Assembly (NCBI GenBank): GCA_965205425.1
Contig: CBDBGZ010000009.1
Span: 960,001-1,024,000, forward strand
Direction: 5' to 3'
Length of the DNA: 64,000 nt
Origin: Nitrosopumilus sp.
Lineage (GTDB): Archaea; Thermoproteota; Nitrososphaeria; Nitrososphaerales; Nitrosopumilaceae
In this document: piece by piece, positions 1 through 64,000 of the stretch
Layout of the letters: each line of letters begins with the position of its first letter
Numbering within the stretch: position 1 is the stretch's first letter
Notes under the pieces: generated by a model
What the model was told of the DNA's origin: nothing
The model's database searches: none
Seen by the model: the letters and a program-made list of their open reading frames with translations, nothing else
Made by a program: the position numbers and the translations under genes

Positions 1-700
1 CTTGGAAGAATTATTTACAGCAATTATGTCAACTGGTGTTGAGCACACAAACCCAACTCATGGCACGTTGGCAGGTGCAATTGCTGATGAGAAATTAATC
101 CCAAATCTATCAAAAATCATAAAAGCAGGTCCTGATAACATGATTGGTATTCAAGCAGGATTTGAAACTGGAAGTCTTAGATTAATTGGTAAATATGCTG
201 ATAGAAAACTTGCACCTTATGATCCATCTGAATGGCATTGGGTTGTCAAAGAAGGTGTCAAAACTTTGAACCAAGACTATTGGATTCCTGCATTTACATT
301 AATTATGGGTCTTGATAATGACGAAACCCCTGAAGATTCTTGGGAAACTATTAGATTACTAAGTGAATTAGAACATGAACAACCAGATTCAATGTTTACT
401 GCAACAGCTTTGACTTTTGTTCCTATTGGTTTACTTGAAAAATCTGATTTCTTCCATATTGGAAATGAAATGACTCCTGCACAACTTGGAGTTCTTTACA
501 AAACATGGCAACACAATTTCAAATATGGTATTCAAAAATTCATGACTAAGACTGGAGCAAAAGGTCCACAGAGATACTTTTTCAATGCTATTGCTCGATC
601 CCTTGGTGGTGTTCCACTTGGTGCTATGGAGAAATATGCCCGTAGAAAGAGTAAGGAACACGAAAAAGTCATAGAGACTGTAAAGGCCAAATACTGGTAG
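1..700 (+). CDS. C-terminal part of a probable radical SAM protein (5' end outside window)
   Basis: ORF open from window edge; GFETGS and IMGL..ETPED motifs typical of radical SAM barrel C-terminal half. Confidence 0.65.
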   Translation, partial: LEELFTAIMSTGVEHTNPTHGTLAGAIADEKLIPNLSKIIKAGPDNMIGIQAGFETGSLRLIGKYADRKLAPYDPSEWHWVVKEGVKTLNQDYWIPAFTLIMGLDNDETPEDSWETIRLLSELEHEQPDSMFTATALTFVPIGLLEKSDFFHIGNEMTPAQLGVLYKTWQHNFKYGIQKFMTKTGAKGPQRYFFNAIARSLGGVPLGAMEKYARRKSKEHEKVIETVKAKYW

Positions 701-740
701 TCATCCAAATACATAAATTCACTAATTCTTCATTCAAAAC

Positions 741-923
741 ATGGCAACACACGGTTCACTTACCAAAGCAGGTAAAGTAAGAGGACAAACCCCTAAAGTT
801 GAGGGTAGAAAGATTGTAGGCACTAGTTCTAGTGTTGGCAACAAAAGTAATTACAATAAACGATTTGTTTTAGGCAGATATCCTGGTCAAAATAAACCTG
901 GACAAAGAAGAAAGAGACGATAG
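741..923 (+). CDS. rps30e: 30S ribosomal protein S30e
   Basis: HGSLTKAGKVRGQTPKV signature. Confidence 0.97.
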   Translation: MATHGSLTKAGKVRGQTPKVEGRKIVGTSSSVGNKSNYNKRFVLGRYPGQNKPGQRRKRR

Positions 924-988
924 TCAATTCTCGTTAAATTTTATAATCATGCCTAATTTTGCTTGATTTTCCCATTTTATGCTGATTT

Positions 989-1084
989 GTGGGTTTTGAA
1001 TAATTACTGTGAAACCCACTGCGGGTTTTGTATTTCTTAGCTAAAACCCACTATGGGTTTTACCCTGTTTTTTTAAAACCCGTT
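989..1084. repeat. Three tandem 32-bp units RYGGGTTTT-N13-RAAACCCRYT (conserved inverted arms, variable 13-bp core)
   Basis: GGG at 991/1023/1055 and CCC at 1015/1047/1079, exact 32-bp period. Confidence 0.85.
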
Positions 1085-1355
1085 GATTCAGAACGCAAGA
1101 GAACCCAAAAAAAGGTTCTGTCAAGTTAGCGGGATATAGGTCAAATTCTTCTACCTGTCAAAGATCGGGACATAATTAGTGCAAAATATCCCTAGTTTTT
1201 CCTTTTCCTGATTGTTCGTTTTCATCTATTGTAATTTCTTCACATTCCTCAGGATTGTATGTTAAGATATTTTGATTCATGGAAATGATGGCATCCTGCT
1301 TATAGTTAAGGCATTAAATATTTGAATAATTTCACAACTCGAACGTCTCCATTAT

Positions 1356-2675
1356 CAGTAGATGGGAAAGTAACTCAAGTTACACATTCTAGAAAATAAT
1401 TATTTTTGTTATTTCTAAAGTAATGAATAATTATCTTTACAAAGAAATATTTGAGAATTTCAATTGATATTATTGGTTTGTGATTTTGTACATTAGTTTC
1501 TTCTGAGATAATCAAATTAGCAATTATCCATGCATTGTACAAAATCAATGAATAGTAAAAATACAACAATCTTATGGATTGGTTTGAACTGGTGGTTTTT
1601 GGTCTGAACCTTCCCACACATGCATATCCTGTTTCAATTCCCCAACGTTTCTTGTAATCAGTTGGAATGTTTTGTATGTTATATGATATTTCTTTTGGTG
1701 AAACGTTTGTTGCAAACACAACATACTGATCAATAATATCTGATTTTTTTCTTGCATTTTTGTTTGGTAGAATAACTAGATTAAATGATTCTACATGTCC
1801 TGATGATGATTTTATTGTGTATGGCGAGATTGACTTTCTATCTCCATTAACGTATTGTACAATTGCATCTTTGATTCGAGAATTCTTTTTTGCAGGCATT
1901 AGAAATTTTAAATTCCTTTGTTTTATTTCTGAAATTGTTCCAGCTGTGAAAAACTCCCTATCCACTAGCAATAGTTTAATCTTGATTCCATTATTGATGC
2001 CATCAGAGAGTAATTTACGCACAAAATCGGCATTTGATATGTTGTCATACAAAGGATAACAACCTAATTGAGCCCTGATTCTTTTTTCAACGCACTGCAT
2101 GGTGCAGTAACTCTCAAAATGAGTAGTACTGTTTTTTGATTTTGATTTTATTAAAGAATGATTTGGCAATTTGTCATATCTTGGGATTAGATGTTTGTCA
2201 ATTGCTACAGTAACTGGTTGCTCCAATACTCCCAATTCTTGTAATTTTGATATGGTACTATCCAGTGAACGATGTAATTGAATTTGCATTGTTTTTTGTG
2301 ATATTTTTGATATAATTTTTCTCAACCATGAAACCCGTTGGAGAATGATTCTGGGATTCCATTGCCAGTCTCTTTAATCCAGATTCAGAATATGAATTTC
2401 CCAAACACAATGACATGATAGAATTGTGTGCATCAGCATTGTGGAACCGTGAGTTATTTTTACTAGAGCATGGAAACAACAAGATATTGTACATTATTTT
2501 AGTGATAATCTCAAATGCTTTAGATAGTATCACGCCTTGGTGTGTCATGGTATCAAATGAAGTACAATGCATATTTGATGGAGTGACATACTTTCATCAA
2601 GCTTTTTCTATCTGAATAGATTGATTGAATAATTGATAGTTTTTGATCTAAATTGAGTTACTTTCCCATCTACTG
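1356..2675 (-). mobile_element. ISH3-family (IS4-like) insertion sequence, 1320 bp
   Basis: Perfect 23-bp TIR CAGTAGATGGGAAAGTAACTCAA at 1356-1378 and 2653-2675; flanks ATTAT/GTTAT (4 of 5 match); DDE transposase inside. Confidence 0.92.
1375..2572 (-). pseudogene. ISH3-family transposase with one +1 frameshift near 2331-2333
   Basis: ORFs 2258-2572 and 1375-2325 join as ...SPTGSWLRKII... if one T is removed; motifs VAIDKH, LLVDREF, YKKRWGIETGY. Confidence 0.85.
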
Positions 2676-2678
2676 GTT

Positions 2679-2942
2679 ATGAGGGCGAGACATGCATTGT
2701 ATAGTGAATTATCCGTAGCACAGTTACTCAAACTCAATTTTCTTGGTAATGTAAGACATCAGAACCAGATTAAAGATGCGTTAACTGCAATTAAAAAACA
2801 CAACAAGAAAAATATTGATTTTGTTTTAAAAAAAATAACTGATTTAGAAAAAGAATCGATAAACCTACGTGATGATGCAGATTTTATCAATCATTTGAAA
2901 AGACGTTATAAAGACAGGGCAGTTGATATTTCACTTGAGTGA
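2679..2942 (+). CDS. Hypothetical protein (passenger ORF; 5' end abuts ISH3)
   Basis: 87-aa ORF with no recognisable motif. Confidence 0.5.
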   Translation: MRARHALYSELSVAQLLKLNFLGNVRHQNQIKDALTAIKKHNKKNIDFVLKKITDLEKESINLRDDADFINHLKRRYKDRAVDISLE

Positions 2943-3252
2943 ATGGGATGCAGAACATAGAAAATTAGCAGAGGAATGGAAAAATGTTTTAATTCAAACA
3001 AAATTGAATCAAGAATTGTATGAAAATTTGATTCACTCCATACGCTGGTTTTTTAGATATTGTAAAGACAATGATATTATTCCTACAAATAAACATGAAT
3101 TAGTCATGTGTATGGAAAAATCATTGAAAATCATGGACAAAATAGCTTATTGTCAACCGACAGGTAACACAGACAATTCCAACCTAAGAGGTAACAGAAC
3201 CCAAAAAAACAATGTTTATAATGTACTGGTACCGTACTATACGGTATGGTAG
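2923..3252 (+). CDS. Hypothetical protein (passenger ORF reading through the element end into the radA start)
   Basis: 109-aa helical-looking ORF overlapping the previous ORF. Confidence 0.55.
   Translation: MIFHLSEWDAEHRKLAEEWKNVLIQTKLNQELYENLIHSIRWFFRYCKDNDIIPTNKHELVMCMEKSLKIMDKIAYCQPTGNTDNSNLRGNRTQKNNVYNVLVPYYTVW
3215..3246 (+). promoter_or_regulatory. radA TATA box (TTTATAA 3215-3221) and inverted repeat TACCGTA-CTA-TACGGTA (3230-3246)
   Basis: TATA about 25-30 bp before the ATG (leaderless geometry); perfect 7-3-7 palindrome ending on the A of the ATG. Confidence 0.6.
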
Positions 3253-4421
3253 AAGATTTAAGATTAGATAGTTTAGAGGGCGTAGGCCCTGTAACTACAA
3301 GAAAATTATCCGATGCAGGTGTCCACAACGTCATGGACCTCATCGTTAGAGGTCCTGTTGAAATTGCAGATATTACTGGAATGGAAAAGGATACTGCTGA
3401 AAAAATTGTCAATAAAGCCAGACAACATTTAGTTGAAGGTGGATTAATTGCTAAAGACTTTGTCAGTGCAAGTGAAATTTACAAGTATAGACAAAGTATT
3501 GGTAAAATTACAACTGGTACAAATTGCCTTGATACATTATTTGATGGAGGTATAGAAACTCAAGCATTAACTGAAGTCTATGGAGAATTTGGTTGTGGTA
3601 AAACACAATTTGCACATACCATGTCTGTAATGGTTCAAAAAACCAAAGAAGAAGGTGGTCTTGAAGGTTCTGTCTTATACATTGATACAGAAAATACTTT
3701 CAGACCTGAAAGAATTGTATCTATTGCACAAGCACATGATATGGATCCTGAAAAAGTTTTAGATAATATCATAGTAGCTCGTGCATACAACAGTGCACAC
3801 CAAGTATTGATTTTAGAAGAAGCTGGACCTGTAATTGAAGAAAACAATGTTAAACTCATTGTTGCAGATTCTGCAGTTGGACTATTCCGAGCTGAATATC
3901 TTGGAAGAGGAACATTATCTGTACGACAACAAAAACTAAATCACTTTGTTCATTTGTTGTCAAGAATCGCAGAAACATACAACTGTGCTGCAATTGCAAC
4001 AAATCAAGTTATGGCATCACCTGATGTCTTCTTTGGTGATCCAACTCGTCCAATTGGTGGAAATGTAGTTGCACATACTAGTACGTACAGAATCTACTTT
4101 AAGAAATCAGGTAAGAAACGAATTGCTCGAATGGTGGATAGTCCTCATCATCCTGAAGAGGAAGTAATCTTTGCTCTAGGTGAAGCAGGTATTATAGATC
4201 CTGAAGAAGCTGAGAAAAAGACGAAAAAGACTACTAAAAAAGCAACCACCAAAAAAGCAACCACCAAAAAGGCAAAAGAGTCTGAGGTAGAGGCTACAGT
4301 AGAAACGCCTGAGGTAGAGGCTACAGTAGAAACGCCTGAGGTAGAGGCTACAGTAGAAACGCCTGAGGTAGAGGCTACAAAAGAGATTGAATCTGATGAT
4401 TTCGATCCTGTAGAAGAGTAA
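3246..4421 (+). CDS. radA: DNA repair and recombination protein RadA with low-complexity C-terminal tail
   Basis: N-terminal HhH, Walker A GEFGCGKT, YIDTENTFRPER, TNQV, GGNVVAH. Confidence 0.98.
   Translation: MVEDLRLDSLEGVGPVTTRKLSDAGVHNVMDLIVRGPVEIADITGMEKDTAEKIVNKARQHLVEGGLIAKDFVSASEIYKYRQSIGKITTGTNCLDTLFDGGIETQALTEVYGEFGCGKTQFAHTMSVMVQKTKEEGGLEGSVLYIDTENTFRPERIVSIAQAHDMDPEKVLDNIIVARAYNSAHQVLILEEAGPVIEENNVKLIVADSAVGLFRAEYLGRGTLSVRQQKLNHFVHLLSRIAETYNCAAIATNQVMASPDVFFGDPTRPIGGNVVAHTSTYRIYFKKSGKKRIARMVDSPHHPEEEVIFALGEAGIIDPEEAEKKTKKTTKKATTKKATTKKAKESEVEATVETPEVEATVETPEVEATVETPEVEATKEIESDDFDPVEE
4282..4379 (+). repeat. 27-bp tandem repeat x3.6 in radA tail (EVEATVETP)
   Basis: CTGAGGTAGAGGCTACAGTAGAAACGC at 4282, 4309, 4336; partial copy at 4363. 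Confidence 0.97.
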
Positions 4422-4853
4422 TCCCTCTTATTCCATCTTTTTGTTCTTTTTGATTTTCTAAATATTTATTCTTAGAATGATGTAATTTTTGTATCATTAA
4501 TTTTTTGAATCATATCTGCATCTACTATATTTAACAAATCATGTAATTTACGAAATCCTTTCTTAGTTTCTTTTCTCTCTTTTAATTCATCAAAGTCAAT
4601 ATCTACTCCATAGGCTTTAACGAATCCTTTCAATGTATCTAATGTTTTTTCAATACTTACATCTTTACCACTAAGATAAAATGAAAAATGCATTAATGAT
4701 GATTGAAAACTATGATAATCATTCCAATCTCTTACTAATGTCGAATTTGGAAAATACGATTTAATTTTCCCACCAATTAAAAATAAGGTTTTTCCAATTT
4801 TTTCAGTTTCAGGACCAATGAATTTTATTTTTTTAGGTGATTGTAAACCTATT

Positions 4854-5727
4854 ACCACCAACTATTTTTGAGTAATTATTGGAAAAAACAATCAACATAA
4901 TTGAGTTATCTAAAATAATTCACAACAAATCAACTGCATTGGAATTTCTCTGCAACCAATTCAAAAAGAAAAACACAATTCATTGTTCATCATGTAACTC
5001 TGAGAATTACTATATTATTTCAAGAGGGAAACTAAGATGCAAAGATTGCAAGACAGATTATAGACCGTTTGCTGGAACATGGTTTGATATCATCAACATT
5101 AATTTTACAAAATGGTTGGCCCTAGTCAAACTATTTGATCTTGGGATTAGTGCAAGACATGCAGCTAGAGAAGCAGATGTCAGTTATCCAACTTGCACTA
5201 AATGCTTTTGATTGCATCAGATATTCAATACTGTATCACTTGGCAGAATCAGACAAGAAACTAAAAGGGAAAATTGAGGCTGACGAGGCGACTATTTTGG
5301 AGGAAAAAGAAAGGGAAATCGTGGCAGAGGTGCCAAGAACAAGACCATCGTATTTGGCATACTGGAAAGAAAGGGAAAAGTTCACGTTGAGATTGTAAAC
5401 AATGTCAAGGCCAAGACCCTTTTGAAAAGTACGATTAGAAAAGTCAAGAAGGGAAGTATCGTGTACACTGACAAGTGGAAGGGATACGATTCACTTGTGT
5501 TTAATGGTTACAAGCATCTCTCAATAGACCACAGCAAGATGTTTGGGAGTGGTGATGTGTACATTAATGGTATTGAAGGGTTTTGGAGTTTTGCAAAAGA
5601 GAACATGGCAAAGCATCATGGTGTTAGTCCAGGAAAGTTTCTGTTGTATATCAAGGAAATGGAATGGAGATACAACAACAGAGATGGAAGATACTTTCTC
5701 ATTATTGTTAGATTATGTGTTGGTGGT
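4854..5727 (+). mobile_element. IS1595-family insertion sequence (ends approximate)
   Basis: Inverted ACCACCAAC at 4854-4862 and 5719-5727 flanking the transposase. Confidence 0.8.
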
Positions 5728-5737
5728 GAATAATTGA
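4879..5737 (+). pseudogene. IS1595-family transposase, 2-3 frameshifts
   Basis: Zn ribbon CSSC..CKDC, HTH, IEADE.YFGG, VYTDKWKGY, INGIEGFWS, EMEWRYN distributed over different frames. Confidence 0.9.
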
Positions 5738-6312
5738 TAATCACCTTTTTTTATTGTCTAATATTACCATCTGATAGCAAATTGTTGAGAGATCTACTTT
5801 ATTTTCAACAATCATATTAATTAAATCCGATTTTATCTCTACTTTTTTCTTATGGTCAGTCCACAATCTTGCTCTCCATGGAACAACAATAGATGTGATT
5901 GATGCTCCGACTATCAATAAAAGCAAAGGATGTTGAAGAATTTCATAAGCTGTAATTTCTTTAGTTTCTATTTCTTCAATGTTGATAGATTCAATTTTTT
6001 TTAATATTTGTTGTTGTACTTCAAATGTTTCAATTTTTTCTGCAACGCTTTCACAATCTATAGAATTTTCCTCACATGTAGATTCCATTGATGAAAATGC
6101 ATCTGTGATTAAATCCGTATTATTTTTAATGGATTCAATCACAAGTTTGGAATCTATGGAATTGTCAAAATTGGTTTGATTTTCAGCAAATGCGGGCGTA
6201 AAAAAACACTAAAAAACAAAATAAGTAAGAATTTCATACTAGAGCACTAATCTAATTCGTTTTAATCTTATCGTCAAATTTTAAATTGAGATCTAATGAA
6301 ATCAAATGTATC

Positions 6313-7368
6313 ATGACTGATTTGTATAGATTACTTCCAGAAGAGATGGAACAACTTGTAATTGATATGGGGTATCCTAGATATCGAGCAGATCAAATTT
6401 TACTTCCACTTTACTATAAATTTCCAAAAGATCTAGATGGAATACCACAACTCCCAAAAAAATTAAGAGAAGAATTAACTGTCGCAGGATATACAATCGG
6501 TTCTGCAAAAGAGACACATCGTGTTGTAAGTGAGGATGGTGACACAACAAAGCTATTACTCAATCTAACTGATAATAATTCTGTAGAAACTGTTTTGATG
6601 CAATATGATCCATCTAAGATAGGAGGTCATCCACGTTCCACTATTTGTGTTTCAACTCAAATTGGCTGTGCAATGGGATGTGTATTTTGTGCAACTGGTC
6701 AAATGGGTTTTGAAACAAATCTAAAGGCAGAACATATTGTATCACAAGTAATCCACTTTGCAGAAATATTACAACAACGAGGTGAACATGTAACAAACTT
6801 AGTTTTTATGGGTATGGGGGAACCTATGGCAAATTATGATGAAATGATTAGAGCTGTAAAAATTTTAACACATGATAGAGGATTTGGATTAGGTCAACGA
6901 CATATCACAATTTCTACTATTGGAATTAGATCCGGAATTGAAAAACTTGCAGAAGAAAATCTACAAATTGGTCTTGCAATTTCTCTTCATGCTCCAAACA
7001 ATAAACTAAGAAAAGATTTGGTTCCTACTGCAAGTCCAAACTCTGTAGAAGAAATAATAGAAATGGGCAGAAATTATTTTAAAAAAACTGGGCGTCGTGT
7101 AACCTTTGAGTATGCACTTATGGAAGGGATTAATGACTCTCCTGAAATCGCAACAGAGTTGGCTAACCTTTTAGATGGAAATGGTTCTCATGTGAATTTG
7201 ATTCCTATTAACCCGACTGCTGGTGATTTCAAGCGTCCATCAGAAAAAAATGTCAAAGAATTTGAACAAATTTTGTCCAAGACTGGAGTAAATTGTACTG
7301 TTAGAATCGAAAAAGGTACTGAGATTTCAGCTGCATGTGGCCAACTTAGAACTGATCTTGCTGATTAA
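6313..7368 (+). CDS. rlmN: RlmN-family radical SAM RNA C2-methyltransferase
   Basis: CVSTQIGCAMGCVFC, MGMGEP, ISLHA, AACGQL. Confidence 0.95.
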   Translation: MTDLYRLLPEEMEQLVIDMGYPRYRADQILLPLYYKFPKDLDGIPQLPKKLREELTVAGYTIGSAKETHRVVSEDGDTTKLLLNLTDNNSVETVLMQYDPSKIGGHPRSTICVSTQIGCAMGCVFCATGQMGFETNLKAEHIVSQVIHFAEILQQRGEHVTNLVFMGMGEPMANYDEMIRAVKILTHDRGFGLGQRHITISTIGIRSGIEKLAEENLQIGLAISLHAPNNKLRKDLVPTASPNSVEEIIEMGRNYFKKTGRRVTFEYALMEGINDSPEIATELANLLDGNGSHVNLIPINPTAGDFKRPSEKNVKEFEQILSKTGVNCTVRIEKGTEISAACGQLRTDLAD

Positions 7369-7421
7369 ATCTCTCTATCTTTTCTAAGTCTTAAAATAGG
7401 GCTTTTCAAGGTTTTACACTC

Positions 7422-7721
7422 ATGGCAACTAAGAAATCTTCTGGTCGTTCTCATGGATTTAAGCATAAATCAAGATCAGTGATGAAGAAAAAGGCCCCTA
7501 GAGGAGTCTCATTTTTGTTACGTGAATACCAAGAAGGTCAACAAGCACTTGTCATTATTGATCCAAGACAGCATAAAGGATTGCCACATCGACGATACCA
7601 TGGTAAAGTAGGTTTGATTACACATGTTGGTAGACGTTCTGTTACATTAAGTGTAAAATTAGGAGAAAAGCCAAAAACCTTAATCACTAGGTTAGATCAC
7701 ATTAAACCATTCGGTGTATGA
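7422..7721 (+). CDS. rpl21e: 50S ribosomal protein L21e
   Basis: HKGLPHRRYHGKVG; rpl21e-rpoF-DUF655-rsmA synteny. Confidence 0.96.
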   Translation: MATKKSSGRSHGFKHKSRSVMKKKAPRGVSFLLREYQEGQQALVIIDPRQHKGLPHRRYHGKVGLITHVGRRSVTLSVKLGEKPKTLITRLDHIKPFGV

Positions 7722-7722
7722 T

Positions 7723-8049
7723 ATGGAAGAAGTAAAAAAGAAACAAGCTATTTCTCTTGCAGAAGTTAAAGAAATTTTAGGCAAAGTTGATGTTGAAGAA
7801 ATGGATCAAATTCAACGTTGGACATATGATTATGTTTCAAAATTTGTGTCAACTGAATCAAAAGATGCAAAAGATATGAAAAAACAACTCATCAAAGAAT
7901 GTGAATTAACAGAAGATGAATCTGTTGAGATAGTTAACATTAGACCTACAAGTTTAGCAGAACTACGTTCCTTCACATTCGGATGGAAAAAATTAATTCT
8001 TGCAGAGACTCTAGAAAAAATGCTCAAGATAATCAAGGAGCATTCGTAA
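7723..8049 (+). CDS. rpoF: RNA polymerase subunit F (Rpo4)
   Basis: ISLAEVKEIL, IVNIRP..ELR; conserved position. Confidence 0.9.
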   Translation: MEEVKKKQAISLAEVKEILGKVDVEEMDQIQRWTYDYVSKFVSTESKDAKDMKKQLIKECELTEDESVEIVNIRPTSLAELRSFTFGWKKLILAETLEKMLKIIKEHS

Positions 8050-8069
8050 GTTTTTAGGAGCATTCTATT

Positions 8070-8636
8070 TTGTATCGGGCACAACCCCCACCTCGAAAGT
8101 ATGAGGAGCATGCATATGTTTTGGATTTTAACTCTAGAGGAAAATCATCTACTGTACGTGGTAGGGATGGAATAATCATTACTGCAATTGGAGAAGACAG
8201 ATTAACTCTTTTAGAAGTTCTTGGTATTCCAAATTCTACATTTGAGATTGGTGAGAAAATCTATATCGGAAAAGAAGGACGAACAAAAGTTCTATCCGTT
8301 TTAGGAAAAATGGAATATGGCAAAATTTCATCATCTGCTCAAAGTGAACTTGAAACAGTAGTAGAAACTATTGTATCTGATAATGAATCAAAATTTGTTG
8401 AATATCTCAATAAAGCACAACCTCTAACTCCTAGGATTCATGCTCTGGAATTAATTCCAGGAATTGGAAAAACATACATGAAAACCATGCTCGAAGAAAG
8501 AGAAAAGAAAAAGTTTGAAAGCTATCAGGATTTACAAGAACGTGTTGGGTTTAAGGAACCTGTTAAACATATTTCTGAACGAATCTTAGATGAAATCACT
8601 GGTGAAAGTAGAATGAATCTCTTCGTTAAGAGATGA
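8070..8636 (+). CDS. DUF655 family nucleic-acid-binding protein
   Basis: EEHAYVLDF, HALELIPGIGK HhH motif; conserved synteny. Confidence 0.9.
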   Translation: MYRAQPPPRKYEEHAYVLDFNSRGKSSTVRGRDGIIITAIGEDRLTLLEVLGIPNSTFEIGEKIYIGKEGRTKVLSVLGKMEYGKISSSAQSELETVVETIVSDNESKFVEYLNKAQPLTPRIHALELIPGIGKTYMKTMLEEREKKKFESYQDLQERVGFKEPVKHISERILDEITGESRMNLFVKR

Positions 8637-9340
8637 TAAAAAGAAAAAAACTTGGACAACATTTTCTAAACTCTAAATCTATAGCCAAATCTATTGTTTC
8701 TGAGGCAAAAATCACAAAAAATGATGTTGTATTTGAAATTGGAATTGGCCAGGGAATTTTAACTCCTCTTTTATGCCAAAATGCTAAGAAAGTTATTTCC
8801 GTTGATTTTGATGAAACACTAGTCCAAAATGCAAAATCTAAATTTTTTGATATTGATAATTTAGTTTTAAAATCAGGTGATGGTTTTAAGAAAAAAGATA
8901 ATTTTACTATTTTTGTATCCAATCTTCCTTATTCTCGCAGTAAGGATGCAATTGAATGGCTAGCACAAACTTCTTTCTCTCATGGTGTAATCATGGTTCA
9001 AAAAGAATTTGCTGATAAATTACTTGCAAAATCCTCAAAACAAAGAAAAGCTGTTAGCATTATTGCAACTCATGCATTTGAAATTACTGTTATTTCTAAA
9101 GTGAGCAAAAATAATTTTTCCCCTCCCCCAAAAATTGATTCAGTGATTCTAAAAATCGTTAAAAAAAATGATCCAAAAAATAATCTTATTCAAACTGTCA
9201 ACAAAATATTCTCATATCGAAGGAAAACTGTAAAGAATATTTTAAAACAATTCAGTATAGAATCTATGGTGGATAAACGTGTTGATGATCTTTCTGGAGA
9301 TGAAATAATAGATCTTGCAAACAAAATACTTGAAAAATGA
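8633..9340 (+). CDS. rsmA: 16S rRNA adenine dimethyltransferase (KsgA/RsmA)
   Basis: LGQHFL, EIGIGQG, SNLPY, MVQKE, FSPPPKIDS. Confidence 0.95.
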   Translation: MIKRKKLGQHFLNSKSIAKSIVSEAKITKNDVVFEIGIGQGILTPLLCQNAKKVISVDFDETLVQNAKSKFFDIDNLVLKSGDGFKKKDNFTIFVSNLPYSRSKDAIEWLAQTSFSHGVIMVQKEFADKLLAKSSKQRKAVSIIATHAFEITVISKVSKNNFSPPPKIDSVILKIVKKNDPKNNLIQTVNKIFSYRRKTVKNILKQFSIESMVDKRVDDLSGDEIIDLANKILEK

Positions 9341-9848
9341 TGAGTATCCTCCTTCTGAGGATACTTTTTTTATAGTGGATAATATTGAGAATGAAACAGG
9401 AAATTTTGCTTTAGATGTTGGAAGTGGTTCTGGATATCTAACAAAATTACTATCAAAGAATTTTTCATTTGTTGTTGGTACTGATATCAATTTTGATGTA
9501 TTGAAAAACCAAACTTACAAAACAGAAAATCTAGTTTGTTGTAACGGCTCTGATGCTTTAAAAATAAAATTTGATTTCATTGTGTGTAATTTACCTTATC
9601 TTGCAACCACTGAAATTCTAGATATTGCAACTGATGGTGGTAAAGATGGATTTGAGATTCCTAAAAAAATATTTGATTCTGTAATTGAAAATATGACTGA
9701 GAATGGAAAATTTATTTTTGTTACATCTTCATTATCAAACTATCCAAAATTGATTGAATATGCTCAAAAATTAGGCTTGGAAACTAGAATTATGGCAAAA
9801 AAGAAATTATTTTTTGAGGAATTAATTCTTGTAGAAACTACTAGGTGA
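9315..9848 (+). CDS. HemK/PrmC-related methyltransferase
   Basis: YPPSEDT, DVGSGSG, NLPY, DGGKDG. Confidence 0.88.
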   Translation: MQTKYLKNDEYPPSEDTFFIVDNIENETGNFALDVGSGSGYLTKLLSKNFSFVVGTDINFDVLKNQTYKTENLVCCNGSDALKIKFDFIVCNLPYLATTEILDIATDGGKDGFEIPKKIFDSVIENMTENGKFIFVTSSLSNYPKLIEYAQKLGLETRIMAKKKLFFEELILVETTR

Positions 9849-10880
9849 TTATTTTCTTAAATTTTCTTTTGCATATGTGATAATTGCATCAGTCATTTGT
9901 GTAGTAGATGCATCGCCACCAATATCCCATGTTACTGCTTTTCCTTCATTGATTACTTGCTCAGTTGCAACAAAGATTGCATCTCTAACTTCACGTTCAC
10001 CCATATAATCTGCCATCCAAGCTCCTGATAGGACAGTTGCAGTTGGGTTAACTTTATTTTGTCCTGCAAATTGTGGAGCACTTCCATGTGCTGCTTCAAA
10101 CATTGCATAATTATCTCCAATATTGGCAGAATAGATCAATCCAATTGAACCTACAAGAGCTGATGCCAGTTCAGAAATAATATCCATAAATAAATTGGTA
10201 CTAACTAATACAGAACCATCAAACTGTTCAGTTGCAATAACCATTTGTTGAGCCATGTTGTCTATGTAAATTTCAGATAATTCAATTCCAGTACCTTCAA
10301 CTGCTTTTTGTGTTTCATCCCAAAATATTCCATCCGTTTGTTTTAGGATGTTTCTTTTTGTAATTGCAACCATTTTTTTCATATTGAATTTGTTTGCCCA
10401 GTCTACTGCAGAATCAACTAACCTTCTACTTCCTTGTCTAGTAATCTTTCTAATTGCTATTGCAGCATCATCTGTAATTTTTGTCTCTACCCCTGTATAG
10501 AGTCCTTCAGTTGCTTCTCTGAAACATACACAATCAAGTTTTCTATTTGGTGTTAATCTATCATAAGTTTTAGTTGGTCTGATATTTGCATAAAGATCAA
10601 ATTTTTGTCTTAATGTAACTGCTACACTTCTAGGTGCACCTGGAACTGGAATTGTGGTTGTTGGTCCCTTAAAACAACAGTCTGCCTCTTCTAAAGTTTT
10701 CATCGTTGAATCAGGAATGTATGATGTATCTTTTCTACCATTTTTGTCCCATTGCTCTGAGCCTGCTTCACAAAGAATTAACTCTGATTGAAAGTTACAT
10801 TCCTTTAGAACTCTTAACATTGAATCTACAACTTCTGGTCCAATACCATCTCCTTTCATCACAGCAGCTTTTTTACTCAA
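9849..10880 (-). CDS. Isocitrate/isopropylmalate/homoisocitrate dehydrogenase family protein
   Basis: [24 protein letters not shown]. Confidence 0.93.
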
Positions 10881-10991
10881 AACTGCAAGATTTTGAGGCG
10901 ATTATTATTTAATTCTACCTTGAATTTGAAATGATTTCTACATATTTTCTATAGAGATGATTTAATACCTAATTTAACAAATAATATTCAA

Positions 10992-11738
10992 ATGCAGATA
11001 GTTCAAATCTCTGATCTACATGTCGGTTCTCAATTTTTACAAGAGAAATTTGATGTCTTAGTTGATGAAGTAAATGAACTAAACCCTGATGTTATCATAA
11101 TTACTGGTGATTTAACCAATGAAGGATTAATGAAAGAATATGAAAAATGTAAATATCTTTTAGAAAAATTCAATACAAAAAAAATTATTACTATTAGTGG
11201 AAATCATGATTATAGAAACACTGGTTATCTTTTATTCAAAAAATTCTTTCCATTTGAAACTGTAAATGAATTAGGTGATGATGTCGTTTTAGTTACTGTT
11301 GGAACTGCAAGGCCTGATAGAAATGAAGGTGAAGTAGGATATAGACAAAACTTGTGGTTGGAGAGAACTATGAAAAAATATCCTGATAGAGTAAAAATTG
11401 TAGCAATGCATCATCATTTAATTGCAATTCCTGATACCGGCTCTGATCAACTCACTGTTGTTGATGCAGGTGACGTACTTCGAACTATTTTAGATTCTAA
11501 TGTTGATGTAGTACTATGTGGGCATAAACATAGACCGTGGGCTTGGAATTTTAGATCACTAACTGTAGTTAATGCTGGAACTGCTACATCTGAACGAGTC
11601 CGTGGATTCTTTGATAATACTTACAATATCCTTACTATTTCTAACAAAAAAGTGCATGTAGATCTAAAAATTGTTGGTGGAAAAAGACTACCTATTGATG
11701 AAATTGTGAATAATTACAGCCAATTCAATAACGAATGA
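10992..11738 (+). CDS. Metallophosphoesterase (calcineurin-like)
   Basis: SDLH, TGDL, GNHD, GHKH. Confidence 0.93.
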   Translation: MQIVQISDLHVGSQFLQEKFDVLVDEVNELNPDVIIITGDLTNEGLMKEYEKCKYLLEKFNTKKIITISGNHDYRNTGYLLFKKFFPFETVNELGDDVVLVTVGTARPDRNEGEVGYRQNLWLERTMKKYPDRVKIVAMHHHLIAIPDTGSDQLTVVDAGDVLRTILDSNVDVVLCGHKHRPWAWNFRSLTVVNAGTATSERVRGFFDNTYNILTISNKKVHVDLKIVGGKRLPIDEIVNNYSQFNNE

Positions 11739-11770
11739 ATTTATTTACAGATTCATTTTAGGCATATCAT

Positions 11771-11857
11771 GCGGGGGTCGCCTAGCCTGGTAGGGCGTGA
11801 GATTGCTAATTTCATGTTCGCAAGAACTCGTGGGTTCGAATCCCTCTCCCCGCGCCA
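11771..11857 (+). tRNA. tRNA-Ser(GCT)
   Basis: Cloverleaf with anticodon loop TTGCTAA, long variable arm, GGTTCGAATCC, encoded G-CCA end. Confidence 0.96.
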
Positions 11858-11892
11858 TTAAAACTTAATAGACCGATTCGAGAAGTTTTTGC

Positions 11893-12054
11893 ATGGGACG
11901 AAGAAAAACTCAAAAAATCATCCGTACTGGCCCAAAAAATGCCACAACTGGAATGTGTCCTCTTTGTAAAACAATTGGTAAAATTTTCATTCTTGGCTCA
12001 CCTGGAGAAGAGAGAGCAAAGTGTGAAAAATGTCGTCAAGAATTTGAATTATAG
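11893..12054 (+). CDS. Small basic zinc-ribbon protein, 53 aa (not in ORF track)
   Basis: MGRRKTQKIIR...CPLC...CEKC; TATA-like CTTAATA about 25 bp upstream. Confidence 0.8.
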   Translation: MGRRKTQKIIRTGPKNATTGMCPLCKTIGKIFILGSPGEERAKCEKCRQEFEL

Positions 12055-12127
12055 TTCAAAAAGCTAACCTGACCATCAAAATATTTACCCATAACTTTTT
12101 AAGACAATTTTTTTCAAATAGATAATC

Positions 12128-12298
12128 ATGAGTTCAGAAGCTGAAACCATCTATGAGAGAGTTGCAAAACTTGAAGACGAAATTGCATTGCTCAGAAGTG
12201 AAGTTGATATTCTAAAACGAGCATTAAGAAATAAAATTGCTCGTCATGAAATCTCAATGATCAAAAAAGGCAGTGACGTAGATTCAATTATTGATTAA
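12128..12298 (+). CDS. Small coiled-coil protein, 56 aa (not in ORF track)
   Basis: MSSEAETIYERVAKLEDEIALLRSEVDILK heptads; TTTTTAA upstream. Confidence 0.75.
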   Translation: MSSEAETIYERVAKLEDEIALLRSEVDILKRALRNKIARHEISMIKKGSDVDSIID

Positions 12299-13113
12299 TT
12301 TTTTATCTTTATACTTCTAATCAATTCTAAAATAAAATCTACATCTTCCGCGTTTGGGTTTATTTCTAAATATTTATTCAAATATTTCAAAGCAATTTTA
12401 GAATTTTGTAATCTTTCTTCTAAGATCCCTTTATCTCTAATATCTTCAGGTGATTCAGGTTCAATTGCTAAAACCATGTTTACACAACGTAATGCTTTTT
12501 CATAAACAAATGATTGGACATAGGAATTTTTCAAATTACGTGTTAATCTAATTAGTATTTGTTCTGATTTCACTTCGTCTAGAAATTCTGGTTGAAATTC
12601 TAACTGTCCACCATAATTTGCATCCAGTATATCTTGAAGATCATCAACATCTAACAGGCGCCCATCATAAAATGGATCTAAAATCATTTCTTCATTATAT
12701 TTTACCAAAATATGGCTGGGAAATCCGACTATTTTTAGATCTAATCCGATGAATTTTGCAATTTCAGCATATAGTATTGAAATAGTAATTGGAAGACCGG
12801 TTTTTTTATCAATTACTTCATTTAGAAAATTATTTTTTGGATTATAGTAATCATCATCATCTCCACTAAAGCCTAAATTTTCAAAAAGATGTTCATTTAA
12901 CATTGAAATCAAATATGTTGGATTTTTGACGTCACTAATTGACTCTTTTAGAGATTTTCCGATTCGATTAATTTTCTTGATATAATCATCTACATCAAGT
13001 TCTGGATATTCCAAAATCTGAGCAAATTTTAAACATTTTTCAACCAAGTTGAAGTTTGGATTTTTTACAAATGAAAGCCATTCTGCAACTAATGGATCAA
13101 ATTTTTCTTCCAA
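12295..13113 (-). CDS. SirB1-like transglutaminase-fold/TPR protein
   Basis: GFSGDDDDYYNPKN, GLPITISILY, GFPSH, DPF, C-terminal TPR. Confidence 0.88.
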   Translation of the reverse strand: MEEKFDPLVAEWLSFVKNPNFNLVEKCLKFAQILEYPELDVDDYIKKINRIGKSLKESISDVKNPTYLISMLNEHLFENLGFSGDDDDYYNPKNNFLNEVIDKKTGLPITISILYAEIAKFIGLDLKIVGFPSHILVKYNEEMILDPFYDGRLLDVDDLQDILDANYGGQLEFQPEFLDEVKSEQILIRLTRNLKNSYVQSFVYEKALRCVNMVLAIEPESPEDIRDKGILEERLQNSKIALKYLNKYLEINPNAEDVDFILELIRSIKIKN

Positions 13114-13116
13114 TTA

Positions 13117-14340
13117 TCACAAACTCAGTTTATTGAGATATAGTTGTGGATCCTTGAGTTCCCTTGTGTTTGGTGGTATTTCTATCATTTTTTTGAAGGT
13201 ATCCTTGCCTAGCTTTTCATAGATTATTTTTGTAAAGTCCTTCCCCATACTCTTCCTAACTTGATATGATGAAAAATCAGTTCCCATAAAGGTTGTAAGA
13301 TAATTTTGAAAATCTGAATCATCTTTTAATATATTTTCAATTGCAAAAGCTGCCATTCCTTCCATTGCTGTAAATGCTGCATGATGTTGTTGTATTGGAA
13401 CTAACCATTTTTTGTAAATATCTAACAGTTGGGGAATTGATTCTCCTATCTTTGGATCTATTTCTACATGAGTAAATGTCATCACATCTGGCCCTATCTG
13501 CTCTATTAAGAAATGATCTGGATTCAAAAAGAAAAATAAATTAGCTTTTTTTGCAAAAGGAAAATCATCTGGTACAGCTTGTAATTGACAATATTCTGAT
13601 AACTTGTTAACTGTTTCAGTATCTAGCGATAAGATAATTTTTGCTAACTCTTCATTAATTCTATTAACTTCCATTGCAGCGTTTTTGTTTACTTGTTGAA
13701 GATTTTCTTGTATTGAGTGAATCAATTCTTCAAGCACTGTCATCTTTACGGCACCAAGATATCCTGAATTAACATTTTCAAATCTTGCTTCATACGGTTC
13801 TCCCTGTTTGTGGAGAATAATTTGAGGATATCTTGACAAAATGAATTTGTTTAAATAAATTATTGAATCAAGATAGTCTCCGTATGTTGTTGTAATTTTA
13901 GAAATATATTGAATTGCATATGTTGAATATACCAAATATTTTGCTGTATCTTGTTGCATCAATTCTGCGATCTTTTTCAAATCTTCTTTTGCAACTGCAT
14001 TGAATAATTCTGTAACAAACTCTTTTGATTCTTTATCTGCAAAAACTTTTTTTCCTTTCACTCTCTTTAATTCTTCTAATTCTGGAAAATTTAGTGTTAT
14101 GTTTTCTGGAACCTTGATTCCAAGAAATTCTTCTACTTTATTTTTAAAATCTGGCAATATTTCATTTGCAATTTCATCTAATTTCTTGAATTGTACCTTA
14201 TTTGCAATATCATCATTAGCTTTAACTGCCAAGCCTACAATTTCTCTTTCTTCATCAATTTCAACTGATAATTGTCCAAACAGAGCCTCTGCGAATTCTT
14301 GAAATTCTCCCAATTTGCATAAAATCCTAAAATACTCCAT
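13117..14340 (-). CDS. Conserved hypothetical protein, possibly zincin-like (start may be TTG 14313)
   Basis: Long ORF; EELIH and MEGMA resemble gluzincin-type motifs. Confidence 0.7.
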   Translation of the reverse strand: MEYFRILCKLGEFQEFAEALFGQLSVEIDEEREIVGLAVKANDDIANKVQFKKLDEIANEILPDFKNKVEEFLGIKVPENITLNFPELEELKRVKGKKVFADKESKEFVTELFNAVAKEDLKKIAELMQQDTAKYLVYSTYAIQYISKITTTYGDYLDSIIYLNKFILSRYPQIILHKQGEPYEARFENVNSGYLGAVKMTVLEELIHSIQENLQQVNKNAAMEVNRINEELAKIILSLDTETVNKLSEYCQLQAVPDDFPFAKKANLFFFLNPDHFLIEQIGPDVMTFTHVEIDPKIGESIPQLLDIYKKWLVPIQQHHAAFTAMEGMAAFAIENILKDDSDFQNYLTTFMGTDFSSYQVRKSMGKDFTKIIYEKLGKDTFKKMIEIPPNTRELKDPQLYLNKLSL

Positions 14341-14409
14341 TTAAGATTATCTTGGTTTTTCTTAACAAAGAAATTATTAATTCTAAAATCATTGTTTTGG
14401 TATCCTGAA

Positions 14410-15282
14410 ATGTTAGAATCCAGTCTTGAATTTTTAAAATGTGTAAATTGTAGTTCAAAATTAGAATTAAACACTTTCAAACATACTAAAGAAATTGTAG
14501 AAGGAATTTTAATATGTAAAAAATGTCAAAAACAATTCCCAATTATAGACAAAATTCCTATTTTGTGGAATGATTTCTCACTGTATCTCTCATCTCGTAA
14601 AAAGTTGGGTGGTGAACTTTACCAATTAATTGAGAATCAAAATTTGAAGAAATTTTGTAAAACTGCATTATTAAAAATTAATCAAACTATTGATGATAGA
14701 ACTGCCCTTGAAGAACGTTGGGCAATTATCTATCAAAATAGTAAATCTTCAAAATTTTATTCTGAAATAAAAAAAAATCTTTGTATGTTAAAAAAAACAA
14801 ATCTTGTTTTAGAATATGGTTGTTCAATTGGATTATTGACATCATTTTTGGCCAAATCTAATCAAATGGTTTTTGGAATAGACCGTTCATTCACTGCTTT
14901 AAGACATGCTAAAAAATCTTATAAAAACAACCTTGATTATGTTGTAGCTGATTTTCTATCCCCTGTATTTGGGAAATCTAAATTTGATATTGTTTTAGCT
15001 CTCAATGTATTGGAATTGGTGGAACCTATGAAGTTCTTAAATCATATTTCAAAACAAATTACTAAGGGCCATTTTATTATCAGTGACCCTTATGATTTTG
15101 ATCGTGGTGTTAATTCTGTTAAAAACACTCTTGATGAAATATCATTACGTGAGAATTTAAAAAATTTAGAATTTAAAATCACCCCAAAAACAAAAATCCC
15201 ATCCCACATTCCTTGGATTTTAAAATTAAATCCTCGTGCCAAGTTGAACTATGGCGTAGATTTGGTAATTGCTGAAAAATAA
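14410..15282 (+). CDS. SAM-dependent methyltransferase with Trm112-like Zn domain
   Basis: LKCVNC...CKKC..FPIIDKIP; LEYGCSIG. Confidence 0.85.
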   Translation: MLESSLEFLKCVNCSSKLELNTFKHTKEIVEGILICKKCQKQFPIIDKIPILWNDFSLYLSSRKKLGGELYQLIENQNLKKFCKTALLKINQTIDDRTALEERWAIIYQNSKSSKFYSEIKKNLCMLKKTNLVLEYGCSIGLLTSFLAKSNQMVFGIDRSFTALRHAKKSYKNNLDYVVADFLSPVFGKSKFDIVLALNVLELVEPMKFLNHISKQITKGHFIISDPYDFDRGVNSVKNTLDEISLRENLKNLEFKITPKTKIPSHIPWILKLNPRAKLNYGVDLVIAEK

Positions 15283-15302
15283 AAAATAATATTCAAATTT
15301 CT

Positions 15303-15428
15303 TTACATTTCTACTCTGGTATTCTTTGATTGTTCCTTTAATTTCTTAAACCATGACTGGGTTTTTTCATTAATTTCAGACATTAATTCATCCATTTCTT
15401 TTTGATAAAGTTCATTTGAATCAGTCAT
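15303..15428 (-). CDS. Small hypothetical protein, 41 aa (not in ORF track)
   Basis: MTDSNELYQKEMDELMSEINEK...; fills intergenic gap. Confidence 0.55.
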   Translation of the reverse strand: MTDSNELYQKEMDELMSEINEKTQSWFKKLKEQSKNTRVEM

Positions 15429-15496
15429 GTGTGAAGAAATTGATTTTTAGTTAATAAACAGGTGTATGAAAAATTAAATCCAGTCTTTTTATATTC

Positions 15497-15709
15497 TTAC
15501 TTGGACTTTACCATTTGATTACAACTTCCGCAGCCATTTTTCCTTGTACCAAACCAGATCAATGCTGATGGCATTAGTGCATAAAGAACCATGGCGTTTG
15601 GAAATCCCAACAATGCATCATTTCCTGTAATGTATCCTGATACTAACACTGAAAACATTCCAAGTGCAATAATCACTGAAATTTTATTTAATTTGTCTTT
15701 TCCATTCAT
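15497..15709 (-). CDS. Small two-TM membrane protein with C-terminal CGSC
   Basis: Two hydrophobic segments. Confidence 0.7.
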   Translation of the reverse strand: MNGKDKLNKISVIIALGMFSVLVSGYITGNDALLGFPNAMVLYALMPSALIWFGTRKNGCGSCNQMVKSK

Positions 15710-15761
15710 ATAATTTCATCCGTAATTCATATTGAATCAAATTTCTAAATGAACTCAATTT

Positions 15762-15911
15762 TTATCCACACGAATTACACTCAAATTTCTTTTTAGATTG
15801 ATGAGCTTTTTCCATATGACGTAATGTTCTTTGTGAATCAGAAAATTCCATGTTGCATTTTGGACAAATATTACCAACAATGATTTCTTTTTTACGTGAA
15901 AGCAAACCCAT
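15762..15911 (-). CDS. C2H2 zinc-finger microprotein, 49 aa (not in ORF track)
   Basis: CPKC..F.....L.HMEKAH followed by FECNSCG. Confidence 0.8.
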   Translation of the reverse strand: MGLLSRKKEIIVGNICPKCNMEFSDSQRTLRHMEKAHQSKKKFECNSCG

Positions 15912-15952
15912 ATTTTTTCTCGAATTATTTAGACATAAAATTCTTTTATTAA

Positions 15953-16255
15953 TTATTTTTCTCTATTTTTGGTATTATCTCTAATGGCATCATACATTGC
16001 AAGGAACTGTTCAGGCTCATTTTGTCTATAGTTTTTTTCAAGTCTTTGCATTTCTTGATGAGTTAATTGCTCTCCTTTATTTTCATGATATTCTTTAATT
16101 ATTTCTAAAGGTGTTTTCTTGATATCATATTTTTGAAGTGTTTGATTAACCGATCTTTTAGCAAGGATATCTCGGAGCAAAAATTTATGGACTAGATATG
16201 AAGATAATCCGATAATTACAACAATTAGAATTGGTATTATGATGATTGATGCCAA
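15953..16255 (-). CDS. Single-TM hypothetical protein
   Basis: N-terminal hydrophobic helix; 3 bp downstream of the SPFH gene. Confidence 0.75.
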   Translation of the reverse strand: MASIIIIPILIVVIIGLSSYLVHKFLLRDILAKRSVNQTLQKYDIKKTPLEIIKEYHENKGEQLTHQEMQRLEKNYRQNEPEQFLAMYDAIRDNTKNREK

Positions 16256-16258
16256 TGT

Positions 16259-17122
16259 CTATGGTTTAACTGGAATTTGTATAAATGGAGTTCCACCTTC
16301 ACCAACTACTAGTGGTAATTTACCATCCCATGCTTGTGTTTTAAGCCATTCCAAGTAATTTGGATTTTCTGCTAGGGCTTTGTTGATAATAGCAATTGCT
16401 TCAGCTTCACCTTTAGCTTCTGCAATGTTTGCATTTGCAATACCTTCTGCTGTAGCTTCATGTTGCTGAGCCTCTACTTGTATTCTTCTCAAGTCATTTT
16501 CTGCTCTTAATGCATTTTGTTCTGCTTCTACTTTAGATTCAATTGCTTTGTTGAATAATACAGAAAATTCAAAATCTGTAATAGAGATTACTTCTGTTAC
16601 AATATCAAATTGATTTAGTCTGTCTCTAATTGCACTTTCAATGTCTGATTTTACTAGAGGTCTTTTTGTGATTAATTCCTCAGCATTGTAATTTGCAGTT
16701 ACTTGTTTTACTGTTTCCTCAATTGCTGGTTGAATAACTCTATTTTCATAATCTAGCCCAATATCTTTGAATAATACGTGAACTCGTTCTTTATCTGGAT
16801 GATAGTTTACAGTAACTGTTGTCTCTACTGATTGAAGGTCTTTTGATGCACTTCTAGTATCTTTATCATACTTCAAAGTACGAACTTCCATTTGTACGAT
16901 ATCATCTTGGAAAGGAACTAGAAAATGTATTCCCTCATCTAATGGAGGTGCAGTAAGATCAACTGCATTCCAATGTAATAGCACTCCTCTGTTACCTGCA
17001 TCTACTATTTTGACTGAGGCTGACACCACAACACCGATTACAATTAAAAGAAGAATTGCAACTAGAATAGCCTTCATTGGACCCATGTTTACATTTACTT
17101 TAGGAGACTGATACTTTGACAA
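16259..17122 (-). CDS. SPFH/prohibitin family protein
   Basis: TM helix, EGIHF..P, SKDLQ, AIESKV.AEQ, WDGKLP. Confidence 0.95.
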   Translation of the reverse strand: MSKYQSPKVNVNMGPMKAILVAILLLIVIGVVVSASVKIVDAGNRGVLLHWNAVDLTAPPLDEGIHFLVPFQDDIVQMEVRTLKYDKDTRSASKDLQSVETTVTVNYHPDKERVHVLFKDIGLDYENRVIQPAIEETVKQVTANYNAEELITKRPLVKSDIESAIRDRLNQFDIVTEVISITDFEFSVLFNKAIESKVEAEQNALRAENDLRRIQVEAQQHEATAEGIANANIAEAKGEAEAIAIINKALAENPNYLEWLKTQAWDGKLPLVVGEGGTPFIQIPVKP

Positions 17123-17225
17123 TATTTCTAGTACCTATCTTCTATTATTATACCAATCTGATGAGAATTAGTCTGTACTAAGTTTCCCCTTAACAAATTT
17201 ATGCCATTCATACGTAAAATAACTA

Positions 17226-17654
17226 ATGGCAGATCCTAATTTTTCATGGATTTATATCATTATTTTCTTGGCAATCCCCCTAGCAAGAATAATTCCACGT
17301 CTTTTAGCAAAAAGGGGTATAGGAAAAAATTTCATTCAACCACAACGAGAAAAACAATTTGAACCTAGTTTTGTTAAACCTGCTCAAGAACATCCATCAG
17401 AATCTTTTGATCCTCAAATAGATCATTCCAAGCCTCAAACAAAAAATAATCTTGTTTTAGGTGCTCTAAACAGAGGTTCAAAAACATTTGAAAATATTCA
17501 AAAAAATACTGGGCTTGATAATGAAGAACTAGATACAATTCTTGAAGACTTGGAAAAAAATGGATTAATGAAAGTGGTTCAAAAACAAGGAATGTTTGGA
17601 CCAAAAACTGAGATACATCCAACTGATAAAGGATTTAAAGAATATTATTCTTGA
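17226..17654 (+). CDS. Membrane-anchored protein with C-terminal winged helix
   Basis: N-terminal TM; LEDLEKNGLM...TDKG wHTH pattern. Confidence 0.75.
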   Translation: MADPNFSWIYIIIFLAIPLARIIPRLLAKRGIGKNFIQPQREKQFEPSFVKPAQEHPSESFDPQIDHSKPQTKNNLVLGALNRGSKTFENIQKNTGLDNEELDTILEDLEKNGLMKVVQKQGMFGPKTEIHPTDKGFKEYYS

Positions 17655-17708
17655 ACCTAGATTTTATAAAAATAAATTTAATTACGTATACTTTATGAAT
17701 ATCTTCTT

Positions 17709-20387
17709 TTGTATAATACTGTGAAATATTATATTTTATTTACTTTATTTTTGATGTCTCTGCTTTCTTTTGTTTCTTTTACATCATCATCTTATGCACA
17801 ATCAAATCAAAATCTTTACGTTTCGGCAGAAAATTCATTATTTGAAAATCATTTTGCAGGTCCAATGGTAATTGAAGTAATGGTTGATGATTCTGATATT
17901 TCAAGTTTAGTTGGTTCGGTACAAGAACCTGATGTGACAATTGATGATAACAAATTGAATATGGTACAATCTGATGATGGAAAATGGTATGGATATTTTG
18001 CAGATAAAAATCAAGCACAAAAAGCTGATTCCTTGGTAGGATTACCTGGATATGGTTTAGATTTTGGCGAATTTTGTAGTAACACTTCTTCTATAACTGG
18101 CTTGAGTCTATTGGAAACTTCTGGATTTATTATTCCAAGAGATATCTCTTCTAGTTCTAATGGTGAAGAGGCATTGGTTACATGCACAGGCGATGTTTCA
18201 TCCTCTGATCAATTAATCAATAATGTTGTTAGAGAAGCACCAACACTAAACACACAATCAAACTCTACTGGACAAACTGGTATTGATGAAGATGTCTGGC
18301 CCTTAATACAACTATTTGATATCAATTCTGGTGATAATGTAACTGTAAAATATGAAAAAGGTAGCACCCAGTCAGTAGAATTAACTTTTGATACTGTTGA
18401 TCAATTCGTTACAATTTCATTAGCTGATACATTTTATCGCCCAGGAGAAAATGTCACTATAGATATCTCAGATCCCATGTTAAACATAGATCCTACTGAT
18501 GAAGATTCTTGGACATGGGCTACAATATCTGGTTCAGATGGATTATTTTACCAATTATTTGATGAGGATGGAGCTCAAGATGCAGATGGAACGTCTGGTG
18601 CAGTAAAAATTAACGATGAACAAAATTTATCAGTATTCATGTTTGATGATAATGGAAGTTTATTACTAAATCCAAATTCACAAAGTGCTTCTGATGTTGT
18701 AGCTATTTTACAAGATAATGACTATACTGTTTTAGAAGACAAGTACACTTCAGATGCTACAATAGATTTAGGAACTGATTCTATAAGTCATGTTAATTAT
18801 CCTATAACACTTACTGAGATGTCATCTAATTCAGGTTCTTTTGTAAATTATGATGCCAATGGTGTTACAAACTTGATAATAAATCCTGAAGCCGAATCTG
18901 GACGTTCTGCTACAATTGAATACAATAAACAATCATCAACTATTCTAGTGAAGAGTGGCTCTCCTCCTACTGCACTAGATTTTTCTGAAAATGTAGACAA
19001 AGATACACCTGTATCATTTACAGTAATCACTGATGATACAGATTTGAATGATGATGTATTACATGTCACAATTTCTGATGTAGATGATCTTGATGGATTA
19101 GCTGTTGTTAATAGTGATGATACAATAACTTTTACTCCTGATTTAGGATTCATTGGTACGACATCATTTGAATATACTATTGATGATATAATTGATGGAA
19201 AAGATACCGGGATTATTACGGTAACTGTGGATTCGATAGCAATTTTGGCATCTATTGATCAAATTTCAGTGTACAGTGATAAATCATCATATGCTATTGG
19301 TGACACCCTAGATGCAAATTGGATTGTTCCTAATGATTCTTCAGTAACTAATTCTACGATTAGAGTTATTTCTCCAATTGGAACTAATGCCCTAAATGAT
19401 GTTACATCTAATAGTTCATCTTACTTGGTTTCCACTGATAATTTTGTTGAAGGTACATACACAATCAGAATTGAACATGGTCAATATTATGGCGAAACAT
19501 CTGTTTTATTTGAATCAAATATTCAAACTACTGAATCCACAACTCTTGAAGAGGAAACTAATGTTATACAGGATTCATGTACTGATAATTCTAAAATTTC
19601 AATACACTTAGATAATACATCATATACTAAAGGTGATACATTATCTGTCTCGACTAAACTCTGTGATGTTATTTCAAATGAATATGTGATTGTACAAATT
19701 TTTGATCCTTTTAACACACAATTGGCAATAGATCAATTTTTACCTGCAAATACTGATTTTGATAAACAATATTCTACTGCTGGTGGATTGTGGAAGTTAG
19801 ATGGAAAACATACCGTCAAAAGTACGTATTTGAGTAATTCAGTGGAATCAACTTTTAATTTTATTATAAATTCTGAAGAAATTCCTTCTGTTGATTTGAC
19901 AGAATCTATTGCATCTTTTGTTGATGAAGATAAAGATCCTCAATATTATGTTGACCGATATAATAATGAAAAATCATACAAAGAATGGTTTGATACCAAT
20001 TATTCTCAGTATGATTCAATCTATCAGGCTGTAGGATTAGATGAATCTGTATCAATTATAAATTCTGATGATACTGTTTCTTCTTTATCTAATGTTGAAT
20101 CAGAATCCGTACCTGGAGATAAAAAACCAACATGTGGTACTGGAACTGAATTAGTAAATGGTTTATGTCAAGTAATTAAAACATCTGAAGAACCAACATG
20201 TGGTACTGGAACTGAATTAGTAAATGGTTTATGTCAAGTAATTAAAACATCTGAAGAACCAACATGTGGTACTGGAACTGAATTAGTAAATGGTTTATGT
20301 CAAGTAATTAAAACAGATAAAAAATCAATACCTGAAGAATCTATTTTTGAAAATATTTTTGGATTTTTTAAAACCTTGTTTAATTAG
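17709..20387 (+). CDS. Large secreted surface protein: S-layer-like N-terminus, Ig/cadherin-like domain, Cys repeats
   Basis: Signal peptide; NLYVSAENS..GPMVIEV..EPDVT..MVQ.DG.WYGYFAD resembles Nitrosopumilus S-layer proteins; TITFTPD.GFIGTTSFEYTI; acidic composition. Confidence 0.8.
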   Translation: MYNTVKYYILFTLFLMSLLSFVSFTSSSYAQSNQNLYVSAENSLFENHFAGPMVIEVMVDDSDISSLVGSVQEPDVTIDDNKLNMVQSDDGKWYGYFADKNQAQKADSLVGLPGYGLDFGEFCSNTSSITGLSLLETSGFIIPRDISSSSNGEEALVTCTGDVSSSDQLINNVVREAPTLNTQSNSTGQTGIDEDVWPLIQLFDINSGDNVTVKYEKGSTQSVELTFDTVDQFVTISLADTFYRPGENVTIDISDPMLNIDPTDEDSWTWATISGSDGLFYQLFDEDGAQDADGTSGAVKINDEQNLSVFMFDDNGSLLLNPNSQSASDVVAILQDNDYTVLEDKYTSDATIDLGTDSISHVNYPITLTEMSSNSGSFVNYDANGVTNLIINPEAESGRSATIEYNKQSSTILVKSGSPPTALDFSENVDKDTPVSFTVITDDTDLNDDVLHVTISDVDDLDGLAVVNSDDTITFTPDLGFIGTTSFEYTIDDIIDGKDTGIITVTVDSIAILASIDQISVYSDKSSYAIGDTLDANWIVPNDSSVTNSTIRVISPIGTNALNDVTSNSSSYLVSTDNFVEGTYTIRIEHGQYYGETSVLFESNIQTTESTTLEEETNVIQDSCTDNSKISIHLDNTSYTKGDTLSVSTKLCDVISNEYVIVQIFDPFNTQLAIDQFLPANTDFDKQYSTAGGLWKLDGKHTVKSTYLSNSVESTFNFIINSEEIPSVDLTESIASFVDEDKDPQYYVDRYNNEKSYKEWFDTNYSQYDSIYQAVGLDESVSIINSDDTVSSLSNVESESVPGDKKPTCGTGTELVNGLCQVIKTSEEPTCGTGTELVNGLCQVIKTSEEPTCGTGTELVNGLCQVIKTDKKSIPEESIFENIFGFFKTLFN
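20125..20315 (+). repeat. 66-bp perfect tandem repeat x2.9 (PTCGTGTELVNGLCQVIKTSEE)
   Basis: Copies start at 20125, 20191 and 20257. Confidence 0.97.
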
Positions 20388-20441
20388 ATGTAATTCAGAT
20401 ATTTTCCTTCTCAAATAGACCTGATTTTAGATATTGGTGTG

Positions 20442-20556
20442 TGCCGGGGGCGAGTTTCGAACTCGCGACCTCCAGATTATGAGTATTGCCTTAGTTGGAG
20501 AACCGTTAGAGTTTACCAAATTAACTGGCACTCTAACCAGGCTGAGCTACCCCGGC
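20442..20556 (-). tRNA. tRNA-Met(CAT), elongator type, with 40-nt intron at position 30/31 (intron 20485-20524)
   Basis: Exons join to give anticodon arm CCAGA-CTCATAA-TCTGG; BHB with helix TGCC/GGCA and bulges AG|T and AT|A. Confidence 0.92.
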
Positions 20557-20599
20557 ATGATATATGGCTAAAAATTTGGGAAATTAAATGATTCTAATT

Positions 20600-22258
20600 T
20601 CATTTTATATCCTTCCATTGGATATTTTCGTTTTTGACCCATAGGAATTTCTTTTGTAATGCTGAAGTATACAATTTTTCCCATTCTGCACCTACTTCAT
20701 CAGTCCATGCTTTGAAAACTCGTGGATCAATGTAATTTCTTAAAGACGTACCAATGTTGTAGTCTTTGGTTTTCTCAGACAGGTCTATTTGTAATTCTAG
20801 TTTTTCTAATCTTTCTTTGTGTTTTGATTTTTGTTTCTTGATTTGCTCATTTAATGTCTTTATTCTTTTAGTTTTACTTTTCTTTTGAATTTCTGTTTTA
20901 GGCTCACTTGATTCTACTTTTTTGAGAGTCTCTTGAGTCTTTTTCCATACTTGATCTTTTTCTACTTTTTTCAAAGTATCTCTTTTCTTTTGTAATGATC
21001 GCTCAAACGTTTTAGGAATTGTTCTTTTGTGATTACACATCATTGCAGCTTCTAGATTTGCTAATTTTGCATGATATAATTTCTCAGTAGTAGATTTTCC
21101 TTTCATATTGTCATGTTTAACAAGATAGTCTTTGACAACTGTTGTAGCTTGATATGTTCTAAACACTTTGGCAGTTACACCTTTTGCAATTCCTGAAAAA
21201 TACTTGTTTACATCTCTAGATGTAATGTTGTGAAAGATCTCTTCATTTGGTTTCTTTTTTTCAATTAATTTTTTGAGATTTTCTTGAAATTGTTTATCAT
21301 CTCCTACTGCCTTTAGAGTTTCTTGCCATCTTACACTATCTTTTCCCAAAAAGTCAAACTCTATTGTATCTGCAGTAATCTTGATGTGTTCTTTTCTTAG
21401 AGTTGTAGCACCTACAGTATCTGCCTCATCAGGATCTTTTTCGTCTCCTACTCTCATTGCAGTTCTATAAATTAAATAACACGCAGTAGCAACGTTCTTC
21501 TTTTTTGAATCTTTCATATCTTTGACCATTGCTTTTTTTATTTTTTCAATCTGATTTTCAAGATTGACAGCTTTCTCGTACTTTTCTTTATCTCTACCTT
21601 GTTTCAAATCAGAACTATCTGCAAGCCAAACATACTTTCTTTTCTGTGTAAGAAAATCCATCCAACTAGCTAGCCACATTGAATCTTGTTCATGTACAAT
21701 TTTACCCCATTCCCCTTTCATCGTCTTTTTTGCTTGTTTGTCCATGTTCAAAGTGACATCTTTTGAAGTTACAGGCGGTTTCCATTTTCCTCTAAGTGGA
21801 TGTTCTCCTCTTCCAATGAAAATACCTGGAGGTTCTGCCATGTAATTTCCAACTTCTACTTCTTTACCATCCATTATGGCAATTCCATATTTTGTTTTCA
21901 GCTTTTCACGAAGTTCTTTTCTTTTAGCAGCTAAAGATTTCTTTTCTTCTTTAGTCATCATCTCTTTGAGATCTTTTTCCTTGTCAACTATTTTGTAAGC
22001 ACTTGAAAAATCAATATCGTCATAGGATATTTTTTTAAATTTTGAATCCAATGTTTTAGCAAAATCTGCGGTAAAGTTTTTCTGAAAAACTTTGTCTTGA
22101 GCGTATGGTGTATCTTTCTTTTTTGCCCATTGATACACCATCTCTTCTTGACTGATATTGAGATTTACGGTATCCCCTTTGATCTTTATCTTAATTCCTT
22201 GGGCCTCATATGCAGGTGGAAATAAGATTCCGTTGTGTTGTAGAGTTTTCCATTTCAT
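20600..22258 (-). CDS. DNA topoisomerase IB
   Basis: KWKTLQHNG, EPPGIFIGRGEHP, MRVGDEKD, FLGKDS, AKVFRTY, CNHKR, TSLRNYIDPR. Confidence 0.97.
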   Translation of the reverse strand: MKWKTLQHNGILFPPAYEAQGIKIKIKGDTVNLNISQEEMVYQWAKKKDTPYAQDKVFQKNFTADFAKTLDSKFKKISYDDIDFSSAYKIVDKEKDLKEMMTKEEKKSLAAKRKELREKLKTKYGIAIMDGKEVEVGNYMAEPPGIFIGRGEHPLRGKWKPPVTSKDVTLNMDKQAKKTMKGEWGKIVHEQDSMWLASWMDFLTQKRKYVWLADSSDLKQGRDKEKYEKAVNLENQIEKIKKAMVKDMKDSKKKNVATACYLIYRTAMRVGDEKDPDEADTVGATTLRKEHIKITADTIEFDFLGKDSVRWQETLKAVGDDKQFQENLKKLIEKKKPNEEIFHNITSRDVNKYFSGIAKGVTAKVFRTYQATTVVKDYLVKHDNMKGKSTTEKLYHAKLANLEAAMMCNHKRTIPKTFERSLQKKRDTLKKVEKDQVWKKTQETLKKVESSEPKTEIQKKSKTKRIKTLNEQIKKQKSKHKERLEKLELQIDLSEKTKDYNIGTSLRNYIDPRVFKAWTDEVGAEWEKLYTSALQKKFLWVKNENIQWKDIK

Positions 22259-22335
22259 ATCATTTCACCATAAAATTGTGGACTTTGATGAATTTCTACT
22301 CTATCTGTATATCAATTTAGCGTACAAGTACGATG

Positions 22336-23166
22336 TCAGCTAGAAAAGAGCTCTTTACTCATGTATTTCTCAAATTCCAGGTCTGTTTTCATCTTTTTTG
22401 CCTCCATGAACATGGCCGCATCAGTACCAACCACATATCGTGGCTGCATTTCATCATCATGAATTGCTTTCATTACTACATCTGCAACTTGAGAAGGTGC
22501 GGTTCCCATTTCGACCATCATTTTTAGACCTGCCAAAATATTCTCAGTTAATGTCTTGTATTTTGGGTCTGATTTTGATTCAGAAACTTTCATTGAATTG
22601 AAAAAGTCAGTTTTGATTACTCCTGGTTCAATCAATGTAGTTTTAATTCCAAATTGACCAAGCTCATATCTGAGACATTCACCTAGTCCCTCTAATGCAA
22701 ATTTTGAACTGATATATGCTGGAGATCCTGGAAATCCAATTCGTCCTGCAACTGAACTGATATTAATAATATTTCCAGAGTTTTGTTTTCGCATTATTGG
22801 AGCAACTTCTTGAATAATTCTCACAACGCTGAAAAAATTTGTCTCAAACTGTTTTCTAAAATCATCAACTGATACATCTTCAGTACATCCAAATTGACCA
22901 TATCCTGCATTGTTAACTAGTACATCCAATCTCCCATCTTTTGCAATAACTTTTTTGATTGCAGATATGATTGATTCTTCCTTATCTACATCTAATTCTA
23001 TAACTTCAATTGCAAGGTTCTCTTTTTTTGCAGCATGTTCTAACTCCCCTGCTTTTCCAAGATTTCGCATACTTGCAAATGTGTGATATCCGTCTCTTGC
23101 TAATGACAATGCAGTTTCTAATCCAATACCTGATGAACTGCCTGTAACAAGAGCCACTTTTTCCAT
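22336..23166 (-). CDS. Short-chain dehydrogenase/reductase
   Basis: TGSSSGIG, NNAG, YISSK. Confidence 0.95.
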   Translation of the reverse strand: MEKVALVTGSSSGIGLETALSLARDGYHTFASMRNLGKAGELEHAAKKENLAIEVIELDVDKEESIISAIKKVIAKDGRLDVLVNNAGYGQFGCTEDVSVDDFRKQFETNFFSVVRIIQEVAPIMRKQNSGNIINISSVAGRIGFPGSPAYISSKFALEGLGECLRYELGQFGIKTTLIEPGVIKTDFFNSMKVSESKSDPKYKTLTENILAGLKMMVEMGTAPSQVADVVMKAIHDDEMQPRYVVGTDAAMFMEAKKMKTDLEFEKYMSKELFSS

Positions 23167-23208
23167 GATAATTCTAAATTCTTGTTATATTTATCCCATT
23201 TTGATTAG

Positions 23209-25719
23209 TTATACTAGTGGTTTGTCTCCTTCAGTAGGATCAATCAATTCCGTTTCTTCTCCACCATTGATTCTCTCTAGAATCTCTAATGCTGAATATT
23301 TGTGGAGATATTCGTTATTATTTCCACATCTATATGAGAACGTACATCTTGGACATCCTGATTCATTTTTACATGGGCATTCTTTTACTATGAACATACT
23401 TCTTTCTAGTGCCTTCTCAAATCTGTCATAGAGGGCTTTACTTGCACCACTACCTCCAATTGCCCCATCATAGATGAAAATCAAGCCTGATGTACCTAAT
23501 GAAATACCTCCTAAATCTTGAGAAACTCCTCCTGTAATCATATTGCTTCCTTCAATTACGACATGTTCTGTTGCATGGTATCCACTGGCTTCAGTATGTT
23601 CTTCATCTTCTGATTCATCCATCACTTTTAGTGGTCTTGGTGCATGAAATACAATTCCTTTAGTGACAAAATCATATTGCAATGGAGTATCTAATTGAAC
23701 TTTTTCTCCCTGTGTAATTTCTTGTCCTAATTCTATATTGACATAACCATACACCTTTTTTTCTATATGTAATTTACAAAATGCAATTTCAACACCATTT
23801 GCTTTTCTTCTTTCGTAAACTGTTTCAATTGTTGGCCATTCTTCTGTTAATGATTTAGTATAGTATGGATAATCTCTTGGGATTCTTTCCAATTTAGCAT
23901 AATTGTTTTTTGGATAATTAAATTCTTTTACCTTGTAACGAATACCTGCTAGAAAATAGATTGCATCTTTGTGTAATTCTTCTAATGCAATTGGTACTAC
24001 TCTATCTCCAACTTTTTTTCCATCTAAGAAAATATCAATTGAATTACCAATACCTCTAATGCTATATTCACTTAACATAGAATTGATTTTGTCAAAATTT
24101 GGAATGATTCTATTATTGAATTCTTTTAGATTTTCATTAATAATATGATGTTCAATTACTTCTTGATGTTCTTTTAATTCATGTTTTGAAATTGGTCTGT
24201 CACATGCCATTGCCAATATTTGAAATTCTTCTACAAATGGATTTTTAGGATCAATGTACGTTTTTTCAATATCTTCAAAATAATCATCAGGGTGATTCTT
24301 GTAATATTGTGATATAGGATCATTCCCTAATGCCAAAAATGCATATCCTCTCTGACCTTTTCTAGCTGCTCTTCCAATTCTTTGAATTAACCTGTTGACT
24401 GGTATTGTAGATGATATTACACAGTCAACATTACCAACATCTATGCCTAATTCAAGCGTGGGAGTACATGAAATTGCTTGTAGTTTATCTTCTTTGAATT
24501 GCCTCTCTACTGATGTTCTATAATTTGCCATCAATCCTGCCCTGTGAACTTTGATATTTACTTTTTGTTTTTTTGCTTGAATTGCTAGTAACTCTGAATT
24601 TAGATGAGAATTACTGAATATCATTGTCTTGTGATTTTTTTGAGTTAGTTTTTTTGTCAACTCCACCATTAAAGCTCTTTGTGTTCTAAGTGATGGAAAT
24701 AACATAGCAAAATCTGTTTTACCTTTTTTACCAGAACCTTGAATTTTCTGCATTTTCTCTCCAAATAATTTTTGGCAGAATTCTTTTGCATCATCAAGAG
24801 TAGCTGATGCTGCCACAAATTGTAATTTATTGGTACAAATCCTCTTTAGTCTTTTGATGATGTAGTGAACATTTGTCCCAAAAATTCCTGAATACACATG
24901 AGCTTCATCTATTACAAGAATTCTAGTTGATGATAATAATGACGAAAATTTTGTTTGATGCCACATGTGATAATGCAAGACATCAAAATTTGTAATTAGA
25001 ATTTGAGGTGGATTATCAATGATTTCCCTTCGCTCATCTAATTTGGTATCGCCATCAAAGACTTTTACTTTAACACCAATCTTATCTGTAAATTTTTGGA
25101 TTTTTGGATATTGATCACGAGATAATGCTTTTGTTGGATATACAAAAATTGCAAAAACATTTCCATTACTTGCATCTTTTTTTATTCTTTGAATCACTGG
25201 AATCAAAAAGGCTTCAGTTTTTCCAGAAGCAGTGGGTGCTTCAATTACCACATTTTCCCCAAATGCAATTTCTTCAATTGCTTCTTCTTGAAATTTGTAA
25301 AATTGTTCAATTTTCAATTCTTTGAGATGCGCTGTAATTGATTCATCTAGTCCTAAATCTTCTACTTTACAGCCCATTTTAGGCTCGGGATTACTCAAAA
25401 CCTTGTATTGTGAAATGTAATCTTTTTTTGAATATAGTATTTCTTCTGTGATTTTGTCTGGCTTGTTCTTCCCAATCATCTCCTTGATTTCGTTTTCTCC
25501 TCTGACAATTCCCTCATCTTTGAGACCTTCAGAAAGTCCACTTTTTGTAACTAATCCTTTATCAAATCTGGATAGAAATTCTAGGAATACCTCATCAACA
25601 TTTTTTGAAAATTCTAAGAGATCTTCAATTCCACATTTTTCGCAAGAAACATGCATTTTTTTGTTGAATGTTTTTTGAATTTCAATTTTTGACTTACATT
25701 TAGGACATGAAAACTTCAA
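23209..25719 (-). CDS. DEAH-box helicase, Hrq1/MrfA (DUF1998) type
   Basis: PTASGKT, DEAH, SAT, QRIGRAAR, C-terminal CPC..GCPRC. Confidence 0.93.
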   Translation of the reverse strand: MKFSCPKCKSKIEIQKTFNKKMHVSCEKCGIEDLLEFSKNVDEVFLEFLSRFDKGLVTKSGLSEGLKDEGIVRGENEIKEMIGKNKPDKITEEILYSKKDYISQYKVLSNPEPKMGCKVEDLGLDESITAHLKELKIEQFYKFQEEAIEEIAFGENVVIEAPTASGKTEAFLIPVIQRIKKDASNGNVFAIFVYPTKALSRDQYPKIQKFTDKIGVKVKVFDGDTKLDERREIIDNPPQILITNFDVLHYHMWHQTKFSSLLSSTRILVIDEAHVYSGIFGTNVHYIIKRLKRICTNKLQFVAASATLDDAKEFCQKLFGEKMQKIQGSGKKGKTDFAMLFPSLRTQRALMVELTKKLTQKNHKTMIFSNSHLNSELLAIQAKKQKVNIKVHRAGLMANYRTSVERQFKEDKLQAISCTPTLELGIDVGNVDCVISSTIPVNRLIQRIGRAARKGQRGYAFLALGNDPISQYYKNHPDDYFEDIEKTYIDPKNPFVEEFQILAMACDRPISKHELKEHQEVIEHHIINENLKEFNNRIIPNFDKINSMLSEYSIRGIGNSIDIFLDGKKVGDRVVPIALEELHKDAIYFLAGIRYKVKEFNYPKNNYAKLERIPRDYPYYTKSLTEEWPTIETVYERRKANGVEIAFCKLHIEKKVYGYVNIELGQEITQGEKVQLDTPLQYDFVTKGIVFHAPRPLKVMDESEDEEHTEASGYHATEHVVIEGSNMITGGVSQDLGGISLGTSGLIFIYDGAIGGSGASKALYDRFEKALERSMFIVKECPCKNESGCPRCTFSYRCGNNNEYLHKYSALEILERINGGEETELIDPTEGDKPLV

Positions 25720-25813
25720 GATCTATTTGATGAGAAATGATTACTGATTTATTGTTTAGTGGGTTTTTTGACCCATGACATTATTAAGCTAGAACGAAGT
25801 CTTGAATTTAAAA

Positions 25814-26590
25814 ATGAAAAAAATAGAATTAAACAAAATTTACAATAAAAACTGTATTGAAGGAATGAAATTAATTCCTAAAAACAAAATTGATCTCGTA
25901 ATTACTGATCCTCCATTTGCCATAAATTTCAAGGCTAAAAAAGCAAATTATAATCGAACTTCATCCCGAGTTCTATCTGGATATAATGAAATCAAGCCTG
26001 AGGATTATTATGATTTCACATTTGCTTGGATGAGTGAAGTATTTCGAATTCTCAAGGATTCAGGAAGTATGTATATTTTTTCAGGATGGAATAACCTCAA
26101 AGATATTTTACGTGCTTTAGATGATGTTGGTTTTACTACTGTTAATCACGTGATTTGGAAATATCAATTTGGAGTAGTTACAAAAAGAAAATTTGTCACT
26201 TCACACTATCATTGTCTTTATGTTTGCAAGGATGATAAGAAACGAAAATTTTTTCCATTTTCAAGATTTGAAAAAGATGAAAAAACAAAAGATGGGCGTA
26301 GTCTTCATTACAAAGACAAAGAAGATGTCTGGGATATCAAAAGAGAATATTGGACTGGAGATGAAAAAACTCCGACAAAACTTCCATCTGAAATAATAAA
26401 AAAATTATTGGAATATTCTAGTGAAAAGAAAGATGTTGTATTTGATCCATTTCTTGGGTCTGGTCAGGTAGCAGTGGTTAGTAAATCTCTAAAAAGAAAA
26501 TACCTTGGTTTTGAAATAGTATCTGATTATTACAAATTTGCTAAAAAGCGACTTGACACTGATACTTATCGAATCAAAAAATCAAAATAG
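25814..26590 (+). CDS. Beta-class N6-adenine/N4-cytosine DNA methyltransferase (no adjacent nuclease)
   Basis: DPPF catalytic motif precedes DPFLGSG SAM motif. Confidence 0.92.
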   Translation: MKKIELNKIYNKNCIEGMKLIPKNKIDLVITDPPFAINFKAKKANYNRTSSRVLSGYNEIKPEDYYDFTFAWMSEVFRILKDSGSMYIFSGWNNLKDILRALDDVGFTTVNHVIWKYQFGVVTKRKFVTSHYHCLYVCKDDKKRKFFPFSRFEKDEKTKDGRSLHYKDKEDVWDIKREYWTGDEKTPTKLPSEIIKKLLEYSSEKKDVVFDPFLGSGQVAVVSKSLKRKYLGFEIVSDYYKFAKKRLDTDTYRIKKSK

Positions 26591-26591
26591 A

Positions 26592-26939
26592 TTATTCTTT
26601 TTTTTCAGATTCATCTGTTCTTTTTTGACCCATCTTCAATGCAATATCTTCTCTTAATTCATCATCTGTTTTACCTTCAATTTTTACTCCTGCTGATTTT
26701 GCAATCATCTCTAACTTTTCTCGTTCTGTTTCTACAGGTCCTGAAATTTTAGGTGTCTCTTCTGTTGCTTCTTTTATCTGACCTTGAATTTCATTTTTAG
26801 CTTTGTTGTATTCATTTACAGCTTTTCCCATTTTCCTTGCTGCTCCTGGGAGTTTACCTGTACCTAAAATCAAAACAAGTGCAACAAAAATAATGATCAT
26901 CCATTCACTTCCTCCAATATTTAGTGAATATTCAATCAT
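26592..26939 (-). CDS. tatA: Twin-arginine translocase TatA/E family
   Basis: GGSEW.II..VALVLILG..KLP..ARKMGKA. Confidence 0.9.
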   Translation of the reverse strand: MIEYSLNIGGSEWMIIIFVALVLILGTGKLPGAARKMGKAVNEYNKAKNEIQGQIKEATEETPKISGPVETEREKLEMIAKSAGVKIEGKTDDELREDIALKMGQKRTDESEKKE

Positions 26940-27033
26940 GTTTTGTTATTCTTCAAATTGAAATTAAACGTAATGTTCAAGATTTACGCCCGAATAATCA
27001 ATTTCATCATCAAATATTGTGTATGGGGGCTAT

Positions 27034-28188
27034 CTAACACAAGGTTCTTTGTGGTTCTAATTTCTTTCTTGAACTAATTGCAAACAATGCAACTCCTATA
27101 CCTACAATACAAAATATCACATATGGCATTTCATTTCCAAATGATTGTGTAATTGGACCTCCAATAGTTGGTCCTATTGCCCAACCCATACCAAAAATTG
27201 TTTCATATGCTCCAATAATTTTTCCCGAAATTCCTTTTCGTGTCTTACTCAAAATTATCTCTAATGTTAATGGGAAGAATATACTAAATCCAAAACCCAT
27301 CAACACCAAAGCAATGCCAAAAGTAATTATTGAATCTGCAACTACTGATATTGCCAATCCTGCTGATACTGCGATAGTTCCCGCAATCAAAGTTTGACTG
27401 GTTCTTCTTGCAAATTTTCCTACTAATGCAAGTGATACAACACGTGAAATTCCAAAAATAAAATACAATAATAAAATGTCTGATGCTGACATTCCGTTAT
27501 CGTTGAGAAATGCTGGATAGATTGTAAGTATTATTCCAAAAGAAGATGTGCAAAAAATCAATAATATTATCACTTCAGGAAATTTCTTCATTTCCTTAAT
27601 TGATGAAAATGAAAATCGATCATGGTGGTTTTTTACGCTTTTTCTTGAGGCTAAAAGTGAAGTAATTATGCCAGCTGCTAGAATGAATGCTGCAAATTGG
27701 AATAATATTCTGTATGTAACATCAAGACTTTCTAGAAATACTGTTCCAAGTAATGGTCCTACCATAAATCCGATTACAAAAAACATTGTAAACCATGAGA
27801 TGTGTTTTACTCTGTTTTTTTCAGAACTTTCATTTGAAATGATTGCCTCACATGGGGGCCAAAAAAATGCATGTGCTACACCTGTCATAATTCTAAATCC
27901 CATTATTTCTGGAACTGACTGTGCAATTGATAGTAGATAGACTGATACAGAATTTATCGCTGCGCCAAATGCTAGTAGATATCCATTGTTAAATCTATCA
28001 AGAAGAATTCCTACAAAAAGTGGAATAAACATGTACGGAATAAAATTTGTTAATCCAATTAGTCCAAGTTCAGAATATGTTGCACCAATGATGTTCTTTG
28101 CAAATACTGGTAGAATTGGACCATGTAATCCATATGAAATCCCAATGATTAAACCAGTAATGTTGACTAGTATCAGAACTCTATTCAT
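27034..28188 (-). CDS. MFS transporter
   Basis: About 12 TM segments, GILLDRF motif A. Confidence 0.92.
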   Translation of the reverse strand: MNRVLILVNITGLIIGISYGLHGPILPVFAKNIIGATYSELGLIGLTNFIPYMFIPLFVGILLDRFNNGYLLAFGAAINSVSVYLLSIAQSVPEIMGFRIMTGVAHAFFWPPCEAIISNESSEKNRVKHISWFTMFFVIGFMVGPLLGTVFLESLDVTYRILFQFAAFILAAGIITSLLASRKSVKNHHDRFSFSSIKEMKKFPEVIILLIFCTSSFGIILTIYPAFLNDNGMSASDILLLYFIFGISRVVSLALVGKFARRTSQTLIAGTIAVSAGLAISVVADSIITFGIALVLMGFGFSIFFPLTLEIILSKTRKGISGKIIGAYETIFGMGWAIGPTIGGPITQSFGNEMPYVIFCIVGIGVALFAISSRKKLEPQRTLC

Positions 28189-28874
28189 TTGTATGCGGCA
28201 ACCATTATTGAGCCACCCATAAGATCTTTCTCAAACTCTACTCTTGAAAATTTCTCTAAAATTAATTCTTCAAGTTTTTTATTTTTAGGCCATCTCTTGT
28301 AAGTCCCATATAGTGTTCCAAACTTTAATCCTAATCGCCCTCCTGCAGCAAATGCAAGAATAGGTAAAATACATCTTAGATAAAATGAAACACCAGCTCT
28401 GAAGAATGCTTCATCTGGTTTTCCCAAATCTACTATTACAAATCTCCCATCTTTTTTCAATACTCTGTGAATTTCAGAGATTGCAATTCTCAAATTGATT
28501 GCATCTCTTAAAGAATATCCACATAGGACCGCATCAAACTCTTCATCTTGAAACGGAATATGTTCAAAAACTCCATTTACCATATCCGGGGTTTCCTCAA
28601 AAAACGTACCTGTATTTTTTAACATTGGTACAAGTGGATCATATAGTGTAATTGAAATTTCTCCATCTGTTAATTTCATTGCAGTTTTTGACATATTTCC
28701 AAAACCAGAGCCTGCATCTAGAATTTTATTTCCAGGAAGCACCCGTTTTGAAATTCCACGAATTCTATGTTCTTTATCTTTACCTAATGAAATGATAGAA
28801 TTTACTTTGTCATAAATTGGAATAATCTCTCGAAGTACTTCCATTACTTCTCCCCAATAACTTCCTAAACCCAT
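28185..28874 (-). CDS. UbiE/MenG-family methyltransferase
   Basis: YDKVN.IISLG, LDAGSGFG, EIHRVLK.DG. Confidence 0.88.
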   Translation of the reverse strand: MGLGSYWGEVMEVLREIIPIYDKVNSIISLGKDKEHRIRGISKRVLPGNKILDAGSGFGNMSKTAMKLTDGEISITLYDPLVPMLKNTGTFFEETPDMVNGVFEHIPFQDEEFDAVLCGYSLRDAINLRIAISEIHRVLKKDGRFVIVDLGKPDEAFFRAGVSFYLRCILPILAFAAGGRLGLKFGTLYGTYKRWPKNKKLEELILEKFSRVEFEKDLMGGSIMVAAYK

Positions 28875-28923
28875 AATCTATCGTCTCAGTATACTTGTTT
28901 GAATAGGTTTCAAATCAAAGAGT

Positions 28924-29649
28924 TTACTGTGGAGCAAACTTTGATGCATTTTGAGAATAATTTTGTAAATCTGATTCTGAAACTTTCTCAAATATTTTTG
29001 CTTCAGATGTAATTTTAGCCATTTTAATATTATTGACTCCATCTTTTGCTTCTGCTTTTAGATTAATTGCTGCAATAGCTAGTGATGCTGCATCTTCTAA
29101 ACTCATATCATCTTTGTAATGTTTTTCCAAAAATGCATTTACATCATCAGAACCTGCACCAATTGCAATTGCTGAAAATTGGACATATGTTCCACTAGGA
29201 TCAGTAACATAGATTGATTCTCCTTTTTGATCAATTCCTGCAATAATCATGGAGACACCATTTGGACGTACTCCACCATATTGTGTAAATTGATGAGCTT
29301 GGTCTGCTAGATGTTTTGCAACGGTTGCAACTTCAACAGATTCATCGTATGTCATTCTATTTCCTTGTGAGAAAAATCGTGCACCATCTACTTGGACACG
29401 TGCATCTGGAATGTATCCTGCTGCTGCAACTCCTATGTGATAATCTACTTGAAATATTTTTTGAGTAACATTGCTAGTTTGTAAAGTACGAGGTTTCTCT
29501 TCAACTGCCATAATGACGCCTTGTTTGCTACTAATACCAATAGCCAAAGTTCCTCTTTTTACTGTCTCAATGGCATATTCGACTTGGTAAATTCTACCAT
29601 CTGGAGAATACATGGTAGGAGTCATATCGTATCCACGTGATGCCATCAT
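28924..29649 (-). CDS. psmA: Proteasome alpha subunit
   Basis: GYD..PTMYSPDGRIYQVEYA. Confidence 0.97.
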   Translation of the reverse strand: MMASRGYDMTPTMYSPDGRIYQVEYAIETVKRGTLAIGISSKQGVIMAVEEKPRTLQTSNVTQKIFQVDYHIGVAAAGYIPDARVQVDGARFFSQGNRMTYDESVEVATVAKHLADQAHQFTQYGGVRPNGVSMIIAGIDQKGESIYVTDPSGTYVQFSAIAIGAGSDDVNAFLEKHYKDDMSLEDAASLAIAAINLKAEAKDGVNNIKMAKITSEAKIFEKVSESDLQNYSQNASKFAPQ

Positions 29650-29759
29650 AATATCACGAGTTCATTCTCAGTCAATTTAAGGGTAATTGTCTTGCCTGAA
29701 TATGGGTGAGATCTGGAAATAGGGTTTTAAGCAAAATTGACTAACTCAATTCAAGAAAT

Positions 29760-30146
29760 ATGGTAAATCAACTACTAGAATTCAAAGAAATAATCAAGTC
29801 AAAACAAAACTCAGAACAAAGGAAAACTGACAAACAGACTAGGAAACTTTTATTGTATTTGTTTACTAGTACAAGAGGTGGATTTACCAGATTACGGATA
29901 ATAATACATCTTTTAGAACAACCATACAATACTCATCAGTTAGCAAAGGAACTTGATCTTGATTACAAGGCAGTTCAACACCACATGAAAGTTTTAGAGA
30001 AAAATAATATGGTTTCAAGAATAGGAGAAAGATATGGTGCAATTTTTCATTTGTCAAATTTCCTTGAGATGAATATCGGTGCACTTGATGAGGCAATTGA
30101 TAAACTAGATAGAAAGATGAATCATACCAAAGTCTATCTGGAATAA
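29760..30146 (+). CDS. ArsR-family winged-helix regulator
   Basis: TRGGFTRLRII, NTHQLAKEL.LDYKAVQHH. Confidence 0.9.
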   Translation: MVNQLLEFKEIIKSKQNSEQRKTDKQTRKLLLYLFTSTRGGFTRLRIIIHLLEQPYNTHQLAKELDLDYKAVQHHMKVLEKNNMVSRIGERYGAIFHLSNFLEMNIGALDEAIDKLDRKMNHTKVYLE

Positions 30147-30213
30147 ATTATGAATTTGCGATCTGAAATTTTGAACTAAACTTAATATAATATACACCGT
30201 TTTCAAAATCATC

Positions 30214-31488
30214 TTGGTCAAAAATGATCCATTTGCAAATGCAACTAAACAGGTTAATGATGCATGTGATATAATTGGAATCAAAGACAAAGAATTACGT
30301 GAATATTTGGCGATGCCAAATAAAATGATGAGAGTAAAAATCCCAGTTAAAATGGATAATGGCAAAATTAGAGTTTTCACAGGTTTTAGAAGTCAACATA
30401 ACAATGATAGAGGTCCATACAAAGGTGGTATTCGTTACTTTAATCCAAAAGGTGGAGTTGAGTATATGGAACGAGAAGTTATGGCATTATCTTCATGGAT
30501 GACTTGGAAATGTGCTATTGTTGATGTGCCTCTTGGTGGAGGTAAAGGTGCAATCTATGTTAATCCAAAAACTGAGAAACTTAGTGATGGTGAAATGGAA
30601 CGACTAACACGACAATTTGCTTACAAAATTTCTGAAATTATTGGTCCTGAAAAAGATATTCCGGCACCTGATGTTTACACAACAGGAAGAGAGATGACAC
30701 AAATTATGGATACATTTAGCAAGCTAAACGGTAACAAATATTCTCCAGGAGTTATTACTGGAAAACCAATTTCAATGGGAGGTTCTCTTGCAAGAAATGT
30801 TGCAACTGGATTGGGTGCAGCATATACAGTTAGAGAAGCTGCAAAGACATTGAAAATTAGTTTGAAAGGTGCAAAAGTTGTTTTACAAGGCTTTGGAAAT
30901 GCATCAACTTTTGCTGGTGAATATCTTGAAAAAATGGGTTCTAAAGTAATTGCAGTAAGTGACTCTAAGGGTTCAATTTCAATTCCTAAAGGTGCAAAAG
31001 TTAGTGCAATTTTAGCACATAAACAAAAGAAAGGTTCTGTTGTTGGATTCCCTGGAAGCAAAAAAATCTCAACTGAAGAATTACTTACTACTAAATGTGA
31101 TATTCTAGTTCCAGGTGCACTTGAAAATCAAATCGATGCAAAAATTGCAAAGAATCTCAAATGTAAAATAATTGCAGAAGCTGCAAATGGTCCAACATTG
31201 CCTGAAGCAGATCCAATTATCTATAAAAAGAAAATTCTAGTAATCCCTGATATCTTAGCAAACTCTGGTGGTGTTTGTATATCATATTTGGAATGGGTAC
31301 AAAATAACATGGGATATTATTGGACCTTTGATGAAGTTGCAAACAAGATGGAAGCAAACATCACTAAGGGATTCAAAGATGCCTATGCACTTACGAAAAA
31401 ACACAAAATTGACATGAGAAAAGCAACTATGGTTTTAGCAGTAGAGAGAGTTCTGGAAGCCTTTAATCAAAAAGGCATTTGGCCATAA
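30214..31488 (+). CDS. gdhA: Glutamate dehydrogenase
   Basis: GPYKGGIR, GGGKG, DIPAPDV, QGFGN, EAANGP. Confidence 0.95.
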   Translation: MVKNDPFANATKQVNDACDIIGIKDKELREYLAMPNKMMRVKIPVKMDNGKIRVFTGFRSQHNNDRGPYKGGIRYFNPKGGVEYMEREVMALSSWMTWKCAIVDVPLGGGKGAIYVNPKTEKLSDGEMERLTRQFAYKISEIIGPEKDIPAPDVYTTGREMTQIMDTFSKLNGNKYSPGVITGKPISMGGSLARNVATGLGAAYTVREAAKTLKISLKGAKVVLQGFGNASTFAGEYLEKMGSKVIAVSDSKGSISIPKGAKVSAILAHKQKKGSVVGFPGSKKISTEELLTTKCDILVPGALENQIDAKIAKNLKCKIIAEAANGPTLPEADPIIYKKKILVIPDILANSGGVCISYLEWVQNNMGYYWTFDEVANKMEANITKGFKDAYALTKKHKIDMRKATMVLAVERVLEAFNQKGIWP

Positions 31489-31557
31489 ATTCTTCAAAAT
31501 AATTTTTTTAATTTACAACCAATAGATTAATTCGTTACAATTTTTCATACATATCTG

Positions 31558-31698
31558 ATGAAAACTGAAACTGAGATTACTGAATACAGAAAAGAAATTG
31601 AAGCGAGATTGATAAAAACAGAATCTATGGATGCCATGAAATACTATCAAGGAGTTCTCAGAAGTCTTGAATGGGTGATTACAGGTAAAGACGTTTAG
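31558..31698 (+). CDS. Small hypothetical protein, 46 aa (not in ORF track)
   Basis: MKTETEITEYRKEIE...VLRSLEWVI; stops 4 bp before the next gene. Confidence 0.65.
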   Translation: MKTETEITEYRKEIEARLIKTESMDAMKYYQGVLRSLEWVITGKDV

Positions 31699-31702
31699 AA
31701 AA

Positions 31703-32386
31703 ATGTCTAGAATATTACTTGTGCAAAATACAAGAATTGAAGATTCGGGATATTTGGGTGAATTATTACAAAAAGATGGATTTGAAATCCTATCTGTGAA
31801 TGCAAAACATGAAAAACTTCCTGATGCTGATTTTTCTTTAATAGTAATTTTAGGTGCACCTGAAAGTGCCAATGATGACTTACCCTATCTTCAAGATGAA
31901 CAACAACTTATCAGAAATTCAGTTGAAAAAAATATTCCTGTACTTGGAATTTGTTTGGGTTCTCAGTTAATTGCTAAAACATTTGGTGCCAAAGTGTATG
32001 ATGGACCACTAAAAGAAATTGGATTTTATGATGATTTGAAAACTACTGGAAACTCTTCACTTTTTACAGGTTTCAAAAACCCCTTTACGGTATTTCATTG
32101 GCATGGTGATACATTTGACTTACCCTTGGGCGCTGTTCAATTAGCCTCATCTGAACACTATCCCAATCAGGCATTTCAATACAAGAGTGCAGTTGGCCTA
32201 CAATTTCATCTTGAGGTAAATGAAGCGATGGTTAACTTGTGGCTTGATAATACGGAAGAAAAATTACAAAAAATACCTTATATTGATCCACAAAAAATTC
32301 GCTCAGAAATTAATGAAAATATTTCAACTGTAAAATCAAATATGGAGAATTTTTACAACAATTTTAAATCTACATTTCAACTTTGA
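31703..32386 (+). CDS. Class I glutamine amidotransferase
   Basis: LGICLGSQ, WHGD, QFHLE. Confidence 0.93.
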   Translation: MSRILLVQNTRIEDSGYLGELLQKDGFEILSVNAKHEKLPDADFSLIVILGAPESANDDLPYLQDEQQLIRNSVEKNIPVLGICLGSQLIAKTFGAKVYDGPLKEIGFYDDLKTTGNSSLFTGFKNPFTVFHWHGDTFDLPLGAVQLASSEHYPNQAFQYKSAVGLQFHLEVNEAMVNLWLDNTEEKLQKIPYIDPQKIRSEINENISTVKSNMENFYNNFKSTFQL

Positions 32387-32428
32387 CCAAAGTTTAATAT
32401 AGTTAATTCTAATTTTATCGATCGAAAG

Positions 32429-34546
32429 ATGGCTGCTGTTAAGAAAATTTTTGAAGAAACTATTCAAACAGATCACAAAGTTATCACTGAAGAATTATCA
32501 AAATCTATTCTCAAAACTTATGGAGTCAAGGTTCCGCCTTATGCACTTGCCACTTCTGCAGAAGAAGCTGTAAAACAAGCCAAGAAAATTGGATTTCCTC
32601 TTGTAATGAAAGTAGTATCTCCACAAATTTTACACAAAACTGATGTTGGTGGCGTAAAAGTTGGAATTGATAATGTCAATGACGTTAAAAAAACATTCAA
32701 TGACATGTATGGTCGTTTATCAAAAAAGAACGGTGTTGAAGTTAAAGGAATTCTTTTGGAAAAAATGGTACCAAAAGGTGTTGAACTAATTGTAGGTATT
32801 CAAAATGATCCACAATTTGGCCCAATGATAATGGCTGGATTGGGAGGTGTCATGACTGAAGTTTTCAAAGATGTTGCATTTAGAATGCTACCAATTACTA
32901 CATCTGATGCAAAATCAATGATAAATGAACTCAAAGGTTCCAAACTTTTCAAAGGTTTCAGAGGAAGTGAACCAATTGATCTTAACATGATAGCAAAAAT
33001 GTTAGTTCAAATCGGAAAATTGGGCGTAGAAAACGCTGATTACATTAACAGCATTGACTTTAACCCTGTAATTGTTTATCCAAAATCACACTATGTAGTT
33101 GATGCAAAAATTATTCTAAATAATAAATTAAGTAAGAATTCAATCTCAAAAGCAAAACCAAATATCACATCAATGGAATCATTCTTTACTCCAAAGTCAG
33201 TTGCATTAGTTGGCGCATCTGCAACTCCTGGAAAGATTGGTAATTCTGTATTAGATGCACTTGGAAAACAAGATTACAAAGGTAAAGTATATCCAATTAA
33301 TCCTAAACAAAAATCAATTCTTGGAATCAAGTGTTATCCATCATTAGAGGATATACCTGCAAAGGTTGATCTGGTTGTTGTCTGTATTGATCTTTCATTA
33401 TGTGGCCCAATTATGAAAACATGTGCAAAGAAAGGAATTCATAATGTTGTAATTGTTTCAGGTGGCGGTAAAGAGCTAGGTGGTGATAGAGCTGCAATGG
33501 AAGCAGAAGTTAAAGAATTATCAATCAAACACAAAATTCGTGTAGTTGGTCCTAATTGTATTGGAATGTTTAATGCTGCAAATCGTCTTGATTGTGCATT
33601 CCAAGGACAAGAAAGAATGGTTCGTTCAAAATTAGGAAATGTTGCATTCTTCTCACAAAGTGGAACTATGGGAATTAGTATGTTAGAAAGTGCTGATTTG
33701 TTTGGTTTGTCTAAAATGATCAGTTTTGGTAATCGTTCTGATGTTGATGAAGCAGATATGATATGGTATGCTGCAAATGATCCTCAAACTAAAGTAATTG
33801 GATTATACGTTGAAGGATTTGGTGATGGTAGGAAATTCATCAATACTGCCAAACGAGTAATGAAAGAGAAAAAGAAACCTATTGTAATTTGGAAGAGTGG
33901 TAGAACTGCTGCAGGTGCAAAGCAAGCTGCATCACACACAGGCTCACTTGGAGGTTCAAATGCAATGATTATGGGTGCATTCAAACAAGCAGGAATAATT
34001 TCAGTTGATAGCTATCAAGAATTAGTTGGAGTCTTAAAGGCGCTAGCTTGGCAACCTCCTGCAAAGGGCAACAAAGTTGCAATGACTAGTAATGGTGCTG
34101 GTCCAATGATTGGTGGAATTGATCAATTAGAAAGATTAGGTCTTACAATAGGAAAATTATCTCCAAAAATTATGAAAAAGATTAAGGATCATTTCCCTCC
34201 AACTGTTCCAATTCATAATGGTAATCCTGCAGATGTTGGTGGTGGTGCTACTGCAGATGACTATAGATTTGTCATCCAACAATTCTTAGATGAAAATAAT
34301 GTTGATATTGCAATGCCTTGGTTTGTTTTTCAAGATGATCCTCTTGAAGAAACAATTGTTGGTTATCTAGCTGCTCTTTCAAAGAAAAAGAAGAAACCAA
34401 TCCTTGCTGGTGGAAATGGTGGTCCATACACTGAAAAAATGATTAAATTAATTGAGAAACATAATGTTCCAGTTTATCAAGACCTTAGAACTTGGGTAGC
34501 AGCCGCTTCTGCTTTAACTCAATGGGGCAAAGTACGCGGAAAATAG
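32429..34546 (+). CDS. ADP-forming acyl-CoA synthetase, likely 3-hydroxypropionyl-CoA synthetase (3HP/4HB cycle)
   Basis: ATP-grasp N-terminus (HKTDVGGV), CoA-binding domain, GPNC, SQSG, ASHTG; adjacent crotonase as in Nitrosopumilus. Confidence 0.88.
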
Positions 34547-35344
<798 letters not shown>

Positions 35345-35422
35345 CTATTTCTAATTCCTTCTTATTTTATTAGAATCTCCATAAAATCATGCTTGTTTTT
35401 TATTTCCTAGTGTGCCTGGTGG

Positions 35423-36451
35423 TCTATTATCCTCAAATTAGTTCACCCCATTATTTCCAGACTAAAGTCAAGATACGTTTGGAAAAGAGGAAAGAATCAC
35501 AAGATTATGCAAAAGTTAGATCCAATCCAGATATCCTGGATAATCAAGTCAAAAGAGGACGGTGCCAAGAACGCAGACGTTGCCTCATCCATGAAGATAT
35601 CTGTTGGGTGGATGCAGAAACTCTACTCACGGTATCGCCGTACTGGTGCAGTTCCAATCCTAGGCAAGTCTGGAAGGCCAAAGGGAATAATCACAGAGCA
35701 GATGGTGCAGACTGTCCAGTCTACATTTGAAAAGTTCAGGTGTTCTGCAGTATTCTTGGAGAAAATAATTGATACTACTGGAACACACATACCTCACAAT
35801 ACCATACACAAAATTATGAGAGATGAAGGGTTGGCAGAAGCTCAGCCAAAGAAGAGGAGAAGACGAAAGTGGGTTCGATATGAAAGGACATATTCAAACT
35901 CCATGTGGCATACTGACTGGAAGAAGCTAGATGATGGCAGATGGTTCTTATGCTACCAGGATGACGCATCAAGGTTTATCGTTTCTCATGGAGTGTTTGC
36001 AGAGGCAACAACAGATAACGCACTTGTAGTATTACATGAGGCAATTGCAAAGCACGGTAGGCCTGCATCAATTCTAACTGATCATGGCTCCCAGTTTTAT
36101 GCAAACCAATCAGAATACAAGAGAAAAGGAGCATCCCAGTTTGAGCAAGAACTGGTAAAATTAGAGATAAAGCATATCATGGCAAGAGTGAACCATCCTC
36201 AAACCAATGGCAAGCTCGAAAGATTTCACGGCGAGATTCAGAGAAAGCAGAAATGGTTTGGCACCATTGATGAGCTGGTCCACTGGTACAATCACATAAA
36301 GCCACACATGTCACTTGACTGGGATAATCTTGAGACCCCTGCAAAGGCATATGCAAGAAAGATGCCAGAGAAAGGAACAAGAGTTATTGATGAGCAGACA
36401 GGAGAAGAATACGATGTCAAATAAGGGACGAACTGATTTTGGGATACAACA
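35423..36451 (+). mobile_element. IS481-family insertion sequence, 1029 bp, with 15-bp flanking direct repeat
   Basis: TAGTGTGCCTGGTGG at 35408-35422 and 36452-36466; imperfect 27-bp TIRs (19/27), right end ...ACAACA; visibly GC-richer than host. Confidence 0.92.
35507..36424 (+). CDS. IS481-family DDE transposase (intact)
   Basis: WHTDWK, DDASR, LTDHGSQF, HPQTNGKLERF, WYNHIKPH. Confidence 0.95.
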   Translation: MQKLDPIQISWIIKSKEDGAKNADVASSMKISVGWMQKLYSRYRRTGAVPILGKSGRPKGIITEQMVQTVQSTFEKFRCSAVFLEKIIDTTGTHIPHNTIHKIMRDEGLAEAQPKKRRRRKWVRYERTYSNSMWHTDWKKLDDGRWFLCYQDDASRFIVSHGVFAEATTDNALVVLHEAIAKHGRPASILTDHGSQFYANQSEYKRKGASQFEQELVKLEIKHIMARVNHPQTNGKLERFHGEIQRKQKWFGTIDELVHWYNHIKPHMSLDWDNLETPAKAYARKMPEKGTRVIDEQTGEEYDVK

Positions 36452-36506
36452 TAGTGTGCCTGGTGGGAAAAGCTTATTATAATTTGAAACAGCATTTTTA
36501 TTCATA

Positions 36507-36857
36507 ATGGCAACTGAGCAAACACAAAAAATGGTCACAGTTACCGCAAAAGCTGCTGAAAAAATCCATGAATTCATGAAAGAAGAAGCAGAATCTCCTG
36601 AATACTTACGAGTATATGTTCAAGGTGGAGGTTGTTCTGGTTTGTCTTACGGAATGGGATTTGAAAAAACACCCGAAGAAGATGACATTGTCTTAGAAGA
36701 AAATGGCGTCAAACTTCTAGTTGACAGCTACAGCGTTGATCATTTGCAAGGTGCAAACGTAGACTATATTGAAAGCCTAATGGGTTCTGGATTCAAAATT
36801 AACAATCCAAATGTTACAAAATCCTGTTCATGTGGTCACTCATTTAGCACTGAATAA
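36507..36857 (+). CDS. A-type Fe-S carrier (HesB/IscA/ErpA)
   Basis: GGGCSGLSY, NPN..SCSCGHSF. Confidence 0.95.
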   Translation: MATEQTQKMVTVTAKAAEKIHEFMKEEAESPEYLRVYVQGGGCSGLSYGMGFEKTPEEDDIVLEENGVKLLVDSYSVDHLQGANVDYIESLMGSGFKINNPNVTKSCSCGHSFSTE

Positions 36858-37010
36858 GCAAATATCATTATTTTTCATTTTTAGATTATTCTAGCATTTG
36901 CTATTTCATAATTTTTGAAAAATTTCATATTTTTAATACAAATTTTTGCGATACCCTCATATATTGCAGGAAGCGACTCAAATTATGAATATAAAGGAGA
37001 TGAATAGTTT

Positions 37011-38153
37011 ATGCCTCAATCAGGAATTGTCAAATATCACGTTAAACTTTCCTATGAAGTCGATGGACTCGTTGAAAGAGCAGATATAATCGGAGCCATC
37101 TTTGGCCAAACAGAAGGACTGTTAGGCCCAGAGATGAATTTGAATGAACTGCAACGAGTTTCTAAAGTAGGTCGCATTGAAGTAAATGCCAAATCTACAT
37201 CAAACACCACAAATGGTGATGCTCTAATCCCAATGAGTACTGATATTGATACATGTGCATTAATTGCTGCAGGTATTGAAAGCATTGACAAAGTAGGTCC
37301 GTTTGATTGTAAATTCAAGTTAGAAGCTATTGATGATGTACGAGCTGCAAAGAAAGACGATATTGTAAAACGTGCAAAAGAAATCAAGCAAAAATGGGCA
37401 ACTAAAACTGTTAGTGAAGGCGAAAGTATGCTAAATGATGTTCACCAAGGTGATACTGGTAAACTATCAACATATGGCCCATCAAAACTCACATGCAGTT
37501 CAGGTCTTGCTGATTCTAATTGGGTAATTCTTGTTGAAGGAAGAGCTGATGTTATCAATCTTCTAAGAGCCGGATTTGATAATGCCCTTGCAATTGAAGG
37601 TGCAAAAATTGATGAATCAATCAAAGAACTATGTAATTCTAAAGATACAGTAGTTGCTTTCCTTGATGGTGATAGATCAGGTGGATTTATTCTCAAAGAA
37701 CTCAAATCTGTTGTTACATTAGATTATGAAATCCAGGCCGATAGTGGTGTTGAAGTTGAAGAATTAACTCCACAAAGACTCGATGAAATTCTAAGACCTA
37801 TAGCTGATGAGATTAAGAATGGAAAACCTGCACCTGAACTAAAAAGTGAAGATGATAAGCCTGTAGCCGAAATGGCAGCTAAAGTATTTCCAAATCTGAA
37901 TGAAACTCTTGAAGCAGTTGCATTAGATGGTGATCAAAATGAAGTTTTCAAAGTTCCAATCAGTGAAGTTGTTAGTAAACTCTCATCTCAATCAGGAATC
38001 AAATATCTTCTACTTGATGGAATCATCACTCAGAGACTTTTAGAAGGTGCCAAAAATGCTGGTGTTGAATGTGTTATTGGACACAGAGTTGCAAAATTAT
38101 CCAACTCTGATGGAATGACACTCAAAACATTCGGTGACCTGGGCGTATCTTAG
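37011..38153 (+). CDS. dnaG: Archaeal DnaG
   Basis: GAIFGQTEGLLG, VEGRADV, FLDGDRSG TOPRIM. Confidence 0.96.
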   Translation: MPQSGIVKYHVKLSYEVDGLVERADIIGAIFGQTEGLLGPEMNLNELQRVSKVGRIEVNAKSTSNTTNGDALIPMSTDIDTCALIAAGIESIDKVGPFDCKFKLEAIDDVRAAKKDDIVKRAKEIKQKWATKTVSEGESMLNDVHQGDTGKLSTYGPSKLTCSSGLADSNWVILVEGRADVINLLRAGFDNALAIEGAKIDESIKELCNSKDTVVAFLDGDRSGGFILKELKSVVTLDYEIQADSGVEVEELTPQRLDEILRPIADEIKNGKPAPELKSEDDKPVAEMAAKVFPNLNETLEAVALDGDQNEVFKVPISEVVSKLSSQSGIKYLLLDGIITQRLLEGAKNAGVECVIGHRVAKLSNSDGMTLKTFGDLGVS

Positions 38154-38158
38154 AATAG

Positions 38159-38842
38159 ATGACTGAACTAAAAATTCAGCACATCCTAACTCTTTCTTAT
38201 CTGCTTTCAAAAGGAGCAAAATACAATTATGTCTCTATCACTACTTCTTCTCTTGGAAAAAGTATCAAGAAATCACAACAAGCCGCATCAAAGCATCTTT
38301 TAGAATTAGAACAAAACAAATTCATTGAGAGAATAATTAGTGGAAGAAATATTTCAGTAAAAATTACTTCAAAAGGATTTTCTGAAATGGTGAAATTATC
38401 AGCCGTTTTACAAAAAAGTCTTGATTCATCGCCATCTCATGTTGAACTCAAAGGAACATTGGTTTCTGGTATGGGTGAAGGGGCATACTATATGGGATTA
38501 AAAGGGTACACAAAACAATTCAAATCAAAAATTGGATATGTTCCGTATCCTGGAACTCTAAATGTTAGATTAGATCAAAAAATTCATCAAGAAGCAATAA
38601 AACAATTTGAAACTTTGAATGGAATCAAAATCAAGAGTTTCTCTGATGGAAAGCGAACTTATGGTTGGGTGAAATGTTTTACTGCCAAACTAAACAATTC
38701 TGCAAATTGTGAATTAATTATTCTTGAACGTACACATCATGATGATTCTATTATAGAATTAATTTCAAAATCCTGTTTGAGAAAAGTTGCCAAATTAAAA
38801 GATGGTTCAAAAGTTACAATAAAAATTCCAATTAATTCCTAA
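38159..38842 (+). CDS. ribK: CTP-dependent riboflavin kinase with N-terminal HTH
   Basis: SQQAASKHL HTH; VSGMGEGAYY, PYPGTLN. Confidence 0.93.
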   Translation: MTELKIQHILTLSYLLSKGAKYNYVSITTSSLGKSIKKSQQAASKHLLELEQNKFIERIISGRNISVKITSKGFSEMVKLSAVLQKSLDSSPSHVELKGTLVSGMGEGAYYMGLKGYTKQFKSKIGYVPYPGTLNVRLDQKIHQEAIKQFETLNGIKIKSFSDGKRTYGWVKCFTAKLNNSANCELIILERTHHDDSIIELISKSCLRKVAKLKDGSKVTIKIPINS

Positions 38843-39456
38843 ATTCCATGTATTGATTCGCCATATTCTTTTTGTATTTTAGAGCTAGAGCTTTCTGGAA
38901 TTGGAGATTGTAATCTTGCAACTTTTGTATCCAGTGCAATTTTTTTACATCCTTCGGTGATGAATTTTTCTTGATGAACTTGGTCATAACCCAATGCAAT
39001 TATTTGTGGTTTGACATGATTTACAGTTTTAAAAATGTCATCTTCTTGCCCAATTAAACAAAGATCAACCATTGATAATGAATTAACTAATTCTTGTCTT
39101 TGCTCTTGTGAATGAAGTGGTTGTCTTTTTTTCATTTTTACTGCTGTATTGTCGGTTGCTACAACCACAACTAAAACATCTCCCAATTCTTTTGCAGCAT
39201 TTAATGTGTGAATATGCCCTGGATGTATAATGTCAAAAACCCCCCCTGCTAATACTACCCGTAATGAACTTCTACCAATTTCAGTTAAAGTACTTTTATC
39301 TTCTTTCACTAACTGATTTTTAACCAATTCATCAATTTTTGATTTAATGACATCTTCAGAAAACATACTTTTTTCCTTGATTGTATCCCCGGCTATTTTC
39401 CCTTCAATTTGGCATGCATACATGATAGATAGAATGGTTTTTTGACTTTGTTCCAA
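38839..39456 (-). CDS. ribL: FAD synthetase (cytidylyltransferase family)
   Basis: GGVFDIIHPGH, ALGYDQ; next to ribK. Confidence 0.8.
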   Translation of the reverse strand: MEQSQKTILSIMYACQIEGKIAGDTIKEKSMFSEDVIKSKIDELVKNQLVKEDKSTLTEIGRSSLRVVLAGGVFDIIHPGHIHTLNAAKELGDVLVVVVATDNTAVKMKKRQPLHSQEQRQELVNSLSMVDLCLIGQEDDIFKTVNHVKPQIIALGYDQVHQEKFITEGCKKIALDTKVARLQSPIPESSSSKIQKEYGESIHGI

Positions 39457-39500
39457 TGTTTTTTATATTTTTGACCCTCTCTTTAATTCATCGCTAAAAA

Positions 39501-40538
39501 TTACATTTTTGGATCAAGGCCTTTTGCTAATCTTAATGCATCAACAAGACCATCTGCATAACCAATACTCAAAATTGCAACTTCATCCTGACCATCTTCA
39601 AGAAATTTCTCTGCATCTTTGACATACAATTCTGCATTTTCTAAAATTCCTTGAAATTCTTTCTGACCTTTGTATAATGGTTCCACCTCTTCTAAAGCCT
39701 CTCTGACCATTGGAACGTATTTCTTCATCATTTGGATGGATATTTTCTTTGTTTTTTCTGTGTTGTCAAATGGTTCATCTACACATTGACCAAATATTTT
39801 CAAAGCATCCGTTTCTGTAAAATGTAATCTTCCTGGAATAATTACAGTGTGAGGTGGTTTACCAAAATCTATTTTCTTCAAACTAGATATTTTTCCTGAA
39901 ATGATACTTTGATCTTTAAACCCTATTCTTGATGCAACTATAACATATGTTGATGAACTAATGACATTTCTAATCTGTCCTTTTTCAGTTTCCAAAAGTC
40001 CACTTAATGCGTCTTTAGGATCTAAGAAAAAATCTTTATCTTGATTATATTCTAAAAGAAGTACTGTGTGATTTCCTTCTATGATATTTTTGTATATTAC
40101 ATAGTATGGTGTTGTTAATGATTTCATTTCACTCATTATTGTTGCAATTCTTCCAACTTTGTAAAAATGCAAACCGCATTCTCCAATCATTGAAGTAAGT
40201 GAAGATGATGCATGAATGGAATAAGTCTTAATTTTTTCTTCTATTGCCCTGGTTCTTAATTCTATATGGGTAGTTGCTATGTATGGATCTCCATATGCTA
40301 ATAATACAACTTTCTTTTTCTTTGCATTTTTTAAAATTTCACTACCGTCTTCCACAAGCCATCTTTTTGCAAGTTTGAATTCCCCTTTTGTAGCATTTTT
40401 AATTTTTGTTAAATCTGATTTTCCAATTGGACTTGTAAATTGTTCCAAATAAACAATATCAGCTTTTGATAAAACATCTAATGCTTCACTAGGAATTGAT
40501 TCGAATCCCGAAATTCCTAAACCTACAAACCAAAGCAT
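39501..40538 (-). CDS. dph5: Diphthine synthase with C-terminal DUF357-like domain
   Basis: VGLG, GDPYIATTH, GLHFYKVG, HTVLLL; YADGLVDAL tail. Confidence 0.93.
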   Translation of the reverse strand: MLWFVGLGISGFESIPSEALDVLSKADIVYLEQFTSPIGKSDLTKIKNATKGEFKLAKRWLVEDGSEILKNAKKKKVVLLAYGDPYIATTHIELRTRAIEEKIKTYSIHASSSLTSMIGECGLHFYKVGRIATIMSEMKSLTTPYYVIYKNIIEGNHTVLLLEYNQDKDFFLDPKDALSGLLETEKGQIRNVISSSTYVIVASRIGFKDQSIISGKISSLKKIDFGKPPHTVIIPGRLHFTETDALKIFGQCVDEPFDNTEKTKKISIQMMKKYVPMVREALEEVEPLYKGQKEFQGILENAELYVKDAEKFLEDGQDEVAILSIGYADGLVDALRLAKGLDPKM

Positions 40539-41665
40539 TACTGCATTTTTCTGTCATGAAGTCTTTTTAAATGCTGTAGTGTTTTCTTGAGAATTTCTAT
40601 ACCTCTAAGATACTCATCAACTGAAACTTTTTCATCAATTGTATGTGCTTCATGTGGATCTCCTGGTCCATATGTCACAACTGGAATCCCCCACTGATTC
40701 CCAAGAACATTCATGTCTCCTGTACCTGTTTTTCTGATCAACGTTGGTCTGGAATGCTCAGTTTCCATAATTCCTAGTGTAAATGCTCTAACTAATGGTG
40801 AGTTGTGAGGAGCCTCAAATGGTTCAGTTTCATCAAGAATTGAATAAAATGCTTCTACTTCCCTTTCTTGAGAAATCTCTTTGACTAGTGTTGCAATCTT
40901 TTGTTCAATTGTTTTACAATTCATATCTACAGGAATTCGGATATCAAAAGTTGTTTCACAATCTTTAGGTGTAACATTATGACTAGTTCCACCTTTAACT
41001 TCTGTCATGGTGGCAGTCAATAACATTCCTTTAGTTTTTCCATCTTGGTTTGCTTCTAATTTTCCTTTTAATTCTCTTGCAAAAATCATTGATTCTAAAA
41101 TTGCATTTTTTGATAACCATGGAGCACTTGCATGAGAACTATCTGGTACACTAATTTTGAGATTAATTGCTAATCTTCCTTTGTATGCAATTGTAACTTT
41201 TTTTATTCCACTTGGTTCCCCAAATACTGCGTAATCTATGTCCATTTTCTTTTTGACTAAATTTTTAATTCCTGTTGCATTTCCTTCTTCATCAACTGCT
41301 CCGACAAAAATTATTGTTCCATTATTGTTTTGGATTGATGCTGCAGCAAATAACATTGCCATTAATGGCGCTTTTGCATCTGATGCACCTCTACCATAAA
41401 GTGCATCTCCTTCTTTTCTAACTTTGACTTTACCTGGAACTACATCCATATGTCCACATAACATGATTTTTGGAGATCCTGAACCTTTCTTTGCTATTAC
41501 ATTTCCAACTTCATCAATCTGAATATCTTCAAATCCTAAATCATCACATTTGTCAGCTAAAAATTCTGCCATTGGTTTTTCACTAAGCGATGGTGTATAG
41601 AGTCTGAGTGCTTTCTCTAACATCTTTACTGCAAACCTTGGTGTAACTGTAAAATGAGTGTCCAA
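40538..41665 (-). CDS. lysK: [LysW]-lysine/ornithine hydrolase (M20)
   Basis: GHMDVV, GRGASDAK, DEE, GTGDMN, YGPGD..AHT.DE; cluster context. Confidence 0.92.
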   Translation of the reverse strand: MDTHFTVTPRFAVKMLEKALRLYTPSLSEKPMAEFLADKCDDLGFEDIQIDEVGNVIAKKGSGSPKIMLCGHMDVVPGKVKVRKEGDALYGRGASDAKAPLMAMLFAAASIQNNNGTIIFVGAVDEEGNATGIKNLVKKKMDIDYAVFGEPSGIKKVTIAYKGRLAINLKISVPDSSHASAPWLSKNAILESMIFARELKGKLEANQDGKTKGMLLTATMTEVKGGTSHNVTPKDCETTFDIRIPVDMNCKTIEQKIATLVKEISQEREVEAFYSILDETEPFEAPHNSPLVRAFTLGIMETEHSRPTLIRKTGTGDMNVLGNQWGIPVVTYGPGDPHEAHTIDEKVSVDEYLRGIEILKKTLQHLKRLHDRKMQ

Positions 41666-41668
41666 TTC

Positions 41669-42511
41669 TTACTTTTCTACCTTCAATGCATATTCTAGCA
41701 TTAAGGAAGGAATGTCAACTTCACAAACTCTAACTGTATTTTTGTATTCAGTTGTGTTGTTTACTTCATGTACAACTAGTCCTTTCTCATCACTTTCCAT
41801 CAAATCTACACCTACGATATCTCCCTCAATTGCATGTTTTGCCTTAATACACATTTCTTCCATTTCTTGAGTTACTTTACATGGTTCTGCTGTTCCTCCA
41901 AGAGCCATGTTTGTTTTCCAATGTTTAGAAGAACGATAAATCGCTGCAACAATTTTGTCACCTACCATGATTGCTCTAATATCTCTTGGTGGCCTTTTTA
42001 CAAATTCTTCTAAATAATGAACTTGGTAAATTGGATACATATTTTCCCTACTTTCAATTATTCCTTCAGCTGCATTTCTATCATTTAATTTTGAAATTAA
42101 TCTTCCCCAACTACCTACTGTTGGTTTGATCACTCTTGGGTATCCTTGTGAATCTAATGCTTCTAAAGCTGCTTCTTTTGAAAATGCTACAGTTGCATCT
42201 GGTGTTGGAACTCCAAATTTTTTTAGTAACATATGTGTAAATAATTTATTTCCTGCAAAAACTCCTGTGTTGAGACAATTGATTACTTTGACACCAATTC
42301 CTTCTAATGCTGCCGTAGAATGGAGATTTCTATAGTAACTTACACATCTCTGAATAACTACGCCATAATCTTCTGGTTTTTTTTCTAAATCTATTGCTAA
42401 TTTTTTACAATCGACCATCTTGATGTTGATGTTCTTTTTTTTACCGGCTTCTAGTAGAGCTTTTTCTTCCCAACGGATGGTATCGTAAAGAATGGTAACG
42501 TCAGGATTCAC
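41669..42511 (-). CDS. lysX: Alpha-aminoadipate--LysW ligase (ATP-grasp)
   Basis: KP.VGSWGR, RDIR, WKTN.ALGG, EVNNTTEYKNT; GTG start overlaps the lysW stop. Confidence 0.9.
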   Translation of the reverse strand: MNPDVTILYDTIRWEEKALLEAGKKKNINIKMVDCKKLAIDLEKKPEDYGVVIQRCVSYYRNLHSTAALEGIGVKVINCLNTGVFAGNKLFTHMLLKKFGVPTPDATVAFSKEAALEALDSQGYPRVIKPTVGSWGRLISKLNDRNAAEGIIESRENMYPIYQVHYLEEFVKRPPRDIRAIMVGDKIVAAIYRSSKHWKTNMALGGTAEPCKVTQEMEEMCIKAKHAIEGDIVGVDLMESDEKGLVVHEVNNTTEYKNTVRVCEVDIPSLMLEYALKVEK

Positions 42512-42675
42512 TGTCCCCAATCCTCGCCAACCGTTTGGGCAGGCTTTAGATCGAAACCGTTTGAACCTTTAGCTAATTCAAAACTTGCGCCACATTCCGG
42601 ACATGTTACGATTTCTCCTTCAAGTGCATCACTTGGTATGGAAATATCTGCATCACATTCTTCACATTTTGACAT
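42508..42675 (-). CDS. lysW: LysW-type carrier protein ending EDWGQ (not in ORF track)
   Basis: MSKCEECDAD...GEIVTCPECGASFEL...VGEDWGQ*, 55 aa. Confidence 0.93.
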   Translation of the reverse strand: MSKCEECDADISIPSDALEGEIVTCPECGASFELAKGSNGFDLKPAQTVGEDWGQ

Positions 42676-42697
42676 ATTTTCTCTTCATTACTCCTCT

Positions 42698-43864
42698 TTA
42701 TTTATCATTAATTATCTTTTTTTCAAGTCTGTCTTCTAGTGGGATCTCAATTAGATCACCCATTCTAAGACCTTTCAATCCTGCAGCAACAGCTTTTGCA
42801 CCTTCATCATCTTTCTCTAATCCTAATAATGACATCAAATATGCTGCACCTGTTTTTCCTGCAAGTTCTCCAAATACTATCCTTCTTCTATTGCCAACTG
42901 CTCTTGGTGGAATTGGTTCATAGGCTGCAGGATTTTTGAGAATTGCTGCAAGGTGTGTACCTGCTTTGTGTTTGTATGCTGCTGTACCTACTATTGGTTT
43001 TGAATCATATGGCTTGATTGTTGTATAATCTTCAATTAGTCTGGATAAATCAAGTAACATATCCAATCTGAAATCATTTGGCGATTTGTATAGATATGTT
43101 AATGCTACTGCAACTTCTGCAAGTGGAGGTATTCCTGTTCTTTCTCCAATACCATCAATAGTAGTATGAATTTGATCAACTCCTGCATCACATGCTGAAA
43201 ATGCATTTGCAACTGCCAAACCAATATCATTGTGAACGTGTGCATCTAATGGAACATCTACAACTTCTCTTACCTTTTTAACAAAATTATACATTCCAAT
43301 TGGACGTAAAATTCCAACTGTATCTGGAAGACTAATTCTGTCTACTCCTGCTTCTTCAATAGATTTACACACTTTTAGTAAGAATTCTGGTTCTGCTCTA
43401 CTTCCATCTTCAACTGTAAATCTAATTTTTAGTCCATGAGATTTTGCATACTCTACTGTTTCTACTGCTCTTTCAAGTGCTTCTTCTCTTGAAATTCGTA
43501 ATTTATCTTTAAGATGAATGTCTGAAATTCCTAAATACACTGCACACCATTTTGCATCACAATCTAATGAAATGTCTATGTCTTGTTTGAGTGCACGTCC
43601 ATGCGATACAATGTCTGCCTTTAGTCCTTGTTTGATAATTGTTTTAGTTGCTTCTTTGTGATCATTTGAAACCACTGGTGAAATTTCAATTTGATCAACT
43701 CCAAAATAATCTAACATCCATGCAATTTGGATTCTTTGTTTATTTGTAAATGAAACACCTGGGTGTTGTTCTCCTTCTCTAAGTGTACTATCTAACACTC
43801 TAATTTTTTTTTGGTTTTTGTCATATGCATTGTATAGATTTGCATAGTGATTCGGATCTTTCAT
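42698..43864 (-). CDS. Homocitrate synthase (LeuA family)
   Basis: DSTLREGEQ, HVHND.G, GIGERTG; lacks LeuA regulatory domain; located in lys cluster. Confidence 0.85.
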   Translation of the reverse strand: MKDPNHYANLYNAYDKNQKKIRVLDSTLREGEQHPGVSFTNKQRIQIAWMLDYFGVDQIEISPVVSNDHKEATKTIIKQGLKADIVSHGRALKQDIDISLDCDAKWCAVYLGISDIHLKDKLRISREEALERAVETVEYAKSHGLKIRFTVEDGSRAEPEFLLKVCKSIEEAGVDRISLPDTVGILRPIGMYNFVKKVREVVDVPLDAHVHNDIGLAVANAFSACDAGVDQIHTTIDGIGERTGIPPLAEVAVALTYLYKSPNDFRLDMLLDLSRLIEDYTTIKPYDSKPIVGTAAYKHKAGTHLAAILKNPAAYEPIPPRAVGNRRRIVFGELAGKTGAAYLMSLLGLEKDDEGAKAVAAGLKGLRMGDLIEIPLEDRLEKKIINDK

Positions 43865-43981
43865 TGCTAATATCGTTGCTATAAATTGATGATATAAACA
43901 TATTCGTACTAGCTTCGTTGGAAATATGCAAGAATGATCCTAAATTAGTTTAGAAATTAAATTATGAAACGAAAGTCGTTT

Positions 43982-44401
43982 TTAGATAATTTTTCTTAAA
44001 ATTATGACTGTGTTGGTGTCTACTACCCCTGTAATTTTTCTTAATGCATCAATACTACTATTTATTTCAGCAATACTTGTAGCACTCATAATTGTTGTAA
44101 TGTCATATTGACCTGTGATTTCATAAACTGTTTTCACTCCTTCCAATTTTGCTAGTTTTAGTGATACTTTGGATGTATCTGTTGCAGAGTCTACTGAAAC
44201 TAGAACAATTGCACTAGTTGTATTCTCTTCACCTAATTCTAAAGTAAATTTTTTGATAGTTCCACTATCCACTAAATTTTTTACACGTCTTCTAACTGCT
44301 GATTCTGATAATTTCAGTTTTTTACCAATGTCTACAAACGATTCTCTAGAATCTTCTTTTAGGTAACCAATAATTTTTTCGTCTACTTTATCCTTGTACA
44401 T
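43982..44401 (-). CDS. lysM: Lrp/AsnC regulator LysM
   Basis: LSESAVRRRV HTH, YEITGQYDI; cluster context. Confidence 0.88.
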   Translation of the reverse strand: MYKDKVDEKIIGYLKEDSRESFVDIGKKLKLSESAVRRRVKNLVDSGTIKKFTLELGEENTTSAIVLVSVDSATDTSKVSLKLAKLEGVKTVYEITGQYDITTIMSATSIAEINSSIDALRKITGVVDTNTVIILRKII

Positions 44402-45569
44402 TTCTTTTTTCTTCCTCTTCAGTTAGTACTAAATCAAGAGCATGTAAAACTTTTGTTACGTCATCTTCAGATATTACTAGTGGAGGAAGAATTCTGAGAA
44501 TATTTCTTCCAGAATAAAGCATAAGAACTCCTTTTTTGATTAATCCAAATAGAATATCTTTAACTTCAAATTTCATCTCTATTCCTATCATGAGACCTTT
44601 TCCTCTAATTTCTCTAATCATTTGATGTTTTTCTTTTAATTTTTCTAATCCGTCTCTGAATAATCTCCCCATCTTCTCAGAATTTTCAATTAGACCATCT
44701 TCTGTGATTGCTTTAAGAGCTGCTGTTCCTGCTGCACATGATATTGGATTTCCTCCAAATGTTGATGAATGTTCGCCCTTAGTTATTGAAGCTAGAATAT
44801 CTGGTTTTACAAGAGTTGCACCCATTGGAACTCCACCTGCAATTCCTTTTGCTAAACATAGGATGTCTGGAGCAGTATTCCAATGATCACAAGCCCATAA
44901 TCGTCCGGTTCTACCTAAACCAGCTTGTATTTCGTCAAAAATTAGCACAATTCCTTTTTCATCACACATTTTTCTTACCTCTTGCAAAAATCCTTCTGGC
45001 GCAACAATGATTCCACTTTCTCCTTGAATTGGTTCTAAGATCACAAATGCCGTATCATCGTCTACAACTGAACGTAATGATTCAATGTCTCCATAAGATG
45101 CAAATGAAACTTTCTCAACTAATGGAGCAAACGCTTTTCTATATTTTGGATTAAATGTTAATGATAATGCTCCAAATGATTTTCCATGATAAGATCCTTT
45201 CATTGCAACCATTCCTTTTTTCCCAGTAAACTTTCTTGCAAATTTCATGGCAGCTTCAATTGCTTCAGCTCCACTGTTGTTTAGGTGGACTTGTGTCAAA
45301 CCTTCTGGTGCTAATCCAATCAGTGTTGTCAAAAATTCTTCTCTTGTTTTATTGTATAATGAACTATGAACTGTAATGATCTTATCAATTTGTTCTTTGA
45401 TTCCATTGTTTACTCTTTGATTTTTATGACCAACTAAAGCTACTCCGTATCCTCCCATGCAATCGATGTATTCTTTTCCATCTACATCCCATACATGTGA
45501 TCCTACACCTTTTTCAATTGTAACTGGAAATCTCTGATAGAGATTTCCCATAAATTGGTCTTCACTCAT
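44388..45569 (-). CDS. lysJ: [LysW]-semialdehyde aminotransferase (class III)
   Basis: NSGAEA, EPIQGE, DEIQAG.GRTG, LAK, STFGGNP. Confidence 0.93.
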   Translation of the reverse strand: MSEDQFMGNLYQRFPVTIEKGVGSHVWDVDGKEYIDCMGGYGVALVGHKNQRVNNGIKEQIDKIITVHSSLYNKTREEFLTTLIGLAPEGLTQVHLNNSGAEAIEAAMKFARKFTGKKGMVAMKGSYHGKSFGALSLTFNPKYRKAFAPLVEKVSFASYGDIESLRSVVDDDTAFVILEPIQGESGIIVAPEGFLQEVRKMCDEKGIVLIFDEIQAGLGRTGRLWACDHWNTAPDILCLAKGIAGGVPMGATLVKPDILASITKGEHSSTFGGNPISCAAGTAALKAITEDGLIENSEKMGRLFRDGLEKLKEKHQMIREIRGKGLMIGIEMKFEVKDILFGLIKKGVLMLYSGRNILRILPPLVISEDDVTKVLHALDLVLTEEEEKRNVQG

Positions 45570-46365
45570 GTTTAATCACCGTACAATTATCATGTGCAAT
45601 AGCTGATGAAATTGGATTTTCTCTCTGACCATTTCCAATTAATGCTACTTTGACTCCCATATCTAATGCTTCAGTAGATGCCAAAATTTTCTTTTCCATT
45701 CCAGGTCCTATTTTAGGTCTAATTTCTTTTGCTTCTGCTAATGTTAATTTTGGAACAAGTTTGTCATCCATTAATAATCCATCAACATTTGTGATGAATA
45801 ATACCTTATCACATCCAACTTTGCCTGCAACATACGCTGCTGCTCTGTCTCCATCAATGTTGAGAAATTCTGATTCTTCACTCATTGCTATGGGTGAAAT
45901 TACAGGTGTTAGACCTTGATCTAAGAGTGATTTGATGAATTTTGAATTTACTTCTCTAATTTTTCCTGTATAACCGCCATCAATTGCTTGTTTTCGTCCT
46001 TTTTCATTTACTATTAGTAATTTCTTTTTTCTATCAGCTTCTATGACTTTTGCATCTACTCCTGAAAGACCTATTGCATTAATGCCATTTTTTTGTAACA
46101 TTTGAACAATGGTTTTGTTAATTCTACCTGACATTACCATGGTAAAAATTTCTGCAGTTTCTTTGTCTGTGTATCTACTTTTGATACCACTTGGAGATGT
46201 GACAAATTTTGGTTCTTTTCCAAGTTGTTTACATACTTTGGTAACTTCTTTTCCTCCCCCATGAACAATTATGATACCTTCAGTTTCTGCTGCTTTTTTA
46301 ATATCTAAAATTGTTGATGGATGTAAATCATCTACTACACTTCCGCCAATTTTGATTGTGATCAT
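45562..46365 (-). CDS. lysZ: [LysW]-aminoadipate/glutamate kinase
   Basis: KIGGS, VHGGG, SRYTD, LNIDGD. Confidence 0.93.
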   Translation of the reverse strand: MITIKIGGSVVDDLHPSTILDIKKAAETEGIIIVHGGGKEVTKVCKQLGKEPKFVTSPSGIKSRYTDKETAEIFTMVMSGRINKTIVQMLQKNGINAIGLSGVDAKVIEADRKKKLLIVNEKGRKQAIDGGYTGKIREVNSKFIKSLLDQGLTPVISPIAMSEESEFLNIDGDRAAAYVAGKVGCDKVLFITNVDGLLMDDKLVPKLTLAEAKEIRPKIGPGMEKKILASTEALDMGVKVALIGNGQRENPISSAIAHDNCTVIKHE

Positions 46366-46367
46366 TT

Positions 46368-47414
46368 CTAAACAGGAGTTAATGGAGTGTATCTTAATCC
46401 GTCCATTTCATCAAAACCACACATTACATTCATGTTTTGAATAGCAGAACCGGCTGCACCTTTCATCAAGTTATCTGATGCTGATAATGCAATTAATCTA
46501 TTGTTATCTTCATCTAAATCAAATCCAATATCACAAAAGTTTGAACCTACTAGGAATTTTGGATCTGGGAATTTATACAATCCTTTTTTATCTCTGATTA
46601 ATCTAACAAATTTTTCTTCACCATATGCCTGACGATAAATTTTCCATAATTCTTTTTCTTCAATATCTTTTTTCAAGAATGTATGATTTGTACACAAAAT
46701 ACCTCTAACTACATCTACTGCATGTGGACTCATTGATACACGGATTTTACTTCCTGCAATTTCACTTAACTCTTGTTCGATTTCACCAGTGTGTCTGTGT
46801 TTTGCTGGTTTGTATGGTCTGATTACACCAGCTCTCATTGCATGAGCAGTTCCTGAACCTGAACCTGCTCCTGATGAACCAATTTTTGAATCAACAATAA
46901 TGTGATCAGTATCGATAAGATCATTTTTGATTAATGGTGCAAGTGCAAGCGTTGATGTAACTGCCATACATCCTGGGCAAGAAACTAGTTGTGCTTTTTT
47001 AATTTCTTCTCTATGTAATTCTGGAACGCCAAAAACTGATTTTTCTAAATAATCTGGATGCGGATGTTCCCAACCATACCATTTGTCATAAGCATCTTGA
47101 TTGTGTAATCTATAATCTGCACTCAAATCAATTACTTTGATTCCTCTATCATAGAGTGCTTTTACAATTTCAGTAGCTGTTCCATGTGGTACTGCAGTGA
47201 AAACTACATCACACTTGTCTGTTAATTTGTCATAATCTAATTCTGAGAAAGTAAGATCGGTAAATCCCTTCAAACTTGGTTGAACTCTATGAAGATATTC
47301 TCCTACGTGTTGTCTTGATGTGACCATTGAGATCTCTACATCTGGATGGTTTACCAGAAGACGAAGTGTTTCTCCACCTACATATCCTGATGCTCCTACA
47401 ACTCCTACTTTCAT
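46368..47414 (-). CDS. lysY: [LysW]-aminoacyl-phosphate reductase (ArgC/LysY)
   Basis: GASGYVG, DLSADYRL, PGC, DNLMKGAAG. Confidence 0.94.
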   Translation of the reverse strand: MKVGVVGASGYVGGETLRLLVNHPDVEISMVTSRQHVGEYLHRVQPSLKGFTDLTFSELDYDKLTDKCDVVFTAVPHGTATEIVKALYDRGIKVIDLSADYRLHNQDAYDKWYGWEHPHPDYLEKSVFGVPELHREEIKKAQLVSCPGCMAVTSTLALAPLIKNDLIDTDHIIVDSKIGSSGAGSGSGTAHAMRAGVIRPYKPAKHRHTGEIEQELSEIAGSKIRVSMSPHAVDVVRGILCTNHTFLKKDIEEKELWKIYRQAYGEEKFVRLIRDKKGLYKFPDPKFLVGSNFCDIGFDLDEDNNRLIALSASDNLMKGAAGSAIQNMNVMCGFDEMDGLRYTPLTPV

Positions 47415-47442
47415 GATAAGACACCTCCTAAAGGAGTATAAT

Positions 47443-48300
47443 TTATTTTCTTACGTAGTTTAGCGCAAATTCTACCATTTCTTTTGGTATATTTCGTTGT
47501 GCAACTCTTGCCAACCCTTTGAATTCTACTGTATTATTGACTTCATGTACAACTAGTCCTTTCTCATCGTCTTCCATCATGTCGATTCCTAAGATTCCGC
47601 CACCCATGGCTTTTGCTGCTTTTGCTGCCATATCTTCCATCTCTTTTGTGATCTCACAAAGCTCTGGATCTGCCCCTAGTGCGATATTTGTTTTAAATCC
47701 ACCTGAAGATTTTCTATACATGGCTGCAATAGGCTCATCACCAACAGTGATTACCCTGATGTCTCTTGGTGGTCTTTGAACTAATTCTTGCAAATAGTAA
47801 ATTCTATCGTGAGGACTATCTGTGATATCTCTAATTTCAAAAACTGCTTCCATGGTATCTTTATCTTTGAGTGGCATGACTCCTCTTCCCCAACTTCCAA
47901 TAACTGGCTTAATGACTAGTGGGAATCCAACTTTCTCTAAATTCTCTGCTGCACTATCACTTGAAAATGAAAAATATGTTTTAGGTGTTGGAATGTTATT
48001 TTTTTTCAAAAGTAATGTCATGAACATTTTATTTCCACAAATATTTGCAACTTCAAATTTGTTTAATACTGGAATGTCCATGAATTCTAAACTGGAAGTA
48101 AAATGCAATCCTCTAAAATAACTAACACATCTTTCTAAAACAACATCCCCTAAATCAAAATCTTCTTTTTTACTATCTGTATTGATTTGAGTAATTTTAG
48201 CATCTAACATCAATGCATCGTGTCCTAATTCTGATGCTTCCTTTTGAAGCATTTTTTCTTCCGCTCTTAAGCGGTCAAACACAATACAGATTTTTGACAT
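47443..48300 (-). CDS. argX: Glutamate--LysW ligase (second ATP-grasp paralog)
   Basis: KPVIGSWGR, EVNNTVEFKGL (ArgX-like ending); follows argG-lysW. Confidence 0.8.
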   Translation of the reverse strand: MSKICIVFDRLRAEEKMLQKEASELGHDALMLDAKITQINTDSKKEDFDLGDVVLERCVSYFRGLHFTSSLEFMDIPVLNKFEVANICGNKMFMTLLLKKNNIPTPKTYFSFSSDSAAENLEKVGFPLVIKPVIGSWGRGVMPLKDKDTMEAVFEIRDITDSPHDRIYYLQELVQRPPRDIRVITVGDEPIAAMYRKSSGGFKTNIALGADPELCEITKEMEDMAAKAAKAMGGGILGIDMMEDDEKGLVVHEVNNTVEFKGLARVAQRNIPKEMVEFALNYVRK

Positions 48301-48467
48301 TACTCTCCCCAGTCTTCGCCTACGGTTTCTGCTTGTTTAAGCTCAACATTTGATCCGTCTTTTTTAGCGATTTCAAAGTCAGCGCCACAATCAGGGCAGG
48401 AAATAATTTCTCCTACTGAGGCATCGTCTGGGATGTTTAGTGTTGCATCACATTCTGGGCAGTTCAT
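48300..48467 (-). CDS. lysW: LysW carrier protein with canonical EDWGE end (not in ORF track)
   Basis: MNCPECDA...SCPDCG...VGEDWGE*, 55 aa. Confidence 0.95.
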   Translation of the reverse strand: MNCPECDATLNIPDDASVGEIISCPDCGADFEIAKKDGSNVELKQAETVGEDWGE

Positions 48468-49663
48468 GTTTTTGTTGACCTTTTCTTTTGTAATTTATTA
48501 GCTTCTGTTGACTGCATTCCCCATAATTCTACAAATCCTTTGGCTAATCTTTGATCAAATGTTGATTCTACTCCATAAGTTGCAATATTGTGACTGTACA
48601 ATGAGTTATTTGACTTTCTTCCGACTACTCTGAGACTTCCTTTGTACAACTTTAGTTTCACAGTGCCTGAAACTGGTTTTTGTGCTGCTTCAATAAATCC
48701 ATCTAGATCTGTTTTTAGAGGATCTTGCCAAAGACCTGAATATACCAAATATGCCCATTCATCATCAATCATTGATTTGAACTTGTTTTCATGTTTGGTA
48801 TGAACCATCTTTTCTAAATCGGTATGAGCTTCAATTAGACAGGTTGCTGCTGGAGTTTCGTATACCTCTCGAGATTTAATTCCTACAACCCTGTCTTCAA
48901 TATGATCAACTATGCCAACACCTGCATTTCCTGCTTTCTTGTTGATATATTCAATTAGTTTTAGTGGCTCCATTGATTTACCATCTACTCCAACTGGAAT
49001 TCCTTTGTTGAATTTGATTTCCAAGTATGTTGGTTTGTCTGGCAAGTTTTTTGTTTTAACCCAAATGAATGCATCATCTGGTGGTTCATTATATGGATCT
49101 TCTAACACGCCACCTTCAATTGCACGTCCCCAAAGATTTTGATCAATACTGAATTTTTTTGCTACAGTATCAATTTCAATCCCATGTTTTTTTGCAAACT
49201 TTAGTTCTGTATCTCTATCTAAATTCTTGTCTCGTATAGGAGCTATAATTGGAAGATCAGAACCTGAACGTAATGTAATATCGAATCGTACTTGATCATT
49301 TCCCTTTCCAGAACAACCATGTGCAAGAGAAGTTACTTTTTCTTTTTTTGCAATCTCTAATACTTTTTCTGCAATTAGTGGTCTTGCAAGAGCTGTTGCT
49401 AGACAATATTTTTTCTGATATAGTGCATTTGCTTTAATTGAAGGAAAAATGTAATCTTTGACAAATTCTTTTCTTGCATCAATGTTATAGTGTTTTTTTA
49501 CACCGAGCTTTTTTGCTTTTGCTGCAATTTTTTTCCAATTGTCACCTTGACCTACATCTACAGTAACTGTAATGACATCCATGTCATGCTCATCTTGTAG
49601 ATACTTTACAACAACTGATGTATCTAGTCCACCTGAAAATGCAAGAATTCCTTTTTGAGTCAT
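48464..49663 (-). CDS. argG: Argininosuccinate synthase
   Basis: LAFSGGLDTS, HGCSGKGNDQVRF, KSREVYE. Confidence 0.97.
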   Translation of the reverse strand: MTQKGILAFSGGLDTSVVVKYLQDEHDMDVITVTVDVGQGDNWKKIAAKAKKLGVKKHYNIDARKEFVKDYIFPSIKANALYQKKYCLATALARPLIAEKVLEIAKKEKVTSLAHGCSGKGNDQVRFDITLRSGSDLPIIAPIRDKNLDRDTELKFAKKHGIEIDTVAKKFSIDQNLWGRAIEGGVLEDPYNEPPDDAFIWVKTKNLPDKPTYLEIKFNKGIPVGVDGKSMEPLKLIEYINKKAGNAGVGIVDHIEDRVVGIKSREVYETPAATCLIEAHTDLEKMVHTKHENKFKSMIDDEWAYLVYSGLWQDPLKTDLDGFIEAAQKPVSGTVKLKLYKGSLRVVGRKSNNSLYSHNIATYGVESTFDQRLAKGFVELWGMQSTEANKLQKKRSTKT

Positions 49664-49795
49664 AAAACATCTTTTTCGTCGTATTTTGGAATTTATCTTT
49701 TGTGATAGGCTCAAATCAAATTATTATCAAAAAATTTCTGACTAGCTTGAGCTAAAATTCGATGATTATTTAACCGCCAAATATAACGCTGTTTT

Positions 49796-50824
49796 ATGAA
49801 AACTCGATCGTTAATTTCTGCCAGTATCGTGGGGATTATCTTACTATCTGTATTGGGAATTGCTCTAAACTCTAGTGATTCATCTAATGAAAATAAAATC
49901 CGTATTGCGTATTTTCCTAATATTGGACATGCCATTCCTATTGTAGGGATGGAAAAAGGATTCTTTGAAGCAAATATTGGAGAACAACCCAGGATTGAAA
50001 CTCGTGTTTTTGACAGTGGTCCTCAAGCAATAGAATCTCTATTTGCCAATTCTGTTGACTTGGCATATGTTGGACCTGGCCCTGCAATTAATGGATTTTT
50101 GAATTCTGAAAATCATAACGTAAAGATTCTTGCTGGTGCTGCAAGCGGTGGAGCAAGTTTTATCGTTCATCCTGAATCTGAAATAAATTTTGCATCTGAT
50201 TTTACTGGAAAAAAAATTGCTGCACCTCAGATTGGAAATACTCAGGATGTATCATTGCGACATTATCTATCTGAGCATGGATTAAAAACAGCTGATAAAG
50301 GTGGTTCTGTAATAGTTTACAATATTCCAAATCCTGATATCTATACATTATTTGTTAAAGGTGACATTGATGGTGCATGGATTGCAGAACCATGGGCTAC
50401 AATTTTAGAAACTGAACTAAATGGAAAAAGATTATTCTATGAAGAAGAATTGTGGCCAAATAAAGAATTTGCATCTGTTCTTTTAATTGCAAATGCAAAT
50501 TTTGTAGAAAAAAATCCGGAGTTAATTACAAATTTGTTAGATTCCCATCATGAAACCGCAACTTGGATTAATCAAAATCCTATTGAAACTAGAGATGTTT
50601 TTAACGCTTTTTTGAATTCTCATTTAGGTCAATCATTATCTGATGATGTTGTAGATATTGCATTGTCCAATCTTGTTATCACTGCAGATCCATTACCTGA
50701 ATCTGTTCATTCATTTGCTGAAAAGGCAGATGCCCTGGGATATCTTGGAAGAAATGGATATGATTTGTCTGGTATTTTTTACCTCTTTGATACAAATCAC
50801 ATTGAAGGAGAAAATAACACATGA
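49796..50824 (+). CDS. SsuA/TauA/NitT-type ABC substrate-binding protein
   Basis: AYFPNIGHA, YVGPGPA, PQIGNTQD, EPWAT. Confidence 0.92.
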   Translation: MKTRSLISASIVGIILLSVLGIALNSSDSSNENKIRIAYFPNIGHAIPIVGMEKGFFEANIGEQPRIETRVFDSGPQAIESLFANSVDLAYVGPGPAINGFLNSENHNVKILAGAASGGASFIVHPESEINFASDFTGKKIAAPQIGNTQDVSLRHYLSEHGLKTADKGGSVIVYNIPNPDIYTLFVKGDIDGAWIAEPWATILETELNGKRLFYEEELWPNKEFASVLLIANANFVEKNPELITNLLDSHHETATWINQNPIETRDVFNAFLNSHLGQSLSDDVVDIALSNLVITADPLPESVHSFAEKADALGYLGRNGYDLSGIFYLFDTNHIEGENNT

Positions 50825-51585
50825 CAAAACTTGAGGCAAAAAATATTGTAAAATATTTTAGCCATGATTCTCACAAACTCAAAGCTCTTGGAGGTATCAA
50901 TCTCAAAGTTGAGGCTGGAGACTTTGTATGTCTAGTGGGCCCTTCAGGATGTGGTAAATCCACCTTTTTACGCATAGTTGCAGGCTTGGAAAAGCCTGAT
51001 GATGGGCAAATCTTGTTTGATGGGAGAAATGTTACAGAAACTGGACCTGAAAGAATTATGGTATTTCAAGAGGGTGCGTTGTTTCCATGGCTTAAGGTTC
51101 AAGATAACGTAGAATTTGGATTAAAGATGGCTGGAATTCCAAAAGAAGAACGAGCCAAAATATCTCATAGATATTTGGACATGATGCAATTAACAAAATT
51201 TGCCGATTCTTATGTCTACCAACTTTCCACTGGAATGAAACAACGTGTAGCTATAGCTCGAGCTCTTGTAATGGATCCTGATGTATTATTAATGGATGAA
51301 CCCTTTGCTGCACTTGATGCACAGACTCGTGACTTGCTATTAGTTGAAATGCAATTGATTTGGGAGAAAACAAAAAAGACAATCTTGTTTGTAACTCATA
51401 GTGTTTCAGAAGCTGCAGTTCTTGGAACCAAAGTTGCAATTTTTAGTAATCGTCCATCTGTAATTAAAAAAGAAGTTGATAACAATTTCCCAAGACCTAG
51501 AATAACTGAAGATGAGGCATTACTTAAATTCCAACAAGACATCTTGGCAGAACTTAGACCTGAGGTAAAGAAAAGACAAGAGTGA
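50821..51585 (+). CDS. ABC transporter ATP-binding protein
   Basis: [22 protein letters not shown]. Confidence 0.95.
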
Positions 51586-51590
51586 TACTA

Positions 51591-52349
51591 ATGGCAAAAA
51601 ACTTTACACCTCATAGAATTGTATTTTATATTGGAATCATTGCAGTATGGCAAATCATTGCCATGGTTGGAGTATGGCCTGATAACATATTTCCATCTCC
51701 ATATGAAGTGGCTGAAGATTTAGCTTATGGTGTATCTGATGGTAGTTTGTTATATGGAATAGCAACTAGTATGTGGAGATTGGCTATTGGGCTAGGAATT
51801 GCAATCGGTGGGGGGATTGTACTTGGAATATTTATGGCAAGAGTGGAGGTAATCAATCAAACTGTTGGATCTCTAGTTTTAGGTTTACAATCAATTCCTT
51901 CAATTGCTTGGGTACCTTTAGCAATACTCTGGTTTGGTTTAACTGATGGTGGAATAATATTTGTCACAGCAATTGGTGCAATTTTTGCAGTTACTATCAA
52001 CACATACACGGGCGTCAAAAACATCAATCCTCACTTTATTGAAGCTGCCAGAAATATGGGTGCAAAGGGTAGCCAGTTGATTACTGCGGTATTGATTCCA
52101 GCCGCCTTTCCATACATGATTTCTGGCTTTAAACAAGGCTGGGCCTTTGCTTGGAGGGGTGTAATTGGTGCAGAAATCTTGTTTTCTTTCTTAGGGCTGG
52201 GATTCTTGCTAAATGCTGGACGTTCTCTAAATGATGTTTCACAAGTCATTGGAATAATGGTGGTAATTATGGCAATTGGATTGGTAGTTGATGGTGTAAT
52301 TTTCAAGAGGCTTGAAACCAAAGTGATGTCTCGTTGGGGATTGAGATAA
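51591..52349 (+). CDS. ABC transporter permease
   Basis: EAARNMGA motif, TM helices. Confidence 0.93.
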   Translation: MAKNFTPHRIVFYIGIIAVWQIIAMVGVWPDNIFPSPYEVAEDLAYGVSDGSLLYGIATSMWRLAIGLGIAIGGGIVLGIFMARVEVINQTVGSLVLGLQSIPSIAWVPLAILWFGLTDGGIIFVTAIGAIFAVTINTYTGVKNINPHFIEAARNMGAKGSQLITAVLIPAAFPYMISGFKQGWAFAWRGVIGAEILFSFLGLGFLLNAGRSLNDVSQVIGIMVVIMAIGLVVDGVIFKRLETKVMSRWGLR

Positions 52350-52423
52350 TTTCTTTGACCGACTAGATTTCTTAGGATTCGAATCTAAATTTGAGAAATT
52401 TTTAATTAATTTGACAAGTCACC

Positions 52424-53539
52424 TTAAGGGTTTGTCACTTCATTTTTTATCTTTAGAGATATCACAAATGCACAAATGATAATTGCAATTGCAAAATACA
52501 TTACAGCAACATAATCAAATGCAAATGCAATTGCACCTGCAACTACGGGGCCAATCACAGTTGCAATTGATAAAGTTGAACTAAATATTCCAGTTGATGT
52601 TGAGCGAGGATTGTTCTCCATCAAATGAAAATTCCCACCAATGAATAAAAATGCCCAAGTTGCTCCAACTAGTGCCATAAATGGCATTGCCATCCACCAT
52701 TCTGCAACTACAGACAATCCAACAAAAACAAACGTTGTACCACCAATTCCAATTTTGAATTTCGTTACATTAGATAAGTGAATTTTACTTGCCATCACAT
52801 TCATCAAAACAAATGCTGTCAGTGTATTTGCTACATACACTATTGAAATGTGATATAGTTCACCTCCTAACTTTTCTACAATCATTATGGGAAGAATAAC
52901 CCATACTGCTGCTGCACCAATGTGCCTTAGTAATAATGATAAAAACAGAAATTTATTTTTTGAAATTATTTTCTTTGTAGTTCCTGGGATTGTCTCTTTT
53001 ACTTGTTCAGGATTTGGGAGTCTAATTGTAAATAATAATCCGATAAGAAATGATGCAGCACTTAATATGAAAATTAATTTGAGATCATTTGCAATTCCTG
53101 CTGCAGCAATTCCTGCAAGCCATCCTAAAGCATGAAATGAGATTACTGTTGCTGCTCTTTTTTTGTCAATATTTGCCTCATAGGTATACGCAATCATTGC
53201 TGGAATCATAATCCCACTTGCAATACCAGCTGCAATTCTAACCAAGAAAAATACGCCAAGATCATCTGCAAAATAATGTAATCCAAATGCTATGGCACAT
53301 CCAATAAAGCCAATTCTGATGAATTTGAGCCTGGTTCCTTTCTTATCTGAGTGTCGTCCAAAATAGATTTCAGATAAAATCTGAGCAAAACTAAATGATG
53401 CAACTAGTAACCCAATTTCAAAAATAGACTCTGTTACCCCTCCTGCAATAATAGGCATGAAAACAAAGACTATTGAAATTCCAGCATGTTGAAAAAATGT
53501 GGCACTACGAACTAGATTATTGACCTGAGACTTTTGCAT
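52424..53539 (-). CDS. MFS transporter
   Basis: About 12 TM segments, GRHSDKKG. Confidence 0.9.
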   Translation of the reverse strand: MQKSQVNNLVRSATFFQHAGISIVFVFMPIIAGGVTESIFEIGLLVASFSFAQILSEIYFGRHSDKKGTRLKFIRIGFIGCAIAFGLHYFADDLGVFFLVRIAAGIASGIMIPAMIAYTYEANIDKKRAATVISFHALGWLAGIAAAGIANDLKLIFILSAASFLIGLLFTIRLPNPEQVKETIPGTTKKIISKNKFLFLSLLLRHIGAAAVWVILPIMIVEKLGGELYHISIVYVANTLTAFVLMNVMASKIHLSNVTKFKIGIGGTTFVFVGLSVVAEWWMAMPFMALVGATWAFLFIGGNFHLMENNPRSTSTGIFSSTLSIATVIGPVVAGAIAFAFDYVAVMYFAIAIIICAFVISLKIKNEVTNP

Positions 53540-53651
53540 AAATGTACATAAAATTAACTTGTACCTAATTTCAACATACGTATCAATCCAACAACTCTTT
53601 GTGGTTTTTTCTGAAAAGAGTTAAACTGTGCTGAAATATTTTGAAATTAGG

Positions 53652-54614
53652 ATGACTGAAAAAGAACCATTTCTTGATGCAATGAAAAATAGAATTCTAT
53701 TGTTTGATGGTGCAATGGGAACTGAAATTCAACGACATGATCCAAAACCTGAAGATTTTCCAAATAATCAAGATGGGTTTAATGATGGATTAGTTGTTAC
53801 CCATCCAGAATGGATAAAAGAAATTCATAGAAATTATTTGGATGCTGGTTCTGATTGTATTGAAACTAATTCTTTTGGATCAAACAAAATTAAACTTGAT
53901 GAATATGGTTTTGGTGATCAAACTGTTGACTTTAACAAAAAAATTGCTACAATTGCATCTGAAGTATGTGCAGAGTATACTGATAAATCTCGATATGTAA
54001 TTGGCTCTATGGGTCCAACAGGATATCTTCCAAGTTCTAATGATCCTGACTTAGGTCAAATGCCGTTAGATGAAATCCGAGAGGCATTTGAGTTACAAGC
54101 TGAAGGATTAATTCTTGGTGGAGTTGATGCACTACTAATTGAAACAAGTCAAGATATTCTAGAGGTTAAATTAGTTATTGAGGCATGTCACAATGCGATA
54201 AAAAAAACTGGTAAAAAAGTCCCTATTATTGCAAATACTACGTTGGATCAATATGGAAAGATGTTACTTGGCACAAATATCCAAGCTGCATACACAACTG
54301 TTTCTGATATGGGGATTGATGTTTTTGGTTTGAATTGTTCTACTGGACCTATTGAGATGAATCCTAGTGTTCAGTGGTTAAATGAACAAGATGAACATAA
54401 CATATTGGTAGTACCAAATGCCGGCATGCCTGAAAATGATGGCGGACAAGCAGTTTACAAAATGACTCCTAACAAAATGGGTGATGCTTTAGGTGATTTT
54501 CTTAATGACTACAAAAAAGTTCGAATTATTGGTGGTTGCTGTGGGACAAACCCTGAACACATCAAGGCATTAAGGAAAGTAATTGACGAAAAAGCTAACT
54601 CTGTCGAGGGTTAA
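53652..54614 (+). CDS. metH: B12-dependent methionine synthase, homocysteine-binding module
   Basis: DGAMGT, GLNCS, PNAG.P, GGCCGT. Confidence 0.93.
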   Translation: MTEKEPFLDAMKNRILLFDGAMGTEIQRHDPKPEDFPNNQDGFNDGLVVTHPEWIKEIHRNYLDAGSDCIETNSFGSNKIKLDEYGFGDQTVDFNKKIATIASEVCAEYTDKSRYVIGSMGPTGYLPSSNDPDLGQMPLDEIREAFELQAEGLILGGVDALLIETSQDILEVKLVIEACHNAIKKTGKKVPIIANTTLDQYGKMLLGTNIQAAYTTVSDMGIDVFGLNCSTGPIEMNPSVQWLNEQDEHNILVVPNAGMPENDGGQAVYKMTPNKMGDALGDFLNDYKKVRIIGGCCGTNPEHIKALRKVIDEKANSVEG

Positions 54615-54646
54615 GTATTTACAAAAACAGGTGTGATTTTACAACA

Positions 54647-57145
54647 TTGACAGTTCCAAGAGTAAGTTCGGCATTAAAAGCAGTTGATCTAAAACAAGTC
54701 CCAGCTCCTTTAATCATAGGTGAGAGAATTAACACGCAGGGTTCTCGTAAAGCAAAGAAGTTAGTTCTTGGTGATGATTATGAAGGACTAGTTGATTTGG
54801 GTAGACTTCAAGTTGAAGATGGTGCACACTGTCTTGATGTTTGTGTTGCAACTACAGAACGTGCAGACGAAAAAGAGTTCATGTTAAATTTAGTTAAAAG
54901 ATTAAGTTTAGAAATTGATGCTCCACTTGTAATTGATTCAACTGATCCTGAAGTCATTGAAGCATCAGTTACTCAAATTCCAGGAAGGCCAATAATTAAT
55001 TCAATAAACCTTGAAGGTGATGGAAGTAGATTTGAAAAACTAGCTCCACTTATGAGAAAGTATGGCTTACCTTCGATTGCATTATGCATTGGTCCAGAAG
55101 GCATGGCCAAAACCCCTCAACAAAAAGTTGATACTGCTGAATTACTTTATGAAACAGGAAAAAAATATGGTTTAAAAATTGAACAATTTATTTTTGATGT
55201 TCTTACATTTACTTTGGCAACTGGTGAGGCTGAATTCCTTGATGCAGGTAAAAATACTCTGGAAGGAATTAGATTGGTTAAAGAAAAATTTCCAAATTGT
55301 TTCACTACTTTAGGTCTTAGTAACATAAGCTTCGGTCTTTCACCTTATGCTAGAAAAGTTCTAAATTCTGCATTCTTGTACCATGCGGTCAAAATTGGTC
55401 TTGATTCGGCAATTGTAAATGCAAAAGAGATTATTCCATATGGCGAAATTGATGAAAAAGAGAAAAAACTTGCAGATGATCTAATCTTTAATACTCATCC
55501 AAATGCCTTATCTGATTTGATTACTTATTTTGAGAATGCAGGACCTCAAAGCAATACTGCTTCAAAGAAGGTAGATGTAGATCCTACGTGGCCAGCAGGA
55601 AAACGTGCAAACTTTAGAATTGTAAATAGACTCAAAGATGGAATTCAAAATGATGTTGTATCTGCCATTGCAGAAAAACTTGATCGAAATGACATCATTG
55701 AAGATGTTGAAGGTATCTTATCTCTAAATGTCTCTAAAGAAATAACTCATGATGCTGCGATAAAAACACTCAATGAAGATTTACTTCCTGCAATGAAGGA
55801 GGTGGGGGACAAATTTGGATCTGGTGAGCTAATTCTTCCATTTGTCCTAAAATCTGCAGAATGTATGAAGGCATCAGTTGGTGAATTGGAGAAGTATTTG
55901 GTGAAAGAAGAAGGATCAAGTAAAGGTGTACTTGTTTTGGGCACTGTTTATGGTGATGTTCATGATATTGGCAAGAATCTAGTAAAGACCATTTTCCAAA
56001 ATAATGGTTACACAGTTCATGATTTGGGAAAGCAAGTTCCATTACAAAAATTCCTTGAAAAAATAGATGAAACAAAACCTGATGCTATTGGATTATCTGC
56101 TTTATTGGTATCAACTTCAAAACAAATGAAATTTTTTGTAGATCATGCAAGAAAAAATAATATGACTATACCAATTCTTTGTGGAGGAGCTGCAATTAAC
56201 AGTAATTACATTAACAGAATTGCAAAAGAAGATGGAATATACGAATCGGGAGTATTTTATTGCAATACTATGTTTGAAGGTCTAAAAACCATGGATGTTT
56301 TGGTTTCAGATGAAAAATCAAAACTTCAATCTGATTGGAAAGAAAAATTAGAAAACTGGAAAGAAAAATCTACCACAATAGTTGATCCTGACACTCTTCC
56401 AAAAAGTGAAACAAAACCAGTTACTGCTCCAACTCCTAAAAATATTGGAGAGCCAATTCGCTTAAAATTAGATCAAATCAATATGGCTGACGTTTGGACC
56501 ATGATTGATAAAAAATCACTCTTCAAACTATCTTGGGGATTAAGGGGAAAGGCAGGCTCTGAATCTGAAGAAGAACATGAACAATTACTATCTGAATGGA
56601 AAATACGAATTATTCGTGATAAACTGTTTGAACCTGAAGTTGTTTATGGTTATTTCAAATGTCATAACAAAGATAGAAAACTTCTTGTTGAAAATCCAGA
56701 TGGGGATGATGTAGAATTAGAATTCCCACGCTCCACCAAACCCGAGCATTTGTGTTTAACCGATTACTTTGGAGATGACGATATTGTTGCATTTCAATCT
56801 GTAACTGTTGGCAACAAAGTGGCTGAAATTATAGAACAATGGAATAAAGATGACAAGTATACTGATGCATATTATCTTCATGGATTAGCAGTTGAAGTAG
56901 CCGAAGCCTTGGCTGAATGGATAAATCAGAAAATTAAAACTGAATTGAATTTAGAAAAAGGTGGTTTGAGATATAGTTGGGGATTTCCTAGCTGTCCTGA
57001 TGTGTCTCAACATCATCTAGTATGGAAATTATTACAACCTGAAAAATCTGGAATGACATTAACAGAATCTGGGCAAATTATTCCAGAACAATCTACTGCA
57101 GCTATTGTGATTCATCATCCTGACGCAAAATATTTTGTACTTTAA
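54647..57145 (+). CDS. metH: B12-dependent methionine synthase, pterin-, cobalamin- and activation modules
   Basis: IGERIN..GS, GDVHDIGKN, RYSWGFPSCP. Confidence 0.94.
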   Translation: MTVPRVSSALKAVDLKQVPAPLIIGERINTQGSRKAKKLVLGDDYEGLVDLGRLQVEDGAHCLDVCVATTERADEKEFMLNLVKRLSLEIDAPLVIDSTDPEVIEASVTQIPGRPIINSINLEGDGSRFEKLAPLMRKYGLPSIALCIGPEGMAKTPQQKVDTAELLYETGKKYGLKIEQFIFDVLTFTLATGEAEFLDAGKNTLEGIRLVKEKFPNCFTTLGLSNISFGLSPYARKVLNSAFLYHAVKIGLDSAIVNAKEIIPYGEIDEKEKKLADDLIFNTHPNALSDLITYFENAGPQSNTASKKVDVDPTWPAGKRANFRIVNRLKDGIQNDVVSAIAEKLDRNDIIEDVEGILSLNVSKEITHDAAIKTLNEDLLPAMKEVGDKFGSGELILPFVLKSAECMKASVGELEKYLVKEEGSSKGVLVLGTVYGDVHDIGKNLVKTIFQNNGYTVHDLGKQVPLQKFLEKIDETKPDAIGLSALLVSTSKQMKFFVDHARKNNMTIPILCGGAAINSNYINRIAKEDGIYESGVFYCNTMFEGLKTMDVLVSDEKSKLQSDWKEKLENWKEKSTTIVDPDTLPKSETKPVTAPTPKNIGEPIRLKLDQINMADVWTMIDKKSLFKLSWGLRGKAGSESEEEHEQLLSEWKIRIIRDKLFEPEVVYGYFKCHNKDRKLLVENPDGDDVELEFPRSTKPEHLCLTDYFGDDDIVAFQSVTVGNKVAEIIEQWNKDDKYTDAYYLHGLAVEVAEALAEWINQKIKTELNLEKGGLRYSWGFPSCPDVSQHHLVWKLLQPEKSGMTLTESGQIIPEQSTAAIVIHHPDAKYFVL

Positions 57146-57879
57146 TTATTTGATTTTTCTAGATATTCATTTAACCCACTAAAATCACTTGGTGATGTGA
57201 TTAGTACATCTCCTGTAATTTCATGTATCTCTTTTACAAATTCGTCAAACCTTTGACTATGTTTTACCCAATCAATATTCAGAAATGTTGCTGACTTTTC
57301 ATTTTTAAGAGATGGGAATAAGAGTATTGGAATGATTGAAAATCCTTTGAGATTTTCTGATAATTCTTGAACTTGTTGGATGTTTTGAATAACTTGCGTC
57401 ATAAATCCTTTAGGTTTTGCATCTATTTTTTTTCCAATTTTAGAAAAATTAGGTTTATTTGAAATTGATAAATACAAATCAATTTTGGAATCTACTCCTT
57501 GCTCTCTCAATCTTCTTACTGTCAAACCAGGAATCTGACCTGAATCTTTTCCCCCTGTTTGAGAAGGATCTCCCATTAAGATCAAAATCCCTGAAAATCC
57601 TACTGAAATACAACTTTGAACAAATTCTGATATTTCATTCTCACTTTTGTCCCTAACTCTAAGACTGACAGTAATTGGTAAATTTGGAATTTCTTTTCTG
57701 ATGATTTTCCCAGCTTCTATAGGTGACACTCTTTGAAATCCTAAAACATTTTCAGTTAGGTGTATTGCATCACATTTCTTTGAAATAATTTTTATCTTTT
57801 CTACAAATTTTTGAATTGACTCATTTGTATTTACATCTGGTAAAATTTTAGGAGGATTAGCTTCATACCTAATTGTCAT
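57142..57879 (-). CDS. Methylenetetrahydrofolate reductase-like protein
   Basis: E.NPPK, LRVRD, L.LMGDP, FMTQ; convergent with metH. Confidence 0.8.
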   Translation of the reverse strand: MTIRYEANPPKILPDVNTNESIQKFVEKIKIISKKCDAIHLTENVLGFQRVSPIEAGKIIRKEIPNLPITVSLRVRDKSENEISEFVQSCISVGFSGILILMGDPSQTGGKDSGQIPGLTVRRLREQGVDSKIDLYLSISNKPNFSKIGKKIDAKPKGFMTQVIQNIQQVQELSENLKGFSIIPILLFPSLKNEKSATFLNIDWVKHSQRFDEFVKEIHEITGDVLITSPSDFSGLNEYLEKSNN

Positions 57880-57953
57880 ATTTCAATTCCTTATCTTCTG
57901 GGTTAAAACCTTTGAATACCAAAACCCATATGGAAAGGTAGGAAAGAACCACA

Positions 57954-58502
57954 ATGCAGTTAGATGATTTAAAATCCAAACTTTCTACTTCGCTGAATCC
58001 CACAATTGAAACAAATGGAAAGTATCGTTTAGCTTCAATTCTTGTTGTGATTTATGATGATGATCCAATTATTATAATGACTGAAAAACCCAAACACATG
58101 AAATTTCATGCAGGAGAAATTTCTTTCCCTGGTGGAAAATTGGATTATGAAGACTCTGATCTTTTAGAAACTGCATTACGTGAAACTAGGGAAGAGATAG
58201 GATTGCCAATTTCTAAAGAACAAGTTATTGGACAATTGGAACCTGTTGTCACATTGAATTCAGGTTTTTTGATCTTGCCTTTTATTTCAGTTGTAAATCA
58301 AATCCCTAAACTTTCCGCAAATGCAGAAGTTGAAAAAATATTCCATATTCCTTTAGAGACATTTTTAAAAACTGAGGCAAAAGATCCAGATCCATCTCAT
58401 AATCTCATTCAAGAAATGTATACTTTTGAATATCAAAATCAAATTGTGTGGGGAGCTTCGGCTAGAATTCTAAAACAGATTCAAGATTGCCTAAAATCCT
58501 GA
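57954..58502 (+). CDS. Nudix CoA pyrophosphatase-like hydrolase
   Basis: HAGEISFPGG, ALRETREEIG, IVWGASA. Confidence 0.92.
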   Translation: MQLDDLKSKLSTSLNPTIETNGKYRLASILVVIYDDDPIIIMTEKPKHMKFHAGEISFPGGKLDYEDSDLLETALRETREEIGLPISKEQVIGQLEPVVTLNSGFLILPFISVVNQIPKLSANAEVEKIFHIPLETFLKTEAKDPDPSHNLIQEMYTFEYQNQIVWGASARILKQIQDCLKS

Positions 58503-58539
58503 GATTCATTTAAAAAGAGCTCCTCGTGCCTGAACATCT

Positions 58540-58698
58540 ATGGCTGCACGTAAGTCCTCTCCAAGGAAAATTCGTCTACTCAAAAAGACTAGACAAACTT
58601 CAGCAGTACCCGCATGGATTATTCTCAAAACTAAACGAGGTGTTAGAACCAATCCAAAGCGTAGAGCTTGGAGATCAACTGATGTGGAGGTAGGATAA
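58540..58698 (+). CDS. rpl39e: 50S ribosomal protein L39e (not in ORF track)
   Basis: VPAWIILKT...NPKRRAWR; directly upstream of rpl31e. Confidence 0.95.
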   Translation: MAARKSSPRKIRLLKKTRQTSAVPAWIILKTKRGVRTNPKRRAWRSTDVEVG

Positions 58699-59109
58699 AT
58701 GTCTCAAGAATTAGAACGAGTTTATACAATTAATCTTGGTAAAGTAAAAATTTCACAATCTCAACATAGAGCTGTTAGAGCTATTAACATGATTAGAGAA
58801 TTTGCTCAACATCACATGAAAGTTGAGACAATCAAAATTGAAGAAGAATTATCTCATGAAATCTGGTCTAAGGGAGTTAGAAATCCTCCAAGAAAAGTTA
58901 GGGTTAGAATGAGTAAAACCGATGAAGGATATGTTCTTGTTTCTAGATATGACGAAGGAGCCGAATCTAAAGTTACTCCTGAAAAAGAAACCAAAAAAGT
59001 TTCAGATAACGTAGAAGAACCAGCTAAAGAAGAACCAGCTAAAGAAGAACCAAAGAAAGAAGAACCAAAGAAAGAAGAACCAGCTAAAGAAGAACCAAAG
59101 AAAGATTAA
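58699..59109 (+). CDS. rpl31e: 50S ribosomal protein L31e with repetitive tail
   Basis: ERVYTINL, RAVRAI, IWSKGVRNPPRKVRV. Confidence 0.96.
   Translation: MSQELERVYTINLGKVKISQSQHRAVRAINMIREFAQHHMKVETIKIEEELSHEIWSKGVRNPPRKVRVRMSKTDEGYVLVSRYDEGAESKVTPEKETKKVSDNVEEPAKEEPAKEEPKKEEPKKEEPAKEEPKKD
59014..59103 (+). repeat. 15-bp tandem repeat x6 (EEPAK/EEPKK)
   Basis: GAAGAACCA(GCT/AAG)AAA units. Confidence 0.95.
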
Positions 59110-59143
59110 TTCTTTTCAAAAATTATAATTTTAAAAAATCTGT

Positions 59144-60094
59144 TTATTCTAATTGGTACAGGTCTAATTCACAATCGATACTACAATCTGGTGTAGTCCA
59201 ATCAAATGTATCTTCTTGTGGAATCATTCCTAAAGGATCATAATTATCAAACTTTGTCATTCCTTGAATTGATGATAACATTACAACTTTGGAATCTTCA
59301 GTACTTGAAGTCATGTCAATCTGTGAATTACTTTCATTAACAATTCCTGCTGTAAGATTTGTAATTGAATTAATTACTCCTACTGGGATATTGCTACCTC
59401 CGACAACATACAACATTGAACGTTTTACTGAGTTTGGCGGTGCATTACCATATAGCATTTTTAGTGAATCTCTGAGTGAATCTTCAATATTTTGTCCATC
59501 TTTGCTTGTTGAGATAATGTTTGTTTCACTGGATATTTCTGATGAATCAAGTGATTGTACTACATGCATCATTGCAGAGTTTGCAATTTCGTAACATGCT
59601 TTTGGGCTCAAATCTGGATTACTTTCAAGAAGTGAATCATTATCAAGCACTACTGTACATTTTGAGTTCTCTCTTACTCTCTTTAGAGATACTCCTGAAT
59701 TGAAAATTCTATCTTTTTCATATTTGAATGGCATTATGGCAAATGATAGTAGTCCTGTTTCTGATTCTTTACACATTTCTGATACAACTGGAGCCATGGC
59801 TGAGCCTGCTTTGCCTGCTAAATTACTCATTAAGATAACTGTGGAATAACCTGAAATTTTTGATTTAATTTCTTCAGATACTTTGTAAGTTGAGCCTCTG
59901 ATTAACTGAACTGATGGATTTACAACTGAATCTGTTGAAACGTGGACAGATGGATTATCTGTTGAAAAATCTTTCTTATCATTACTAATTATTAGACAAT
60001 CTGAATTTAGGGTATTTTTTGCTTGAATTGCTAATTTTGAGCCTACGCCACCAAGGCCTATGACTAAAACTGGTTCTTTAACTTGAAAACTCAT
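59144..60094 (-). CDS. ftsZ: Divergent thaumarchaeal FtsZ homolog
   Basis: VIGLGGVG, MPFKYE, VLDND; tubulin signature altered to LAGKAGSA. Confidence 0.85.
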   Translation of the reverse strand: MSFQVKEPVLVIGLGGVGSKLAIQAKNTLNSDCLIISNDKKDFSTDNPSVHVSTDSVVNPSVQLIRGSTYKVSEEIKSKISGYSTVILMSNLAGKAGSAMAPVVSEMCKESETGLLSFAIMPFKYEKDRIFNSGVSLKRVRENSKCTVVLDNDSLLESNPDLSPKACYEIANSAMMHVVQSLDSSEISSETNIISTSKDGQNIEDSLRDSLKMLYGNAPPNSVKRSMLYVVGGSNIPVGVINSITNLTAGIVNESNSQIDMTSSTEDSKVVMLSSIQGMTKFDNYDPLGMIPQEDTFDWTTPDCSIDCELDLYQLE

Positions 60095-60166
60095 TCTGAT
60101 CTTATTTTCTGATTTAGATAAAAAACCTTCTTACGTTTTTTTAATCAAATTTTAGATCGAAAAAAA

Positions 60167-61435
60167 TTAGCTTGCGATCTTACCAATCAGTCTTTTTACC
60201 GTTGCATCTGTGATTTCTACTATGTGTGATTGACCTAACTCTATATCATCTTCAACAGCTATAGGCTTGTATGCAAAGTTTCTACCCTTTATTCCTTCAT
60301 CTGTCATCTCATCAAATAGGACTTTGCCTTTCCAGCCGATCCATTTTTGGTTACTCTCCATAGACAATTTGTTGATCTGTTCAAAAATTATCTTGGTTCT
60401 TCGTTTAACTTCTGCAGCATCAATTTGTTCCCATTCTGCAGCATCCGTTCCAGGTCTTGCACTATACTTTGATAGATTCACGGTATCAGGTTTTGTTTCA
60501 TCAAGTAATGATATTGTTTTTTGAAATTCTTCTTCCGTTTCTGTAGGGAAACCTACAATGATATCTGTAGATATTGTGAAGTCTCCAAATCTTTCTTTCA
60601 CTTTACGAACGATTTCTCTATATGTTCCAGACGTGTGTCCTCGTTTCATATCATTTAGAACTTTATCACTTCCACTCTGAACTGGAATGTGTAAAAATTT
60701 GAAAACTTTGTCATTATCAAATGAATTAATTAAATTCTCTTTGATCCTTGGCATGTACATTGGATTCATCATTCCAACTCTTATCATAAAATCATCTGGA
60801 ATTTCTGTTACTGCATTTACAAGTGATGGTAAATCGGTTCCAATGTCAAACCCATAACATCCGTTATCTGTTGATGTTAACCAAACTTCTTTACATCCCT
60901 CTTTGATTTCAGTTTGAACTTGTCTTACAATATCTCCTAATCTGTAACTAGATAGATCTCCTTTTGATAATTTGGTTTGGCAAAAAGTACATTCACTCAT
61001 ACATCCACTTGCAATCTCTACAATTCCTACAGTTGGATTAAGTCTGACTTTGGGAAGTCCCACTTTTGATAAATCTGAATCCTCTAACGCAATTTGCTTT
61101 TGACCTCCTAATGTTGAATTAATCACTTGGAGTGTTTTTCCTAACGAATTTGGTCCTAGTAGACTGGCATTTTCTGAGAATTTCTCTACATTTTGTTTTT
61201 CTGCCTTTGGAAGACATCCTGCTACGATTAGTGGTTTTGTTTTCAGAGAATTTATCCTATACATCATCTTGTTTGCAGTGGAATCTTTAACAGAACATGT
61301 TACTACGATATTTAGATCCGATTCTAAAGAATTCTCAGCCAAAGTATGGCCTCCATTTAGGATTAGTCCTGAAATCATTTCGGAATCTGCAAAACTCGCA
61401 GAGCATCCGTAAGCTTCTACGAAAATTTTTGCCAT
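60167..61435 (-). CDS. tRNA methylthiotransferase (MiaB/MtaB-like, archaeal)
   Basis: YGCSAS.ADSE, TCSVK, GCMSECTFC, DIIVGFPTE, TRAM domain. Confidence 0.92.
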   Translation of the reverse strand: MAKIFVEAYGCSASFADSEMISGLILNGGHTLAENSLESDLNIVVTCSVKDSTANKMMYRINSLKTKPLIVAGCLPKAEKQNVEKFSENASLLGPNSLGKTLQVINSTLGGQKQIALEDSDLSKVGLPKVRLNPTVGIVEIASGCMSECTFCQTKLSKGDLSSYRLGDIVRQVQTEIKEGCKEVWLTSTDNGCYGFDIGTDLPSLVNAVTEIPDDFMIRVGMMNPMYMPRIKENLINSFDNDKVFKFLHIPVQSGSDKVLNDMKRGHTSGTYREIVRKVKERFGDFTISTDIIVGFPTETEEEFQKTISLLDETKPDTVNLSKYSARPGTDAAEWEQIDAAEVKRRTKIIFEQINKLSMESNQKWIGWKGKVLFDEMTDEGIKGRNFAYKPIAVEDDIELGQSHIVEITDATVKRLIGKIAS

Positions 61436-61438
61436 AAC

Positions 61439-62800
61439 TTATCCAAATAGAGAGTCTATCTCTTTGTTGCTCATTAGTTTCTTTGAAACTACAAGTTCTC
61501 TAATGGTCTTTCCTGTTTTCAGAGATTCTTTGAAAAGTTCTGCAGATTTTAGATATCCGATTTTTGGAGTTAACAATGTGACAATTACTGGACTGTTTTC
61601 AATGTCTGCACGCAATTTATCTTTGTTGGCTGTTAGTCCATCAATTAGATTTGCAGAAAATATTGGTAAGAAATTTTTTAACATATCAGTTGACTCTAAC
61701 ATACACTTTAGCATTCCAGGGAGCATTACGTTTAGCTCAAACTGTCCTCCATGTGCTGCATAAGAAACCGATGTATCATTTCCAATTATGTTAAAACAAA
61801 TCATGTTCATACATTCTGCTAAAGATGGGTTTACTTTTCCAGGCATGATTGAAGAGCCTGCATGTACTGCTGGTATTCCTAATTCTGCCAATCCTGCAAT
61901 TGGACCTGATGCCATGAGTCTAATGTCGTTGGCAATTTTTCCAATTTCTAATGCCAAGTTTCGTAAAGCACTAGATAGATTTGTAACTGCAAATTTACTT
62001 TGTAAACTATGTTGCATATCTTTTTCTGGCTTTAATGATAACTTTGAAATCTTTCCAAGTTCTGCTATGGCAATTTTCCTATAACCCTTTGGAGTATTTG
62101 CACCAGAACCTACTGCGGTTCCTCCTAATGCAACATTTTGTAATTCTTTTTGTGCATCTATAATTTCTTTTCTTGCTTTAGTAATTGACGTAACATATGC
62201 TTCGAATTCACTACCTAGTGTAACTGGCAATGCATCCATTAGATGGGTTCTTCCAATTTTTTTAAATGATGAAAATTGTTTTGCTTTTTTAGATAGTGAC
62301 TTTATTAAAATATCAATTGCAGGAATTGTTTCTTTGAGATTCATCAAAATTGCAACATGCATGGCAGTTGGGTATGTATCGTTACTTGATTGTGACATGT
62401 TGACATGGTCGTTTGGATGTAAGAATTCGTATTGACCTTTCTTTTTGTGAAGTACTTCTAATGCAACATTTGAAATAACTTCATTAGAATTCATGTTAAA
62501 TGCAGTACCTGCTCCGGAGTTTATCATATCTACAACAAATTGATCAACGTGTTTCCCAGATAGGATTTTGTCACATGCTGAAACGATTGCTTTTCCTCGT
62601 TTTGTATCAATTACTTTAGTTTTCATGTTTGCAACTGCAGCTGATCGTTTTATCATTACAAATGACTTTATCAAATTTTCATGGCTTTTGTTTCCTGTGA
62701 CATGATACTGTTTGATAGCTCTACCAGTAAATGCTCCATAGTATGCGTCAGCTGGGATTTTGACTTTTCCAAGTGAATCTTGATCTAATCTATATTTCAT
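61439..62800 (-). CDS. fumC: Class II fumarate hydratase/aspartase family
   Basis: HPNDHVNMSQSSND, GRTHLMDA, GSSIMPGKVNP. Confidence 0.85.
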   Translation of the reverse strand: MKYRLDQDSLGKVKIPADAYYGAFTGRAIKQYHVTGNKSHENLIKSFVMIKRSAAVANMKTKVIDTKRGKAIVSACDKILSGKHVDQFVVDMINSGAGTAFNMNSNEVISNVALEVLHKKKGQYEFLHPNDHVNMSQSSNDTYPTAMHVAILMNLKETIPAIDILIKSLSKKAKQFSSFKKIGRTHLMDALPVTLGSEFEAYVTSITKARKEIIDAQKELQNVALGGTAVGSGANTPKGYRKIAIAELGKISKLSLKPEKDMQHSLQSKFAVTNLSSALRNLALEIGKIANDIRLMASGPIAGLAELGIPAVHAGSSIMPGKVNPSLAECMNMICFNIIGNDTSVSYAAHGGQFELNVMLPGMLKCMLESTDMLKNFLPIFSANLIDGLTANKDKLRADIENSPVIVTLLTPKIGYLKSAELFKESLKTGKTIRELVVSKKLMSNKEIDSLFG

Positions 62801-62908
62801 GATGACTTTACTGAAATTTCTCCATTATTCATTCTTTTTCAGAATTAACCTCAAAACTACGTGCCAATAATGGGAATTATTATATAGGATTTGTAAGGTC
62901 GTTGCTTT

Positions 62909-64000
62909 ATGAATAAGCGTGTTAGTATGCTCTTCACAATTGCAGCAGTAGCTGTAATGGGAGCAACCTTATTCGGAAGCACATACACACAAACCCAGAT
63001 TGTTGGACAATCACTCGATATCAACAAAATGGATATTGATGTAATTGAACAAATACATCAAATGGGCGGTTTACAACTTGTAATGCCTCAAGCATTCGCA
63101 GAAACTGATTGTGGTGCATTAGAAAACTCTGGTAGAACCGTAGTTGAGTTTAACTTGACCGGTGAGAGTGTTGAACTTCCAATTATGGGAGGAAAAACTT
63201 TCAACGCCATGACCTTTAGTGGACAAGTCCCAGGACCAACACTAAGAGTTACACAAGGTGACGTTGTAAAGATGACACTTACAATTCCAGATGATGAAGT
63301 TACTGGACACGGTAACGACATGCACGCATCACAAATGTCAGCAGGAAACTTTGAATCCGTTAATCCGGGTGAAACAAGTCAATACTGTTACATTGCTGAA
63401 TCTGCTGGTGTTTTCAAATACCACTGTTCTGGTGTCAAACTAATTGGTATGGACCAACACGTTCTTTCCGGCATGTACGGAATTGCAATCGTTGATCCAA
63501 TCAATGGATACAAGAAACTAATGGTAGAGAAAACCTCAGTTAATGGTAGCGAAGTTTCATTAGACAGAATGTTCTATGATGCAGACGCATTAGAGTTCCA
63601 ACTCCAATACAACCAAATGTACCTAACACCTGAAGGTAATTATGATGCCGGCGCAATGTTTGGCCATCAAAATACTGCATCAGTTGTTAATGGAATGCAA
63701 TTTGGTTATGTACCAAACATGGCTCATAATTTACTCGTCAATGGCGATGTAAACAAGAACATCTTTGTTGCACAACCTTGGAATGGACTTGAACACAAGC
63801 AATACCAATCACAACTCTTGTTTGTTGAAAATGATCAACACGTGAGACTCTTTATCGAAAACCACGGTAACGAACCACTATTCTTCCACATTGTTGGAGA
63901 AATCTTGGACAGAGTTACCCAAGGTAACAGAGTACAATCCGCAGCAACTGAAACATGGTTACTCGGAGGTTCACAAAACATGATTGTTGACTTGGTCTTT
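62909..64000 (+). CDS. nirK: Copper-containing nitrite reductase (3' end outside window; not in ORF track)
   Basis: Signal peptide MNKRVSMLFTIAAVAVMG; FSGQVPGPTLRVTQGD, HGNDMHA, FKYHC..MDQHVLSGMYG copper ligands. Confidence 0.93.
   Translation, partial: MNKRVSMLFTIAAVAVMGATLFGSTYTQTQIVGQSLDINKMDIDVIEQIHQMGGLQLVMPQAFAETDCGALENSGRTVVEFNLTGESVELPIMGGKTFNAMTFSGQVPGPTLRVTQGDVVKMTLTIPDDEVTGHGNDMHASQMSAGNFESVNPGETSQYCYIAESAGVFKYHCSGVKLIGMDQHVLSGMYGIAIVDPINGYKKLMVEKTSVNGSEVSLDRMFYDADALEFQLQYNQMYLTPEGNYDAGAMFGHQNTASVVNGMQFGYVPNMAHNLLVNGDVNKNIFVAQPWNGLEHKQYQSQLLFVENDQHVRLFIENHGNEPLFFHIVGEILDRVTQGNRVQSAATETWLLGGSQNMIVDLVF

Follow-up and report, generated by a model that had tools for sequence, protein, structure and literature searches.

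The amino-group carrier proteins LysW and ArgW of Thermus, Sulfolobus, Thermococcus and Natrinema (3WWL, 3VPB and 5K2M) belong to a Zn-ribbon family, have an acidic body and an EDWG tail, and are encoded in operons with lysX/argX, lysY, lysZ, lysJ and lysK. The three solved carriers end in Glu (seen directly in 3VPB and 3WWL; for all three according to the consulted part of PMC10433800). EDWGE is treated as the carrier motif in the literature, it is recognised by the GSWGR motif of the ligase, and an E54A mutant of the Natrinema carrier is auxotrophic (same part of PMC10433800). For Nitrosopumilus maritimus, a lysW is named beside argX and a second carrier goes unmentioned in the consulted part of PMC6038301.

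Pup, like LysW a small protein, is joined via the gamma-carboxyl of its terminal Glu and is encoded with Q or E depending on the species, sometimes with both in one genome, as we find for LysW; the conjugate-cleaving enzyme Dop also deamidates its Q form (PMC3511204). The two systems are analogous only and show no homology: Pup ligases are absent from the genomes searched (see below), the LysW ligase is an ATP-grasp enzyme and the hydrolase an M20 or Ntn enzyme, and the cargo is a small metabolite, that of Pup being a protein lysine.

Here we analysed 64,000 nucleotides of a Nitrosopumilus sp. contig (the window), in which one of two LysW copies ends in Gln. By sequence comparison, Q-ended LysW is a real and widespread new variant of a known system that would involve one additional maturation step.

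Two carriers in one lysine and arginine gene cluster

The genes are arranged in the order argG, lysW(E), argX, lysY, lysZ, lysJ, lysM, homocitrate synthase, lysW(Q), lysX, lysK and dph5 (Table 1). The sequence-only reading had described a LysW copy ending EDWGQ, with its stop overlapping the GTG start of lysX, and a paralog ending EDWGE, and both are present on the minus strand. The 3' end of lysW(Q) reads GAG GAT TGG GGA CAG TGA, the lysX start (42511-42509) consisting of the last G of CAG and the TG of the stop, and the paralog at 48300-48467 ends GGA GAG TAA. Both pass the NCBIfam LysW/ArgW model NF041070 with 88.9 (Q) and 92.9 (E) bits at a cut-off of 75. The Q copy adjoins lysX, and lysYZJK are also in the genome, but it lacks the encoded C-terminal Glu of LysW/ArgW and is hence a variant rather than a plain member; unlike in EDWGE carriers, the gamma-carboxyl is not encoded. 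The whole genome holds two carriers (the only EDWG-x termini), two ligases and one LysK-like gene.

Table 1. Genes and sequence elements of the carrier cluster, in window coordinates
Feature	Position	Strand	Evidence and remarks
lysW(Q) carrier, EDWGQ end, 55 aa, two CxxC motifs	42508..42675	(-)	upstream of lysX; NF041070 88.9 bits, PF21344
CAG (Gln55) codon	42511..42513	(-)	its G opens the GTG start codon of lysX
TGA stop of lysW(Q)	42510-42508	(-)	
lysX, alpha-aminoadipate ATP-grasp ligase, 280 aa	41669..42511	(-)	TIGR02144 329 bits; GSWGR intact; signature I-I-M-NT
lysK, M20 [LysW]-lysine/ornithine hydrolase	40538..41665	(-)	TIGR01902 280 bits
homocitrate synthase	42698..43864	(-)	family and context; TIGR02146 383 bits, below cut-off 413
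lysM, Lrp-type regulator	43982..44401	(-)	NF040947 above cut-off
lysJ/argD aminotransferase, common to both branches	44388..45569	(-)	profile match
lysZ/argB kinase, common to both branches	45562..46365	(-)	NF010662
lysY/argC reductase, common to both branches	46368..47414	(-)	TIGR01850
argX, glutamate ATP-grasp ligase	47443..48300	(-)	profile match; signature I-M-I-GL (scheme: PMC12998189)
second lysW (argW), EDWGE end	48300..48467	(-)	62% identity to Q copy
argG, argininosuccinate synthase	48464..49714	(-)	profile match; start codon uncertain

By the residue scheme in the consulted part of PMC12998189, the ligase after the Q copy is lysine-type (I at 192, N at 258) and that after the E copy arginine-type (G at 258), in agreement with the gene context. 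The lysK product exceeds the TIGR01902 cut-off of 163 bits and aligns with 5XOY and has the metal-binding and catalytic motifs GHMD, RGAxDAK, EE, GEP and H, which are invariant in all 29 LysK sequences compared. RNA run X2, kept as contigs only, matched 0.06 of the words of the stretch. The diphthine synthase gene (39501-40538, minus strand), which comes after lysK in most relatives fetched, encodes 345 aa, about 90 residues beyond the length of the TIGR00522 model. A 305-aa ORF on the plus strand (35507-36424), between enoyl-CoA hydratase-like and Fe-S assembly-like genes, presumably belongs to an insertion-sequence transposase, which it resembles by eye.

Authenticity and spread of the Gln terminus

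All 25 same-genus loci end in Q, as do three of the five best loci from other families. Within the order, 186 of 301 genomes contain EDWGQ followed by a stop, and a contig of run X3, which is possibly the source sample and hence not independent support, spans 42363-43196 at a depth of 220 with no differing letter. A sequencing error or one-off mutation is thereby ruled out. The suggestion of the sequence-only reading that Glu in close orthologs would speak against the variant stands in so far as Glu does occur, in one same-genus genome (G267) and in two genera of family f15, but this points to interchangeability and not to error.

The overlap of stop and start does not cause the Gln: Glu carriers have the same GTG overlap (GAG TGA in G267 and several f4 loci), and Q is encoded by CAA or CAG with all three stops. 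Among the LysW matches listed, we counted CAG TGA (n = 34), CAA TAA (n = 28), CAG TAG (n = 17), CAG TAA (n = 16), CAA TGA (n = 5) and CAA TAG (n = 5). The overlap may have a mild effect on translational coupling.

By family, EDWGQ-stop is found in 88 of 89 genomes of f1, 89/89 of f15, 6/10 of f9, 2/8 of f4 and none of the 104 genomes of 13 other families; the unpublished genomes G269 and G263 are one unit each in the 301-genome tallies. Because the pattern also allows TGG, one match (in G038) was false, and the reversed pattern, used as a control, had no match in all 301 genomes. EDWGE-stop is present in 87/89 genomes of f1 but in only 29/89 of f15 (60/89 without). A phylum-wide sample showed Q in 10 of 92 among the matches listed outside f1, eight of them in one family (hand count), and a GTDB scan avoiding the Gly-EDWGQ form yielded at least 115 loci, at least 105 of which are LysW by their Cys pattern. 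The matches listed include Gammaproteobacteria, Ignavibacteria (including the isolate Stygiobacter electus), Calditrichia, Acidobacteriota, Gemmatimonadota, Phycisphaerae and Patescibacteria-type genomes and, among other archaea, Methanosarcinales, Caldarchaeum and Terraquivivens. A class-wide search around G319 found a carrier in only 11 of 151 genomes (3 Q, 8 E). The Gln terminus is therefore no peculiarity of the window copy or of the lysine branch, but a widespread second form of LysW.

Residues other than Glu and Gln were not seen at the terminus. Of 150 representatives at 50% identity, 112 retain the terminal motif, with E in 91 and Q in 21, the remaining 38 being fragments, variants or unrelated. 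Gly-EDWG followed by a codon whose second base is not A, a search that leaves out Lys, His, Asn, Asp and Tyr, matched in two of 301 genomes, both times an ammonium transporter and not LysW. The transporter in G297 (L343:277-1518, plus strand; PF00909) ends GEDWGV, a LysW-tail-like end that may be due to chance, and a second copy with this end is present in the unpublished G263.

Several further genes were observed around these loci. LysW/lysX-type genes occur in Methanosarcinales and in the Patescibacteria-type groups Wirthbacteria, Microgenomates, Parcubacteria and Roizmanbacteria (L097, L119, L159, L115, L174, L192), two lysX-like genes standing in tandem in L119 and L159; to our knowledge, these groups are not known for the LysW pathway. 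In Caldarchaeum (L113:6040-7266, minus strand; also L103, L110, L111), a P-loop gene of at least about 410 aa with a weak cobW match sits between lysJ and lysK on the opposite strand. A conserved 218-aa protein with no Pfam match is encoded beside the lysW operon in L100 (3103-3756, minus strand) and 14 further loci; it is divergent from the operon in L100 and possibly a regulator.

Q-ended LysW as the only carrier

Five combinations of carriers were seen: Lys-Q/Arg-E as in the window, Lys-E/Arg-Q, Q/Q, E/E and single Q. G126 and G242 are the reverse of the window, with Q before argX and E before lysX, and the complete genomes G173 and G112 have two Q-ended carriers each. G038, G090 and G106 (one contig, 99% complete) encode a single, Q-ended LysW together with lysX and argX (profile search), and their argG directly adjoins argX, at the former place of the second carrier. 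Single Q-ended carriers are also found in G319, G320, G321 and G323, and one Q carrier each in G129, G202, G225 and G297, whose assemblies are in many contigs. In G248, the argX-linked lysW is decayed (L350:1492-1743, minus strand; Cys and EDWG tail lost) beside intact argG, argX and lysY, the Q copy being intact, so that carrier loss is caught in progress. Two f1 genomes without an E carrier (G306, G152) have a second, solitary Q-ended lysW, with no argX or argG in the fetched flanks (L043, 14 kb, and L067, 2 kb, respectively), and in G312 an E-ended orphan (L064) is present as a third copy.

One option in the sequence-only reading was that the Q copy is a decoy or regulator; the E copy would then serve both branches. 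The window genome does have an E copy, and a single LysW serves both branches in Sulfolobus (consulted part of PMC12998189), but in relatives it is the E copy that was lost (G038, G090, G106) or is decaying (G248), with Q left alone, and G319, G320, G321 and G323 have Q carriers only. A Q-ended LysW as sole carrier in complete genomes keeping both ligases contradicts this option and is also a strong argument against a pathway tag; we regard the decoy reading as largely refuted and its probability as very small. The organisms appear to need the pathway, judging from the intact operon, the kept LysX, ArgX and LysK genes and their autotrophy, and the Q-ended carrier would thus have to work.

It could work if Glu were placed at CAG in some molecules by Glu-tRNA(Gln) of indirect charging. 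The window genome is without a GlnRS above cut-off, as is expected of archaea, but GlnRS is present in three of the single-Q bacteria (G319, G320, G323), which excludes misreading of the tRNA as a general cause and makes such a leak scarcely probable for the Q carriers at large.

Exchange of Glu and Gln without change in the enzymes

A tree of LysX sequences from the order (38 rows after removal of one ArgX row and of 19 near-identical ones from the same genus; E rows are over-represented) requires at least eight changes of the E/Q label, six of them forced by well-supported branches. A quick tree of 103 other ligases, sampled by Q or by the Ntn gene described below, needs at least ten, three of them forced. 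Across 179 ligases (60 E-linked, 119 Q-linked), neither GSWGR nor the conserved charged residues differ between the groups, the largest overall frequency gap being 0.42. The Glu carrier of G267, a revertant, precedes a LysX 93% identical to that of the window, and this LysX has no substituted residue that its Q relatives lack. No column of LysK separates 9 E-only from 20 Q genomes, the best being a conservative I/L difference, and none of LysZ, LysY or LysJ separates 10 E-only from 23 Q genomes. Five columns of ArgX fully separate 7 Q-linked from 19 E-linked sequences, but four of the five (11, 14, 140 and 211) recur in E-linked ArgX within the same family (L322, L325) and are thus marks of lineage, not Q-specific residues.

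Among the 25 same-genus genomes, both residues are present in 11 of 83 E/Q-majority columns and both C and G at 103 of 211 four-fold sites, a comparison that gives no support for selection for Q over E. The selected feature is the gamma-carbonyl side chain, and the pattern, as far as sequences tell, fits slow and nearly neutral toggling between E and Q.

This bears on the proposal, also made in the sequence-only reading, that the alpha-carboxyl is used. LysX belongs to the RimK family (profile search), and RimK extends C-termini (consulted part of PMC10375531); a RimK-like ligase might activate the terminal alpha-carboxyl, in which case Gln would be permanent and Q and E carriers chemically distinct. 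Such a linkage would explain why the lysine carrier of f1 keeps Q (88/89) alongside an E carrier (87/89). Other terminal residues would then be expected, and none was seen among the representatives or in the codon search described above (the latter without Lys, His, Asn, Asp and Tyr); moreover, E and Q carriers are served by the same unchanged ligases, G126 and G242 have the opposite arrangement, an EgtC-fold release enzyme (see below) would be expected to cut gamma-amides, and the Natrinema E54A mutant is auxotrophic (consulted part of PMC10433800). Alpha-linkage is thus disfavoured, and we consider it quite improbable.

An EgtC-like hydrolase in bacterial lysW operons

Of 80 flanked Q loci, 38 carry a gene for a 212-aa Ntn hydrolase inside the operon, usually between lysY and lysZ (e.g., L091:7367-8008 and L106:5960-6595, both plus strand, and about 120 further loci in L084-L163 and L213-L292). 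As a dedicated Q-specific deamidase it failed the control, since a carrier is visible in 42 of 80 metagenome loci, with E in 36 and Q in 6. None of 126 loci with the Ntn gene has a same-strand lysK (46 extend 1500 bases or more past lysJ, and four loci are repeats), and the six loci with lysK have no Ntn gene. All four genomes with the Ntn gene are without a LysK above cut-off, and Caldarchaeum G321 has LysK and no Ntn gene. The gene is thus a probable non-orthologous [LysW]-lysine hydrolase replacing LysK.

The model of the Ntn protein (pLDDT 89.6) matches 4ZFL, 4ZFJ and 4ZFK (Foldseek E 4e-13, TM about 0.8). It shares with EgtC and the class II glutamine amidotransferases the fold, an N-terminal Cys2 (invariant in 18/18) and the HxR and NG motifs, but its location in lysW operons sets it apart and the first member scores 51.5 bits, far under the TIGR03442 equivalog cut-off of 218.65. 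Known members of the EgtC fold hydrolyse glutamine or gamma-glutamyl amides. Distant homologs have xDSE where 111 of 114 sequences have xIGAE, a replacement that, given the role of the Asp in xDSE, fits an N-acylated glutamyl substrate. EgtC itself removes a gamma-glutamyl group (consulted part of PMC6374457).

The predicted complex of the Ntn hydrolase with its own Q-ended LysW scored 0.78, compared with 0.02 for the best of three controls; of 157 solved pairs, 116 attain the mark for this score, as do 2 of 215 mismatched ones. At least 98% of contacts are common to the runs, the partner pLDDT is at least 87, and the modelled LysW tail (48-55) lies on the active-site face (residues 1-2, 75-78 and about 100-120). 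The enzyme is therefore predicted to bind the LysW tail and, having a glutaminase fold, would be predicted to deamidate a Q carrier readily. It was found neither in the genome of the window nor in any of 28 family members searched, and so supports deamidation there by analogy only.

A putative maturation step for Q-ended carriers

The terminal Gln can be regarded as the gamma-glutamyl amide of ammonia. A single loss of NH3 would give an ordinary EDWGE carrier, which LysX or ArgX could then load at the gamma-carboxyl, and LysZ, LysY, LysJ and LysK would run the normal cycle afterwards; priming would be needed once per molecule because each release leaves Glu. An ATP-grasp ligase requires a carboxylate. 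The restriction to E and Q, the unchanged enzymes and the auxotrophy of Natrinema E54A (consulted part of PMC10433800) make conversion of the Gln the simplest reading. Deamidation, one of the options in the sequence-only reading, was judged needed or likely: removal of the terminal Gln amide is highly probable, and the Q-encoded carrier of many ammonia-oxidising archaea and some bacteria probably must be activated by an undescribed deamidation step. For the fuller reading, that LysW-EDWGQ is synthesised as the pro-form of a functional carrier, primed once and then used in the normal gamma-glutamyl cycle, we see the chances as evenly balanced.

The likeliest priming enzyme would be the release hydrolase, that is LysK in the window and the EgtC-like Ntn hydrolase in many bacteria. 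LysK is the first candidate because it cleaves an amide at the same gamma-carbonyl and is the sole amide hydrolase identified in the operon. An M20 hydrolase usually holds on to the alpha-carboxylate of the departing amino acid as well; ammonia has none, so LysK may be a poor deamidase, and the missing Q-linked adaptation in LysK also speaks against it. Overall, we rate its part in the removal of Gln at about one in two. It counts against the pro-carrier reading that two unrelated hydrolases would need the same side activity, whereas a ligase route needs one, and that the persistence of Q in f1 (88/89) is left unaccounted for.

The main rival is a one-off transamidation by LysX or ArgX, in which the ligase itself primes the carrier and gives the normal gamma-linked product. 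It would run the reverse reaction on the Gln amide (ADP and Pi giving gamma-glutamyl phosphate and NH3) and then the forward reaction with aminoadipate or glutamate. Glutamine synthetase has a comparable transferase reaction. LysX-family ligases are present in all Q operons, LysK-type and Ntn-type alike, so that one enzyme would cover all, and with the same end product the E/Q-only toggling and the unchanged enzymes fit as well. Set against this, no ligase residue tracks Q, and we know of no such reverse or transamidation activity in any ATP-grasp ligase. The Pup ligase, too, needs prior deamidation by Dop (PMC3511204). On balance, transamidation seems unlikely, if the strongest of the alternatives to a hydrolase.

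An amidase could also come from outside the operon. The Glu form would then be produced by a housekeeping amidase or glutaminase or by slow spontaneous loss of the amide. The Q terminus arose in distantly related phyla and is tracked by no gene of the operon, as expected of a general activity, and the genome has two GATase-II-domain proteins of the size of GlmS and PurF. The obvious protein deamidases are missing in the genomes searched, Dop/PafA (PF03136, Pup_ligase) from all five, with a match in the Corynebacterium control, and CheD, whose occurrence is patchy, from G000, G038 and G321, and spontaneous deamidation of Gln is very slow at sea temperature. We find this source somewhat less credible than transamidation.

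With a low probability, the Gln end is a selected latch and not the product of drift, every new carrier being born blocked and switched on only by its own pathway. The switch could then be the release hydrolase, with lysine-bound LysK throttling fresh carrier, or a first-of-its-kind ATP-grasp transamidation, and two unrelated hydrolases, the M20 LysK and the undescribed Ntn enzyme that stands in for it in many bacterial phyla, would have converged on a Dop-like double role.

Implications for lysine and arginine biosynthesis

That the variant had not been characterised, as the sequence-only reading supposed, agrees with our literature search, in which none of the papers covered, largely non-subscription ones, contained EDWGQ. 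Nothing on a Gln-ended carrier or on Ntn replacement of LysK was found in the literature searched, and no papers were found there for LysW with Nitrosopumilus and lysine biosynthesis, or for LysK with LysW and glutamine amidotransferase. The papers on Thermus, Sulfolobus and Thermococcus or their supplements may contain an E-to-Q mutant or a mention of the variant.

EDWGE has been regarded as the invariant functional terminus of amino-group carriers, and about one fifth of the LysW clusters (21/112) end in Gln. Nearly every genome in the two largest families examined (f1 and f15) has a Q-ended LysW; judging from named loci, we take these families to be ammonia-oxidising archaea. Several Q genomes are without any Glu-ended carrier, so that current models of the lysine and arginine pathways miss one step; both pathways were gap-filled with the canonical route in the consulted part of PMC6038301. 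If the proposed maturation is true, it would add a second and independent example of Q-to-E maturation of the Pup kind, and the probable non-orthologous replacement of LysK would close a gap in this pathway for many bacterial genomes.
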